Of a stretch of DNA of 64,000 nt, positions 1-64,000 are shown piece after piece (position 1 is the first letter of the stretch; every line of letters begins with the position of its first letter). The stretch is from NCBI GenBank assembly GCA_000708835.1, contig DF237056.1, positions 62,001 to 126,000 of the forward strand. The letters are read 5' to 3'. The notes beneath the pieces are model-generated. The model did not search any database and was not told the DNA's origin. It saw only the letters and a program-made list of their open reading frames with translations. A program made the translations under genes and the position numbers. Source of the DNA: Klebsormidium nitens. Taxonomy: Eukaryota > Plantae > Klebsormidiophyceae.

Positions 1-287
1 CAAGAACGGCCCTTCTGGTGGCAGACTCCCCGGCAAATGGCATCGAAAACGACGACTGGTTATCGAAAGGAACACCCGTGAATGCAAGACGCTTACTTGA
101 ATGCTCATGGCGAGACGAGCAGAGGGACGTGGCGGCGGAAGAACAGAGGAGGCGGCTTTTCGCGATCTGGCCCGTGCCGGCCAAAGGTAGCTTCGAGAGT
201 CGGAGGTATCGTTTTGAACTCAGAATGCCGGTTTGCAGGAAGCTCAAGTCAAACAGAACTTCAGCCCGGGTAATGCATGCCTCTGCA

Positions 288-3200
288 GGCCGAACAAAAG
301 AAGTGGGCTGCGAAAGACGCGTCGCTGCGTGACGCGGCGCAGGGCATTGACAGCTTTGAGTCGAACCTGCGGCGCTTGGGCCTAGATGCGGACGCCGAAG
401 CCGATGCGGACCCGGTGATCCCCACTCAGGGGAGCAGCCCGCACGACACGATGCGCAAGATCCTGGGAAAGCTGCCGCCCACCGGGACCGTCGAGCAGGT
501 AAGGTTAAGATGCACTTTGGAGTTTGGCGCTTGGTTGATGATGTCTGCCGGTGGCGGAACAGTCACTGGATTTTCGGTCTATAGTAGATGCCGTAAACCG
601 GCAACCGGATTGAATCAGGTTCAGGGGGACAGAAGGGAGTTACAATACAGCCGCCCACTGGAACTGGCGAGCAGGTAGGCTTAGGATACAGAAACTGTCC
701 AATATCGCGCCGATGAATCAATCTCTGCAGCTCGCAAAGCTGTCTGCTTCTGGTCGATATATCGAAGGTTGTGTTTTGATGGAGAGTAAGGCAGATCAAT
801 CATAACATGAACCCGGGGGATGGGTGGGGTTAACTTGGGGGTAAGGTTGGGGCAGGTGCGGAGCGCTTGAAAGTTTGGGTTGAGACTTTTAGCTTGTCCT
901 TGCCCGAAATATCTTCCAAATATGCAGCTTTTCATTGGAAAATCAAAGTCCTCTTTATTTCTGACAATCGGACCAACGCGCATTTCGATCAGGCGGCCAG
1001 GTCCAACCGACATCGGTTGTGCCACTGCATTTTCCACGGAGCTTGTTTTCTGGATTCTACAGAAATCGCTGAGACAGGTTCGCAGTACATGATGTCCTGG
1101 CACGTGTCTCTAAGTTGCTCTTTCTTAGCTTCGTCGTCAAACTTTTAGCTTCGAGTCATGGAAAGTCGTTGTTGTCTACCCCGGCACTTTTCGAACGTTG
1201 CAATGTAAAAGCGAGATCGAGTACCGGAATAGCAGGCCTATAAGTTCAAGCCTTCACGAAAAAATAAAGGCGTTTTCGGACGGCTTCCCTTGTGAAAGCA
1301 TCGTTGTTTGTTTCCATCTTCCGTCGTCCTGGCGGGAAACGGATCTTCCGTTTCCCGCTTGGTGTGGACAATATAACGAGGCAACCGACAGAATGAAACC
1401 CCTGAGGCGAGTAAGTCAACCCCAACGTGCAGATGCTTAAATTGCAAAAGCAGATGACCTGATCTGAGGAACCTGTTTCATTTTTGCCTTTGCAGTCGGG
1501 CCGTGAGTATCTGGAACGGATCAAGAGGCGGAAAGCGGAAGAAACGCAGGCGAGGAAGGAGCGCGAGCGGAGACGACGCAAGGTCAGCCACAGGACCCAC
1601 ACATCAAATACGAAGCACGCAACGCGAAAATTTGATCAATTGATTATTGCTTTAAGCCCGCAAGGTATTGCCAGAAAGCAGTAGAGAAGTTCGAAGTCGA
1701 GCTGTCTTGAAAATGGACTGCCGTTGCGGATTGTGCCCTTGATGCCAAGTTGAATAGTTCGTCAACTTCTTTTTACGGAAGGATTGCTTTCATGCAGAAA
1801 TGGGATGCGCGAATCCTTGATTGAATCCTGAGGCCAACTTTGAGAGAATGTGCAAGGAGCCCATGTCAACTCCGTCTACAAGTACCTAGGATTTCAAGCC
1901 CTACCTAAGTTACTTACTTCTGAATAAAATGTTCCTCGTGTCGTTCTCCAGGTCGTGGTCGAGCAAGCGCTCGCGCTAGCCGCGGTCCAGGAGGCGCGGC
2001 AGGCCGAGGCGGCCGCGGGCGCCCTCGCGCGGGCGAGCCGCGCCGAGGAACGCATGCGCGCGCACCTAGAGGCGCTGCGAATGGGGAAACAAACAATTGT
2101 TGCGAATCGGGTACAAAGGGAGAAGGAATTGGCGGAAGAGCGGGAGAGGGAGTGGCAGGCCGCGCTGGAAAAGGACCGGCAACAAGGTCGGGAGAACAGG
2201 GTGAGGGACGGGCTGGATAGTTCTTTGTTATCTGCCGCTTCAACCAATTTGAATCATAGGGACTCCCGTTTCATATGATTCTGTTGAAGGAACCAGCATT
2301 GACGGAGGAGAAAGATCGCTTCTCAGCAGACGAAAACGCATCCTCGGATTTCATCTGAGGTGTTACCAGCGAGAAGGAAAAGGGGTTTAATCCGCCCTAG
2401 AAATGCAAAAGGATTGAGGGCGGCTTAGGTGCATCTAAATTAACTAGAGCTCTCTGTGAGCTACTTCACACTGGAGACTTCTATTCCTCAGGACGTAGCC
2501 AGAACTATGAACTGAGACAAGAACAACCGGAACAAGCGGTGCTCGCAGTCTATGTTGCTGTGAACGATACTGACTCTACGTGGCGTGCTCTGCAGGCGGC
2601 ATATGCCCAGCGCGCTGTGGAGGAAGCGAGGCGGCACGAGGAGGAGAAACGGAAGCGGAAAGAGGAAAAACGGCGGAAAGTAGAGGAGGCATGCCAAGAC
2701 ATCGTCAAACAGGTGCGCGACAGCTAAAAAAGAAACATTACACGTTAGATACCATAACTCTTAGGTAGTCCAACAAGTCCGCAATACCCAACCTAGAAGA
2801 CGGCGGGACGTCTCCAAATTTGAGGCCGCACCCGTTTCATGAGAACGCGCATCTAAAGCTGTTGTGTACAAATGCGTCTTTTATTGAGCGTTTTTTTTGT
2901 TATTTTTAGGGCTCAGATAGCGTGGTCTGGAGCTTGTAAGACCTTGACTTTGAATGCAACTTGTGGAAATCATCCGTGACGATTGCTACCCTGGTGGTTG
3001 ATACAAGTTCTGGCTTTTTAAACTTGCCAGATTGTCGGCCTGACCGAGATGACCATCGACTACCGCGAAGCCGCGGACACCAATGGGCTGCTGCCACGTG
3101 CCACGTGGCGCGAGTGGAAGGCCCTGTTCACATCGGGCGCGCAGCTTTACGTGCCCATTGAGAAGAGTGTAGACAACGAGAATGGGGAGAAAGCAGAGGA

Positions 3201-6200
3201 GGGCGACCCGCGAGACGAGGTACGCTGTCGTTTGGAGCAAGATGTTCGTTCCCCATTTTAGCTTTTCCTCCGTGCAATCCATTGGGAAACCCTCTGCCGT
3301 CATCCCTAAATCCTTTTACTTTGTTGAACCTCCCTATTTCAAACAATCAAGCCGCTAATCCGGTGATCTTTCAATGACAGCGTCAGCAAGAGAGTTTCAA
3401 TAAGCAATCTTTAAAGATTTCAAGCGACGGCGAGGACGGAGAAAAGGACAATCTAAACGCAGTGCGCACAGCTCATCAAGCGCTATAGGCCTCCTCAGTC
3501 CTTCTCTTATCAACAAAAGCTCTGTCGCCCGTACTAGAAGATCTTCGAACAGAGACTCCCGTGCCTATCGTTGACCTCCCTGAATCCGACTTCTCCACCC
3601 TGTAATCGCCGTTGCTTTTCGCCACAGGAATGTCTCAAGGACTACGTTGCGTCTCGAGGCGACTGGGCGTCGTCTTCGACCGCGGAAGACTGCGCGAACG
3701 CGCGCGCTGTCGACGAGGTTTGGCGCGGGGCTTTGGCGGCGGCCGCGGCCCCGCTGACTCCCGAAGCGGGACGAGTGAACGCCGCCCTCAAGCTGGCCGT
3801 GGTCGGAACGCCGTTTGCAGGTAGAATTCTTGCTGTTTGTATCCTACGTAACATGGAGAGCGAAACAATGATCTTGTGGCGGGAAAGTTGCTGGCTCTAC
3901 AAAGCATGCGAGTGTCGTACATTTTTCGATTTCTATTACCCTTGCATGTCTTCATCTTTTGGTTGTCCTTACATTGCCAGATTGGAAGTATCGTCAAGCA
4001 ATATCAACGATCGATTCTCGGTGTCCATTGGGTAAACTCATGGCGGGGAAGCCCAGCTATCCAATTCTTGGTGACGTCAGCGCTTGACAACCTGACGATG
4101 AGAATCATCTGAGGCATCCCATCTTCTTTGCAGGTAAAACGAGCGTGGCGCACGCTTTGGCGGCGCGCTACAACCTGGCTCTGCTAAACCCCGAGGATCT
4201 CGCCGCGAAGGCGGCCGCGGCTGCGGAACAGCACGATCAACAAGGTGCGAGTCGGCACAACGGGTTCTGGTGTGTCGAGGCACCGAAAAGATCCTTAAGT
4301 TTCCACTGGAATATCCCTCGGAATCTCAGGTTTTATTGACGTTCTCGTACATAGGGCTCTTCACCATGACTTAGAACACTTTCCTAAGAAGGAAAGTTGG
4401 CGCAGCGGCTGGATCCGGTGGGATCAGCGGTCTTCAAAGCTGATCTGAGAACATGGATCCAATATATCCTGGCTTTGGCTTCCCGCAGAAAGGCAGAATT
4501 CTCACGATTCCGCTTTTAAAACATATCTCTGAGATATCGCAGGAACCCCTCCCGACGGACCCACCGACCTTCCCGGCGACACCCCCACGCTCTCGCCCCC
4601 TTTACTGGTCGCCCTGGGCCGCGAAGTCCGTGCGGCGCTCGCCTCGACAGGCATCGTTCCAGATGACGTCATCCTGCGACTCATTGTCCACGCAATCGCA
4701 ACTCTCCCCAAACCTCAAACCCCTGCGAACCCCACTCCTCCACCGCGCGCGGACTCGAAAAAAGGCGCGAAAGGCGCGCGCGCAAAGGCGCCGTCCCCGG
4801 CCCCGTCAGCAGAGAGCGCCGATGCGGCCCTCCTGCCGCCCGACCTGCCACGTGGCTTCGTGATCGACGGGTATCCGCGCACGGAGGCAGAAGCGCGCGC
4901 GCTCGAGCGCGCACTGACGGGTTTGGATTTGGAGGCGGAGGAGAAGCAGAGGGCAGAAAGGCCGCGGCTCCTGCCGGAAGAAGCAGCGCCGGAAGAGGTA
5001 TGGTTTGAGTTTTCACCTTCATGGTTCTACAGAGTCCATCGTGCAATCATAGGTCTGAACAGCAAACAGAAGGAGGAAGCTGACATGACCCCCTTGTTCT
5101 GAGCTCGGTTGAAGATGTGCGGTGCAGGTTCTGGTGTCTCGTCGTGACCCACGAGCATGGTCTTGAAGCTGATTGCCTCTATAATAGAGTACAGCACAAG
5201 GTGGCAAAATTCAGAATCGTTTACATTCCCATCATTCCGGAGACGAAAACACACTCCAGAGCACGACTTTGGTGCTCTGAATTTTCCAGAGCACGATCTT
5301 CAGACCTAAACAAAGAACGTATCCACCTTTCCTGTTCTCCCCCGCAGCCACGTGTCCTGACGTCCGGCCTGGACAAGGTGTTTGTGTGCGCGCTCGCGGA
5401 CGACGCGGAGGCGCTCAAGCGCGCGCTGGGCAGGCGCGTGGACCCGACCACCGGGCAGATGTACCACCTCGAGTACTGCCCGCCCGCTGAAGAGGACAAG
5501 ATGTGAGCCCAGACTCCGAGTTGCATTGCTGTAGAGTCGTTTGATTGCTCTCCTCCTGTTTTTATTTTCCTTTTTTTTGCTCTTGTTCTATCCCCTTTCA
5601 ATCCTTTGAGACAACTTCGTAAAGGCTTTTCTGCAGGATCTCCGAAGACCACATAGCACGCCTCTGGATTAACACAAACACTGATCTTTTAGGGTGATCT
5701 ATGCAAGTCCGTATGGCAAGGGTGGGCGAGTTTTAGAGCTTCGTATGGGACATTTACAGTTGGGTTTCAACACGGATATAAGGGTTGCGATAGTCAGACC
5801 AGTCGTCTTCTCGTTCTCCTTGTGAAAAGAAGCTTTTGTTTGTGGGTTTTCAAGTCTGAGCGAACCGCCCGACTTTTGCAGCATCCACGGCCGTCTGGTC
5901 GACCCCTCCCCCGACCGCTCCGCCGGGGGCGCTTCCCTCCTCCAATCCTCAAGCGCCACGTGGCCTCTCCTCTCTGCTTGGCTCGCCCGTTTTGGCGCGA
6001 CTGCAACAGAGCTCAATCTGACGGAAGCGGTGACGTTAGCGGCTGCGACGGCGGTCGCGGCCGCAGAGACGGTTCTGAAGATCAAGGCGACGGCGAGAGC
6101 CGCGGAGGGGGCTGCGAAGGCGGCCGCGAAAGCCGCGGAACAAGGTACGGGGATGAAGATTTACAGGGACTTAGGACTTTCAGGCTTCTGAGCAGGAATT

Positions 6201-9200
6201 AGGAGGGCAACGAATTGGAGTCTGATTGAGTAAAGCTTCGTCAGAGACGCAAAGTAACTCCGTTCACAGCAATCTCAAGGTCGTGAAGTGCCAAAAAATT
6301 GCCAGGGTGGAGCTTCTGTGCCAGCTGCGCAGTGATGCAGAAACTAAAACCTTTCGGCTCCAAATTCCTCACGTGCTGCTTCCAACCCGCAAGTTTGGAG
6401 TGCGAGCATCAGCCATTCATATCTTTCGAGCTACCGGCTAATTGCCGAGATGGTCGAACATCCTTTAGCCAGCCCTCCACTAAACAAACCCTGCCAAACT
6501 GCCAACATTTGTCCGCTATTTCACTGACGAGTCCGATGTTTCCTTACGGGTCGCCCGAACTGCTATTCTTCATCTGCCCTCCAGTTGCCACGTGTACTGC
6601 TTCCGCCGAGGCTGCCTCCAAGGCGGCGGCCGAGGCCGCGGCCGCGCTGTATCGCGCCAAGCGCGCGCAGCAGGAGGCGTCGGCGGGTTTGCAGCCGAAA
6701 GAGACGCGGCTCGTGGTGGAGGCGGCCGCGGCGGACCTGCACGCGCTGCTCAAACAAGCCGCGCGCGCAAAGGAGGAGGCGGAGGCCGCGAAGCAGGTAT
6801 GGGGAGTCATTAACGGGGATGTTCGGAAGTTTTGAGTTGAAAAGACAGACGTTTTGCACGCTTACGTCGATGTTAGTCCTTCACATATTTTCTTCGCATC
6901 TCGTTCACAGGTTGCTTCTGACTGGGTACGACTTTGCTTTTTCCCGCAGTCTTGTGTAACTGCATTGACTAAAAATGCGCTTTACTTTTCCAGGCCGCCA
7001 TGGCAGCCGCGAAGTCCGCACTGGAAGCCGCGGACTCCGCCCAATGTTCCGCTGCGGACGTCGGAACGTCGACAACCGCGGCCGAGGACGCCGTGCGCGC
7101 GCAGCAAGACGCAGAAAGCGCGCGCGCAAAAGCGGAAGCGTCGCGAGAGAGGGCGGAGAAGGCGGCGGCGGACGCGGACAAGCTGTGGCGGAAAGCGGAA
7201 CGGACGGCGTCCGGCGAGACGGAACCAGCGGAAGAGGCCGGAGAGGAAGCTGAAAAAGTAAGAAACAGCGAAGAAGCTTTTCCATCCCGTGAATTCCATC
7301 TAACGAAGCAGTGGAAATTCAACAGGTGTATCGACTTGGAAAGGTCCCGAGGCTCAAAGGCAGACTCTTACGCTTGACGGTGCTGTTCAAACCTGGTTCT
7401 CCGGATACAATGGAAGGTATTCTCTGGATTTTAGACATGACTTACTGTTTCAGATGCATTGCGCCCAAATCAAAAGAAATAGTTTGTTCGAGGCAGAGAC
7501 GGCGTTTTGAGTTTCGCTGAGTCGCCCATTGCTCACCAGTTCGCCTTTCCTGCAGGCCCCTGTCTCCGCTGTGCCGCCCGCTCCGCCCGCGCCCGCTCCG
7601 CTCTCCGGCGAGGATTCCGTTTTCCTCCTGGACGCCTGGCGGAACCTGGAGTTGGAATACTGCGCGAGCGTGCGCGCGTCCCTGCGCAAGTGCCGGCAGG
7701 AGAGGGAAAAGGCCGTCGCTGACTGCCGCGCGGTCAAGACGGAGTTCCTGGACTTCCTCAACCGGCAGGACGGGAAGCAGCGGATCGTGGACGAGTTCCA
7801 GGTGAGACGGCACGGTAGCATGTTTTCATCAATTCCACCATCACAAACCACGACGCGCAAAAGACGTTTGATTCTCAACTTGCGCATCCATTTACTCGTG
7901 GAATATGACAAACTCAGCTTACATATAGCGAGTCATTCGCATGGGGCGGCGTAACAGAAATACAGCGTTACCTGCCCATCTGAGGCGTTCCAATTGTGAT
8001 TCCCCCACTTACTCAGAGCCGTGATAGCTAAACCGCTTTGTAACCCTCAAAGTTTTCAATGCTGGCAAATCTCAAATGCCTCAGTTACATGGAGCATATA
8101 AGTTTCAAAACTAGGCCCTGAATTTTGCCAAACACTGCAGTCTTGAGCCCTCAACCTCAAACCCCTTAAAGGTCCTAAACTCTCAATTCCTGACACGTCA
8201 AGCCCCGTATGTGCAGGAGGAGTTCAACGAGGTCGACTCGCGGCTGCGGCACAATGGCAGCATGAAAGAAGAGCTGGGCGAAAAGGTGCAGGAACTCCGC
8301 GACGCGCTCTGGCAGGAGTGCGACGCGCGCAAGGAAGAGTCCGCGCGCGAGAAGGCCGCGCGCGTCGCGGAGGGCCGCGTCGGCAGCCACGTGGCGGAGA
8401 TCGCGGGCGCGCACGCGGAGCTCGCGCAGAAGGAGGTGGGCATCTCGTTGCGTGTTGTCTTGTGCAAGCGCAGCAGATTTTCGACGCGTTTACCGCTGAC
8501 AGCAGATATCTTGCTTTTCTTTGCAACTTTTTCTATCGTAGCATATTTGAGAAACGCATACACGGATCATTTCCGCTCCTGGTCGAAAATGAAACATTTC
8601 CCATTGAAACCCGCTGACATCCTCGTCGAATTGCTCGGTTGCGTAAGGGTAATAGAAGCGCTGTTGCATGTAGAGTCAAACTCATAGTTATGTCAAATGT
8701 CGTCTCGACCAACCAAGCTACAACTATTAGTCGACTAGCAGACATTAGAAACCCTCTTCTCGAACCATGTTGTGCAGTTGTTGCGCCTGCTGTCTACCCT
8801 CGCTTTTCTCCAGACCTATCACGCGCGCCGCTTCGCGCTCCAAACCCCAAACCTCCTGCCCGAACTCTCCGCCCCAACCGACCCCCCACCTCTCCCCTCT
8901 GATCCTTCCTGGGTCGCGGCCGCGCCGCCAGCGCTCGCGAGCGTTGCGCGCCGCGCGCTCCGCGCTTTACATACGTCACGCACGGCCCTCAATGAAGTCA
9001 TCAGCCCCCCGGAAAAGAAAGAGTCGGCCGCGCCCGCGCGGCAGCAGAGCGACAAGAGCGCAAAGGGGGGGAAGCGCGTGTCGGAGGCCGGGAAGTCGAA
9101 GCCCGCCAAAAAGGGCGACAAAGCAGCGGCGAACGAGCCGAGTGAGTCGCCCGAATCGGCGCCCGAGGCGGCCGCGGACCCGGAGGTTTTGGCGCGAAAA

Positions 9201-12200
9201 GAGTGCGCGCGCGCGCTGCTCACGGCGTTAGAGGAGGAGGGAACTAGAGCGACGGAAAGGTTGCGTCAGCTGGCGGAAGCGGCGGCGACGGACATGGAGG
9301 CAGTCAAGGAGATGGAGGCGCGCGCGTTTGCGCGGCTGGAGGACTGGATCGCGGAGCGGTTCAAGGTGGGCCGGCTTGTTGACGTCATCTCTCAGAAGAC
9401 TTGAGGAAGCCGTCGGATTGTTGTCGCAATTCACGCTTTCAATCGAAGTTGAATAGAGATTAACCGGATGGAAGTTTGTGGAAGTTTGAGTGACGAGTGA
9501 GGTCAAAGGGCAAGTTTCGAAATTTGCTTGAGCGGTTCGGAAAGGAGCAACTGACAAGGCTTGGGAACTGGGGTCAAAACGGATGCTTAGGAATATATAG
9601 AGACCTTAAATCTACGGTCAGATTCGACAGCCTTGTCATGAGGACGAACCACGCGACTTCTCTCGCAACCCCGCCCGTCATTTTGATTACAAATCAAGGG
9701 GTCTCTGTCAAGCGATGCGAGCGCTTCTTCCTGAAGATGCGCTCATCTTCCGCGGTATTGCTTCGCAAAATAAGGTTCTAAATCCACACTGCCTCCGTCT
9801 TGGTAACATTATTTCAAAACCTTTCCTCACACGCGTATCCTGGTGGCCAACGTTGTTGCTTTCCTCGGAACTGCACGTGGCGGGTGCAGAATTGAAACTC
9901 TTGAGCTAAAGACAAGACACTAAATGCAAGTCGTGCAGTCCCCTTGTTTGAAGTAACCTCCCACGTAAAGCGTTCTGATCACTGCACGTGTCGCACGCTT
10001 GCAGGCGGAATGCGCAGCGGTGACGTCATTGGTGGACATGGCGACTGCTGCGGTGGACGAGGGCATCGCGCTGTGGTACAAGCTGATTGTGCAAGGGGAG
10101 CGCTTTCAGGTCGACGAGGCGCAGCTCATGATGGTGCGCGCGCGATCGAGTCTCGTTTCTATCCATTTTTCACCTTGTTCCTTGTTCCGTAGGCACATCC
10201 CGACGCTGAGTCTCAAAATCCAGCAGCGAACGTAGGTTCTCTCTTTTTCAGAAAACGGACACAAGAGACGATTGTAGATTGACTTAAGAACAAGATTTCA
10301 AAGCCGAACGGACACGTGGAAACAGGCGTCTCCATCGGTTACATCACTTCAATTGGTTGTTGGATGTACCCTGCAATCTCAACAGAACGAGGACCCTCCC
10401 AAACGCCCGTCACAAAGGAAGGGTTCCGCTGTTGACTTTCCGGACTCCGCTTTTTTCCGCTACAGGAGTGCCCGCCGCCGCCCCCTCACCCCGAGCCCTC
10501 CCCTCCCTCGGGCATTATGCCCGTCGACGCTCTGGACGGGCTCGCGGCCGCCTTCGCGGACTCCGCGCCTTCCGGCCGCGTTCCACTCGACTCCGCTGCG
10601 GAAACCGTTCCGCGCGTCGCGCGCGAGTGCTTAGAGGCGCGCTCCAACCCTGCGAACCAGCCCGTCACGCCGCGACTGCCGGGGGGGCAAAAGGCGGCGG
10701 CGCCGGCGGGAGAGAACATGTGGGCTGACGTATCGGAAGAAACTTTCCAGGTGTGTACAAGTTCCCACCGGCTGTCCTTCTCTGTTTCCAATTCTGTTAT
10801 CATGTCTTATTTGCCCAGCGTCGATCTTCTCAACTTTTGAATGAGGCGGCTGCTCACACGGGCGAAAGATCGTCGCTGATTTTGGGAGCGCGCATCGAAC
10901 ACGTGAGAATGTTTTCTGCCATCCGTTGCAATCACCTTCCGGTCGAAGTTCCGCCGCCATCTCTCCGGCTTCGCTTTCGATCTCTTTCTTGATGTTCCTT
11001 CTGAAAGGTTCTCATGTTCTTTTGTAATACTCGGTCAGGGTTGTAGACAGCAGTCCTGCGGAATTGCATCTGGTCTCATGCAAATGCAATCATGAAATTA
11101 GTATTACATCTGTTTTAGAAAGATGACTTGCCCTATAGGTATCATTGGATGCGAAAACCTTTCTAGCCTTTCCCACCACCAATAAGGGTGGTTGCTGTGC
11201 TTTGTAGGGGAGAATGTTGTTGTCCGGGCCGTACCTTCTTACTTTCTATCATCTTCGTCTCAACAGGCATGCTGCGGTTCCCTTTCGGCTGGCGGAACTG
11301 TCTCCTGGCGGCGCTTCCTGAGCGGGCTCATCGCTGAGAACAGCGCCGGCTCGGTCGCGGCCGGCACCCCCGAGGACGTCGCACGCGCGGGCGCCAGGCT
11401 CGAGGCTGCGGACAGCGATGCGGACGGGAAGCTGACGTACGAAGAGTGGATGGGGGCGCAACTCTGGTTCGAGAAAGGTAAGGGGCCTTAACGTCGTTGG
11501 AATATTAAGGAGAGACAAAGCGAATAATTTGTGAAAGGGAGGAGATTTGAAACCGACAAAACTTGGTGTAAGGAGCTAGGTCAGCTTGGGATGCTGCTAG
11601 TGCGAGCGAAGTGCATATCGAAGACGTCACGTGGAGCATACTTCTGCATGCCTCGTAACCTCTGCTGTATTAGGGGATAATGAAAACTTTCAGGGGTGTA
11701 AAACTCAACCAATCTGACACAAGCACTGACCAAGACGGTGCTCTAAACTCCCAAAACCTCGCCGCCCGCAGATGACCTCCCCGAGGGCTTCAAGCGCGGC
11801 GCCGCGCTCAAGGCCGTCCTCTTCCGCATGTGCGCTGACGTGGAGGAGTCCTTGGTGACGTGGCAGACTCTTCTCCAGTACCTCTGCGCCCGCCCGCAGT
11901 CCGCCACGTGGATGCTGGAGACGGCCGCGGCCGCGGTGGGCGCGCTGCCGCCGGACTACGCCGTTACTGCTGAGCACATCCATCAGGTAAGGAGAACCGG
12001 AACATACATCCGCAAAATGAAAGCCTATTTGAGACTGATAAGTCCTATCCTCTGTCCTTACATGACGTTCGCACTTTGAACATTGCGGCCGTTCAATCTG
12101 TTCTTATAGGCCGTTTGAAACTGGACCGCCATGAGAAAATATGTCATCGCCGTGAATCATTTCGGCAGCTGCTGGCAAAGGACACGCCCTCGAAGGCCCT

Positions 12201-12751
12201 CGAAGGAAGTAGCGAGCCCAGAACGTATAAGTTTCTGGTTGCAACACAATTAAGAGATGCACCTTCTTTAAGCTTTGTTCACCCGGCTGACGAACGCCAA
12301 TTCTCCCGTTTGATGGAAGAAGTCTTTTCTTTTGCAGCTTCTCTCCTGGGACGGCCCCCCGGCGACAGCGGCACTCAGCGTCGCCGCCCTCACCGCTCTT
12401 GTCCAGACACACTCGGGGGGCATTTCTGCCGGCGACACCAGCCCCCCCAGGATCCCTGTTTCCGAGATCGGCACAAACCCCGCCTTCGAAGCGGTCCACG
12501 CAGCGCTCCAGCAGCTTTACACGTGGACCCCCTGCGGACCAATCGTGGTCGAGAACAGGGCGCGCGACCTCGAGCTTGCGAAGGCGGCCAGAGAGGCGCG
12601 CGCGTCGGGCGGGTTCAGCGAGGGCTTGGGGGCGCCGAAGAAGGGCGCGGCCGCGGCTGCGCAGAAGGGAAAAGGGCAGCCGGCGAAAGGGCCGTTGCCC
12701 ACACCCGCTAAAGCGGCGGCGGCGGCAAAAGCCGCGCCCAAAAAGAAGTAA
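288..12751 (+). CDS. SPEF2: SPEF2/CPC1 flagellar central-pair protein, about 20 exons, 5' end lies upstream of the window
   Basis: GC-rich GT-AG exons give IDSFESNLRRLG (from 288), ARKERERRRRK (about 1497-1581), an adenylate-kinase-like P-loop VVGTPFA|GKT (3820/4135), IDGYPRT (about 4863), the lid-like GRRVDPTTGQMYHLEYCPP (about 5430-5485) and an EF-hand DSDADGKLTYEE (about 11410-11445). Stop TAA at 12749-12751. This order matches recalled SPEF2/CPC1 architecture. Confidence 0.85.
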
Positions 12752-14171
12752 AGGAGGGGACGGGGGCTCAGGCGACTCGGTTGTTATTTCGACGGGCCTT
12801 CAGATCCAGCTGCTTTCTTGAAGGTCAATTAAAGGACAACGGCAATTACCAGCTTGGACTTATTCCAAACCGTGTTTTACTACGCATTGATACGGCGTTG
12901 GTAAGCTGACTAAAAGTTATGTATCTGGCCCCGGTTTAAAGTACCGCGTTTTGCCAAAAAAGAGGTAATGGAAGACGCAGGGACGCAGGCGCCCTTTTTG
13001 AGCGTACGTTCAGGGATTGTCGAAAGAACGCCGGCAACTATCGATTCTAATTGAGCTTGGACCTATAATTTGAAGCTAGCGGGTTCTGCTACACAATGCG
13101 GCGTTGCCAACAACTACAAGTCATAACTGGTTTTGGCCCGGGTGTTAAGACCGCACGTTTCGATCAAGCAAGCTAAGCGTCATGGGTCGACGAGCTCATG
13201 TTGAGAAAGAGAAGCTGCGCTAGTGGCCATCATGCAGTCACTACAGATTCCTACATGTATTCGTTAGCAGGACGTGCCGCTCACAAAGTCTACCACATGC
13301 TGGCCGGCAAACCGCTTTGAAGCTTCAAGTTGTTATCTGCTCAGTGACTTGATTTGATGTCCAGGCCCGTTACGGTCATGTATACGAGTCACGTTGGTAC
13401 TGCCACGTACCTTCAACGCGCGTACTAGCTTTCCGTAATCTAACGAGCTTTCAAGAGCTAGCTCACGGCCGCGCATGATCATTGGCGTACAGATGCGGTG
13501 TTTGGCTTACTGGGTTGTGACAATGGATGGCCGCTGGCCGCAGATCATATACGAGAACCGCAAGTTTAAAGAGGCCCATTCTGGTTGTATTGGATTCCAT
13601 TCCTTCTTATTCAGGAAGCGCTGCAACTCCAAGTAAATCGCGACGAGAAGGTCCTTTCCGATATAATGCCGCAGTAATCGTGCCGTAGTAATCAGCGATG
13701 TTTTTCGAGCGGAGGTTTTCTCGTCTCTATGATCCTGTTTAAGCGAGTTCATTTGAATCTGCAAAGCTTACCCTGATTCGAAAGACGTCTTATGACCCCT
13801 CTAAAATGGCTGGTCCATGCAGATTTGGCAAGGATGTAAGAGTGTTGAAGTTTCAATGTGATGGGGGATCTTTGCCCGTCTCTTCTCAGCTTTTAGCTAC
13901 CGTCGAAATTCTATGGAAACTTACGCTAGGCGGCCGTGCGTCCGGAATGTAAGTGAAAGATCGCTGTAGTTCTTTTCCCATGCAAAACTTTGATGGCATC
14001 GCTAAGGTCCATCGAGGACAAGGTTCATTGAACCCACAACCTACTTATCTACTTCTTGAGATCCCAAGTGGATGATTGGGTGCCGAAAATATTCAGGGTG
14101 GTATATTGTTTACCGGGCATGTCAAAGACTGCATTCTGCGCAAGTTTTGCGTGGTCAGCTTTCATGGTGAT

Positions 14172-17150
14172 CTAGCAACCTGGAAAAGTGGTCCTGGGCG
14201 GGACCCCGCAATTGGGGACGCAAAGCCCTCCTACAGAGGACCCTGGGAAACTGTAGCGCACTCCGCGGCAGACGCCGACGCAGCTGTACGTTTGGCGGGG
14301 GCAGTTGCGGTCGGTGAGGCACCGTCGGCAAGCGCGGCAATCGACGACGTTAGAATGGCAGGTAGCATTGCCGAGCGCAGGGTCGCCGCCCACGTACGAT
14401 TCGCAGAGGCAGGGCGGTCCACGGATGAAGGGGAAGAAGGGGGTGGGATGTTGAGACACTCGCTGCCGGCCGGTTGAGTGCACGGGATGGCTGCGCGACA
14501 AGGGGCAGATAGTAAGACTCGGAAAGGGTTTTTGAAACGTGTGGGCAATCAACGGACGTTGCGGGCTCTTTCGCTGTTCCGGACGTTCGGTACTCGCTGC
14601 CGCCGCCGGCCGGCCGGCCGAGAGCACCCACAGGAGTTTTCGGTCCTTAACCAGGGATGGTTGTGGGCTGGTTAAGAAGAGGTTAACTGTCCAGTGACCA
14701 GACCCAGCCTTGAACTAAGGTTGAAGACTGGTTATCTGTCCATCAACCTGAGACTCGAGTCTGGTAAAGCCCGGTTAGCGAGCCAAACCTTTCTGTGACC
14801 GATGGAAGCGTGACAAGGGGAAGGATTTCAGGTTCTGAAAGTGTGTCCAATAGAAGCGAGCAGTTTACTGGTTCGAACGTTGCCGACGCTTTTTTCCATT
14901 TCCCATTTCCGGACATTTGATGTATGTAGACGTTACGGCCCAGTTTCGCTGCGGTTGAGCCCTTTTACAAGTGGGCTTGGTTGCAAGTTCGCCGCAAGTG
15001 AAAGGTTTCTTAGAATTTGGGTACACAAGTTGTGCGATTTTGGCACTTGAATTCAGCTCTCGATTCGTTCTGTTACTCCCTCTCCTTGTCACTTACTCAT
15101 TCTAGCCTTTACGAATACGAAATGGAAATGCAGCAGTGCATAGCGAGAAAACAGGGACCAGATCATTGATAATTGACAATGCGAAGAAACGTATCAGAAT
15201 GGGGCATGGGAGAGGCGACCCTTACCCCGATAGGGCAGCACCGGAAACGGCTCTGGCAATGCTGTTGATAAGGGGGGCAGTAACCCGGCGCAGATCACTG
15301 CCACCTGCATATGAAAAGGAAAGGCAGTCAAGTCGCGCTCCTTTTTGTTTTTTCCGCCGTCCAAAGGGCAAAGCTCCCGGAATTTTCTCAGAGGACGTCT
15401 ATCGATCAAGAAGAAAGCCTAAGTAATCGCTCACAAAATGCTGAAGATTCAACAACTAGAGAGTGGTTGACGTTGAAAAGGTTGCCTTTGGAAAGAAAGT
15501 GATCCGGCCTGTGTCAAGTGCTCACAGCGGGGTCCCTGTCGCTCAAAACTATTGAGTGAGACGGCCTGTACTCGAAAGCACTCGGCTGCGAGAAGAGAAA
15601 ATGACCAAAGGAGAGCCGTCCCGTCAAGCTCTTTGAATCCGGTGAAAAGCTAGTGACGTCCGAGACCCGGGCACATCACCGCAATCTCGACCGGGGGGCA
15701 GACGCGAAGGTGGAAGTTCTTGTTGCCGTAATTTCAGAATCTGTAATCCTAGATTCTGAAGCCTTCCGGGCATACTCATGGCCGTCTCGACCGGAGTTAT
15801 GGTAACGATGAAGATGCTGGTTGCTTTGAACCCTGACACCCGTCCTTCTGAAACAACCAGAAAACCCCCCCGGAATACTTACCGCAATCTCGACCGGAGC
15901 AACAGTGGAGGAGGAAGTGTTGGTTGTCACCGGGTTGAAGGAGAAAATGCCGGGCGGCGGGGGGGCGCCGGGTGCGCCCCCGTTGAAAGGGGAGCTCTCG
16001 GGCAGTGTCCCAGGCGTTGTCCCAAGCTGGCTGCGTATGGCGATCGTGTCGATTAGATTGGGGGCAGGACCGTCAGTGGGGGCGAAAGCACCAATGGAGA
16101 AGCTGCTGTTTGGGAGCTGCAGCAAGAAGAGAAGTTTGAGGACCCATCAGCGGTCTTAGGCGTTTGGGATTTCTAAAGTACTGGAGTGGTTTGGTTTATT
16201 GCTTCTCAGACGTGCGCAGGGGCCGGTCAGGGACGCGGGATTCACTTGGGAGTCACGTCAAGGTCACACGTCAGGAAACCTTAAGGAGAAGGGACTTATG
16301 TCCGGGTGGCTATTGAGATTGGACTAGCACAGAAGTACAGATACTTTGCAACGGAGCATGCTTCATGGAGCCATGAGAGAATCGTCTTGCAATCAGGCTT
16401 GGGTTTCGAGCAGACGAGAACACGTTTTACTTCGAGTTTCTCAGAGAAGTTTCTCACCGCTCGCGCACCGTCGATTTTCACCAGGAGCAGGTTCCCCTGC
16501 GATCCGCCGACCGGAATGTCATACGTGCCATTCGCCGGGGTGGTCGTATTGGTGGCCGGGTCGTAAGTTTGCCAGAAGTCATTGTTGGCTTGGTTGCTGC
16601 CCAGTTGGATCCGCACGGGGACCACACACGCATTGGTTATGTTAACCCGGGCGATACGCAGGGTTTGTTGGGGCACCGCGCCACCTGTCATTGGGGGAGA
16701 CATTCCGTTAATCGAAGAGCTTACCGCTTGGTTAGTTGCCCAGTTATCAGGCGCTTTTGGTGGTAGAATGTGCAGAATGACCTTAGAACCAACCAAGGGC
16801 GATGTCCCAGTTTGGGTTTGGGTCAGAATTGGCGAGGAGGCACATAGCGAGCAAGGTACGCGGCTCCTGCTTAACAGCGTTGTAATCTTATTGTCAAAAA
16901 CAAAACGCAAGTCACGGCTTGCCACCTGAACAGAAGGGACCCGGAGCCGTCCTATTGACTGCAGGCTGAGAAAAGAAGCATCGACAATATGTCACTTTAA
17001 TATGGAATCAGAAGCCGCTAATGCTGTCTCAAAATGACGCAGAGAAAGCTCACCCTGCTGAGCCGCCACGAGAGCGAGCGTCGACCCCATTAGCAGGACG
17101 GCGAGGATCCCAGCAGCTGCCGAGGCGAAACAATGTTTGATTGGCGCCAT
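14172..17150 (-). CDS. Secreted protein of unknown family: signal peptide, Pro/Gly linker, Cys-rich C-terminal domain; apparent frameshift in the last exon
   Basis: Phase-consistent exons 17150-17054 (MAPIKHCFASAAAGILAVLLMGSTLALVAAQQ, signal-peptide-like), 16753-16458, 16116-15883, optional 15585-15526 (60 nt), 15304-15226 and 14490-14172. The last exon enters in the frame IPCTQPAGSECLNIP, but the C-ending-codon, Cys-rich frame continues one base shifted after the 5-base G/C run at 14439-14443. Confidence 0.65.
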
Positions 17151-17500
17151 AGTCTCACAGAAGCTGGGTGCTTGGGAATGGGTTTCGAGAAGCGATCTCG
17201 GAGCTGTTTTTGAAGTGGTAAGACAAAAACGTTCTGAATGCTATTCGTATGGCCCGACCGCGTTTAGTCGGTCTAAGAGCTCATGAAGTCCATGTGCAAA
17301 CCAGAGTCAATACTCAAAGTGGTCCTTCTGAGTCAAAGGACAACCTGTCGTCTTAGATTGCTTGACATTTCTCACGCTCCGCCGTTGAGAAGGCTCATGA
17401 GCAGCTTTCTTGCCTTGTTGGACAGCAGTCAACGTTGGAGCCGTGAGCAGTGCCGTTCAACCGAACAGCGCGCTCGGCCGCACGTCCGACCTTCTAGGAT

Positions 17501-17801
17501 CAGAGACCGCACCGAACGGCCAGCCCGCAACTCTGCTCCTTTGACCCTGGCGCCAGCGTGGGAAAAAATCACCGCAAAATGTTGGCAGCCAGCCAGGAAA
17601 GAACCATAACCGGGCCGGAAAATTCCAAGATTTGGTCTTTTTACCGAAATCTATGGTATTTTGCCAGCAAACCCATTACTTTACCGGGAGTTTTTGAAAA
17701 TCTGCCAGGATTTACCCAAAAATTCCCATGGCTAGCGCCAGGGGAAAAAAGCCCAAATATAGGGTCTGGTTGCACAGGGTCTACCTTCGGTGCGGTCCCC
17801 G
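17501..17801. mobile_element. Foldback/MITE-like element, 301 bp
   Basis: Terminal inverted repeats CAGAGACCGCACCGAA and (reverse complement) CGGGGACCGCACCGAA match at 14/16. Internal inverted repeat CCCTGGCGCCAGCGTGGGA (about 17545) versus TCCCATGGCTAGCGCCAGGG (about 17724). Flanked by direct TAGGAT (17495-17500 and 17802-17807). Confidence 0.7.
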
Positions 17802-17864
17802 TAGGATAGCTCCGGGGTCAGCAATAATGTTAGCATCGAGAATAGCAACGAGGGAGTCAGAGCC

Positions 17865-17968
17865 GAGATTGGCGACGAGGTCAGCGACAAAGTTAGCAAC
17901 GAGGTTAGCGACGAAGTGAACGACGAGGTTAGCAACGAATTCAAGTAATTAGCTACGAGATTAGAGAC
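17865..17968. repeat. 12-bp minisatellite, consensus GAGGTTAGCRAC, about 7-8 degenerate units
   Basis: Units read directly: gagattggcgac gaggtcagcgac aaagttagcaac gaggttagcgac gaagtgaacgac gaggttagcaac. Confidence 0.8.
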
Positions 17969-19032
17969 GAGGCACGCTCCGATGGCGGCACGCTGGAAGT
18001 GCACCGTTCTGCTTCCTGCGAAAGTGCCACGTGAGTTGAGAGAGGCCCTCTCTGACGCTTGCTTTTTGTTGGGAATCGACAAGTTGGATCGAACATGACG
18101 TGAATGGCAGTCGACAGATCATCATCGGAATTGATTGGAAGAATCTGTGACTCTTCACGCCGAAATTGTTTGGATGTTTCCAACGAGGTCTGCGTGTCGG
18201 TCAAACATGATTTGGCAGCGTATTGCACGTTGCATCTCTGCTCGGTTACTTGATTGAGAGCCTTACGGTAAGCTGATCGAGGAAAATATACTACGACTTT
18301 CCAGAAACCGTTCTTGCTCCGATCATCAGAAGACGCCGAGAAGGGACTGGGACGGAGGGAAGCCTTTAACCTTGCGGAAAGCAAAGCCGCGTAAGGGCAG
18401 TTGATGTTGAATTGGTACTTAATTCAACAAATGATGAAGGCACGCTGAGTGGCAAGCGTCGATCTGCATGATCGGAAGGGTAGTTGATCGAGTTATAGTG
18501 CACCAATGTATCGTAACTAGTCTATACATACACGACGGTGCAAGGAGTACGAGCTAGATGCAGTAGAGTCGATCAATGGGCCATGATGGGCCACGCCGCG
18601 GCCAGTCTCGGAATGGGCCTTGCAAAGATTCAGGCATCTCATGAATTTTGTGCATCATGGTGTATCACTAGAGGTGTAAGACAACCATCGAGTGTACGCT
18701 TGCCACGCCTGTAGCCTGGGCCATGCCAAGCGGGCTGGGGCGGTCGCAGTTGAACAGATCCTTACGAGAGGCTCCACCTCGAAATCAAGCATGTGGCATG
18801 CTGACCAACGACCTCCTAGCACTGCAATGGTCTTCGGCCATTATACCATCATTTTTGCTCAACAACCGTGCACTACCATCGTACTTTACAAAGATTACCG
18901 GGTTCCTCTGTTCGACAGAACAGCTGTTCGGCTCGTTCTTCATGACCCACTGCATCACAGATCTGTACATCAAGCTCGAAAAAGTCCGACCCTCCACTAT
19001 CGGTCCTCAATCTCTCTACTCATCCGTGAAAA

Positions 19033-22000
19033 TCACACGTTGTTTGCTTGCAGCTCCGCGGCTTGGTTCAGCAGTTGCTCTAGCATGTCACGGAAGCTTT
19101 CGTCTTCCGGACCCGCAGCCTCTCCCATCAATTCCCCGATCCGTTCCTGGTGCATTTCCTTTGCATCCGGCACCCTATAAGCAGGCCCCGGGCCTCCGTG
19201 ACCGGGCGGAATGGGAGCCCCCCCCGCTTGCGACTTCTCGACACTGGCTTGTGTCGAAGGACCCTGCTCCGGCATCGGTGCTGGAGGCGGCGGCAGGGTT
19301 TGTGGGTTGTGTACCGGGTTAGAGTTCTGGACCGGGCTAGGATTCTGGACTGGGTTGGGGTTTTGAACTGGGTTTGGGTTAACGCCCTGCCCGCTGAGAA
19401 CCTGCAGCAAATCAGCAAACTTTTGCACCTCAGATGCGATCTGCTGGGGGGGCGCCGGCATGGGTGGAGGTGGGGGGGGGAGCGTGTGGCTCGCAAAAGG
19501 GGCGGCCCCGTTTGGCCGCGGCGGCGGGGGGCTGAATATTGCCGTATAAGCCGCCTGCGGCCTGGCCGACTGCTGAGTATAAGCGGGCGGCGCAGGTTGC
19601 TGGCCACGTGGATAAGGGGGCAGCGGGGGTGGTGGAGCGGGGGGGTGGTTGAACTGACTAGCATATCCTGGCCGGGCGGGATCATAAGCTGCCGGAGGGT
19701 GGTTGAAAGGGGGCCTTCCAGGCGGTGGACGAGCCGCATAAGCGGGCGGCAGGGACTGGTTCGGGCCATAAGCGGGCGGGCGAGGTCCGAAGCTCGGTGC
19801 TGCGCTCGTAGGCTGGGGTGGGTAAGGGGCCGACTGGCCGCTCGCGTATGGAGCTGAATGTCCCGGGTATGGGGCTTGCTGAGGGGGATAAGCGGACGGC
19901 TGGCTCGTATAAGGCGTCGAGGGGGGCATCGGGAAGTTTGTAGATGAGGATCTGGAAGGTACATAAGGGAGCGGGGGTGCTGTGGGGGGAGGAACCGGCT
20001 TCACGGGGGGGGGGTTCAGCAGAGTCTCCTGCACCGAGTGGTATCAGATGGTCAGAACGGATGAAAGCTGGCTATGTCCAATCTACAAAATAGAAACCAT
20101 GATGCATAGCATGGTAGTCGTGATAGCTGTTTTCTTTGAATCAATGAGAGAACCACATCCAAGGGTAGTTCTCACCCACACAGATAAAAGCGAGACCACA
20201 ACTAAAGATGATACTCGTCTACGAAATGAACCAGCTTTAACTTGCTCTGCTCTGAGTGACAACCGTCGGGTTGCCACTCGTGCTGTCTGTACCGTCCAGA
20301 TAATCTGCTTCACCAACTGTGCTGCTTAGGCATGCCCTTCAAATCTTCGATCTATTCTCAAGGGTCGTCTTCATCTTGTCAATCATCGTGAAACTCAGCT
20401 GCTACTCTTGGCAAATCGTCCGAAGGAGCAAACAGGCGGCTGTTGCTTCCATGACAAGCGCAACCTTTTGTCCAAGGCACCGCATAACGGAGACACCGCC
20501 TTGCTTGCTTAACTAGACCAGGGGGAAAGGTAACGTGCCCGAGCATCAACAAACACTACAGAACTCCCCCGACTTCAAATTGCACGGAAACGTGCGAACT
20601 GAAGAATGGCCGTACCATTGCGGACGACAACAGCAGAGATAGCCAAACCGGCAATATTTAGTTACGCCCTACCTCGCTTGACCCGCTAACCTAGGGAACT
20701 GATGCTTGTCAACGCCAAAAACCTAAAGTGCCCCTCACTTCGACACGCAGTATATATGCAGACAGAGACATGGTCGTACCATCGCTGACGACAGCAGGAG
20801 AGACTGGCGGACCGGGGGGGGCCGCCGGGGGTCTTTCAGGATCGATTTGGCGGGCGCTTTGCCGCCCCCCGGCGGACCCAAGGCAGCAACCGGCCCCTGA
20901 AGAGGCGGGGGGCGCGACTGGATCGGCCGGTAAGAGGAAGCGGCTGGACCGGGCTGCAGAGTGAAAGGGGAGCCAGTGAGAGAATCAAAAAAACAAATCC
21001 AGATCTCAGATGGAGCAAGTAACTCGGAACTCTCAGACATTTCACCCGCACTTCGCAAATTCGAACACTCCAGAACAACGTGAACGCAAAGATTAAGGCT
21101 CGAACCGAAAGCGGGTATACAAAGCAGACAGCGATCGGCGATCCTCACTTCGGCGGGCTCCTTGAGCATTTCGTCGTACCTCATAGGTTCCCTCGACCCC
21201 GGAACCCCGTATCTCAATACATGCCCCGCTGTTTGCACTTACAACTTAGAAAAAGACTTGAAAGATGGGAGAACACCGAGGAGTGACGACTGAAAGCAGG
21301 TCAACAAAGGAGTGCTTGAAATCACAGATCTCACCTTGGCGGGCTCTTTGAGCAGTTCGTCATAGGTCATGGCGTGCGGGCTGCGCGGTGCGTTCCCGTT
21401 GGGCCGCCCCTTCTTGGCGCCCACCTCCTGGAACACCACCTCGCGCAGCTCGTAGCGCACGCGCGGGTTGCCGAACATCGTGTTCGCGCGGCAGTACTTG
21501 AACGCAGCGTCCGCGTCCTCGCTGCGCTTGAATACCACCTGAAAGGAAGGACAATCAGGATCTCAGAACGCTCCTGGCAGCAGGGAAACGATTCTAGAGG
21601 TCGCCAAGACGCGTGTTGCTCTGGTAGATTTTCCAACGCCTTTGCATCCTCACTGCGCTTGATTACCACCTGGGAGGCGGGGAGGTGAGGTCTCAGACAA
21701 AGAGCGTCAGCAGGGAATAAAGGTACGATAATCATTGAACGTTGTGCTGGCGGGGTGATACTTGAAGGCCGCATCCGCTTCTTGGGGCGCTTGAGCACCA
21801 CCTCGGGGTGGGCACGTCAATCACAAGATCAAAATCCGAGAAGCGCCTGTCAACGGTCTACTTACTCGACAGGCCGTTGAAAGCGGTAACAGTCCTCCGA
21901 ACCGTGCTTAAACACCGCGGTGATCCAACGGCAGAGTTTACTGCGCACTCTCATGACGAAAACATGCCATCAGATGCATCTGAACCCGTTGGTCGTTTGC

Positions 22001-25000
22001 TTCAACGTCTGCTCAAAAGCAGGGCCTATATACTCTCAACCTACACACGAATCACCATCGCCCACGTTGAGAATCTGCTCGCACTCCGTCGGTCTCCCAC
22101 CTGAGCTGCAGACTTGTGCGGCAGCACGCGCGTCGCCCCCCGGTACGTCGCAAGCTCCCCAAACCGCACGAAGCTCGCCTTGAGCTGCGCCTCCGACGGC
22201 ACCGCAAACCGCTCCGGGAAGCGCATGAACAGTGCGAGCGGCTCAAACGGCTTAGCGGGGGGCTCCCCTGCTGCCGCCTTCCCACCCCCCTCGGAAGCTT
22301 TTGGTGACGTTAGGCCCCCCTTGGGTGACGTCACTCCCTTGTCGGACGCCTTTGGTGACGTCGGGCCCCCCTTGACGCCCAGCATGCGGCGGCGGAACTC
22401 GGCGATGCGCTCAGCCGGGGTGGACGTACCGACTTGCTTGCGGGGGGGAAGAGCTGCAAAGGGTGGGCAGGGGTGATATTTGGGTCGTAATCCTAAGCAG
22501 ATTCTCAAGAGTGTTGTCCGGAAGGAGCCTTGGCAATGCTTCCCGACTGATTTTTCTCTGATCTGAGGCCCTGACCCGAGATATTGTGATGAGTAACATA
22601 CCAGTGATACACAAGAGTTTTTAGGGGACCGTTAGGCGACGGTCGAATCGAACAAATCGCGAGCCCCGGCTTTGCCACGGGATTGACAAAATGGGAAGCA
22701 GATGCCAATCAGTGTTTCTGTCAACGTGACGGACGGCAGAAAGAAACCCGCGATGAGCCCTTTTGAAAAGCAGAGAGTGCATATTTAGGCCTGGAAAACC
22801 TTGCGAGATGCTCTCCACTTTGAGTAAGCCGTCACTACAGGCAAGTCTTCTCGACACAGCGAAAGAAGGCAGCATACTGCAACACATACCAGAGTCCGCA
22901 TGTATCTTCATCCGCTTCTGCAATGGCACGTCCTCGTCGGTCGATTCCTCTTCTTCCCCCTCGCCGCCCTTCTTCTCCCCCTCTCCTCTCTCTTTCTTTT
23001 CGGGTTCTTCCACCTTTTCCTTCTTCTTCCTGACCCGTTTCACTTTTGGCTTCTCCCCCGTCTCCTCTCTCTTCGTAACGGGGGCCTCCTTCCACCGCTT
23101 GGGAGCCCCCCCCTCGATAGAAATGCGGACAGCATTTTGGGGCGCCTTGCGCTTTTCGGCTGCCGGAAGTGGAGCCCGCGGCGAGATCCCGGCGGCGTAG
23201 TTGAACGAGCGCTGGTATCGTGCCTTGGCGCGGGCGATCTGGTACTGCCGATAGTCGACGTATTTGGCCGAAGTCGCACGGAATTCCTCGCTGGCAGGGT
23301 CGCTGCAAAACGCGTAAGAAGCACTGAAACGAAGAGTATTTTCGTTGAATAAGCTGACAAGGAAAATTTGCAATTAACGATGGTGAAAAGTTGGCCGGTT
23401 GACGAGATATGTAAGATCAGGGGCTGGTTGTAGGAGCTTTATGAAGCAGTACTCTCAGGGATGGGGACAGCGACTGGGCTTGAGCCAACGCTTGAGATGC
23501 CCAGTTAAAAAGGCATTATGTTTGGAAAGCCACAACTTTGATCTGGGCCATAGAAGGACGTGTCGAATTGAGCCCACTGCAGCAAAGAACGATGTGATGC
23601 TGAATACGAGCAGGTCGTCACTGCGTTTCTTGAGGATCGCTTCTTTCCCTTACAAAAGATGTACGATCCGACATGTGCGACTCGTTGATCTAGAACCGTG
23701 GCTCACTTTTCGATTGGCTCCTGCGCAATTGTCCGCAGCCTGTCCAGCAAAGCCCCCAGCTCTTCGCCCGCCTCGTCTCTTGTCGCCCGCTTAACCTTCG
23801 GCGCAACAATCTTGACCTCTTTCCTTATCCTGCGCGCCTCTGTTCCAGGAGACGCTAACCCGTTTCCCTCCCCCTTACCCCCCTCTTTCGGCTGACCCTG
23901 AGCTTCGCCGCTTGCGTCTCGCCCTCTTTCCGGCCGCCCTTGATTGCCCGAACCGTTCTCCTCCCCCGCTCCACCCGCATCGTTTTTGTCCCTTCCTTCG
24001 ATGTCGTCTATCGCCGCGACCAACGTATCGAACTTGGCGCTCGGGCTAACCCCCTCCGTTTCTTTTGCCCGCTTTCTCCGCCGCTTCTTCTCCGAACCAT
24101 CACTGGGCGTCACCGAGTCCCCTTCTTTGGGCGTCTTTTTGCCACGTGGCTTTCCCTTCGGCCACCCACGTCTCTTCTTTTCCGGCTCGCTCCCATCCCC
24201 TTTGCTCGCGGGCGCACTCGAAACTTTCGGAGTTTTGGGCGTCTTCGGAGGTTTGGGGGTTTTGGGCGACGCGAGAATCGGCACATCGTCGTCGCTCGAC
24301 TCTACGTTTGCGGACTTTGGTTTCGGCTTTCTTTTGGGTGCTTCTTTTGGAATCGGTCGCCAGCCCGGCAGCAATCCGGCCTTGGCGGGGTGCTCTTTCT
24401 CCTCGTGGTGAATCACGCTGCGGTACGCCAGCGCCTGGATGCGGGATGCCTCGTCCGGTGGACTGCGAGAAGAAGACAAGAGGTGTGTTCAGTGTTTTAT
24501 GTACGACACGACTGAATGTGCGCGACAGTACAGAATTCGAGGGAGAAAACCAGAAGGTAACACTGCAAAGACAAGCTGTTGCACAACTGCGGAACAACCA
24601 GTTCAACACATTGCGGGCCAATATGCAGGAACCTACTATCCGACCCCCTCGCATGAGCGAAGGGTTTTGCATGCAAATAAGCAGCTTCTCTTCTCGTTCT
24701 TAAAGACTGGTCGCACTGGATCCTGTCCAACATTCGCACTGCATGGGCCATGGTTTTCAAAATTCCTAAGACTCCAAAAGTTGGCTGGAAAAAACCATTA
24801 CCAGCAACACAGCTCCGTCTGAACTCCAGGAGCCACTCAGCGCCCAGCAGGTCAACCAAAGAGTATCACTTGGAAGTGCAAGGACCTACACCTTTGGCAT
24901 GCTCCCCCAAACAAGAACAAGAACGAAAGAACAAGAAGGGAAGCACAAGAACAGAGAAAAAGAAGAAGGGACCCAGCAGGGAAAGAAGAAAGAGGAAAAG

Positions 25001-26624
25001 CAGCGGCTCACCATTTGAGAGGCTGGACCGCGAGCGCTCGGACATAGTGCAAGATGCGGTCCGGGTCGTAAGCGGCAATTGCAGACTTTTCCGCTTCCGC
25101 CCTCTCCTTGCGCAGCCGCTCCTCTCGCTCCTCAGGATCTTCAATGACAATCCCGCGAGCAGCCGCCTTCTGTCTCTCGAGCTCCTGAAAGATAGAGAAA
25201 ATGAAGAATGTAAAACCTGCTTCCCAGGTTCAAGTACCTTCCAAAAGATGAGGTTTCGTATCGTCCCAGCTCGACGCGAAGTTTGCAACTTGGATAGTTG
25301 AAAACCGGCTTTAGAATCTGATTCCAAAGCAACGAAACAGCACAAAAATGCAAGATAGGAGTGTCGGTTGACAAAGCCGAACTCAGCAAAAAGCGCGCGA
25401 GAGCTTCGGGACCAAAAGCGCAAGAGAGCTTAGGCAACCTTTCAGCGACAGCCAACCTCCAAATCATCTTGCGCAAGTTGATCAAGTGGCTGGAAAGTTG
25501 AGAAGTTTTCCGCTTGCAAAATTTATCGCACAGAAAGTTCCGGAATACGTCACCAAAATCTGTTTTCGCACCTCCTGCGCAGCCTCGATGGCATCCTGGA
25601 ATAACCGCCCTCCCCCGCTCTGCTTGGCCTTCATATCCAAGTTGGCCTCAAAGGGCACCAGGTCGTCTGGCTTGTGCCACGCAAACGTCTCATCCCCAAA
25701 AAAGGCGATCAGTAGGTGGCCCGGCTTCTGCAGCTTGCGCGCCTTCTTGCTCGCCTTCTCCGGATCAAACACCTGAGATCGAACCAAAAAGTGGGCTGAG
25801 CTCTCAACTCAGAGGTAACACTCCTGGATTGTTTAGATCATTGCTATGGGAAATGTTTTACAACGCAGAGCGCATTGTGTGAGGATCTCGAGGATGAGGT
25901 CACTAAGTTTCCTCACAGAGCATGAAGCTGTCCTTTTGCCGATTTGAGCTTCCTGACTTGCCGTTGTTTCCTGCCAAACATTGCAGAGTTTGACCCGGTC
26001 AACTTTTCCCCTTCTGTTGCAAGACTTGAAGATTGAAGTCTCTGACCAGAAGTCACGACAGCATGCACGAGGCCCCCCCTTCCTTACCTGGCTCGGCCAC
26101 CAGGGATGCCCTTTCAGCCTTGTCCACACCAGGTCCCCAATCTCATACTCCCCTTCCTTTCGCACCAGCGCCTCCTCCTCCTGCCCCTTGTCCTTCTTCT
26201 GAAACCCGGGCTTCCGTTTCTTCCCCGACTCGCTCTTCTCCGAGACTTTGCGGGCAGCGTCTTCGCTCTTGCCCGCCTCCTCAGCCAGTCCTGTACCGGC
26301 ATCCGATGGACCGGCCTTCTCAGCCCCAACAGCCGCCAACTTTTTCAGTTTCCTACGGTAGACAGGCCCGTTCGGAGGCGCCTCCGAGAATTTCGACGGT
26401 AGCGGCTCGTCCTCCAACAGTGGACTGCTGTCTGGCGCAGGGTCGGGAGCATCTGGTTGCTTCACAACTTGGTTTTCTTCATCCCCCCCTAACTTTGATG
26501 CGCTTGCACCGTCCCCCCCATTTCTCTCATCCCCCCCAGACATTGATGCGCCCTCACCGTCCCCCTCATTTGGCGGAGCCTCGACCTCCCGAAGCTCGTC
26601 CACTTCCATGGAATCCTCCATCAC
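19033..26624 (-). CDS. PWWP-domain chromatin protein, plant PDP type (Tudor/PWWP/MBT superfamily); CDS may begin upstream at ATG 27802
   Basis: EIGDLVWTRLKGHPWWPSQ|VFDPEKAS...LIAFFGDETFAW is a PWWP domain. The later LALFMRFPERFAVPSEAQLKASFVRFG...AAQ|VVFKRSEDADAAFKYCRANTMFGNPRVRYELRE matches the recalled C-terminal domain of Arabidopsis PDP proteins. Pro-rich last exon ends at stop 19033. Exon 27802-27733 (phase 1) would join the acceptor at 26641 in frame. Confidence 0.88.
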
Positions 26625-27947
26625 CCCTGTGCGGTGCTCAACTGGCGACGGCGGTTACAAAAACTCCGCTGCTCAAGCCTGGGCTTCAGCTATCTATCGC
26701 GGGTGCAGATCATTGGTGACAAGTGGTGCAGATTATCGAGTCCACTTCTGTCTTATGCTGCGTGTCCCAAAGACGAGGAGGGAAGGTGGCTGAAACCTCT
26801 GGTCGCTTGGTCTTTTCTACTGTCGTGCTGCAACAACGGGGATGCATTGACATCAGCTTCTAGGATAAAAACGAAAGGCTGCAAGGGAGGCAACGTACAA
26901 GAGCAACTGTGCACAAAATGGTTCGAGAGGACACACTTCTGAAATCTCAAAGCCCAAATCAAAATGCACAGACTTGTCGAGGGCACCAAACTCCCATTCT
27001 TCCGCTCAAAGATGGTGTACTGGGTCTGGCATAAGTAGCATCAGGTTAGACTTTGCTATCATGCGAAGGCAAATGCCAAAGTTCTCTGCGCTGCTGCATT
27101 TCCTTTAAACATGGTGAATCAACACAAAGTTAAAGTGCCAGTCACAATTGCTGGGCTGCACCTTTGTGCACTCCCCAATTTTAAAGAAAGGTTATCACAT
27201 GCGGAGAAAATCAGAGTTGTCCCACTACTGGCGCATTGAAATCAGCACGTAGTCTGCCTCAAGACCGACACATAGTGCAAGCCTTTTCTGGAAAAGATGA
27301 CATGTTTTTTTGGTAATGGTGTAACCCATAAACACCTTCCAAACATCACATGCGAAAGCATTCTGAGTGGGCAATTACCAGAAAGGAGAAGACTTGTCCC
27401 ATGTATGCCTGTTTCAAGGCCTTGCAAGTGCCTCCATTGCCCTGACAAGTTTGCTTTTCTTGCTGAATTTGTGTAAAGACATATCGAGCCCGTGCACAAG
27501 ATCCGTATACGTGCGAATGCGATGTTCTAAATCACGAGAACTTCAGTTTAGAAAAGCGCAAAGACAAACGTGTCTTTCACCAATGCCGCATTCTGCTGAA
27601 GTGCCAAAGTGCAGAGACCGCCAGATTGGCTTCCCAAAACCCCCTATTATTGAGCTGATGTGTCGACCAAAAAAAGAAAACGCGAGATACGCAATCACAA
27701 CAACAACGAGGCGTTCTTCTTTCTGCAATCACCTGACAAAAGACTGCCGTCGCTCCGCAAACTTCTTCTTGTGACCGGTCTTACCGGCCGTCCTCCAGAC
27801 ATGCAAAATATCGTAGCCTTATAATGGTGCTTTTAGAAGGAGCTCAAGCTACAGCCTACAGGAGCGCCCTTCTGATCGAAGTACCTGAAGAGAGAAGCTT
27901 CGGAAGACAAGAATGCTACATGCGAAGCGAGCTTTGCATGACACTAG

Positions 27948-28287
27948 GGGTCTGTCTATACACACAGAGAGGGTGAACTTCTGGTGAATTCGCCGAGAAC
28001 CGAAGGTATTGTTTGCGAAAGTTTACCTTGTCACTCCGGGGGGTAACTTCCGCACGCAAAAGTAGTCCCGCGCGACGGTTCAAAAAAGTTCACCACCGTC
28101 ACCAGGCTTTTTTTGGGGTAGCACTTTGGAACACCGCGGTGAAAAAGCTGACGTTAGGCCGTACTTGCCGGCGAATTGAAAAGTTTACCTGAGTTCACCC
28201 GCGGTATTTTCTTGGCGACGGGAGCACCGCAACCCCTGCTGTACCGTCGCTCAAAACCAAGTTCACCCGCTCTGTGTGTAAAGACCC
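27948..28287. mobile_element. PIF/Harbinger-type (Tourist-like) MITE, 340 bp, TAG target-site duplication
   Basis: Left end GGGTCTgtcTaTACACACAGAGaGGGTGAACTT; right end reverse complement GGGTCTTTACACACAGAGcGGGTGAACTT. TAG at 27945-27947 and 28288-28290. Internal repeats of an AAGTTCACC-like motif in both orientations. Confidence 0.8.
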
Positions 28288-28688
28288 TAGGCCCAGGGCG
28301 TCCCAAACCTCAGATGAGTTGAAAACTTGCAATGCACCGGGATGACCCGTTAGTCACTGCTCGCGACAATTTTACTGCGTACAGCTCACATCAAAGACAC
28401 CTGTGTCAAAGCAGCTGTTGGACCGCATGACCGGATCTTTCTTAACCCAGCAGGAGGTTAAGGTGGGTTGATCCATGCAAATTGTCAGGTGGGCCTTGGC
28501 CGAACATGAGAAGAGAACTCACCTCCCTTGGCACTTCGACTCTCTTTGAAGCCTTTCTTTGCTGGGGCGCCTGCAGCTGGCGACTTCAGACTTTCGTTGC
28601 TCGCATTGGATGGCCCATTCTATCTGACTTTATATCTTGTGAATGCTCTCAGCGTTGGTAGACTGGAGGGCAAAAAGTTGAGGAAACA

Positions 28689-31600
28689 ATGTTAGCCCGG
28701 ACGTTTGTCTGGAGGGCCCGCTTCCTTGCCAGCTGGCCCCGCGAGCCAGTGCCACTTCCCAATCCTTCCTTTTCCAGTGCCGCTTACCAATTCTCTGATG
28801 AAAGGGTTTCTTCTCCATTGCTACAAGGCTCCTGTCAAAAAAGCACTGATAAGAATGGCCCTTCTTCACCACATGTCTCCTCCCACTTTGACACTGAGAG
28901 ACATTCAATGGCAGCGGCTGCTGCACAAGCATTGAACGAACATAGCGGCCATAGTGGAGTCTATCGCCATATCATCTTATCCTCCGTTGCCTCCAGCCTT
29001 GCTCCAACACTAGCATGCTCAGGAGTGGTGCAGTCTCAAAAACCTCTTTTCTCCCACCCACAACTTCCACCAGTCCCATTTGAGCAAAGTGTTCAGCAGT
29101 CATGGTCTTCATCTAAGCAATCAGAATGTCCAAGTGAACATCAAGCAAGCTGGTCTTTTGAGCACATAGGTGGTGCGACAAGACTTTGGGCCAGCGCATC
29201 ACATTGGACCTATGCGAGCAATTTACCTCAGTATAAGCCCCGGAATCCATTGCGGCAAGTAACAAGAGAGGGGTTAAGTCTGAGCCAGACTCGGCAAATT
29301 AGCACAGAAAGAGAGGATAAGCAGAAGCAACCAGTAGAGAGCGCAAGCCTGGCAGACGCACCAGTGGGGCCAACAAATCAAGAGACGGAAGTAAGTGAAA
29401 CAGTGGGGGTCAAAGAAGAAGAAGCGGTTTCAAGTAGGCAAGACACGGAGAAAGCGGAGGGCTGGTCGACTTGGACCAAAGATGAGGCATTTAACTTGCC
29501 CAACGGTATCTCAATGGCGCGGCTGATTTCAGGTCCTGCAATTGGGGGGTGAGCCATGACCATCCCCTTCCCTATCAGGAGATGGTTTAAAGCTAGTGGT
29601 GCAGGACGTTTCACTGGGATGACAAGACTCCTAAGTCGAAGTCAATAATCTCCAGGGCGTCAATCGGTGTTATTCAACAGCGTAACTCTCAGGCTCGCAT
29701 TCCCATGAGTCTCGAGAGGGACCAAACGCAGACGAGCTTCAGACAAGTCACATACAATCGTTTATCAATTTATCTTGTGTAGAATGACGGGGTCACACAA
29801 TACATGCGCGAAAGCGCCCCATGAACCCTGCTGGGCAGAGGCCTTATTATGTATCAAGTCAAGTTTCGCCCAGAATTCTTGAGGGTAAACCCTTCTGTAT
29901 TATCATCATTTACTCAAAAGTTTTAGTAGGTGTGCATGGTGGGAGGCGCATTGTTGACGGAGATTTTCTGTGCAGACTGATTGTCGCTGGCTACCATCGC
30001 GCGGCGTTGGGGGCGCTTGTGGTTGCAGGCCTCAGTGACTGGGTGAGCTCCCTCGGCTCGTTTGTTAAAACACCCTAGTTTCTTACAGCAGGTGCCAGGT
30101 GGCTGCTCGCGTTCTGTGATCGAACTGGGAAAGATTTTCAAAAGCAACCTCAGAACAACTCTGACCTGTTCCTTTACTTGAGGGCAGGGGTCGTAATTCT
30201 GGGAGCTGTATCGTGATAGAGATTTATCTGTAATCTCAGGAGCGATGATCCAGAGTAGGCACGAATGAGGGGAACTTCGTGTTCGTCTAGATTTCACCCC
30301 GTCGATGAGAACCTGTCTTGTTCGGATGAAGGGCCCAGATCTTGAATAGCTCATGCAGATGACTGACGTCAAGCTTGCTCTGATAGTTGGACGGTTATGT
30401 GGCCAAGCACTACAACCATGCGTCCACTCTTGGGTCGTACTTGGACCCTTTGGCTGACAAGGTGCGTTTCTTTCATTGTACTCTTTATTGCAAGGGTAAG
30501 CCACACTCATCTGCAATTACGAGGCAATGTTCTGAAGGAGTTGTTTGAAAAGTCGAATACAATGATAGGCACGGATACTGTCCATACCTTCCGCAAGTAG
30601 ATAGTCGTTCGGGCTTCGGAGCAGCTTTTCAGACGCGTCAAGACAGTTCTGCTAGTCCTGGTTAAAAAGAACGAAGTGACAACAACTACTGATTTGAACA
30701 ACGGTCGCCTGAGAACAATGTTGCGGGCGCGACCAGTCGACCGACCCAGCAGAACCAGAGTGGACAAGTGCCACACCTTCTTCGCTTTCTACTGTACCGC
30801 ACAGCATCAGTAGGATCTCGATTTGCAACGATGCTGAAGTTGCTTCGAGATGAGTCGTTCTTCGAAGTCTCTTGCCGTTCTGATTGACATGATACTAACT
30901 TCTTCTAAAATAGGCGCCTTCTGCTCGAGGTCGACGGATTTGAGGTTGTTGGATGTTTGATTGATCTCATGGGTGTTGGAACTCTCTGCTTGCAGGTGCT
31001 GATGGGGAGCGTGGCTGTTGCGCTGGCCTGGCAAGGGACGTTGCCAGGTAACAGTCTACTCAAATGGAACGGCTAGTAGTCCGCAGTAAGGGAATATATT
31101 GCGAAAAGAATTCGGTAGGCAGAGCACAAAGCAGCCAAATCAAATCCAGATGGGAAAAGTACGCGATCGTTAGGTCGTTTGGGGTTTCAGTCCAAGTCGT
31201 CAGTCCAGTCGATCTGGTGTTTCAAGGTCCCCCACTTTTTTGCCAAGAGATGTGGCTTTGCTGCAACTTCAGGATGAGTATAGCGAACGCTGCGATCGAT
31301 CAGGGCGTGTCATTGTTATCCTCCTTGGCATTTGAGATGTTCCGCAACTGTCTCGAAGCAATGATCTTGGCAACGAAAGACACGGGCAGCTGGTGAGCCA
31401 CTGGCGCTTATTTCTAAATGGAAAAAGCAGGAGAAGCGAGTTGGGAAAATCTGTATGAAGGAAAGCTTGCTGACAGGTGGGCGACCTGTGCAGTGTGGCT
31501 GGTGAGCCTGGTGGTCGCCCGAGACGGTGCGCTCGTGGGGGCTGCCGCGCTGCACCGTGCAAGGACGCTAGGATGGAAGGTGAGCAACAAAAGAATCGTG

Positions 31601-33170
31601 AACCGCTCAGTCGGGCCGAAGCTCGAAAAGCCGTCGTACACTGTGGGGAACATCATATGTGATCCGAGAGGCCTAGAGACTGCAAGGTCGAAATCCGGAA
31701 GAATTGTCGTTGGTCAAGAGGTTGCTTCCACGGAAGACTGGACTGTGCATGGTGGGAAGTGGGACCGACGCTGCTGCCGTGCAAGTATGTGGCTACCTCC
31801 TTCCATTTCGCGTCTCGGGATTCTCTCGCCTCGACGTTCGAGGTTCTGAAGGCCAACGCTTCTCTCTTTTGTAACAGCTTGTGCGTTAGGCTTCGAGTTG
31901 CGTCTCGTGCATAAAGTTTGAATGCCAGCGGCCCTCCTCTGCAGCAGGCTGCCACTCCTTGGTTATCACGTCCAGCAGACATTCAGAGTGTATGCTCGAG
32001 CAGTACCCAGAAGCCTGGCTGACTTGTTGCGACCTCTTGTCGTGGAAACTGATTGAGCTGCCAGCTCATTCTCTTTCAGAAAGCACCCAAATTTATCCAC
32101 TAAGGGAGCGGTGCTTTACGTTGAGGGCTCAATCGAGAATTCAAGCAGAAGCTAAACAGCCAGTCGTACTCACAACAGTTGTTTTTCTATCACGGCGCCG
32201 TTCACAATCGTTTGTCGCTTTTTTGGCAGTGGAACGGCTGGAGCTCCTACTTCCAACTCGGAGAAGGCGGGGCGCCCAAAGTTCGACCGCTTTTCATCAG
32301 CAAGGTAGGGCGTCGCCCTTTCATGCGTCGTCCTGGCGCAAATTTTCGCCGTTCGTCAGCTCAACCTCACAACGAGGATGTTGCGATGGGCTTGACTACC
32401 TAGATCCTCCTGAAATGTCGTTGCCCCTCCTGCTGATACGTGTCCCATGTTGCCCGCAGGCAAACACCGTTTTTCAGCTGGCCCTGGTGGGATCTGCTCT
32501 GACGCACTTGGCTTACGGAGTTCCGGCTCCGGCAGGTGTTTCGGCTCTCTGGTAAGGCCCTCACAGCTATTCACGAAACCGTCTAACAATCGGGATTACA
32601 AGTCTGTCATGTGCCGTCTGCTTTCTTCGACTTTTACGGTCAAGTGGACACCCTGCAAACATTATGCTCTACTACCCGGTTGTCGAAGGGTTGTGCTGCT
32701 CCATTTGTTCATCAGCCAGTTTACTTTACAAGCTTGCGAGGATGTCTCTGGTCGTCCGAGGGTCAACTAGATTCTTTTCTGTGGAACGTCACAATGGAGA
32801 TTGACAATTGCTGGACCCGCTGAAAGACAAGTACGTTGACGAAGTTGACGTCTTCTACGCTCTCTGTTTGAAGAGAAAGAGAGATCCGTTAGTGCGGTCG
32901 CTCGTGTATACAAGCACCAGAAGGCTGATCAGCACGGCTCGAGTTTGTGCCAAAATGTGTGACCGCACGTCATCCTGGGAGCTGTCATTAGTCGGCACGT
33001 TTGGAAGCGACGCGTGTGCTTTGCACCCTTTCAACTTTGAAAATTAAGTCACGTTTGCTCACGGGAAGTCCGGCCTTGTTTTCAGCTATCTGGTGGGCAC
33101 TACGACCATCCTCTCGTGGATCGGCTACCTCATTGTCTATCTACGAAATCCGTCAAGGCTCGTTCTTTAA
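28689..33170 (+). CDS. CLS: Cardiolipin synthase (CDP-alcohol phosphatidyltransferase family), 8 exons, 463 aa
   Basis: Exons 28689-29548, 29976-30042, 30387-30461, 30996-31047, 31494-31579, 32230-32304, 32460-32551 and 33086-33170 total 1392 nt and are phase-consistent. They give FNLPNGISMARLISGP...AGLSDW|LDGYVAKHYNHASTLGSYLDPLADK (CDP-OH phosphotransferase motif)...VARD...KVRPLFISK|ANTVFQL. The N-terminus is Arg-rich and transit-peptide-like. Confidence 0.93.
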
Positions 33171-33609
33171 CAAGGTAGGGTCGATTTGACTTGAACGAGT
33201 GCCAAACGGAGGATCAGCTAGCTTGTAAACGAGATCAAAGGGTTGCCCTGTTTTTGACTTCAGCTCCTAAGAAATGGGGACGTGTCAGGCAGGCAATCCA
33301 TCTTTGGTGGGTCAGCTTAGGTACTTTGTGCTTCGAGGGCGAGACGTCACAGTTGGGCCGGACTTTTGACCTACAAACTTTAGCGACTCATTGATTTGGC
33401 TCCCTTCATTCGTGAATCCCAACCTGGCCGCCCCTATTAGGGAAGTTGCGACAGCCCACGCAAATACGACCAGCTTCTTCTGCCCCTGGCCGTGGTCTTG
33501 GCTTCGGAAGGCACTGATTGGCGGGCCGTAATATATGGCCATACCTATATGTCGCCTTTTATGCATGTACGCCGTACGGTAGGTAACACGGTAGCATGAA
33601 ACGATCACG

Positions 33610-33647
33610 GTACGGGACTATAAAATAAATTGATTGATTGATTGACG
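33610..33647 (+). mobile_element. Extremely 5'-truncated non-LTR retroposon insertion (35 bp plus ACG duplication)
   Basis: Present in copy 1 and absent in copy 2 of the duplication. Contains AATAAA (33624-33629) then (TTGA)4, and is flanked by ACG at 33607-33609 and 33645-33647. Confidence 0.6.
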
Positions 33648-33660
33648 TGCACTGCTGTTA

Positions 33661-34109
33661 GGGCCTGCGCCAACATCGACAGATTTCGGTAGAATGTGTT
33701 GGGTTGACTTTGGCCAGGTGGCACGGTGGTGTCGTACGGTAAAGTACAGTTTTCGACGCCGATGTTCGATAAATGTTGGCGACGCTTGGAGACCCGACAA
33801 ACAAGTAATATTAAATTCGGAAGAAAAAAGCTGGAAAAGCTCTGACACATACCGAGCAGGAATAGTCGAGAATTCTGCCCAGGAAAAGTGCTCGGTTCAT
33901 GACTTTTGGTCACCAACACAATCTGGCAGGCTGACAGGCTAGCCTACCAGATTCTGTTGGTTTTCGGAACAATGATTGGGCAAACTTTCCGCATCGATGG
34001 TACTTTCTGCCGGTGTCCAAGTTTTGGATTGGCATGCGGTCAGGCGGCGTCTCCAAAACCGACACATTCTATCGAAAGCTGTCGATGTTGGCGGCATGCG
34101 ACCAGGCCC
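33661..34109. mobile_element. PIF/Harbinger MITE, 449 bp, TTA target-site duplication
   Basis: Left end GGGCCTGCGCCAACATCGACAGATTTCGGTAGAATGTGT; right end reverse complement GGGCCTG(GTCGCATGC)CGCCAACATCGACAGCTTTCGATAGAATGTGT. TTA at 33658-33660 and 34110-34112. The empty site ctgTTAgcc is visible at 34418-34420. Confidence 0.92.
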
Positions 34110-34112
34110 TTA

Positions 34113-35016
34113 GCCTGTACCGGTACGTTTTGGGTACACTACGCGGTACGGATTGTACGGTAAGGCGCCACGGTGGCCCGTCGGTACAATTCGGTTGCTT
34201 TGGGCTTTCCGTACAGGACGGTTGGCGGTAGGTACCGCGCCATATACCAAACAGTACGTAACCAATTCACACAACCTAGCTTCCGCAGACATTCTCACAA
34301 CCTAGCTTCTCCTGATTGGCGGGCCGTAATATATGGCCATACCTATACGTCGCCTTTTATGCATGTACGCCGTACGGTAGGTAACACGGTAGCATGAAAC
34401 GATCACGTGCACTGCTGTTAGCCTGTACCGGTACGTTTTGGGTACACTACGCGGTACGGATTGTACGATAAGGCGCCACGGTGGCCCGTCGGTACAATTC
34501 GGTTGCTTTGGGCTTTCCGTACAAGACGGTTGGCGGTAGGTACCGCGCCATATACCAAACAGTACGTAACCAATTCTCACAACCTAGCTTCTGCAGACAT
34601 TCTTGAAGCTTGCATGCCGTGCAGCCGTGGTGACCGTACGTACTTCGTACCACCGAACGGTCGAACTTCGTACAAGCAGGAGGTCACGGCACCGGCCCAC
34701 CGGGCACAGTGCCGGGTACATGGGGGTTTTGGCGCCTGGCACCGGTAAAGCCCAGGGGCGCTATAGCAATTGTCTCTCATGGCAAACCCGTTCGACGACC
34801 CACTTCTGCAAGCGGGAAAACGGCAAGTGGTTGCTGTATCGTCGAATGAGCTTGTGCGCAACTTACGAAGTAGGTAGGTTAAAGTAGTAGTGGGTACGGT
34901 ACACTGCATGAAGTACCGTACCTACCTACCTACTAGGTAGGTCTGAACCGACTTCAACCGACGACCCGGGACCGTATAAGGTGTACGTACTACGGTTGGT
35001 ACGGATCTGAGGGTAC
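34113..35016. promoter_or_regulatory. Dense GTAC/CCGTAC motif cluster (candidate SBP-binding array)
   Basis: Manual count of 33 GTAC in about 900 bp versus about 3.5 expected at uniform composition. GTAC is the established SBP-domain core site. The functional role is inference. Confidence 0.4.
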
Positions 35017-35168
35017 TGCGACCGGAGTGTCACCGGACCGGGCGGGAAACTTCAACCGCTCAACTATTAAATACCGGTAAATTTAGGTAGGTATATCAAT
35101 CCAATCAGGATTCGGTACGCCGCCGCCCGTCCTGGTATAAACTACCACGCTTTGCTTTGCCGGGGCTG

Positions 35169-35660
35169 GAGAGGGTTCACTTTGGACTTTGCGGAACAGA
35201 GTATCCTTCTTCGAAAACACGATGTTACTGCGATGACGGAAGCACACGTCATGGTCTGGAACGCGCATTGCGAACGGTCAAATTTACGAATATCAAAAAC
35301 CTTTCGGCATCGAATAATGGACCCAAATGTCCTCCGTAAAACATGTTTTCGAAAGGCGGTCGCCGACCGCCTTTCGAAAACATGATTTACGATTATGACG
35401 TCCGAGTCAGCGATCGAGTGGCTCAGATTCACTCTTGCGCAGTTCGGCCGAAAGTTATGACGTCAAAGTGTACCAAGTGTACCATTCTGTACATCCATGT
35501 GATCGCACGTGGTCTCCGCCGGAACTGATGATGCATTCGACAGCGGTTTTCCCAATGTGAACCCAACTTCAGTTCTCGCTGCTACAACGTCACCACACGT
35601 CATCTGGGTACATCTCAAAACAAAGCGAAAGTTGATCGAAAGTCCAATGTGAACCCTCTC
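35169..35660. mobile_element. Harbinger-like MITE, 492 bp, CTG target-site duplication, with an internal perfect palindrome
   Basis: Left GAGAGGGTTCACTTTGGACTTT; right reverse complement GAGAGGGTTCACATTGGACTTT. CTG at 35166-35168 and 35661-35663. Palindrome at 35342-35384. Confidence 0.85.
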
Positions 35661-37652
35661 CTGGCGGTACGGTCACCTTGAGAAACAAACTTCAACATTT
35701 TGCAATTTGCAAACCCTTCGTCCGTACGTTTGATCTGTCAGTACAATCGGACGGCTGCAGTGTGCACGCGGCTACAGTAGGTAGAGACTGACGGGATAGG
35801 AAGAACCCAGTAGACCGAACCGCGCGGCGCACCTGCGGTATTACCCCGCAAGTAAATATTAAATTCAGTACCGACTGCAATAGGTACATCAACCGGGTGC
35901 CCGCCCCAGGTACACCGTACAAGCAGACGGTGAGAACGTAATAGTATGCCGCCGGGGCCCCGGGCCGGGGCCGGGGCCAGAGCATGGTGTGATTTGATCC
36001 GAAACACTTGCACTTCACTGAGACAATGATGAAGCCTTGAAGGAAGCCAAGATTCAGAAGGAAGCTAGGGGCGCGAGAAAGAGGAGCTTTAATAAACTAA
36101 GTGACTGGCAGGTTTCATGCCATTGCTGTATCAGTCTTCCCCAATCGTGCAAGGGATATTGCAACTTGTTGGTCATCTGGGTTGAAAAGGAGATGATAAC
36201 CAGGGACCTTCAGGTTAAGCATCGAGGAAGTCCGGGGAGCAAAGCATGCGACGAGTTGTACCTGCCGTTACAATTGCTTCCCTCTACTTGCTGCCCAGCG
36301 TCAGCTCCCGCCACTTGTACACTTGATGATAACCCTCAAGACAAAGTGCAAAGTGAGCCGGATTGCTCTTACATAAGCTTGCTCTGTTTGACATTGTTAT
36401 TTACTTTTCAAGCACCATATTGGTGGTCCTGGCCATATGGATCCCTCTTTCTGGTTGTGTAAAAGGAAGAGTCTGTTTGCACGACATTGTTGATAAGTGG
36501 GCCTCTGAGTATTTAAAGGCAGAATGCCACAATTTCCACTGTCTTGTCGTGCTTACAATGACTGTCTTTTAGAGCAGACAATGCTTTTCTCGTTGATTGG
36601 TAGAGCTTAGCTGTTGGTGTCAACGCTTCTGAGCTTCTTTTGGTGAGCATTAAACATCATTTTGTGCTTCTGGTCGGTCCTGCTTGGGACACAGCGAGAA
36701 GTTGTTTATATCTGGCCAGGAGTCGCGTTCCTGCATTGAGACTGCTGGCCTTGTGAATTGTGTGGACAAGGTCATATGGCATTATGAGTTATCCAAATAC
36801 TTATCTCTGCAAGGTATCTTCGAGCCTTTAGACGGACTTTGGGAAATGGTGGATAGATCCACGAGCTAGAAGGTGAGAGCGCTTGTCGACATCTTCCGTT
36901 GCTTCCGTTAATTCCCGGAGTGAACGGTGCCAGTGAAGTGGTAAAAGTGGATATGAGCCATGCACGCCTTGCCCCGTGAAATTCTTTGCAAGGTAACATG
37001 TTTTGGAGTCATCATCAGATTTCCATGCCGGCAAAGCAACCTCTTCAAATTTTTCTATTTCTGGTTCATTCCTCCTGGTTTGCGTTTCAATTCGTCTTTC
37101 TACATCATCTGCTTCTCAGCGGAAGTCATGCTCTTGTATCTGAATGTGTGACAACTTGGAGCAGCAGTCACCATTAAGATTGGTAATTCACATAGTTCTT
37201 AGGTCGTTCGAGCGCCGATTGTTGCAAAAGTCAGAGTGCTCTTACCACATACTGGAAATGAAGTTTAAGCAGCTCAGGATTCCTATTTCTGACGGAGGGG
37301 AGTAGTTTGTGGGGCGCTCTTCTGCAATCGGTCCCTAGCTCGTCGTTCCAGAGTCCAACGCCTGCCGTTGCAGCTGCGATATTGCTCCTGTCGAGCAAAG
37401 ACTTGGCATGCGTTTGTGGCTTGATCTACTTGTTGCCAGATTGACTTAGGATCTGTGGACAGTCTGGCTCGTACTTTTCCTTTCTGTGAACAGAATTCTG
37501 CATTCTTCAGAAGACGGTTATGCTACAAGGAAAGTGGATTCGTTTAAATCCAAAAATGCTGAACTCCTCTTTTCATAGTAGTCTCGCTTCATGCAGCATT
37601 GTGACATCCCGGCAAGGTAGAGCTGAAGCTGGAACCCTAGTTCCCCTCGGGC

Positions 37653-40600
37653 ATGGGGGATGCTGTCAGCAAAAGGCACGCCCTCCAAACAGAAACAATG
37701 GTTGAGGGGGACTCCCCGGTTATCCAAGGCGCACAGCCTGAACCTGCAGAAGATGCACGTGTGGGGGATGGATCGACAGTGGAAGGAGGCGTCGAGGGCA
37801 GCATAGCGGAAGCGGAAAGCAAACAGGATAATGCTGCCAAAGGGGATGCCGCTTCAATAGAGGGGCCTGTTTCTGCTCAGGAGCTTGGGTTAGGTGATGA
37901 AGCGGAGAGAGCCACCTTGGTGGAGAAGGCGCAGGTTGGGGTGCTGGAGGGAGGGAGGAAAGAGGGCAGTGCAGAGGAGGGGGCCAGTTCTGCCCAGGTT
38001 GTTGCAAGCAATCCGGAGAGACCTGGGGAAGGGGGAGCAGAAGACAGGGGCGGAGCACGGGCTGAAAAGGAAGGGAACGGAGCGGAGCTAGCTTCGGAGG
38101 GGGCCAACGAGGGACAGAAGGCTAGTGATCCGGAAGAGAGAACGGGGCCAATGGATGCAGAGAAAGGGGGGATCGCTAGTACCCGGGTTGACGGGCCTGA
38201 TTGCGCGGGTGCACTGGAAGCAGCACGCTCATTTGGAACGGAAGGCATACCTGCCCAGGTCGAGAGCAATGCAGGCCCTTTGGTAGGGGGGCCTGATTCG
38301 GGGGCAATTGCGTGGCCTTTCGAGGATGGCAAAGGAGAAGGGAAGGGAGAGAAGGCGGAGCAGGAGACTCTAGGGCAGGCAGATAGTGTTCTGGTCGCGG
38401 AGGCTGAGCCAATCACCAAGCAGAATGCAGAGCCAAAACCTGGGGAGGATCAAAGCAAAGCGGGGGGAGGAGACACCCTGGATGCAGCCTTTCCCAATGC
38501 CCCGGGGTCGGGGGGATACCTCGCGCGGTCGCACCCCTCGTTCAATCGGGGCAAAAGCTTTGGTCACTCTCCGGGCGAAGAGAAAGCGGACACGCGCTCG
38601 CTCGCCCCGTCCAAAGGCGATCTGGTGCTCAATCTGGTCAACGACCTGGGGCCAATCCGGGCTGGGGGACAGTTCTCATCAGGCGGTATCCTGCCCCTGA
38701 CCAGCACCGACCAACCAGGTGCCGCCACCTGGCAGCAACAGCTGCTGGCCCTGCAGAACAGCGGCAAAGCCGGAGGCGGTGAGGACTTGGCGGTGGGTCC
38801 TCTCGTGCGGAAGAGCGAAGGTCTGAGCCAGGATTTGAACTTGACGTGGGCCGGAGTCGCAGAAGCAGACCATGCGTCAGAGGAGGTGACGAAGAACCTG
38901 GAGGCACAGCTGGCGGTGCTTCAGAAGGTGGCGGCAACTAGGTTTGGGGACAAGTCCGGGGCGCCACCCTCCGTGGAGAAGGAGTCGCACGAGGAGACGA
39001 TGCGCAAGCTGAAAGCGGAGTTGGCCTCACTGGAGCAGCGTGCAGCGGCGCAGAATCTGCACAAGAAAGGGGGGCAGAGTGTCAGGGGGCGGGGGCGGGG
39101 GTTTGCAGAGTTACGCATGGCAGTCCCGCCAGGTTTGAATTTGGGGGCGCCAGTCTCGGTTTCAGGAGAGGCTGTGGGGGCCTCCACAGAGGAGCTCCTC
39201 CGAGAGGGCTCTGAGGGGGGGTTAACGCGGCTGAGGAAGCGGAGGCGGCCGAATGGCTCGTACAATTGTCAGGTATGGCGGTCAGCTTCGTCTCCATATT
39301 TGGGGCTGGCTTCGCAATGCATTGGACATTGTCGACATTGCCTTCAGTGGTTGACCACTTTTTCCATTGGAAAAGCAAGCTGGGAAAGTGAGGTACTGCC
39401 AAGATTCATAAGCGTGGGCTGGGCTTCGAAGCAACTTTATTAAGTGTATCTCTGGTAGCCAAGTGGTCGTTTTCCAGCACCTGACCTGCTCTGGTTTTGT
39501 CCCTTTTCCTAGCATTCCTACGTAGATGAGCCACGTGCAGCCCGTGGGGGCTGCTTCTGCAACCGAGGCTAGCCTGCGTCCTAATTTTCACGATGTTCAC
39601 TTGCTCAGACAACCGGCCAGCGGTCCTTTTGCTACCTATGTAGCAGTGTCGGGCGCTTCTGGCGCTTTTGAAGGCGGCTGCGGATGAGCATGGGAACCGT
39701 CGTCGCTGCTATGACATAGTTCAGGTGGCATGATTCCGAGGTAGGATACTAACAGTCCCCGGGAATAGGACCTGACTGAACATTTGCACGGCAAACTCCC
39801 GCCGTCCGCACCCCTACTCACTCGCTCCAAAACCCCCACCTACTCCGACTATCATCCGGGCCATCACCTTATGCTATTCAGTGGTTGCTACTAAGCCGTA
39901 ATCATATCTTGCTTTGCCAGGTGGAGGGCTGCGAGGAGAATCTGGAGCACGCCAAGGCATACAACAAGCGGCACCACGTGTGCTGGGTGCACTCGCGTGC
40001 TTGGGAGGTGCTCATCCATGGAGTGCTCTCCCGCTTCTGCCAGCAGTGCAGCAGGTGCGTCGCCCTTGCCAGCATTCTCTTTCCCACAATTCCCTGAATA
40101 GAGCACGGTGCCTTTCAAGATCCCACGTGGTTTTAGTGGCATTCTCGAAGAGGCAGAGTGCACAGTCGAAGTCGCTGCCCAATCTGCACGTGCGAAGTGC
40201 GACAACAGAAAGAATTGCATTGGAGACTGGTCGCTGAATGCGGGTGCGTCCGCTGACGCCCTCTTTCAAAGTTCGGATGGTATCTACAAGTCTACATTCC
40301 TGTAGCCACAGGCGTCCACGGGGTTCACCTGTCTACGGGAACTTCGCGTTCCTTGTTTGTTGTGTTCGAAAGGAGTGCTCCGGGAGCGTGATCAACCAGG
40401 GTGCATGGCCTCGTTTGGACACTCTGTTTGCCAGTGTCCTGTCTTCCTTCCTAGCGTTTTAGCGTCTGTCAAGCACTTCGATAAAAGAATGGTCTCAGGG
40501 GCTGCCGATTGGCACAAGCCAAACTTAATTTCGGTTTAAAATCGTAGTAACGTTCCGGGTCAAAACGTGGGCCCAAGACAGAGTAAAGCGGCCCAATCTT

Positions 40601-42535
40601 GACCATCAGGCGTTTGCGCCTCTTTACCCTTCTAGCCAAACGCTTGTTTACAGAAGTTTTATATGAAGCATCGCCAACGCTCGCTTTTTATTGTTCCAGG
40701 TTCCATGACGTGCGCGCGTTCGACGAGATCAAGCGCAGCTGCCGCGAGAGGTTGCTGCATCACAACAAGCGGAGGCGGACCATCTTGGACATGGGGGACG
40801 CTGCCAGGGGGAGCGGGGACGTGTCTGATAAAGGTGAAATCACTGGAGCTCTTTTGGTTGGGCTTTTGGTTTCAGGTGGAGTGGATGAGACGTCCAGAGG
40901 CGGATACTGAAGAACTGGTACTTTTGCCAAGCTTCCTTCAACTTTGGTTGATCCAGGAAGGATTGAAGTCGATTGAAGTCAGGGCTCGTATTCAAAGGAC
41001 ATATTTTCCAGGGCCAAGCCAAGGTTGCCTACTTTCGTGACTTCGGAAGAAGGTTCGTCTGCCAAGCAGGAGGCAGCTATCTGGATTGTAAAAAAGATAC
41101 AGTTGTCGAGCATGCGAACCGCCTGTCCATTGTCAAAGCCGATTACCAAAAGTAAGATGCTCATCCAGCCCCATTGCTGTTTGCAGAGAAGGAACCACCT
41201 CCACCTGCCAAGGACAGCGCCGCCAAGGTCAAGCGCGCCCGGCCACCTCCTCAAGACACCCCCCCCAAATCAGCGCCCGAGCCAGACCCCCTCGCGCGCG
41301 CTCTAGACACGCTGATGAAGGCCCGGGAGCAGCTGGGGGGGGGCCGAACGGACATTTCGCGTCCCCCCCCGGATCGGCTGACATTTTCAACGGCCCCCGG
41401 CCCTCCTCCAGGGACGTACGAGAGCAACCCGCTGAACAGACCCGGCGCTAACCTGCTGCTTAACCCGACGACCCCGATGCGCCACAATAGTACGGAGCTC
41501 ACGCTTTCTCGTCGCACATCCGGGTTCGAGGTTCTGGACCAGGTAACGGGACGGGCAGGGGGCGGTGTGAATACCTTCCCCCTGGGGGGATCCCTGGCGC
41601 AGAGCTTCCAGTCCCCCCCGGGGGAGCAGTACCCCCCGGCCCCAATGTCGCGGCAGCTGGCCAGCGTTCCGACGGGGTTCGAGAGACTGTTGCAAACGCC
41701 GCCGCGGGCGGAGAGCGCTGGGCAGGGGGTGGATCGCGCGCACAGTCCGTTCCTGGACATTCTGATGAGGAGTCAGCACGCGCTGCGAGACCCGTCGCCG
41801 CAGAAGGGGTTTGAGTTAACCCAGCACCGGTTTAGCCAGGCGCTGCAAGAAGCAGAGAAGGCGCAGCTCGAGAGGCCCAATGACTTGGCGTCAGAAGTGG
41901 CGATCCGCAGCCCGCTGCTGGCGGCGTACGTTCCGGAGTATGACGGGATGAGGGCCGCGAGGGCGGGGAACAACGCGGCTACAAATAATACTGCGAATAG
42001 CTCGTTGAGGAGTCCGACTTACGACATGCTCACAGACTTCATCGGCGGGGGCCAACGTGGTGGCGGCACGCTCCCGCTTGGGTTTGCGGAGCGGGACGCA
42101 GGCGGCGGCCAGAGCCTTTTCGATTCTGGACTGGGTATGGCGCGAGACCATAGCTCGGCGCACGCAAGCAGTTTGCTCAGGCTCATGTCGTCGCACGTCG
42201 AGAGCGCGTCCCCCGTCAAGGAGCCAACGAACTTCCTCAGAGGTCTGGATGGTCCTCTTGGGCTTTACGGGCTGCCCAGCCAAGGCCACGTGCAACCGCC
42301 TCGCGACCAGCCAGGCTCGTGGCTTGCAAACAATGACCAAAGGGAACAAACAGCGGCCTTGCACAGGGAGTTTCAGAGGCTCATTCAAAGTCAAACACGC
42401 GCGGCGGACCTCGGTGGTGGGGCAGAGGGCGCGCAAGCCCCTTTTGCTGGTTTGTCCTCGCAATTAGGATTCCAGGGTCAGGAGCCTGCGCTTGGAAATC
42501 GAGGCTTCAAACTAAACGATTGGACTTTCAATTAG
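37653..42535 (+). CDS. SPL: SBP-box (SQUAMOSA promoter binding protein-like) transcription factor, 4 exons, 1078 aa
   Basis: Exons 37653-39272, 39921-40054, 40700-40833 and 41187-42535 total 3237 nt and are phase-consistent. They give CQ|VEGCEENLEHAKAYNKRHHVCWVHSRAWEVLIHGVLSRFCQQCSR|FHDVRAFDEIKRSCRERLLHHNKRRR, with all eight Zn ligands and the basic NLS. The intron at CSR|FH is the one typical of SBP genes. Confidence 0.93.
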
Positions 42536-43874
42536 GGAGTGGTTGTGCAAAAGATCCTAGCTTTCGTGGTGTAAGCAAGGTTTGCATCGATCTCCAAAAC
42601 GTGTACACAAACATCGAAACCAAAAGCAGAAACGATAAGAAAAAGCGTATGACAACCCCGCGTCAAGGCACAGTAGATTGTATTAGCCTGCTTAGGGTTT
42701 CAAAGGATCCGACTCTTGCTTGACATGAAGTTAGCAGCGTTCAAGGCATTTCAGAATATTGAAATAGGGTGTAAGAGCCGGCGTGGCGGCCAAATCATTG
42801 AATATAAGTATGATATCAACACATCAGCTGATCTAGAGAGTTGATAGCTGGCATGCGATTGCACTCCATCCAGGCTTGCTAAATGGAACTCTCACGAACA
42901 AAGTACGTAAAAAATGCTCGATGCAATTGTTGAATCTCCACGGCCCCAAAATTGCTTTGTTTGCACCAAGAGCAAGGCTTGATCGAGTCCGACGGTTGTC
43001 GGAGTGGAAGTTCACATGCCGGGAGCCTGCAATCTTTAGGTGCAATTCGAGCCATATCGTAAGTCACATGTCATTGTTGACGAATCTGTGTCAACGCGTG
43101 TCATGATCTGTGTCAATCTATCACAACGCGCGGTGTGCACCGCAAGACACACTGACATGCATTATGCATTCAATGCAGAAGCTCTCAGTATGATCCGACA
43201 TCATGCATTGCCATGATAATCTCATGCACATGGCCGTACGCCCTATATAGTACCCGGCGCAGTACCGTACTTCTCTGTAACGGCCAGCAAAAACGTACTA
43301 TATAGTAAACTGAGACTCAGTAAAGTCAGTTTTGCGGCCTAGGTACAAAAAGTATGTGGTGACAGTACGTGCCATGATGCAGCACCCAAACCAGGTTCAA
43401 TATGTCGCAAACTATATTTGTTGCAAAGGATGATTTGCATGCAGACTCACACTGACAGAATATGGCCGTAGGCGCCGGCGGCACCGTCGCAACAGCCGGC
43501 CTAGGCCATGCATGTGCGCAAGGTAGGCCCTGGGCAGCAGTGTACGCGAAGTGAAGCCGCATACGGTTGCAGCCACCGGCCGCATAACTGCACGGTTATA
43601 TGTGCATGCAGCTATATAATCATGACGGTAAGTTGGAGTCCAAAATATTTTATAAACGACCGTCTAGCTGCTAGCGCTACAAATGACCATTTAAGAATCG
43701 GACCAAGAATTAAAGTACGGTACCATAATGGCCTGCTTCATTATGGTACGGCACTTGCAACGGTCAAAGAATTCGGTTATGCAAGTCTGTTGGGAGATGA
43801 GCTCCGAAAGATTTCGTTGCCCCAGCACGCAAACCAGCCAGGAGGTCGATACCAAAGTAATAGAACCTTCAGAC

Positions 43875-46800
43875 CTATGCTTCGCCGTATACACTATCTA
43901 CATCGTCACTGGAAGTTACCTCCTTAACCGATGGTTCGTGATAAGCCATCTCTTCAAAGGCCGCTTCTATCAGCGCCCTATCTGACGGACCCGAGATATC
44001 AACCCCAGAGAATCTTGCTGGATCTTGCACAATGCTATCAAGCTTGTGGAGTTTCTCTAGGTCCAGCCTTTTCATCAAGATCTTTTCCTCTACGACCGTC
44101 ACAGGACTGTTTTGGCAAACTTGACTAATGAGATACTCATTTTTGACGTAATGGAACTTGTTCAACCTATCCGGCTCCGCTTTGACTGTCACGAGCTGGG
44201 CTTGACTCTTGAAAACGGTGATCACACCGAAGGCCCCTTCGCTATTGGTGACTAGAGACCACGCTGCCAGATTCTCCGGATCCTGCTCGTACATATTCCT
44301 TTCCCCAGTGGGGACGCCTTGTCCGGTTATGTTCGTTTGACTTTGCATCAGATAGAACCGGTCGAAGTCCAGCCCAGTAAACCACTCCGACATCGAGTCC
44401 ATTCCCACGATTATCTCTACCCGCTCCATACACCCGATCGCCAACAGCTCCACCCGCACTTCCAGGGTCAGACGCGATCCCCCTGGCAATAAGCTATACG
44501 TCATGGTGATCCGTGCAACCGCCTCCATGAGACGCGTACTGTTAGCGTCCGTTGTTACGACGTACTTCGGCACGTCGTCGTCACATGTGAACTCCCAATT
44601 CACCACGTCAATCCGCGTCCGGATCTCCTCCCCCTCGTATACGAAGTTGACAAAGTTTCCGCCGTAGCGCACCCCCCTTCCCAAGATGAGCTGCTTGGTC
44701 GGCAGCGTATGTGTCAGCACCTCCATGTCCCCCAGCGTATACCCCTGAAACGCCCCGATCCCGTTGTGCGTATACGAGATCCCCGACCGGCCTCTCCGGA
44801 TCTTACACCCTTTACCGCGCGGAATATAGGACGCAAAAAGCAGCCCTTCGTAAGAAAGCTGCTTCAGCGCCCCCGCCGCCGCGCGGCGCTCCGCGCTCGT
44901 CTCGCCGAACAACACCGCGCGAGCGACGTCCTCGGCAATAAGGTGGCCCCCAACCATCGCATTCCGGCTCTTAAGCTGCGCGCCAAACGCGGCCAACTCG
45001 ACCTGCCGCTCGGGGTCCCCTTCCGGCCACGTGTCCCACCCCCCGGCCCAAAGGCCCTTGCGCGCGAGCATGGGAGTCGTCCGGTTTGCGGCGACCCGGG
45101 CTAGCGTTATTGCCCACTCGTCCGCAACGGCCGGCCAGCTACGGTCGCCCTCTTTCAGGGTTGCCCGCCCGCGCTGCATCGTTTCTCGCAACGTCGCGTT
45201 TCGGAGGATTGCGATCACCGAGACGGCGAGGGAACGGGGGCTGTTGATGGGGGTCACGGTGCAGGGGGAGCTCGTATGGAGCTTGATGTTGGTCGAGTTG
45301 AGGGAGCCGCATAAGTGCTCGGAATAAGGGGAGACGGACGCGATCGCGGGGATGCCCAGGGCGATGGCCATGTCGAGGGCGCGGGACGAAATCTGTAGAC
45401 GTAGAAGACATAAGCGATCAGTACTTGCTACAGATGAGATCTTATCATAAGGTACAAGATATGAAAGTAGGAGGCCTGTGGTAGCACGGTACTCACATTG
45501 GCGGCATGAAAAGCTATCTGCGAGGCAAAGAGGGGAGAAAAGGGATCAATGCTGGTCATAAGCGGTAGGTTCTCACGAGCGAACCCTGTCAAGGACAAGG
45601 AAGGGTTCCGACGAAACATGTGGGGCAGGACGGGATCTGCGGGGCAGCCGAGAGGTCGTCAGCATGGCTTTCGAAGAACCAGTGAGCAATTATTGGAGTT
45701 TTGGGCCACACTGGGACAAAATGTGAAGTGCAGGGGACACGTTGCGCAACCGTTTCACCATTGAGACTGACACAGAAGAAACGATCTGTGGTGAATTGTG
45801 ACGGACACAGAAACACAGTCCAGCGTCCTCCTAGAAACGTAGGGAGCAATCACAGAATGGCACCGCTTACGAGACTTATAAGCAAAAGGATCCTGCTTTT
45901 GGCTGCTCGGAGAAGCTGCATTTGCGTCAGGCAAAAGAGCCTGACGATAGCAAAGGTCGCCCACCATGAAAGAATCAGAGTCTGGCGTATACAGCGGTCA
46001 CAGCTGAAACTTTGAAGGCTTGTGGGTCCCGAATCTGGAAAGTTCGGGAGTTTGATAATCTCAACGGTAGAGAATTCAAATTCAGACTCCCAAAAACCGT
46101 TGAAACTTTCTTCACGGTATTCAGGACTCCTAAGCCTATTTGGAGCCGCACTGAAGGTTCAATGGTAGATACTCTTCGCTTGCGATTTCTAGCAAGTCTG
46201 TCGGTTTAAAAAAGACGCCGTGCATCTTCCCTGGCCAGGTCGCAAAAGTTTTGAACATTGCAACTTATTTGATGTGACACCAGAAGGCTTTCAACAGTAC
46301 CACCCTTCTTTTGTTCGGCAGCCCCGAACTTTCTCAAAGTTGCAGATGAAACCACCTTATGAGTGACACCTAATGAAGCACTTACATGGCACGAGCGGTC
46401 TGCCGAGGGCGTGAGATCAAGTTCTGACCACAAGGCTTCTGGTTTGAAAGTACCGTGCCTTGTCAAACATAACTCTGATGCATTGGAGCCACTAACAATC
46501 TTTCCCCAACACACCACACTGGCCTGTAAGCGAGGGCCCTTTCAGCACAGAATCTACTTCTCAAAGTGCAAGGGATGTCAGCAATGCTATGCGCATTATC
46601 AATCAATCCACAAAAGCTTCTATGTTTGCCGTGATCAATTCAGCGGGTGGATTGAAGGACGCGCTAGAAACTTCCCCTCGAGAGATATGCCTCATCGTAC
46701 AACGCTGCTGAAGTGCCCAGCAGAAATGGAAAATGCAATTTCATGAACAGTCATGGCAATCCGAGGTGGTTGCCTGCAGACTCATAGTGCAGATTTGGAT

Positions 46801-48162
46801 CCAGCACATTCCACAAACTTCAAGAGAGCTGACAGCAGACATTTGCCTGCCGCTGCAAAGCTGTGGGGAAAGTGGAACAAAGGTGCCCACATGACAATCT
46901 TAAGAAAAAGGGCTGCTTACGAGCTGACCCATTCAACCCCAGACATAGTGGTTTGGCTACTGCCAAACCCCTCAACCTTTGCAAACCGGTAAACCATCTT
47001 TGACCATAACCTAGAAACCCACAGGCTAACCAAAACCCGAAGGCTAACCCAAAACCCTCACCTTGTTGGGGTCGTCTGAGGGGTCAACAATGACATCCGC
47101 GCGCCGGAACCACCCGACCAGCTCCTCAAAGCTCTGCGGCTCTTGGACGATCACGTTAACTCTCCCCACCCCCGCCCGCTTCCCCAGCTTCGCCAAATGG
47201 TCCATGTAGTCTACAGTCTGCCCTGGTTCCTGCTGACCCAGAACGACGTACATTGTTTTTGGGATCAAGACGCGCACGCCCTTCATTGCTTCCATCATCC
47301 GCTCCTGCCCCCGGATGGGAGAAACTAGGCCCGGGGTCAGAATCACGCGACGGTCCTCCGACACGGGCGCGAAGGTCATGTTGGGCGCCTGAGCGAAGTT
47401 GTGGGGCAGCCATCCCGTGGGGAGAAGCGTGCAGGATAGGTTTCGGGAGACAAGTTGGTTCAGCGTTTTGCAGGCGGAGAGGAGGGGCGCTGTGACGTGG
47501 GCTGCGCTCGCAAGCACTTTCTCCAGGATCATCTGCTTATGGACCTCATAGTCGGCTGGGAGGCTATGGATGTTGACCACATAGGGTATGGTGAGGTGGT
47601 CCAAAAGGACCAAGAGCAGCTCTCCATAATGGCCCCCGTAGACGTCAAAGTCGTGCTGCACGCTCAGCACTTCGAACTCCCGGTTGATGTAATCGGCTGC
47701 CAGGAAGTAGTCCTTGTGCGCCTCTTTCCTGAACAAGAAGGCCACCTCCTCCCCGTAATCATCCGCCGTGTTTCTCTCGTCCACAATTACTACGCTGACC
47801 TTTGCTCTGCGAAGCAGCGGATTGGTACTGTTGGCCACACCCAGGGAGAAAAGGTCCCGCGTGTAACCGGCTACGTCTGACAGCTGAGGGGGGTATGAAG
47901 ACAGGATCCCAATCCTGAGGGGGGTCATCTGTGCAGGCCATAATGGCATTCCGTAGTCCGTGTCTTGGTCCTCAATCTGACCCGTAAGCGCAATGTGGCC
48001 CGTTATAGTGTACACCAGATGCAGAATGCCCAGCATCGCAATAATCTGATAGATGCGCCTCTGCGAGAGGATCTGCAGTGCGCTCCCTTTGGGCGCATTT
48101 GGCGACGGGGCTGCCTTCGTCTTCCCCAGTGCCGCCGCCCATTGCGACCAGGGGAGGTCCAT
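43875..48162 (-). CDS. Membrane-anchored family 4 (GT-B) glycosyltransferase fused to an about 370-aa beta-rich domain of unknown function, 872 aa, 2 coding exons
   Basis: Exons 48162-47062 and 45392-43875 join at phase 0 (DPNK|ISSRALDMAIALG). Motifs: N-terminal hydrophobic anchor (IYQIIAMLGILHLVYTITG), IGILSSYPP, VQHDFDVYGG, VNIHSL, ILTPGLVSPIRGQE, EELVGWFRRADVIVDP, RSWPAVADEW. These match the recalled bacterial GT4 subfamily (TYPPRxCGIATF / QHEFGIFGG / TFGLLSPNKG / QITSGTLAYA). Confidence 0.82.
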
Positions 48163-50131
48163 TTGCAGAGACGCCCGGAGCGGCAGAGCAAAAGCTTGGT
48201 TGCTGGAAGTTACAGCTTAGATGCAAGGGAAGCGCGGAAATGCCTGCCAGCGCTAGCTGCGATGACAGGACGTGACGCTTTTTATGGTTTGCTGCATCAT
48301 TTACTCGTAGGATTTGTTCCAAACTCCAACTCAGGAGTTGGATAAGCTGCAAATGAAGGTCGAGGGTGTTCTCCAGTTCTCCACGCTCCAAGAACCAAGG
48401 ATCCTAGAGAGCGGCTCCCGAATCCTGGCGCCAAAGCAATGGAGGTTCCATGGCGCATTGCGCATCATCGCGCGACCTGAAGGCTGAAATGTCAAGGTGC
48501 AGAAGAGACATGGGGAAAACAGAAGCTAGAAGCAGTAGAAGGTGCACTTGTTGAAAGAGGCTGTTGAAAGCTAGATCATGATTCATCAGCGGCATATACG
48601 ACTGGCGTAGGTACCTCCCTCAGGATACCTCTCGAGTCTCTAGCCTCCCAGACCCGGGTATGATTTTCGGTCGTAGTTGTGCATCCGCGAGTGAACGCTA
48701 CCGGAAGTTGCGGGGATTATGGTACGTACCGTACCCTTCTGCATTGAATCTGCATAATGCACGATCTGTCAGGGCCCGGTAAAACCGACGGCGCATCATA
48801 CGGCGCAATTACAGTAGTTGCTGCGCAGACGGTCACGTGCAGTGCAACTGGCCGGCGGACTGGAGGCTGGCCGCCTGCTAACAAACCTCAAGTCCAACTT
48901 TCTTTGTGAAGAAGCGCTCATGAGCGTCTCTTAAGCGCGCATGGCTGTGATGTCTACGTCGTTTTCATGGTGGCAACCGAGTCTAGTGCAGCCAAGAGTT
49001 GAGCTACGTCGAATCTGCCACTAGCAATGTAGCATACACGGCATTGGTGCCCTTCATGAAATCAATGTTTTGGATATTTGATGACATGTTACCGTATAGT
49101 GATTTCGTAAACAGTACTTTTGCTGGAATTTAACAAGATAGCCAGCTCTGCCCAATGTTGTAAGCGATGCCGCCAGAGCGCGAGCAGTGCAGATTCAAGG
49201 CGAACGCAGGCTCAGGAGACGGGTGATCATTGGTGACAGTCAAGTGCACATAGGAACGCAAGAAAATTGGTGAGGAACTGTACTTAAAGGTGCCTCATTA
49301 CTTGCAGTCACGTTGCATGATTCGATATGCGAAGCTGACGTCATCCGACTCGAGCACGTCCTTCTCACGACTTGGCGATTGGACAAGGGTTTTCCGTCCT
49401 CAATCAGCTGTCAAAAGTTTACTACTTCACGATTTTCTCCTCACGAAGCACTTTATGCTCGAGCGTCGGAAGCGGCAACGGGTAGAGGTGTCAGAACACG
49501 CTTAAAGAGCCTGATTGAAACACGTATGCACGTCAATCCAAACGAGGATAAAAGTCCAACTATGCTAAGTAGTACCCTTGACCGAAGAGTGTGTTTTCTG
49601 CATGATTGATATCATCACTTTTACTTCTTGATGCATGAATAAGCACAGTCGAGACGTTGGTACAAAGCAGATTCTCGATTGCCAGGGGACGGCGACGGCG
49701 GATGATACTTTTCATTGCGGCTGGTGACCGAAGTCAGAACATTGGTTGATACGAACATTCAGTGACAATGTTAAGCAGGTCGTATGTACAGGAAAGCTCA
49801 AGACCAGTAAGACTTGGACCACTGTTGACAAGCGCTACGTAACCCACTTCCCATGGGATGCTCCTCGACCTACGCGGACATGTCTGAAGAATTTTGCGCT
49901 AACCTCTAATCGTAGACGCCCAAACTCCGTTGCTGGTCCAGCACTCAAGCCGTATCGCTGCTTCGCTTCTTCTAGAGTTGATTTTTCTCCCCTGTTTTGC
50001 GCCGCGACCAAAGCCCTCTGCTATCAACCAACCCTCTCCGGAACGTGATCATCCTGTGCATCTCCTCCGCTCCACGTTTCTGACGTCATCTTTCTTCTGC
50101 TGAATCGCCCCCGGTTCCAACTTCCGTGGCG

Positions 50132-53042
50132 TCACTTCTGGCCGGTGTCGCTGCCGTGATGGTGCCCGGTCAGCGTCTCCTTCACCTTCTCCTCGATCCT
50201 CTTAAAGATGTTCTTCTTCTTCTTGGGCTTCTCTCCCGGGGGGGTCTTCTCCCCGGGCGCGGCCACCCCCGCCGCGTGCTCCTCCTCGCCCTCGCTGCTG
50301 CTCGAAGAACTAGAGCTGGACGATTTCTTGAGGTCCTTCTCGGGGACAACGGTGCCGCCCACCACCGTTGGGCCGGGGATCAGCACCCTGCGGTTGAGAA
50401 ACCGGTTAAAAATTTTCAGATTTTGAAGGGGCAACCGGCAAGACCCGCTATTATACGTTGGGGGGGCCTCGGCTTGGACAGGTTCCCAATTTGCCGGTGG
50501 GAGCAAGGGACTCTGCGGTTAAGAATTTGAGTTAAACCCCACCTCGGTGCTCCTTGACTTGCGGGATGACTTGACCTCAAGGTCGAGAATAGTATCCTTG
50601 GAAACCGATATGACCCGGAGTATGCAGCAACTTCCGACAAAAGTCAGGCAATGAAGTGACATCAAGTGGTGATCAGGTTCTGGAAGTAAGATGCTCGAAA
50701 AAGTTATTTGGAAAGTTTTAACACTCCGTACACAAACCAACAAAGGCTCGCAAGCAACCAGGGGCTCGAGCATCCCATTCCCCGCAAAGATGCTTGTTGA
50801 CCGCCGTTATGGCGCTCGATGTGACTCCGGCTGTAAAGTCGTTACAAGAGACACTCAGGATGAACAGGCAGTGGAACCATCCCCGTGTCTGAGAGATGCA
50901 CAAACTCCCGTTCTCTAAGATTATGCCATACTTTCATCAGTGAATTTCCATGTTTGCGGAGCTTTCAATTTTCCAAATGGATGCAGAGGACTGGCCTCAT
51001 CTCCTAGCAATCTCCAGATACTTTCTCGAAGCGATTCTGAAACGCGCTCGCGAAGTTCGAAAAAGGATTAGAGCCTGAGTTCTCGTGAGCACCGACACAT
51101 ATATCCGAACACGCCGCTAGAAGTCTGGAAATACTTTTTGAGTCAGACGTCAGGTAAAGAAACCCCGGGACGGTCCAAGTAGGGCCGAGAGATTGTCGAA
51201 GTTTCGGAATTTCTTGAAGGGCATCTGCAAAGGATGCAGATCAATATGTTCGGAAACGCTCGCGCGCACTCACGTCCCGGGAGGCACCGGCACGACGGAG
51301 ACGACGTTCACCTCCGCTGCGTACTCCTCCACCACAACCGGCGCGACCGCGCCCGCGGCCGCCTGCGCTCGCGGGACCGGCTTGTCCACCACCTCGTAGG
51401 CCACCTCCTCCGCTTCGACCAGCCTGCGAGAAGGCGGGTTGTGATACCAATACCCGCAGGAGATCAACGAAACGGACGACTTTGCCATGCCAGCGGGACA
51501 TTTTGGGAATTGTTTGAAAACCTGTGGTCAGTTTCCGTCGGAACCGAGTCTGTGCAATGATCCGCGAGTCCGTTGGTGTCTCGGACGACAGCTGACACTC
51601 TCGCGGCACATTGTCACTGATATGACTGACGGCAGGACCGGGGTGCAACGGTTCACAGGGCTTTGCGCAATTTTGCAGCATGTAAGTGCGTACACAACTT
51701 TTTTGCAAAGGCTTTCATTTTCATCCATCGCTTCATGCCGCGGTTTCTCTTGTCGGTTTCTAGCAAGTTATCTGATCGACAACCTTCTCAAGAGCTCTTC
51801 CAGACTCATGTCAGAATACACTGAAATTGATGGAGAAGCGAAACTCGATAGGTTTGAGTTTAGGCCGAATGGCCGTACACTGGCCGTGCCGTCTCCCCGG
51901 TAGAGTCCTTCTTCCCGAACAAAGGGCGCTCCTCCCCCTGCTCCCGGCCCTCCTCTTCCTCCCGGTTCGTCTGCCCCGATCCCCCGACCTCGGGCCTCTC
52001 CAGCGTCAAGTTCACGGGCGGCGTCTGATGGGCGATGTGCACTTTGCTCTCAAACTCCTGCGGCTGCACATTCAGGGAAGGGGACGGCTAATGGGCGATT
52101 TTCCGCATCGTCGATCGTTGCGGTCTGGTCAATCTTGGAGACCGAGGAGAGAGCGAAAAGACACGAGGTCTTTCAAAGGGCAGCAAGCGTTTACTTCACC
52201 TTGCGTCAAGGTATCCAGATTTGTACCTCACTTGTGTTCAACAACCTGTTTTTCAAACTTCAATAAGGTGACCAGTCAAAGAACCAAGAGTCTGAAGAGC
52301 GACTCACTTGTCGCCGGTCTAGAAGATCCAAGATACCAAAACCGAGCCGACAGCCATTGTTTGAAAACGAACGAACGGACGAACGTTTCAGAAGGGGCGT
52401 CTCCGAAACTTTGACACAAAGAAGCACCTCCAGCAAAAGGAAGAGTGTTTTCGGTCCGACACTGAACGAGGAACAATCCTGGCACCCTCACAAGCACTTT
52501 ACATGCCTTTCTTTGGACTAAAAAGGACCTGCCAAGACGCTGAGCTTGAAGCTGACGGAAACTTTAAGTCCGGTAAACCAGCAAATCCTATCATCGTAAT
52601 TCCTCTTTGTCTCAAAAAAAATCGAAAACACCTCAGCACGAAGGTCAAACGAGCTCCAAAAGAACTGCCTCACTTCACGTTCGATTATCTAATGCACGCG
52701 CCGGTGAAGAGGAATGCCATTTGGTATGCAATCCCCCCTCAACCCTCTTAAGCTAAGCACTAAACAGATCTGCCCAAATACATGCACGAAGCTTTCTGTT
52801 GTCAACCTTCTTTCCACGCATCACATGCAAGCAATAAGAACTTTTCTGTTCTACAAAGGCTTTTGGAAACAAGCTTGCAGGAAGCAGAAACCCTGTGCAC
52901 CACTGTTTTTTGAGTCATCGCATTCATAAACAGCCATCAGTTGGTCCATGCAACTCACCAAGTCGGAGCGTCCAGCACCGCTTCCATATTCGCCTGACGC
53001 TCTCGCACCTTCCGAGGGGTCGCCTCCATAGGTCTGCGACAT
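50132..53042 (-). CDS. Dehydrin-like (S-segment plus K-like segment) protein, 166 aa, 4 exons including an 11-nt microexon
   Basis: Exons 53042-52959, 52318-52308, 51423-51274 and 50387-50132 total 501 nt, all GT-AG and phase-consistent. The C-terminus has KKSSSSSSSSSSEGEEE and KKKNIFKRIEEKVKETLTGHHH. Confidence 0.6.
51860..52063 (-). CDS. Candidate alternative terminal exon of the dehydrin-like gene
   Basis: GC-rich open frame PQEFESKVHIAHQTPPVNLTLERPEVGGSGQTNREEEGREQGEERPLFGKKDSTGETARPVYGHSA* after tandem CAG acceptors at 52064 and 52058. It is in frame (phase 0) with exon 53042-52959. Confidence 0.35.
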   Translation of the reverse strand, partial: PQEFESKVHIAHQTPPVNLTLERPEVGGSGQTNREEEEGREQGEERPLFGKKDSTGETARPVYGHSA

Positions 53043-54677
53043 CTTTTCTTGTTTGAGCGCTCGACTTCCTTCCTGACCTCTTCAACGTGAGGACCCCTGT
53101 CCTTAAACTCCCAGAGAAAGCTGCCGGTTGTCTATCGCATTCAAGAGGAGATGTTTGTGAGCACACGAGCAAACCGTTCGTTTAGCAGCAATCCAAAATG
53201 GTTGCTGGTTTGCTGATCCGCTGCCTAAAAGCCTGGCTCGCTTCGCCGCATGCAGCCTTTGAGCTCACAGATCAAGTCTGCAAAAACAAGTCAAGAGGTT
53301 ACCGCTGCACACGTAATCTTGGATGTTGATAAGGCTCGCTGACACTCTCGCGGCGTCCATGAATCTACGAGGCTCTTTCTTTACGTCATCTTAGTGGCGC
53401 AGCACACCAGAAGCTGTTGCGACCCTGAGTTTCTGAATGTCAGCAGTCGACGCAATCTGGAGGTGACACTCGACGGGCTCATGGCCCTGCAACGGATCGG
53501 ACTACAAAAAGCTCACTGTGACTTGCCAGGCTGTACCTTCCGTCCTTTTGACAAACCGAATCTGCGCCATCGATGTCAACGTGCGCTTCGCTACAATTGG
53601 TGGACGCCAAGTTTTCGGTTTCTCTCGAACCCTCATATTCTCCTGCAGCAGCTGTAGTCCCGCCAACGCGAGCGATTAGGAAAATGCAGCCGCTGGGCTT
53701 GCACTAAAGTAGGTATTCAATCAATTCACTTTAAGCCCACCACACAATACTAATCCGCACCAATGCAGTATAGCTGGCGCATTGCCGCGCTGCCGGCATT
53801 CATGATGCGCAGCGTTCATGTGGACTTGGCGATCCGATCGACGAATTGACCGCATCAAACTTCCCAAAGTTCTGGCGGCCCCCACGTACCGTCAGCTAGC
53901 GTTCGTGTCATATCTTTTGAGTCATATGCAGTAACCGGTCGCGGCATTGGGCAGGTTTACCGCCCAGGTACCCAGGTATGGGACCTACCGTCACCTACGG
54001 CCAAGACGGTTGCACCTTAAAAATGTCCCGTGCAACTCGATCAGTGCAGATCGTGCACCAGCTGTTTTAGCCGCCGCGGCCCACATTTCGAGCTTCCGGC
54101 CGCAAATGTGGATTGTTCCTGAATCACGATGCCGAGGAAGCCTTTGGCCCATGTGGCACGGCGTTCAATCGATCTGAAAAGACATCATCGATTCGACATG
54201 ATCAAACCGTTGGATCCTCGGCATCAGAGTTTGTTGGACGTTGCCACTATAAAGCGATCTTGATATTTTTTTGCTAGGTAAGCCTTGTGATATACTAGTA
54301 TATAGCTAGCCTGTCTTCAAAAGTTTACGCCAGGCCATGTTCTTGAAAGCGATGTATTTGAACGATCCAAGTGAAGGTAAGGGGAACAGAAGGCCACGAA
54401 GTCGATGCACATGGGCCTAAATGAGGCATGCTCCATCAGAGACTTAAAGTTAGCTCAATCTAAGCTACGGTTGTAAGTTGCTAACAAACCCGCTGACAAC
54501 AGGGCACACCACGGCCATCCAAAATCTTACAGGGACGACCTGGAGAATAATGGAACAGTGATTGTCGACCGTTGACAAAAGCCTTGATGGTGTTCACCAT
54601 TCTTGGGTCCTTATCCTGCGCAACTAGCTCTTCAGTTCATGTGAACCCCTACAACCCTGTACCTACAAGATGGTCAC

Positions 54678-57600
54678 TCATGCAGATGCCTGCTGCTTAT
54701 GTCTGGCGTAGATGCGGTAGGCGACAAAGCCTCCGACGACAACAGAGGCCAGCCCGATGGTTACAAGGTACCGGTGCGAGGCGAGCCGTTGCTGCTTGGA
54801 CGCCTTGCTGCTTTCGGTCTCCGGAATGTTCGAGTGCGGCTTCAAGGCCAGATTCAATAGCTGCGGAAAAGCGGGGTAACGTGTTGTGGTCTCAGGTGCG
54901 ACAAAGAAGAGGGAAGTGCAATAGTCCTGATTACCCCCTACCAGCACTCCGGCAGTCACCTTGTCTATGAAAGTCACACACAAGATTGACACGCTCATGA
55001 CGCTCAGATTGACACGCTCATGACGCTCGACGTCGCCTCATTATCGCAAGACAGTATCCAGAGCGTCTACACGGCAACAAGCTATTATAGACTGACGAGA
55101 TCGGAATTGGAAATTCAACGAGGTTGAGAGACTAAAATAGGCGACTGAACTAGCTCACCTGCAGGTATGGCGTGTCGCCCTCTTTTATAGACACTGGGAG
55201 AGGCGCCTCCAGCCCCAGATTCGTTGCATACTGCCACCAGAGACGACACGTGTCAGTTCAAGGGTTCCGTTGCGTTGGCCAACCGTTTCCGAACATCAAA
55301 ACTTAGTCGCCACTTTGCTCTGGACTCCATTGCTCAGTAACCCGAAGCACAGGAAAAGCAATGTACACTGTAAGCTTGTAAGACGCCACTCAATGCAACG
55401 TTCGAACGTATGTTTAGCAATGTTCTCCTGCTACACCCCCCTCCAAGAAGGTTAGGGCGTCCAGAATCGAATTCGATAAGCGCTCGTGTCCATCCATTGA
55501 GCCACGCTTTCTACTCAGTCAAACACGTCGTCACATAAGTGCAGCTCTTAAGGGAGGGCCTTGTACTCGCATCCCTGAAGGATGTTTCAGCAATGTCGCA
55601 ATCGAACAAAGAAGCGCCCCAACGCTCCCCATCCGAGCATGCCAGCACCACAAAACTGTCGAGAACACGAATAAACACCCAAGCGGGCTGAAGATATTTC
55701 CACCCGACCAGATCCGAAACAAGCGACACACTCTGATCGTCACCCTTCTAAAGGCTGAGGATGAAACAGGAAACTACAGAGGAACGAATCCTTACCCGCA
55801 CGCTCTCTGCCAGCACCGCGTCCCCACTGTCTCTCTTAGCCGCGACAAGTGTGCACGGCACCTCGTGGCCATACTTCTCCGCGTGGTCCGCAATCCTCGT
55901 CAGCAGCTCCACCGCCTCGCTCAGCGACTCTGCGCTTGTGCTGCAAACCATGCAGCAAACCCGCTTTTTAACCCGTGTTCGATTTCGTTAAACAGGGGCA
56001 CCAGAATGGAAAATTTGTCAAGGGCTCAAGGCCCTCTCAGGGGCTGGCTCATTGGAACTTCTGCACCTCGTGCCACAAGGTTCTCTTTATGCACGATCAG
56101 GAGCGTCGAGAATGAGCTTCGGTGGGGTAAAGGGGGCTGCCTCGGTCGACAACGCTGCAACAGTCCTTTGAAATGAAGTCGGTCTCGAAACTGCCTGGGC
56201 CGGGTACATGCCCCAAGGATTGCTACTCGGGTCAATTTGAGCGACTCCGTGCAGGTTCGGTCTTACAGCTGCCCCTACAATCGTCTTCAGAGTTCACCAA
56301 TCCAGGACTATCATTAAAATTTGTTGGTAAGTAGCCGTTCCGATCTTGGATGCTTCATGACGACGAACGACAATATGGGCTGAACCATCAATGGGCTCAG
56401 CGGATGTTTCCGGTGAAAGATTGGAAAGCTGAGGGCTCAATCGCCGCAAAGGCACTTGTAAGAAAAAAGCGGAGACCACATGGTAACCCATCGTATGAGT
56501 TCCCGCCGCAGGATTGCGGGCCCGATCCACTGAGGAACGTTCATTGACCTGGGGGTCTATTCCTAAAAATGACCAAACACATTCTGGGTCATGGCTCTAG
56601 GGGGAATTGTGCAGTGCCATCAGCAAAGGCGGGAAAACCCGCTTTCGCAAGTCGGCTACTCGTGAAAGCGAGGCTAAGCAGCCACAAAACAGCACGAGTC
56701 GAGTCAGACCTGTCAAAGACAAAGGCCGCAACATCGCAGGCCGCCAGCCCGTTCTCGTTATCAAGCAGCTGATCCACTGAGGCCCCCGTCACCTCCCGCA
56801 AGACCAGCATCTTCTCTTGCCCCTGAAGCGAAAAGAGAGGACGAAACCTCGGGTCAGGGTTGAAAACAAAACACCATCAAAACACCATCGAATTGTCAGA
56901 ACACCTGAAGGACTGAGACATCGGCCAAGGACGCGAGTGACGACATTAATCGCCCCTCCAATAAAGGCTTCGAATGCCAGGTGCAACCCTGAGTCCAGCA
57001 GAAGGGGGCTTAGGAGCAATGGTCAAGTCACTGGGTCAACGTGCTGAAGCAGTTGCAGACCGTGATAAAATCCATAACTAATACCTGGTAAATTTCCACG
57101 TCCGACAGAATTCAGTCCGTGACTTAGGTCAGAACGAACAGTAGGGACCCAAAGAAAACACGTAATCTTTGGAATTTGTCGTAGGGGCTCTGCCCTCACC
57201 TCCGATGTCGAGACCACTTGTGCAGCATACCGGTCGCTTCGCGTAGGCGTGTGCGCTTCCGTGAAGGACCTGAAGCAGGACACCAGGACATCAGCCTAAC
57301 CGTCCAACGACTTTTCTGTATCTTCAGCTCCTCGGTTGTCATTAGAAAGTTGACAGCAATTCACTTCGATCCGCCCTCGCTCTTCCGATTCAACAGCCAT
57401 TTGAGAGAGCAAGAGTAATCCACTTCACCCTGGCGAACGAGAACCCACGACAAAATCACACAACAAACAAAGTGAACAGGGAGAAAGACGTTTTTCTCAA
57501 AGTTTGAGGACGTAAAACGAGAAGAAAGATCCGAGACGCTGTCAGACAACCCAAACGAAAAGTTGGGCAGGTTGGCATTTATTTCTTGTTCGAAGAACGA

Positions 57601-60600
57601 GAAGACGTAGCACCAAGACAGCGTCGAAACTATCATCCGCCCGTCCCCCATCGCGCTTTTGAATCGCTGGACCCCACAGAGCAGGATTGAGCGTGCTGGG
57701 GAAAATCCGCGTTCTTCAAGTCTCCACTAGAATGTGGAGCCAGAGGCAAGCGGCTGCACCTGTCGATCAGCCCGTCGACAATTGCGCTCTTGCCCACCCC
57801 CGACGGCCCGAACACGAAGCCCTGGATGACGTCACGCGAGAGCTTCTTCTTCTTCCGGTCGAAGCGCCGTCGTTTCGTCACCTTGAACGCGGTGCTGATG
57901 TCACGGTCGGGAAAGCCCAGGTAGATGAGGTAGCCGAGCGCAGAGTGTGGTTCCAAGAGGGTGAAGAGCCGCCACTGCACGCCACAAAAAACCCTGTCAT
58001 TGAGAGCCTTTCTTGCTGGAGTATAATAACTTTCGAGGTTGAGAGAGTGGTCAGGAATGCGGGAAAAACGCTTTTGACATACGCAGCGAAAGGAAGAAAC
58101 CGGAATGATGGACGCCCCTCTCAGATAAAGGCGGCAGATGCAACCAAAGCAGGCACCAAACTCGATGTTTGATGAAGTGCCTCCCATCGAAGGGTGCTCC
58201 CCTGGCAAAAGAAGCTTTTCCGCTGTGTAGACAGCAGACAACAGAACGGCAGCTCTTGAAAAAAAGCCCCTCCCCTTCGTGACGCGCACGTCTGGGCCGC
58301 TGTAAGATGCGGCTCCAAACACACACGTTCCACAACAGACTCCCTCTCTGATGTAAGTCTGACGAAACGTAGGACCGACTGATAAGTTGCCTACCTTCGC
58401 CAAGAAGCCCCGCAAAGTAAGAGAGCCCTCCGCATTCGTTTCTGTACATCGATGAAACCGCTCGTCCTCCTCCCAGGGGCTGCAATTGCAAAAAAGGGTG
58501 CAGCTGTTCAGACACACAAAAGTCTGGGGACTTGGGCGAGCCCACTTCTGCTGAAAAGTGGGCTCCTTCAGAGACACGGGAAATTGGCCGATCTCAAGCC
58601 GAATCTTCTAGGAATGAAAGACTAGCGAGTATCAAGACAAAGACAGGCTGCTTTGCTCTTTCAAATCCCTTTCGACAACTCTGCATCCGCTAGAAAACAT
58701 AGATAAACAAGTGAGGACCTCCATATGCTGCTGCACATCCCCGGATGAAGCTGCAACTTCCGCTGAACTGAAAAAAACCCGTGTCTCGTCTCCTTTTGAC
58801 AAGGTAAGACCCGGCCATCTGACAATGCACACAAAGTAAACCACTATAAGCCATGGTCAACAAAAGGCTCCGCGCCGTGATGTCAAGAAACGAGCATTTG
58901 TGCGACCCGGGAAGCAGACCATACCAAACGACTCACAATTTAAGAAGTAACAAACGCCCAAAGGCAAACAAAAAGCCGGCTCACTTTTCTGGCGCTGTCG
59001 AGAAGGCCTCCTCCAACTCCGTGCTGCTGAGCGCCCCGTCCCCATCGATGTCGAAGTGCAAGAAGATGCCCCGCAGGTAATCCAGCGCCTTTTCCGTCAG
59101 CTCAACGCTCTGTGCAGGAGACAAATAAGAGGCTTCGTATTCCTGACTTTGCCTCGCCTCGTGCGGGCCAGGCGGGTAGTCGTGGAGTTAAACGTTGATG
59201 CGACGTGTCGAAGCTTTTCATTCCCACTTTAAGTTCGCGAAGAAGAGGGCTCCGATGACGTGCTGCAAAGCTATAACGGAAGTTTATCACAGCCAACCTT
59301 AGTCGTTGAAGAGGAAGTCAGCACAAAGCCAAGGAGCTCAAGCTGCATTTTATGTTTCAGAGACAAGCGACAAGTGAGCAAATCCGAAGAGGGCCCAAAA
59401 CAAGGATGAGAGTCGCACGTAGTTGCATACCTGATCCGGCGCCTTGGTTGCGAGTTGGGGAAAGTCCAGAACCTCCTTACTCAACTGCACGGTATCGTCA
59501 TACCCGTACTTCCGCAGAACCTGCAAACGGCACACCAAGAAAACAATCGGATCAGGGATTGCAGATCACATGGAAGTTCCTCAAGAGCACGGGGACTAGG
59601 AGACGAAGAAAGCGAACAAACACAGTGTGCATCCCGCCTTTATCTTGAGACGGACTGTGCCGACTATTCTTATGGGGGCCCTATTCACGCTCCAACCAAA
59701 GAAACCGCTCCATCATAATTGTCAGGGCCGTCCCTCTTGTTGAAGCCGTCCCTCCAGCTCTAACATAAAACGCCCCATCTTATCGGTCCCACTCAGATAG
59801 GGACATGGACATAAAATCCGCCGTTTTGATTGGGCCGCGTGTCAAAAAGACCACGTGTCGATCATAGACCGAGGTCCGAGTCGCCGGAAATAGAATTTGT
59901 TGCAACGTAATTTGTTCGTCATCTAGTGACCTTCTAATAATCGGACGGTATCGGTGACTCAATCAGTGTATCGAACGGCCATCTGGGGTGACTCAATCAG
60001 TATATCGTCTTATACAATCCAGTATTCGGTCCCTTATATCTCTCTTTTTCCTCTTTTCTTCTCTTTTCTTCGTCTTTTCTTCTGTATCTCTTGGCTGTGA
60101 GTGGACTGTGGGACCCCACCTGTGATACCCTCAAACTGTTCCATCCCATCCCATTCTCAAAAAGAAAACGGCTCCATCATCTTTCCTCAAGCTACTTCAG
60201 AAGGTTCAAACTGGAAAGAAAAGCATCTCGAGCTCAAAAAGCAGACAGATGTTGCGACCCGGACAACGCAAAAACCGAATACGGACCCAAAACAACACCT
60301 CACCGTCCACGTCGTCTCCAGGCGGCCCTTGTCGATGAAGAGCGTGTGCAGAAGGTAGAAGCCGAGGAGGGTGAGCCCGTTGTCCTGCACGCCCGCCGGC
60401 AGCTTCTCGTACACCACACTCTTCACGCCCGCCAGCTCCTGCTCTTGCAGCGGCGCGTTGAAGCACATCACCTGCACATGACAGATGGACTCGCTTCAAT
60501 ATCGACTGCTGATAATAATAGAGGAATCCTTTTCGGCCAGATCAGGTTGTCACTTCAAGCAGAAATAGAACAAACGACTTTTCTGCTTAAGAAGATGGAC

Positions 60601-63600
60601 TGTCGCTGGTATGCTCAGAGGGCTGGCCGCAAGAGCAGACAACCCGGCCTAAGCTTAGGTAAGCGCATTGGATCTCTTGGTCAGAATCCGTCTGCGCCCT
60701 GCCGCGGATGAATGTCCGGACTCCATTCCTGGTGAGTTCAGCTCGCTTTAAGCTCCGCAAGGAAGGCAGATCAGCAAAACGGCTATTGAGGTTGACAACC
60801 ACAATCAGACGGTTCCAAAAGCCTCACCTGAAAGTTGTTGAGCTCCTCGTCGCTCAGGATCCCGTCCTTGTCCTCGTCGCACAGTGTGAATATCCTCTTG
60901 AGGGCGCGTGTACACCGCGGGGTGAGGCGCTGCGTGCGTGAGTCGTACAGGGGCGGCAGCGGGTGCATTACCGCCTTCTGCGCGTAATAGAAGACCTCCC
61001 CGACCTGGGTGCCCGCCTTTGCCGAGCACTCCAGGGTGGTTTCGACCTCGGGGAACTCATTCATCAGCTCCGTAGCCACCTGATGGTAAGGAATGTGTCA
61101 GAGAAGAATGTGTCAAGAAATAGATTGGAGTAGGTTATCCTGAGGTGCAAGTTTAGTAAGCAATCCTGAGGTGACCTTTCTGACAAAACTAGGTTCTTGA
61201 AGGGGCAAGGTAATTTAGGCAACCCTGAGGTGAGCTTTCTGATTGAACTAGGTTTGTTGAAGGCGCGAAATAAAACAAGGCTCACCCTGAGGTGAAAGGT
61301 AAGTGCCGAGTGCCTACATAGAAGCAAATCGAGCCAGCCGGCAAGAACGTCATCACTACCACAAGCTCCATGCGAGAGGTGCTCCACAATAAGTGAAGCA
61401 ATGAACAGCCTAGGAATCGACGGGGCAACGAAACGATGGAGGCGATGCTCACGCCAAGCTTGGCCAACCTTATTCAAACAGTCCCGTAGATACGCACTGG
61501 CACTTACTGGATCAACCATCGTAAGATCCTTTTCAGCCCCACAAATATAGACCAGCCCCACGATCACAAACCTTTCTGGTATGTCCAATCTCCAGAATCC
61601 CACCTTTGACCGCTGAATTGGATAAAGCACGGGCCTGGAAGCATGCTCCTCAGGGAAACTTGCATGCCGCCCTTACCTGTTCCAGTGCCGGTTGCCTGTC
61701 TGTCCTGAGGTCTTGCTTGCACCCCACCAGGCAGATCGGCGCCTTGAGCTTCAACCGCCGCACCTCCGGTAGCCAGTGCGATCGCAACCGGCTGAACGTC
61801 TCCTGCCGGTCAGTCGCATATGTGATGATAATGGCGTCCGCTTTTTTGAGCTCCTGCTCCACCGTGGGCCTGCGCGCAAGTACTTGTGGTGAATGAAGGG
61901 TGGACGTCCTTCCTACTTTGTTCTCCTTCTTTACTTTGTCAGACATTCCCCAGGCTAGTGTTCACCGATCACAATGTGACCACAATAATCATGGCGTCCG
62001 CGGTCAGCCTGCTCAACCCAGGTCCTGCATGCATCTGATTGTGATCCCTTGCTTGCACTTGGTGGATCCTTCGCTAACTAATTGTCCTCCTCTTACACTT
62101 TTCCGACCGCTGTATGCTTTTCACTACCCTTCTTTTCTCAGACTATCCTTCTTCGGTGCATTTTGTTATCAGCCAACACCAAGCAGATTCCTGAAGCATG
62201 CTACTAAACGATGGCTCATTATCAGCGTAACCCTCTTTCTCTCCTCTCGAGGATCTCCGCTTAATACTTTGAGGATTGCTGTCGCAACCAGCTTTGCATA
62301 GAAGCGCACTGAACCACGTCATCATGGGAAGCACAGACTGCTTATATTGAACCTTTCGGAACCCAACAACAACGTCAGAGCCAGAGTTCCTAGTGTTCAG
62401 TGACTCCACCAACTCACCAACAGCAGGACATTATGAGCAGATGGCATGTCATTGTCCAACTCTCAGAGGCAAGGCAATAAAACAAGGCGGGGATCGATGA
62501 CGGGAGGCTGCTCCTTTGAGAGTACCACCACCAACCATCTCAAACCTCAAATGCATGTGAGTGATGCACACCAAGGGGTGCAAAAAAAGCTGAAAGAAAA
62601 CCGAGCGATATATGGCAGACATGCACGCGTAGAGCTTCAGAGAACGGATTAAACCAATATCATCGCTCCGAAGAGCTCGGCGCCCACTGAGAACCAGCGG
62701 GCGGGTTTGTATGTGTATGATCTCATCAGCAGCCAACGAACGTGCAAACGAGGCGCTTGCATTTCCAATTTGCTTGGACAACCCTGGAGAACCCTAAATG
62801 CTTGTAACCTGGAAACGTGCTGAAAATCTGGGGATATAAACCAGAGGCAGAGCTTACCGAGCAGAAGGCCAAGATTCTTAAGGCTCCTTATATATTGCAA
62901 GTCATTGAGGTAATATAAAAGTTTCGCTCTTTCGCTGTGCTTATGGTTGTGACAAAATCTGCAGCCAGCTTGCTGAGAGAAACATTCCCAAGATAGAACT
63001 ACAAAGTGGAAGCTTCATGCAAGTGTAAGCAGGCCACCTCAAAGGGACAAGCAACTTCTGGTCAAGCAACACATGACCTGGTTAAGCAACTGTGTCTTCA
63101 ACTCCCATCACAGAAGACCAGGAAAAGAATGCTGCACAGCAAGTTTTGCAATTCTGCCCTAATTCATCCCAGAACACAGGTTCTCCTCCAGCAAGAGCTC
63201 TGACAGCAAGAGCTCTGACAGCAATGCAAAGACGGACAGAGAAACCTTGTAAGACCCACAGCAAGCTTCAGCAAGCTTCAGATAGTACCACTGAGGATCT
63301 AAGCATGCTGCTACACTAAAGCAATCGACTGGTAGCTAAAACCAAGCGAACCTAAGAGCTGGTTCCGCAAAAGCAAGCCATCATGCAATTCGCAACAACA
63401 GCGGCACTTAGAAGCATCAAGTTCAACCAAAAACGAACAATTGTGTGTACAAGGTCTTGGCGGCCAAACAGACTTCCTGTCAGTGATAGCTGCATGGCAA
63501 GTGCCTGGGATTCAAACTTCATAGCACAGCAGCCCACCAAAGTGCGTAAATAACCTTCCCAAGATACGGGCCTCCCTCTGACATTGAAAAAGGAACAGCA

Positions 63601-63959
63601 TTGCGGTTGGAATGCAGACCAATCTGCTTCATGTGCATGCTGCAAGCGCCATGTTGACCAATCACAACTTGGAACCATTGCCGTTGCAGATCCAAACAGG
63701 TGCTTAGTACTTATTTGCAGAACCAGATGAGCTCAAAAATCAGCCAAAATTCTTACCAGTCCTCCTGCCGGCTTGACGTGTCGACCACAAGTACAGGCAT
63801 GCGCTCCGGCAGCAGATCAGGTGGCAACCTGGTGAGAGGAAGGACTGGGGGAACTTGCTCGGGCCACTGGTCTGACGCAGCCACAGTGATCAGTGAGGTC
63901 TTCCCCGTCTTTGAGTCCCCAACCAGAACCACGCGGACATGGTCCCGCTGCTGCCCCAT
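54678..63959 (-). CDS. MIRO: Mitochondrial Rho GTPase MIRO (GTPase-EF-EF-GTPase-TM), multi-exon
   Basis: [71 protein letters not shown] (EF1), [14 protein letters not shown] (EF2), [12 protein letters not shown] (GTPase 2), CDVAAFVFD and a C-terminal [20 protein letters not shown]. Stop TGA at 54678. Confidence 0.96.
54983..55028. repeat. 23-bp tandem duplication in a MIRO intron
   Basis: agattgacacgctcatgacgctc occurs twice in tandem. Confidence 0.8.
61139..61294. repeat. Degenerate about 60-bp tandem repeat in a MIRO intron
   Basis: CCTGAGGTG at 61139, 61165, 61224 and 61286; the ...CTTTCTGA...AACTAGGTT...TTGAAGG block occurs twice. Confidence 0.7.
63190..63224. repeat. 15-bp tandem repeat (about 2.3 copies) in MIRO intron 1
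   Basis: agcaagagctctgac agcaagagctctgac agcaa. Confidence 0.75.
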
Positions 63960-64000
63960 GCTTGATGCTCTCTCGAAGAAACAAAGGCAAACGCTCGGAA

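Follow-up and report, generated by a model that had tools for sequence, protein, structure and literature searches.

The minus-strand gene at positions 43875-48162 of a 64,000-nt window of the Klebsormidium nitens genome (the whole stretch of DNA analyzed; assembly GCA_000708835.1, contig DF237056.1, forward-strand positions 62,001-126,000) encodes an 872-residue member of a small, uncharacterized, eukaryote-only protein family that is present in several algae. The predicted architecture is modular, comprising an N-terminal signal-anchor helix, a GT4 glycosyltransferase domain with a GT-B fold, a mostly helical linker, a galactose-mutarotase-like β-supersandwich, and an acidic C-terminal tail (Table 1). 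On balance, the protein is probably a lumenal type II GT4 enzyme that carries an acceptor-binding supersandwich, belongs to an old algal family, and has acquired an altered specificity.

Table 1. Features of the gene and its predicted protein (positions are those of the window).
Feature	Position	Strand	Basis or remark
Exon 1	47062..48162	-	Codons 1-367 (367 aa); ORF and GT donor at 47061
Predicted type II signal-anchor helix, residues about 28-59	47986..48081	-	Hydropathy, model, flank charges
GT4 (GT-B) domain part 1, residues 80-367	47062..47925	-	phmmer, model, Foldseek
PIRG (family consensus PxKG)	47308-47319	-	Motif comparison
Single intron	45393..47061	-	1669 nt, GT..AG; between K367 and I368
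Exon 2	43875..45392	-	Codons 368-872 and stop; 505 aa
GT4 domain part 2, residues 368-472	45078..45392	-	phmmer, motif columns, model, Foldseek
Predicted linker, mostly helical, residues about 473-560	44814..45077	-	pLDDT below 60 in both models
Predicted galactose-mutarotase-like β-supersandwich, residues about 561-827	44013..44813	-	Structure models
Acidic C-terminal tail, residues 828-872	43878..44012	-	pLDDT below 50, low confidence
SBP-box gene, adjacent neighbor	37653-42535	+	ORF-based

Two long open reading frames lie exactly where an earlier note on this DNA had placed a gene with one coding intron in 872 codons, and the window sequence provides a splice donor (AAG/GTGAGG, 47062/47061) and an acceptor (TCTACAG/AT, 45393/45392). 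The public 872-residue protein KFL_001070160 (P0003) starts and ends as the two exon translations do, and the exon 2 translation is 100% identical to its residues 368-872, confirming a real two-exon gene of K. nitens. Exon 1 codes for the predicted cytosolic N-terminal tail, the anchor, and the GT4 domain through its N-terminal Rossmann half into the start of the C-terminal half; matches of paralogs in tblastn stop at 47059-47062, the exon 1 boundary. The intron interrupts a nucleotide-sugar-binding motif. A tblastn search with four family members found no hidden exon or duplicated exon pieces within it, and no Rfam families were found in positions 42000-50000 of the window, intron included.

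The similarity to GT4 enzymes spans residues 80-475 and is real but weak when viewed from the single sequence. A deep phmmer search with P0003 yielded 1464 relatives over this stretch, 628 of them at E <= 1e-10, and all of the latter that were scanned with Pfam are GT4s. Pfam, including PF00534/PF13692 (Glycos_transf_1), gives no match at E <= 1 for the exons or for P0003, whereas it recognizes P0006, the paralog, and other members of the family above its gathering score. Searches of Pfam, NCBIfam, and the PDB (phmmer) with the separate exons returned nothing beyond a weak NCBIfam match to MshA (8e-6), and phmmer searches of the PDB were uninformative for both P0003 and P0006. A family profile that includes P0003 matches the solved GT4 chains of sucrose-phosphate synthase (SPS, 6e-25), MshA (1e-23), and PimA (2.5e-21) and, more weakly, those of GlgM (1.6e-10) and BshA (6n1x, 3.7e-6). 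In the full-length structure model, residues 80-472 form a predicted two-Rossmann GT-B fold (pLDDT about 75-97, with most 10-residue blocks above 90) that superposes on solved GT4 enzymes, with Foldseek TM scores by target of 0.80 for PimA (2gej), 0.78 for BshA, 0.76 for SPS, 0.72 for MshA (3c4q), and 0.69 for GlgM. The packing of the domains in this model is uncertain (pTM 0.62; linker pLDDT below 50). Together, the phmmer matches, the family profile, and the model uphold the earlier assignment of residues about 80-500 to GT4.

The nucleotide-sugar-binding motifs of the window protein are remodeled, and the protein departs from consensus at 17 of the 53 highly conserved family positions. QHDFDVYGG is found in part 1 of the domain where the family consensus reads QHEFGIFGG. 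PIRG replaces PxKG, exchanging the phosphate-binding lysine for an arginine (K284R), and KISSRALD replaces QxSSGTLxYA in the part encoded by exon 2, where ISSRALDMAIALGIPAIAS stands against the family consensus xSSGTLxYAxGxGKAVVST; these two substitutions, which the earlier note had also reported, are confirmed by alignment to the family. Non-conservative changes fall at columns that are near-invariant, each kept in over 90% of relatives (G96D, G173D, H249T, Q367K, and G371R), and E171D, K284R, T200S, and T386S are conservative. Across 39 relatives, conservation is at least 90% at each of the changed donor-site columns (K284R, Q367K, and G371R, with G96D in the N-terminal Gly loop), and the donor-binding set of an xKG lysine and acidic or polar residues in the EX7E-equivalent loop is not found in the window protein. 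All six alignment-invariant columns (H170, P193, G250, G278, G309, and W453) are retained.

The C-terminal region, which the earlier note had described as β-rich and unassignable, is real and conserved, and it is predicted to fold as a galactose-mutarotase-like β-supersandwich; the structural neighbors of the Atlas model also indicate this fold, in keeping with the suggestion of a carbohydrate-related module. The motifs GxGVRYGGxFV, GMDSMS, FHYV, and ExK are conserved in the family, as is a set of polar residues comprising R627, D699 and S702 (GMDSMS), Y735, H781 and Y782 (FHYV), and E802 (ExK). In phmmer searches, the domain was found only in the eukaryotic family members. A word-index protein search with exon 1, exon 2, and a C-terminal-only profile returned only Klebsormidium-like orthologs and, at its sensitivity, no stand-alone or bacterial supersandwich homolog. 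No relative emerged when GTDB genomes and metagenomes were scanned for patterns of the C-terminal profile, but this negative carries little weight, since the metagenome scan also missed L001, a known family contig.

At the N terminus, a single hydrophobic peak covers residues 37-59 (Kyte-Doolittle 1.77), and the structure model places a helix at residues 28-49. The N-terminal flank of the anchor has five positive charges and one negative charge and the C-terminal flank has none and four, respectively. This distribution conforms to the positive-inside rule and thus points to a type II orientation, as had been proposed. The sequence also contains eight N-x-S/T sequons against an expected 3.5 +/- 1.7 (p about 0.014), most of which are kept in orthologs, and this excess, together with the anchor flanks, agrees with the earlier reading of a secretory-pathway protein. 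Most full-length family members have an N-terminal hydrophobic segment; the Mesotaenium model P0007 lacks one, its first residues already belonging to the GT4 domain. Eukaryotic GT4 enzymes that are known mostly face the cytosol, so a lumenal GT4 domain is not the default, and we infer the type II topology of the window protein from these features.

A GT4 domain joined to a supersandwich also occurs elsewhere: in a second K. nitens protein, a paralog; in four or more proteins of Mesotaenium; and on several eukaryotic contigs whose genes have introns. A protein of the glaucophyte Gloeochaete has the architecture in part. None of the 14 phmmer hits with E <= 1e-30 is a land-plant or chlorophyte protein. 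The family appears to be old in algae, and its distribution is patchy rather than widespread. Unrooted trees were computed with FastTree on all 144 rows and with IQ-TREE (LG+G4) on 52 rows; in both, a branch with support of 97-99 separates the full set of 13 eukaryote-type rows from the prokaryote-type rows sampled (131 in FastTree, 39 in IQ-TREE). The terminal branch of the window protein measures 1.06, compared with 0.60 for the paralog. In the ortholog L009, which is 82% identical and retains synteny with the SBP-box gene, dN/dS is 0.20 for exon 2, 0.16 for the β domain, and 0.15 for the linker; orthologs match exon 1 at 81% and 67% identity, with dN/dS of 0.17-0.32 in the GT4 part. The window gene is a fast-evolving paralog of KFL_000150320 that is under purifying selection. 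Most of the motif changes are common to the Klebsormidium-group orthologs sampled, and this, with dN/dS about 0.2, argues for a functional but altered protein, one whose specificity has changed or whose role is not catalytic.

The earlier note had regarded the gene as a horizontally acquired bacterial GT4 that was domesticated with an anchor and fused to an unknown domain; as a recent event in the Klebsormidium lineage, this history is now highly improbable. It would account for a gene with a single intron, for the patchy eukaryotic distribution that leaves out land plants and chlorophytes among the strongest hits, and for the nearest relatives outside the algal family being very numerous bacterial GT4s. 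These bacterial matches are, however, only 24-32% identical to the window protein (best at E about 1e-25) and roughly equidistant, and none among the sampled rows nests with the algal proteins. The full architecture occurs in Mesotaenium and part of it in a glaucophyte. An intron interrupts the same position (codon 367/368) in KFL_000150320 and in two homologs, L006 and L001, although the intron-sharing paralogs are only 36-39% identical to the window protein; introns are present in L003, L004, L005, and L006, and several interrupt the homologs on other eukaryotic contigs. The GC content of the gene (0.52-0.56) is ordinary for the window (0.49-0.60). The contrast that had been drawn with intron-rich neighbors fails for the adjoining SBP-box gene, in which two long open reading frames account for 1049 of the 1078 codons and which is thus probably intron-poor as well. 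Taken together, the shared architecture, separate grouping, common intron, ordinary GC, and intron-poor neighbor leave a recent transfer unsupported. No bacterial nesting or close bacterial relative was found, nor restriction to a single lineage or an odd composition or structure, and the proposal is largely refuted as a recent event. Archaeplastida homologs of the same architecture, which the note had named as evidence against its view, exist and group with one another, but they are not widespread. The GT4 domain may nevertheless have come from bacteria in the distant past, although the trees, being unrooted, do not show this. Literature searches on the locus tag, on the P0010 assembly, and on Klebsormidium in combination with GT4 and horizontal transfer turned up no relevant work. 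The gene does not extend the list of bacterial genes transferred into algae.

In the preferred reading, the protein would be a type II membrane protein of the secretory pathway in which a short cytosolic N terminus and one signal-anchor helix precede a lumenal or extracytoplasmic, retaining-type GT4 domain, joined by the helical linker to the supersandwich. The GT4 domain would use a nucleotide sugar to glycosylate a glycan or glycoprotein of the Golgi or a cell-wall pathway, and the supersandwich, whose fold binds carbohydrate in glycoside hydrolases, phosphorylases, and lyases, would hold or select the acceptor polymer. The analysis shows the gene model, the folds, the membership and distribution of the family, and the selection acting on the gene; activity and substrate are inferred. 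The remodeled motifs, common to orthologs and maintained under purifying selection, suggest a changed donor or acceptor specificity. The same changes may instead have abolished catalysis, given the substitutions at near-invariant columns and the K to R exchange in PxKG. The protein would then be a pseudo-glycosyltransferase that binds carbohydrate or nucleotide sugar, a scaffold or regulator of a partner such as the canonical KFL_000150320, or a lumenal lectin. We consider this unlikely, although it has in its favor the 17 changed columns, among them G96D, G173D, H249T, K284R, Q367K, and G371R in loops that bind the donor in GT4 enzymes, together with a terminal branch nearly twice that of the paralog and a domain that Pfam recognizes in the paralog but no longer in the window protein. 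It is opposed by the conservative nature of several changes, the intact invariant columns, and the confidently predicted GT-B fold; the GT4 part is also under purifying selection, which is compatible with either reading.

It is less likely still that the supersandwich is a second catalytic module with mutarotase-, hydrolase-, or lyase-like activity, making the protein bifunctional. Aldose 1-epimerases, which are true enzymes, have this fold, and the polar residues listed above are conserved in the family, but the domain has no Pfam match to Aldose_epim (PF01263) or any other family, and in most of the matched structures the fold is an accessory domain. Returning to the lumenal GT4 with an acceptor-binding domain, a bolder version is tentatively put forward and is itself doubtful: the proteins may constitute a new eukaryotic family for a wall or mucilage glycan of streptophyte algae and glaucophytes that is absent from land plants, with the PIRG and KISSR loops giving the window copy a new donor specificity.

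Streptophyte algae such as Klebsormidium are a reference point for the origins of plant cell walls, and for most of the polymers in their walls and mucilage no synthase has been assigned. A predicted secretory GT4 with a domain of carbohydrate-binding fold is a testable candidate for lineage-specific glycan synthesis, and the pairing of a canonical with a motif-remodeled paralog offers a natural experiment on the evolution of the GT4 donor site or on pseudoenzyme formation.

The window protein shares its GT-B domain, over about 390 collinear residues and with the same order of motifs, with a bacterial GT4 subfamily characterized by QHEFGIFGG ... PxKG ... PYxxxxQxSSGTLxYAxGxGKAVVST. This subfamily is unnamed in NCBIfam, and its members carry the source labels "glycosyltransferase involved in cell wall biosynthesis" or "mannosyltransferase". 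One member is flanked by genes for a phosphomannomutase and a mannose-6-phosphate-isomerase-type cupin, and such neighbors hint that GDP-mannose is the donor. The bacterial proteins differ from the window protein in having neither membrane anchor nor supersandwich, and many of their near-invariant residues are changed in it. Bacterial relatives of ~760 residues were considered as carriers of the same fusion and rejected, since their C-terminal part is unmatched by the C-terminal domain of the window protein in phmmer; one of them (P0018) has weak C5-epimerase-C/GH88-like (alpha/alpha)6 matches there, and nine others that were scanned have no Pfam match in this part.

The two-Rossmann GT-B fold predicted for the window protein is shared by PimA (2gej), BshA (6n1x), MshA (3c4q), SPS Tll1590 (6kih), and GlgM (6tvp). 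These solved enzymes are bacterial, soluble or peripheral cytosolic proteins with 12-17% identity to the window protein, and their canonical EX7E motif is not recognizable in its subfamily by motif comparison. The supersandwich fold is found elsewhere in GalM and in accessory domains of GH36, GH38, GH2, GH94, GH129, PL26, and YidC; the listed matches are 4-12% identical, and the domain has no Pfam match. In the window protein, the fold is joined to a glycosyltransferase instead of a hydrolase, phosphorylase, or lyase. The same GT4-to-supersandwich order is observed in two sets of uncharacterized proteins, the K. nitens paralog KFL_000150320 (835 aa, 36% identical), in which the anchor is also seen, and Mesotaenium endlicherianum ME000039S06694 and related proteins (28% identical). 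Unlike the window protein, both retain the canonical motifs HEYGIFGG, PxKG or PVKS, and QVSSG.

The gene on the minus strand of the window comprises two long ORFs. Reading of the sequence between them gave two exons with canonical splice sites and an unbroken frame of 872 codons, in agreement with the one-intron gene proposed in an earlier sequence-based note. Searched on its own, exon 2 retrieved KFL_001070160 (P0003, 872 aa) of Klebsormidium nitens as a 100% identical match; by script comparison, the translations of exons 1 and 2 are the start and end of this protein, and the database record served as query in all full-length steps. When P0003 and three relatives were compared with the complete window by tblastn, the 1669-nt intron yielded no further coding pieces, and no Rfam families were found in it.

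Coordinates of the gene, its coding segments and the adjoining gene
Feature	Window position	Strand	Description
GT4 gene	43875-48162	minus	product P0003
ORF 1	48162..47044	minus	long ORF
ORF 2	45371..43875	minus	long ORF
Exon 1	end at 47062	minus	367 codons; donor AAG|GTGAGG
Exon 2	start at 45392	minus	505 codons; acceptor TCTACAG|ATT
SBP-box gene (SQUAMOSA-promoter-binding)	37653-42535	plus	1078 aa; adjoins GT4 gene

As a single sequence P0003 is very divergent: Pfam has no match for exon 1, exon 2 or the protein, and the sole NCBIfam match is MshA at 8e-6. An exhaustive phmmer search yielded 1464 proteins at E ≤ 1e-3 (628 at E ≤ 1e-10), collinear with residues about 80-475. The consensus of a 40-sequence family alignment that includes P0003 (A2), STYPPxxCGIAxFT ... 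QHEFGIFGG ... LHT ... PHG ... GLxxPxKGIE ... PYxxxxQxSSGTLxYAxGxGKAVVST, is that of the bacterial GT4 subfamily referred to in the earlier note. The A2 profile matches the solved GT4 enzymes SPS (6e-25), MshA (1e-23) and PimA (2.5e-21), and an AlphaFold model from A2 adopts a GT-B domain (pLDDT mostly > 90) that superposes on BshA, PimA and SPS with TM-scores by target of 0.76-0.80 and on GlgM with 0.69. At the level of profile and predicted structure, these matches and superpositions establish the GT4 fold and family of P0003; the GT4 identity is already public through the UniRef label, glycosyl transferase family 1 protein.

Sequence methods returned nothing for the C-terminal region, which the earlier note had left unassigned and proposed for AlphaFold and Foldseek. 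The model of residues 490-872 (11-row alignment) contains a β core at about 565-825, with pLDDT about 85-95 over most of it. In the PDB, Foldseek matches with E about 1e-7 and probability 1.0 were to Slr1438, galactose mutarotases, GH94 phosphorylases and the accessory domains of GH36 and GH38. The modeled domain is thus a galactose-mutarotase-like β-supersandwich, a new assignment in which the flat match list defines the fold and neither ligand nor activity. The family conserves the motifs GxGVRYGGxFV, GMDSMS, FHYV and ExK, with D699 and S702 of GMDSMS invariant.

P0003 has a single hydrophobic peak (residues 37-59, Kyte-Doolittle 1.77); in the full-length model a helix spans residues 28-49. 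The 36 residues before the peak carry five positive charges and one negative, and the 21 after it none and four, respectively, so that the positive-inside rule predicts an N-in, type II orientation, as the earlier note had suggested. The predicted lumenal part contains 8 N-x-S/T sequons, more than the 3.5 ± 1.7 of shuffled sequences (p about 0.014), and orthologs retain the majority of the eight. A comparable N-terminal hydrophobic segment occurs in most full-length family members and is absent from the Mesotaenium model P0007.

The donor site of P0003 is remodeled relative to its family, a feature that is new here. The protein departs from consensus in 17 of 53 highly conserved columns: C95S, G96D, E171D, G173D, T200S, H249T, K284R, H312E, Q367K, G371R, T386S and six further positions. 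The PIRG and KISSR substitutions singled out in the earlier note are present as K284R and as Q367K with G371R. Both sampled orthologs share the scorable changes, except H249T and, in P0002, G173 (T rather than D); G371R was left out of this comparison because the orthologs are gapped there. Against an 82%-identical ortholog (locus L009), exon 2 has a dN/dS of 0.116/0.593 = 0.20 (β domain, 0.16; GT4 tail, 0.32). Comparison with the more distant L001 ortholog gives a dN/dS of about 0.17-0.23, with saturated dS. In the tree, P0003 has a terminal branch of 1.06 and its K. nitens paralog one of 0.60. The gene is constrained yet fast-evolving at its active-site loops.

We lean slightly toward P0003 being a type-II-anchored GT4 glycosyltransferase of the Golgi or secretory pathway, whose supersandwich would bind the acceptor glycan. 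The main rival is that P0003 is a pseudo-GT4, which we regard as doubtful; constraint combined with fast loops would fit a non-catalytic binding role and neofunctionalization toward a new donor or acceptor alike. That the supersandwich is instead a second catalytic module is improbable.

Recent horizontal transfer of a bacterial gene, to which the earlier note attributed the low exon number, is very unlikely. Unrooted trees of all 144 usable GT4 domains (FastTree) and of 52 of them (IQ-TREE, LG+G4, SH-aLRT) place 13 eukaryote-type rows on one side of a branch, opposite the bacterial-type remainder (support 99 and 97). P0003 and the paralog KFL_000150320 (P0006) are sisters (98) within a 10-row core clade (98-99), and neither tree contains a bacterial sequence nested among algal rows or a privileged bacterial donor. 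Bacterial matches are all about 24-32% identical, with E of 1e-25 or weaker. The intron at codon 367/368 recurs in the three-exon paralog, in the L001 ortholog and in a 39%-identical homolog (L006) from the same read set as the L009 ortholog, a shared position indicating that it predates the paralog duplication. The GC content of the gene (0.52-0.56) lies within the window range (0.49-0.60). The proposed contrast with exon-rich neighbors fails for the nearest one, as two ORFs (596 + 453 aa) account for 1049 of the 1078 codons of the SBP-box gene; this gene also lies downstream in the L009 contig, so synteny is kept. Trees, intron position, GC and neighbor structure together argue against a recent acquisition. 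That the GT4 module came from bacteria in the distant past would be plausible.

The combination of GT4 and supersandwich newly delineates an algal family. Local phmmer with residues 490-872 against all retrieved proteins found the C-terminal domain in the Klebsormidium-type orthologs P0004 and P0005, the paralog (5.5e-58), three Mesotaenium endlicherianum proteins (P0007, P0009, P0014), a EukProt transcript (P0012/P0154), three contig-encoded proteins (P0010, P0011, P0015) and, for its second half, Gloeochaete wittrockiana (P0016/P0155, 7e-8); no other protein of this set, bacterial matches included, contains it. Weak relatives sharing this domain alone could hide beyond the best 150 of the 1464 matches, which were those listed. 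Searches of limited sensitivity with a C-terminal profile found no stand-alone relatives by word index and none in GTDB genomes or a metagenome collection by pattern scan. The contigs behind P0010, P0011 and P0015 look eukaryotic, with sparse ORF calls lacking Pfam matches; loci L003 and L004 carry extra homologous exons in other frames, upstream or downstream. P0010, an intronless 857-aa member, is encoded on a contig of 6.4 kb (GCA_020064125.1, JAITZQ012866508.1) that also carries a neighboring GT2 gene. Among 14 matches at E ≤ 1e-30 (six without organism label), none of those with an organism name comes from land plants or chlorophytes, which suggests a patchy distribution.

One read set from a Klebsormidium-like alga (Logan SRR23617307) contains both the L009 ortholog and the L006 member. 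The latter shares about 40% identity with each of the two K. nitens paralogs and carries an additional intron around codon 590; Klebsormidiophyceae thus have at least two paralog types, possibly three. At the intron 2/exon 3 junction of the paralog (L005:6440-6790, DF236964.1), the final ~60 nt of intron sequence and first ~70 nt of the exon, a segment encoding the donor-loop motif QVSSGVLALAVGLKRPAIATPF, are present as three tandem copies, repeated at intervals of about 130-146 nt. At the protein level the two upstream copies are 66% identical; they retain a CAG acceptor and then reach stops, and therefore resemble decayed duplicates of the junction or decoy acceptors. A 1637-aa Lapot gusevi transcript (EukProt, P0031), possibly contamination, has two Laminin_G_3 matches, a GT2 domain and two GT4 domains, the last of which falls on the algal side of the tree and lacks a supersandwich.

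In a bacterial MAG contig (SESU01000006.1; L008:6508-13246), the GT4 relative P0023 lies in the order phosphomannomutase, GT4, mannose-6-phosphate-isomerase-type cupin, C5-epimerase-C-like protein, BON protein and GH94 phosphorylase. Its position between phosphomannomutase and cupin genes hints at GDP-mannose as donor in the bacterial subfamily and says little on the remodeled P0003. The C5-epimerase-C-like protein has the same faint C5-epim_C Pfam match as the C-terminal part of P0018, a bacterial relative of ~760 aa with weak C5-epimerase-C/GH88-like matches there; nine others of this length have no Pfam match in that part. In these ~760-aa bacterial GT4 relatives, the C-terminal part differs from the supersandwich of P0003.
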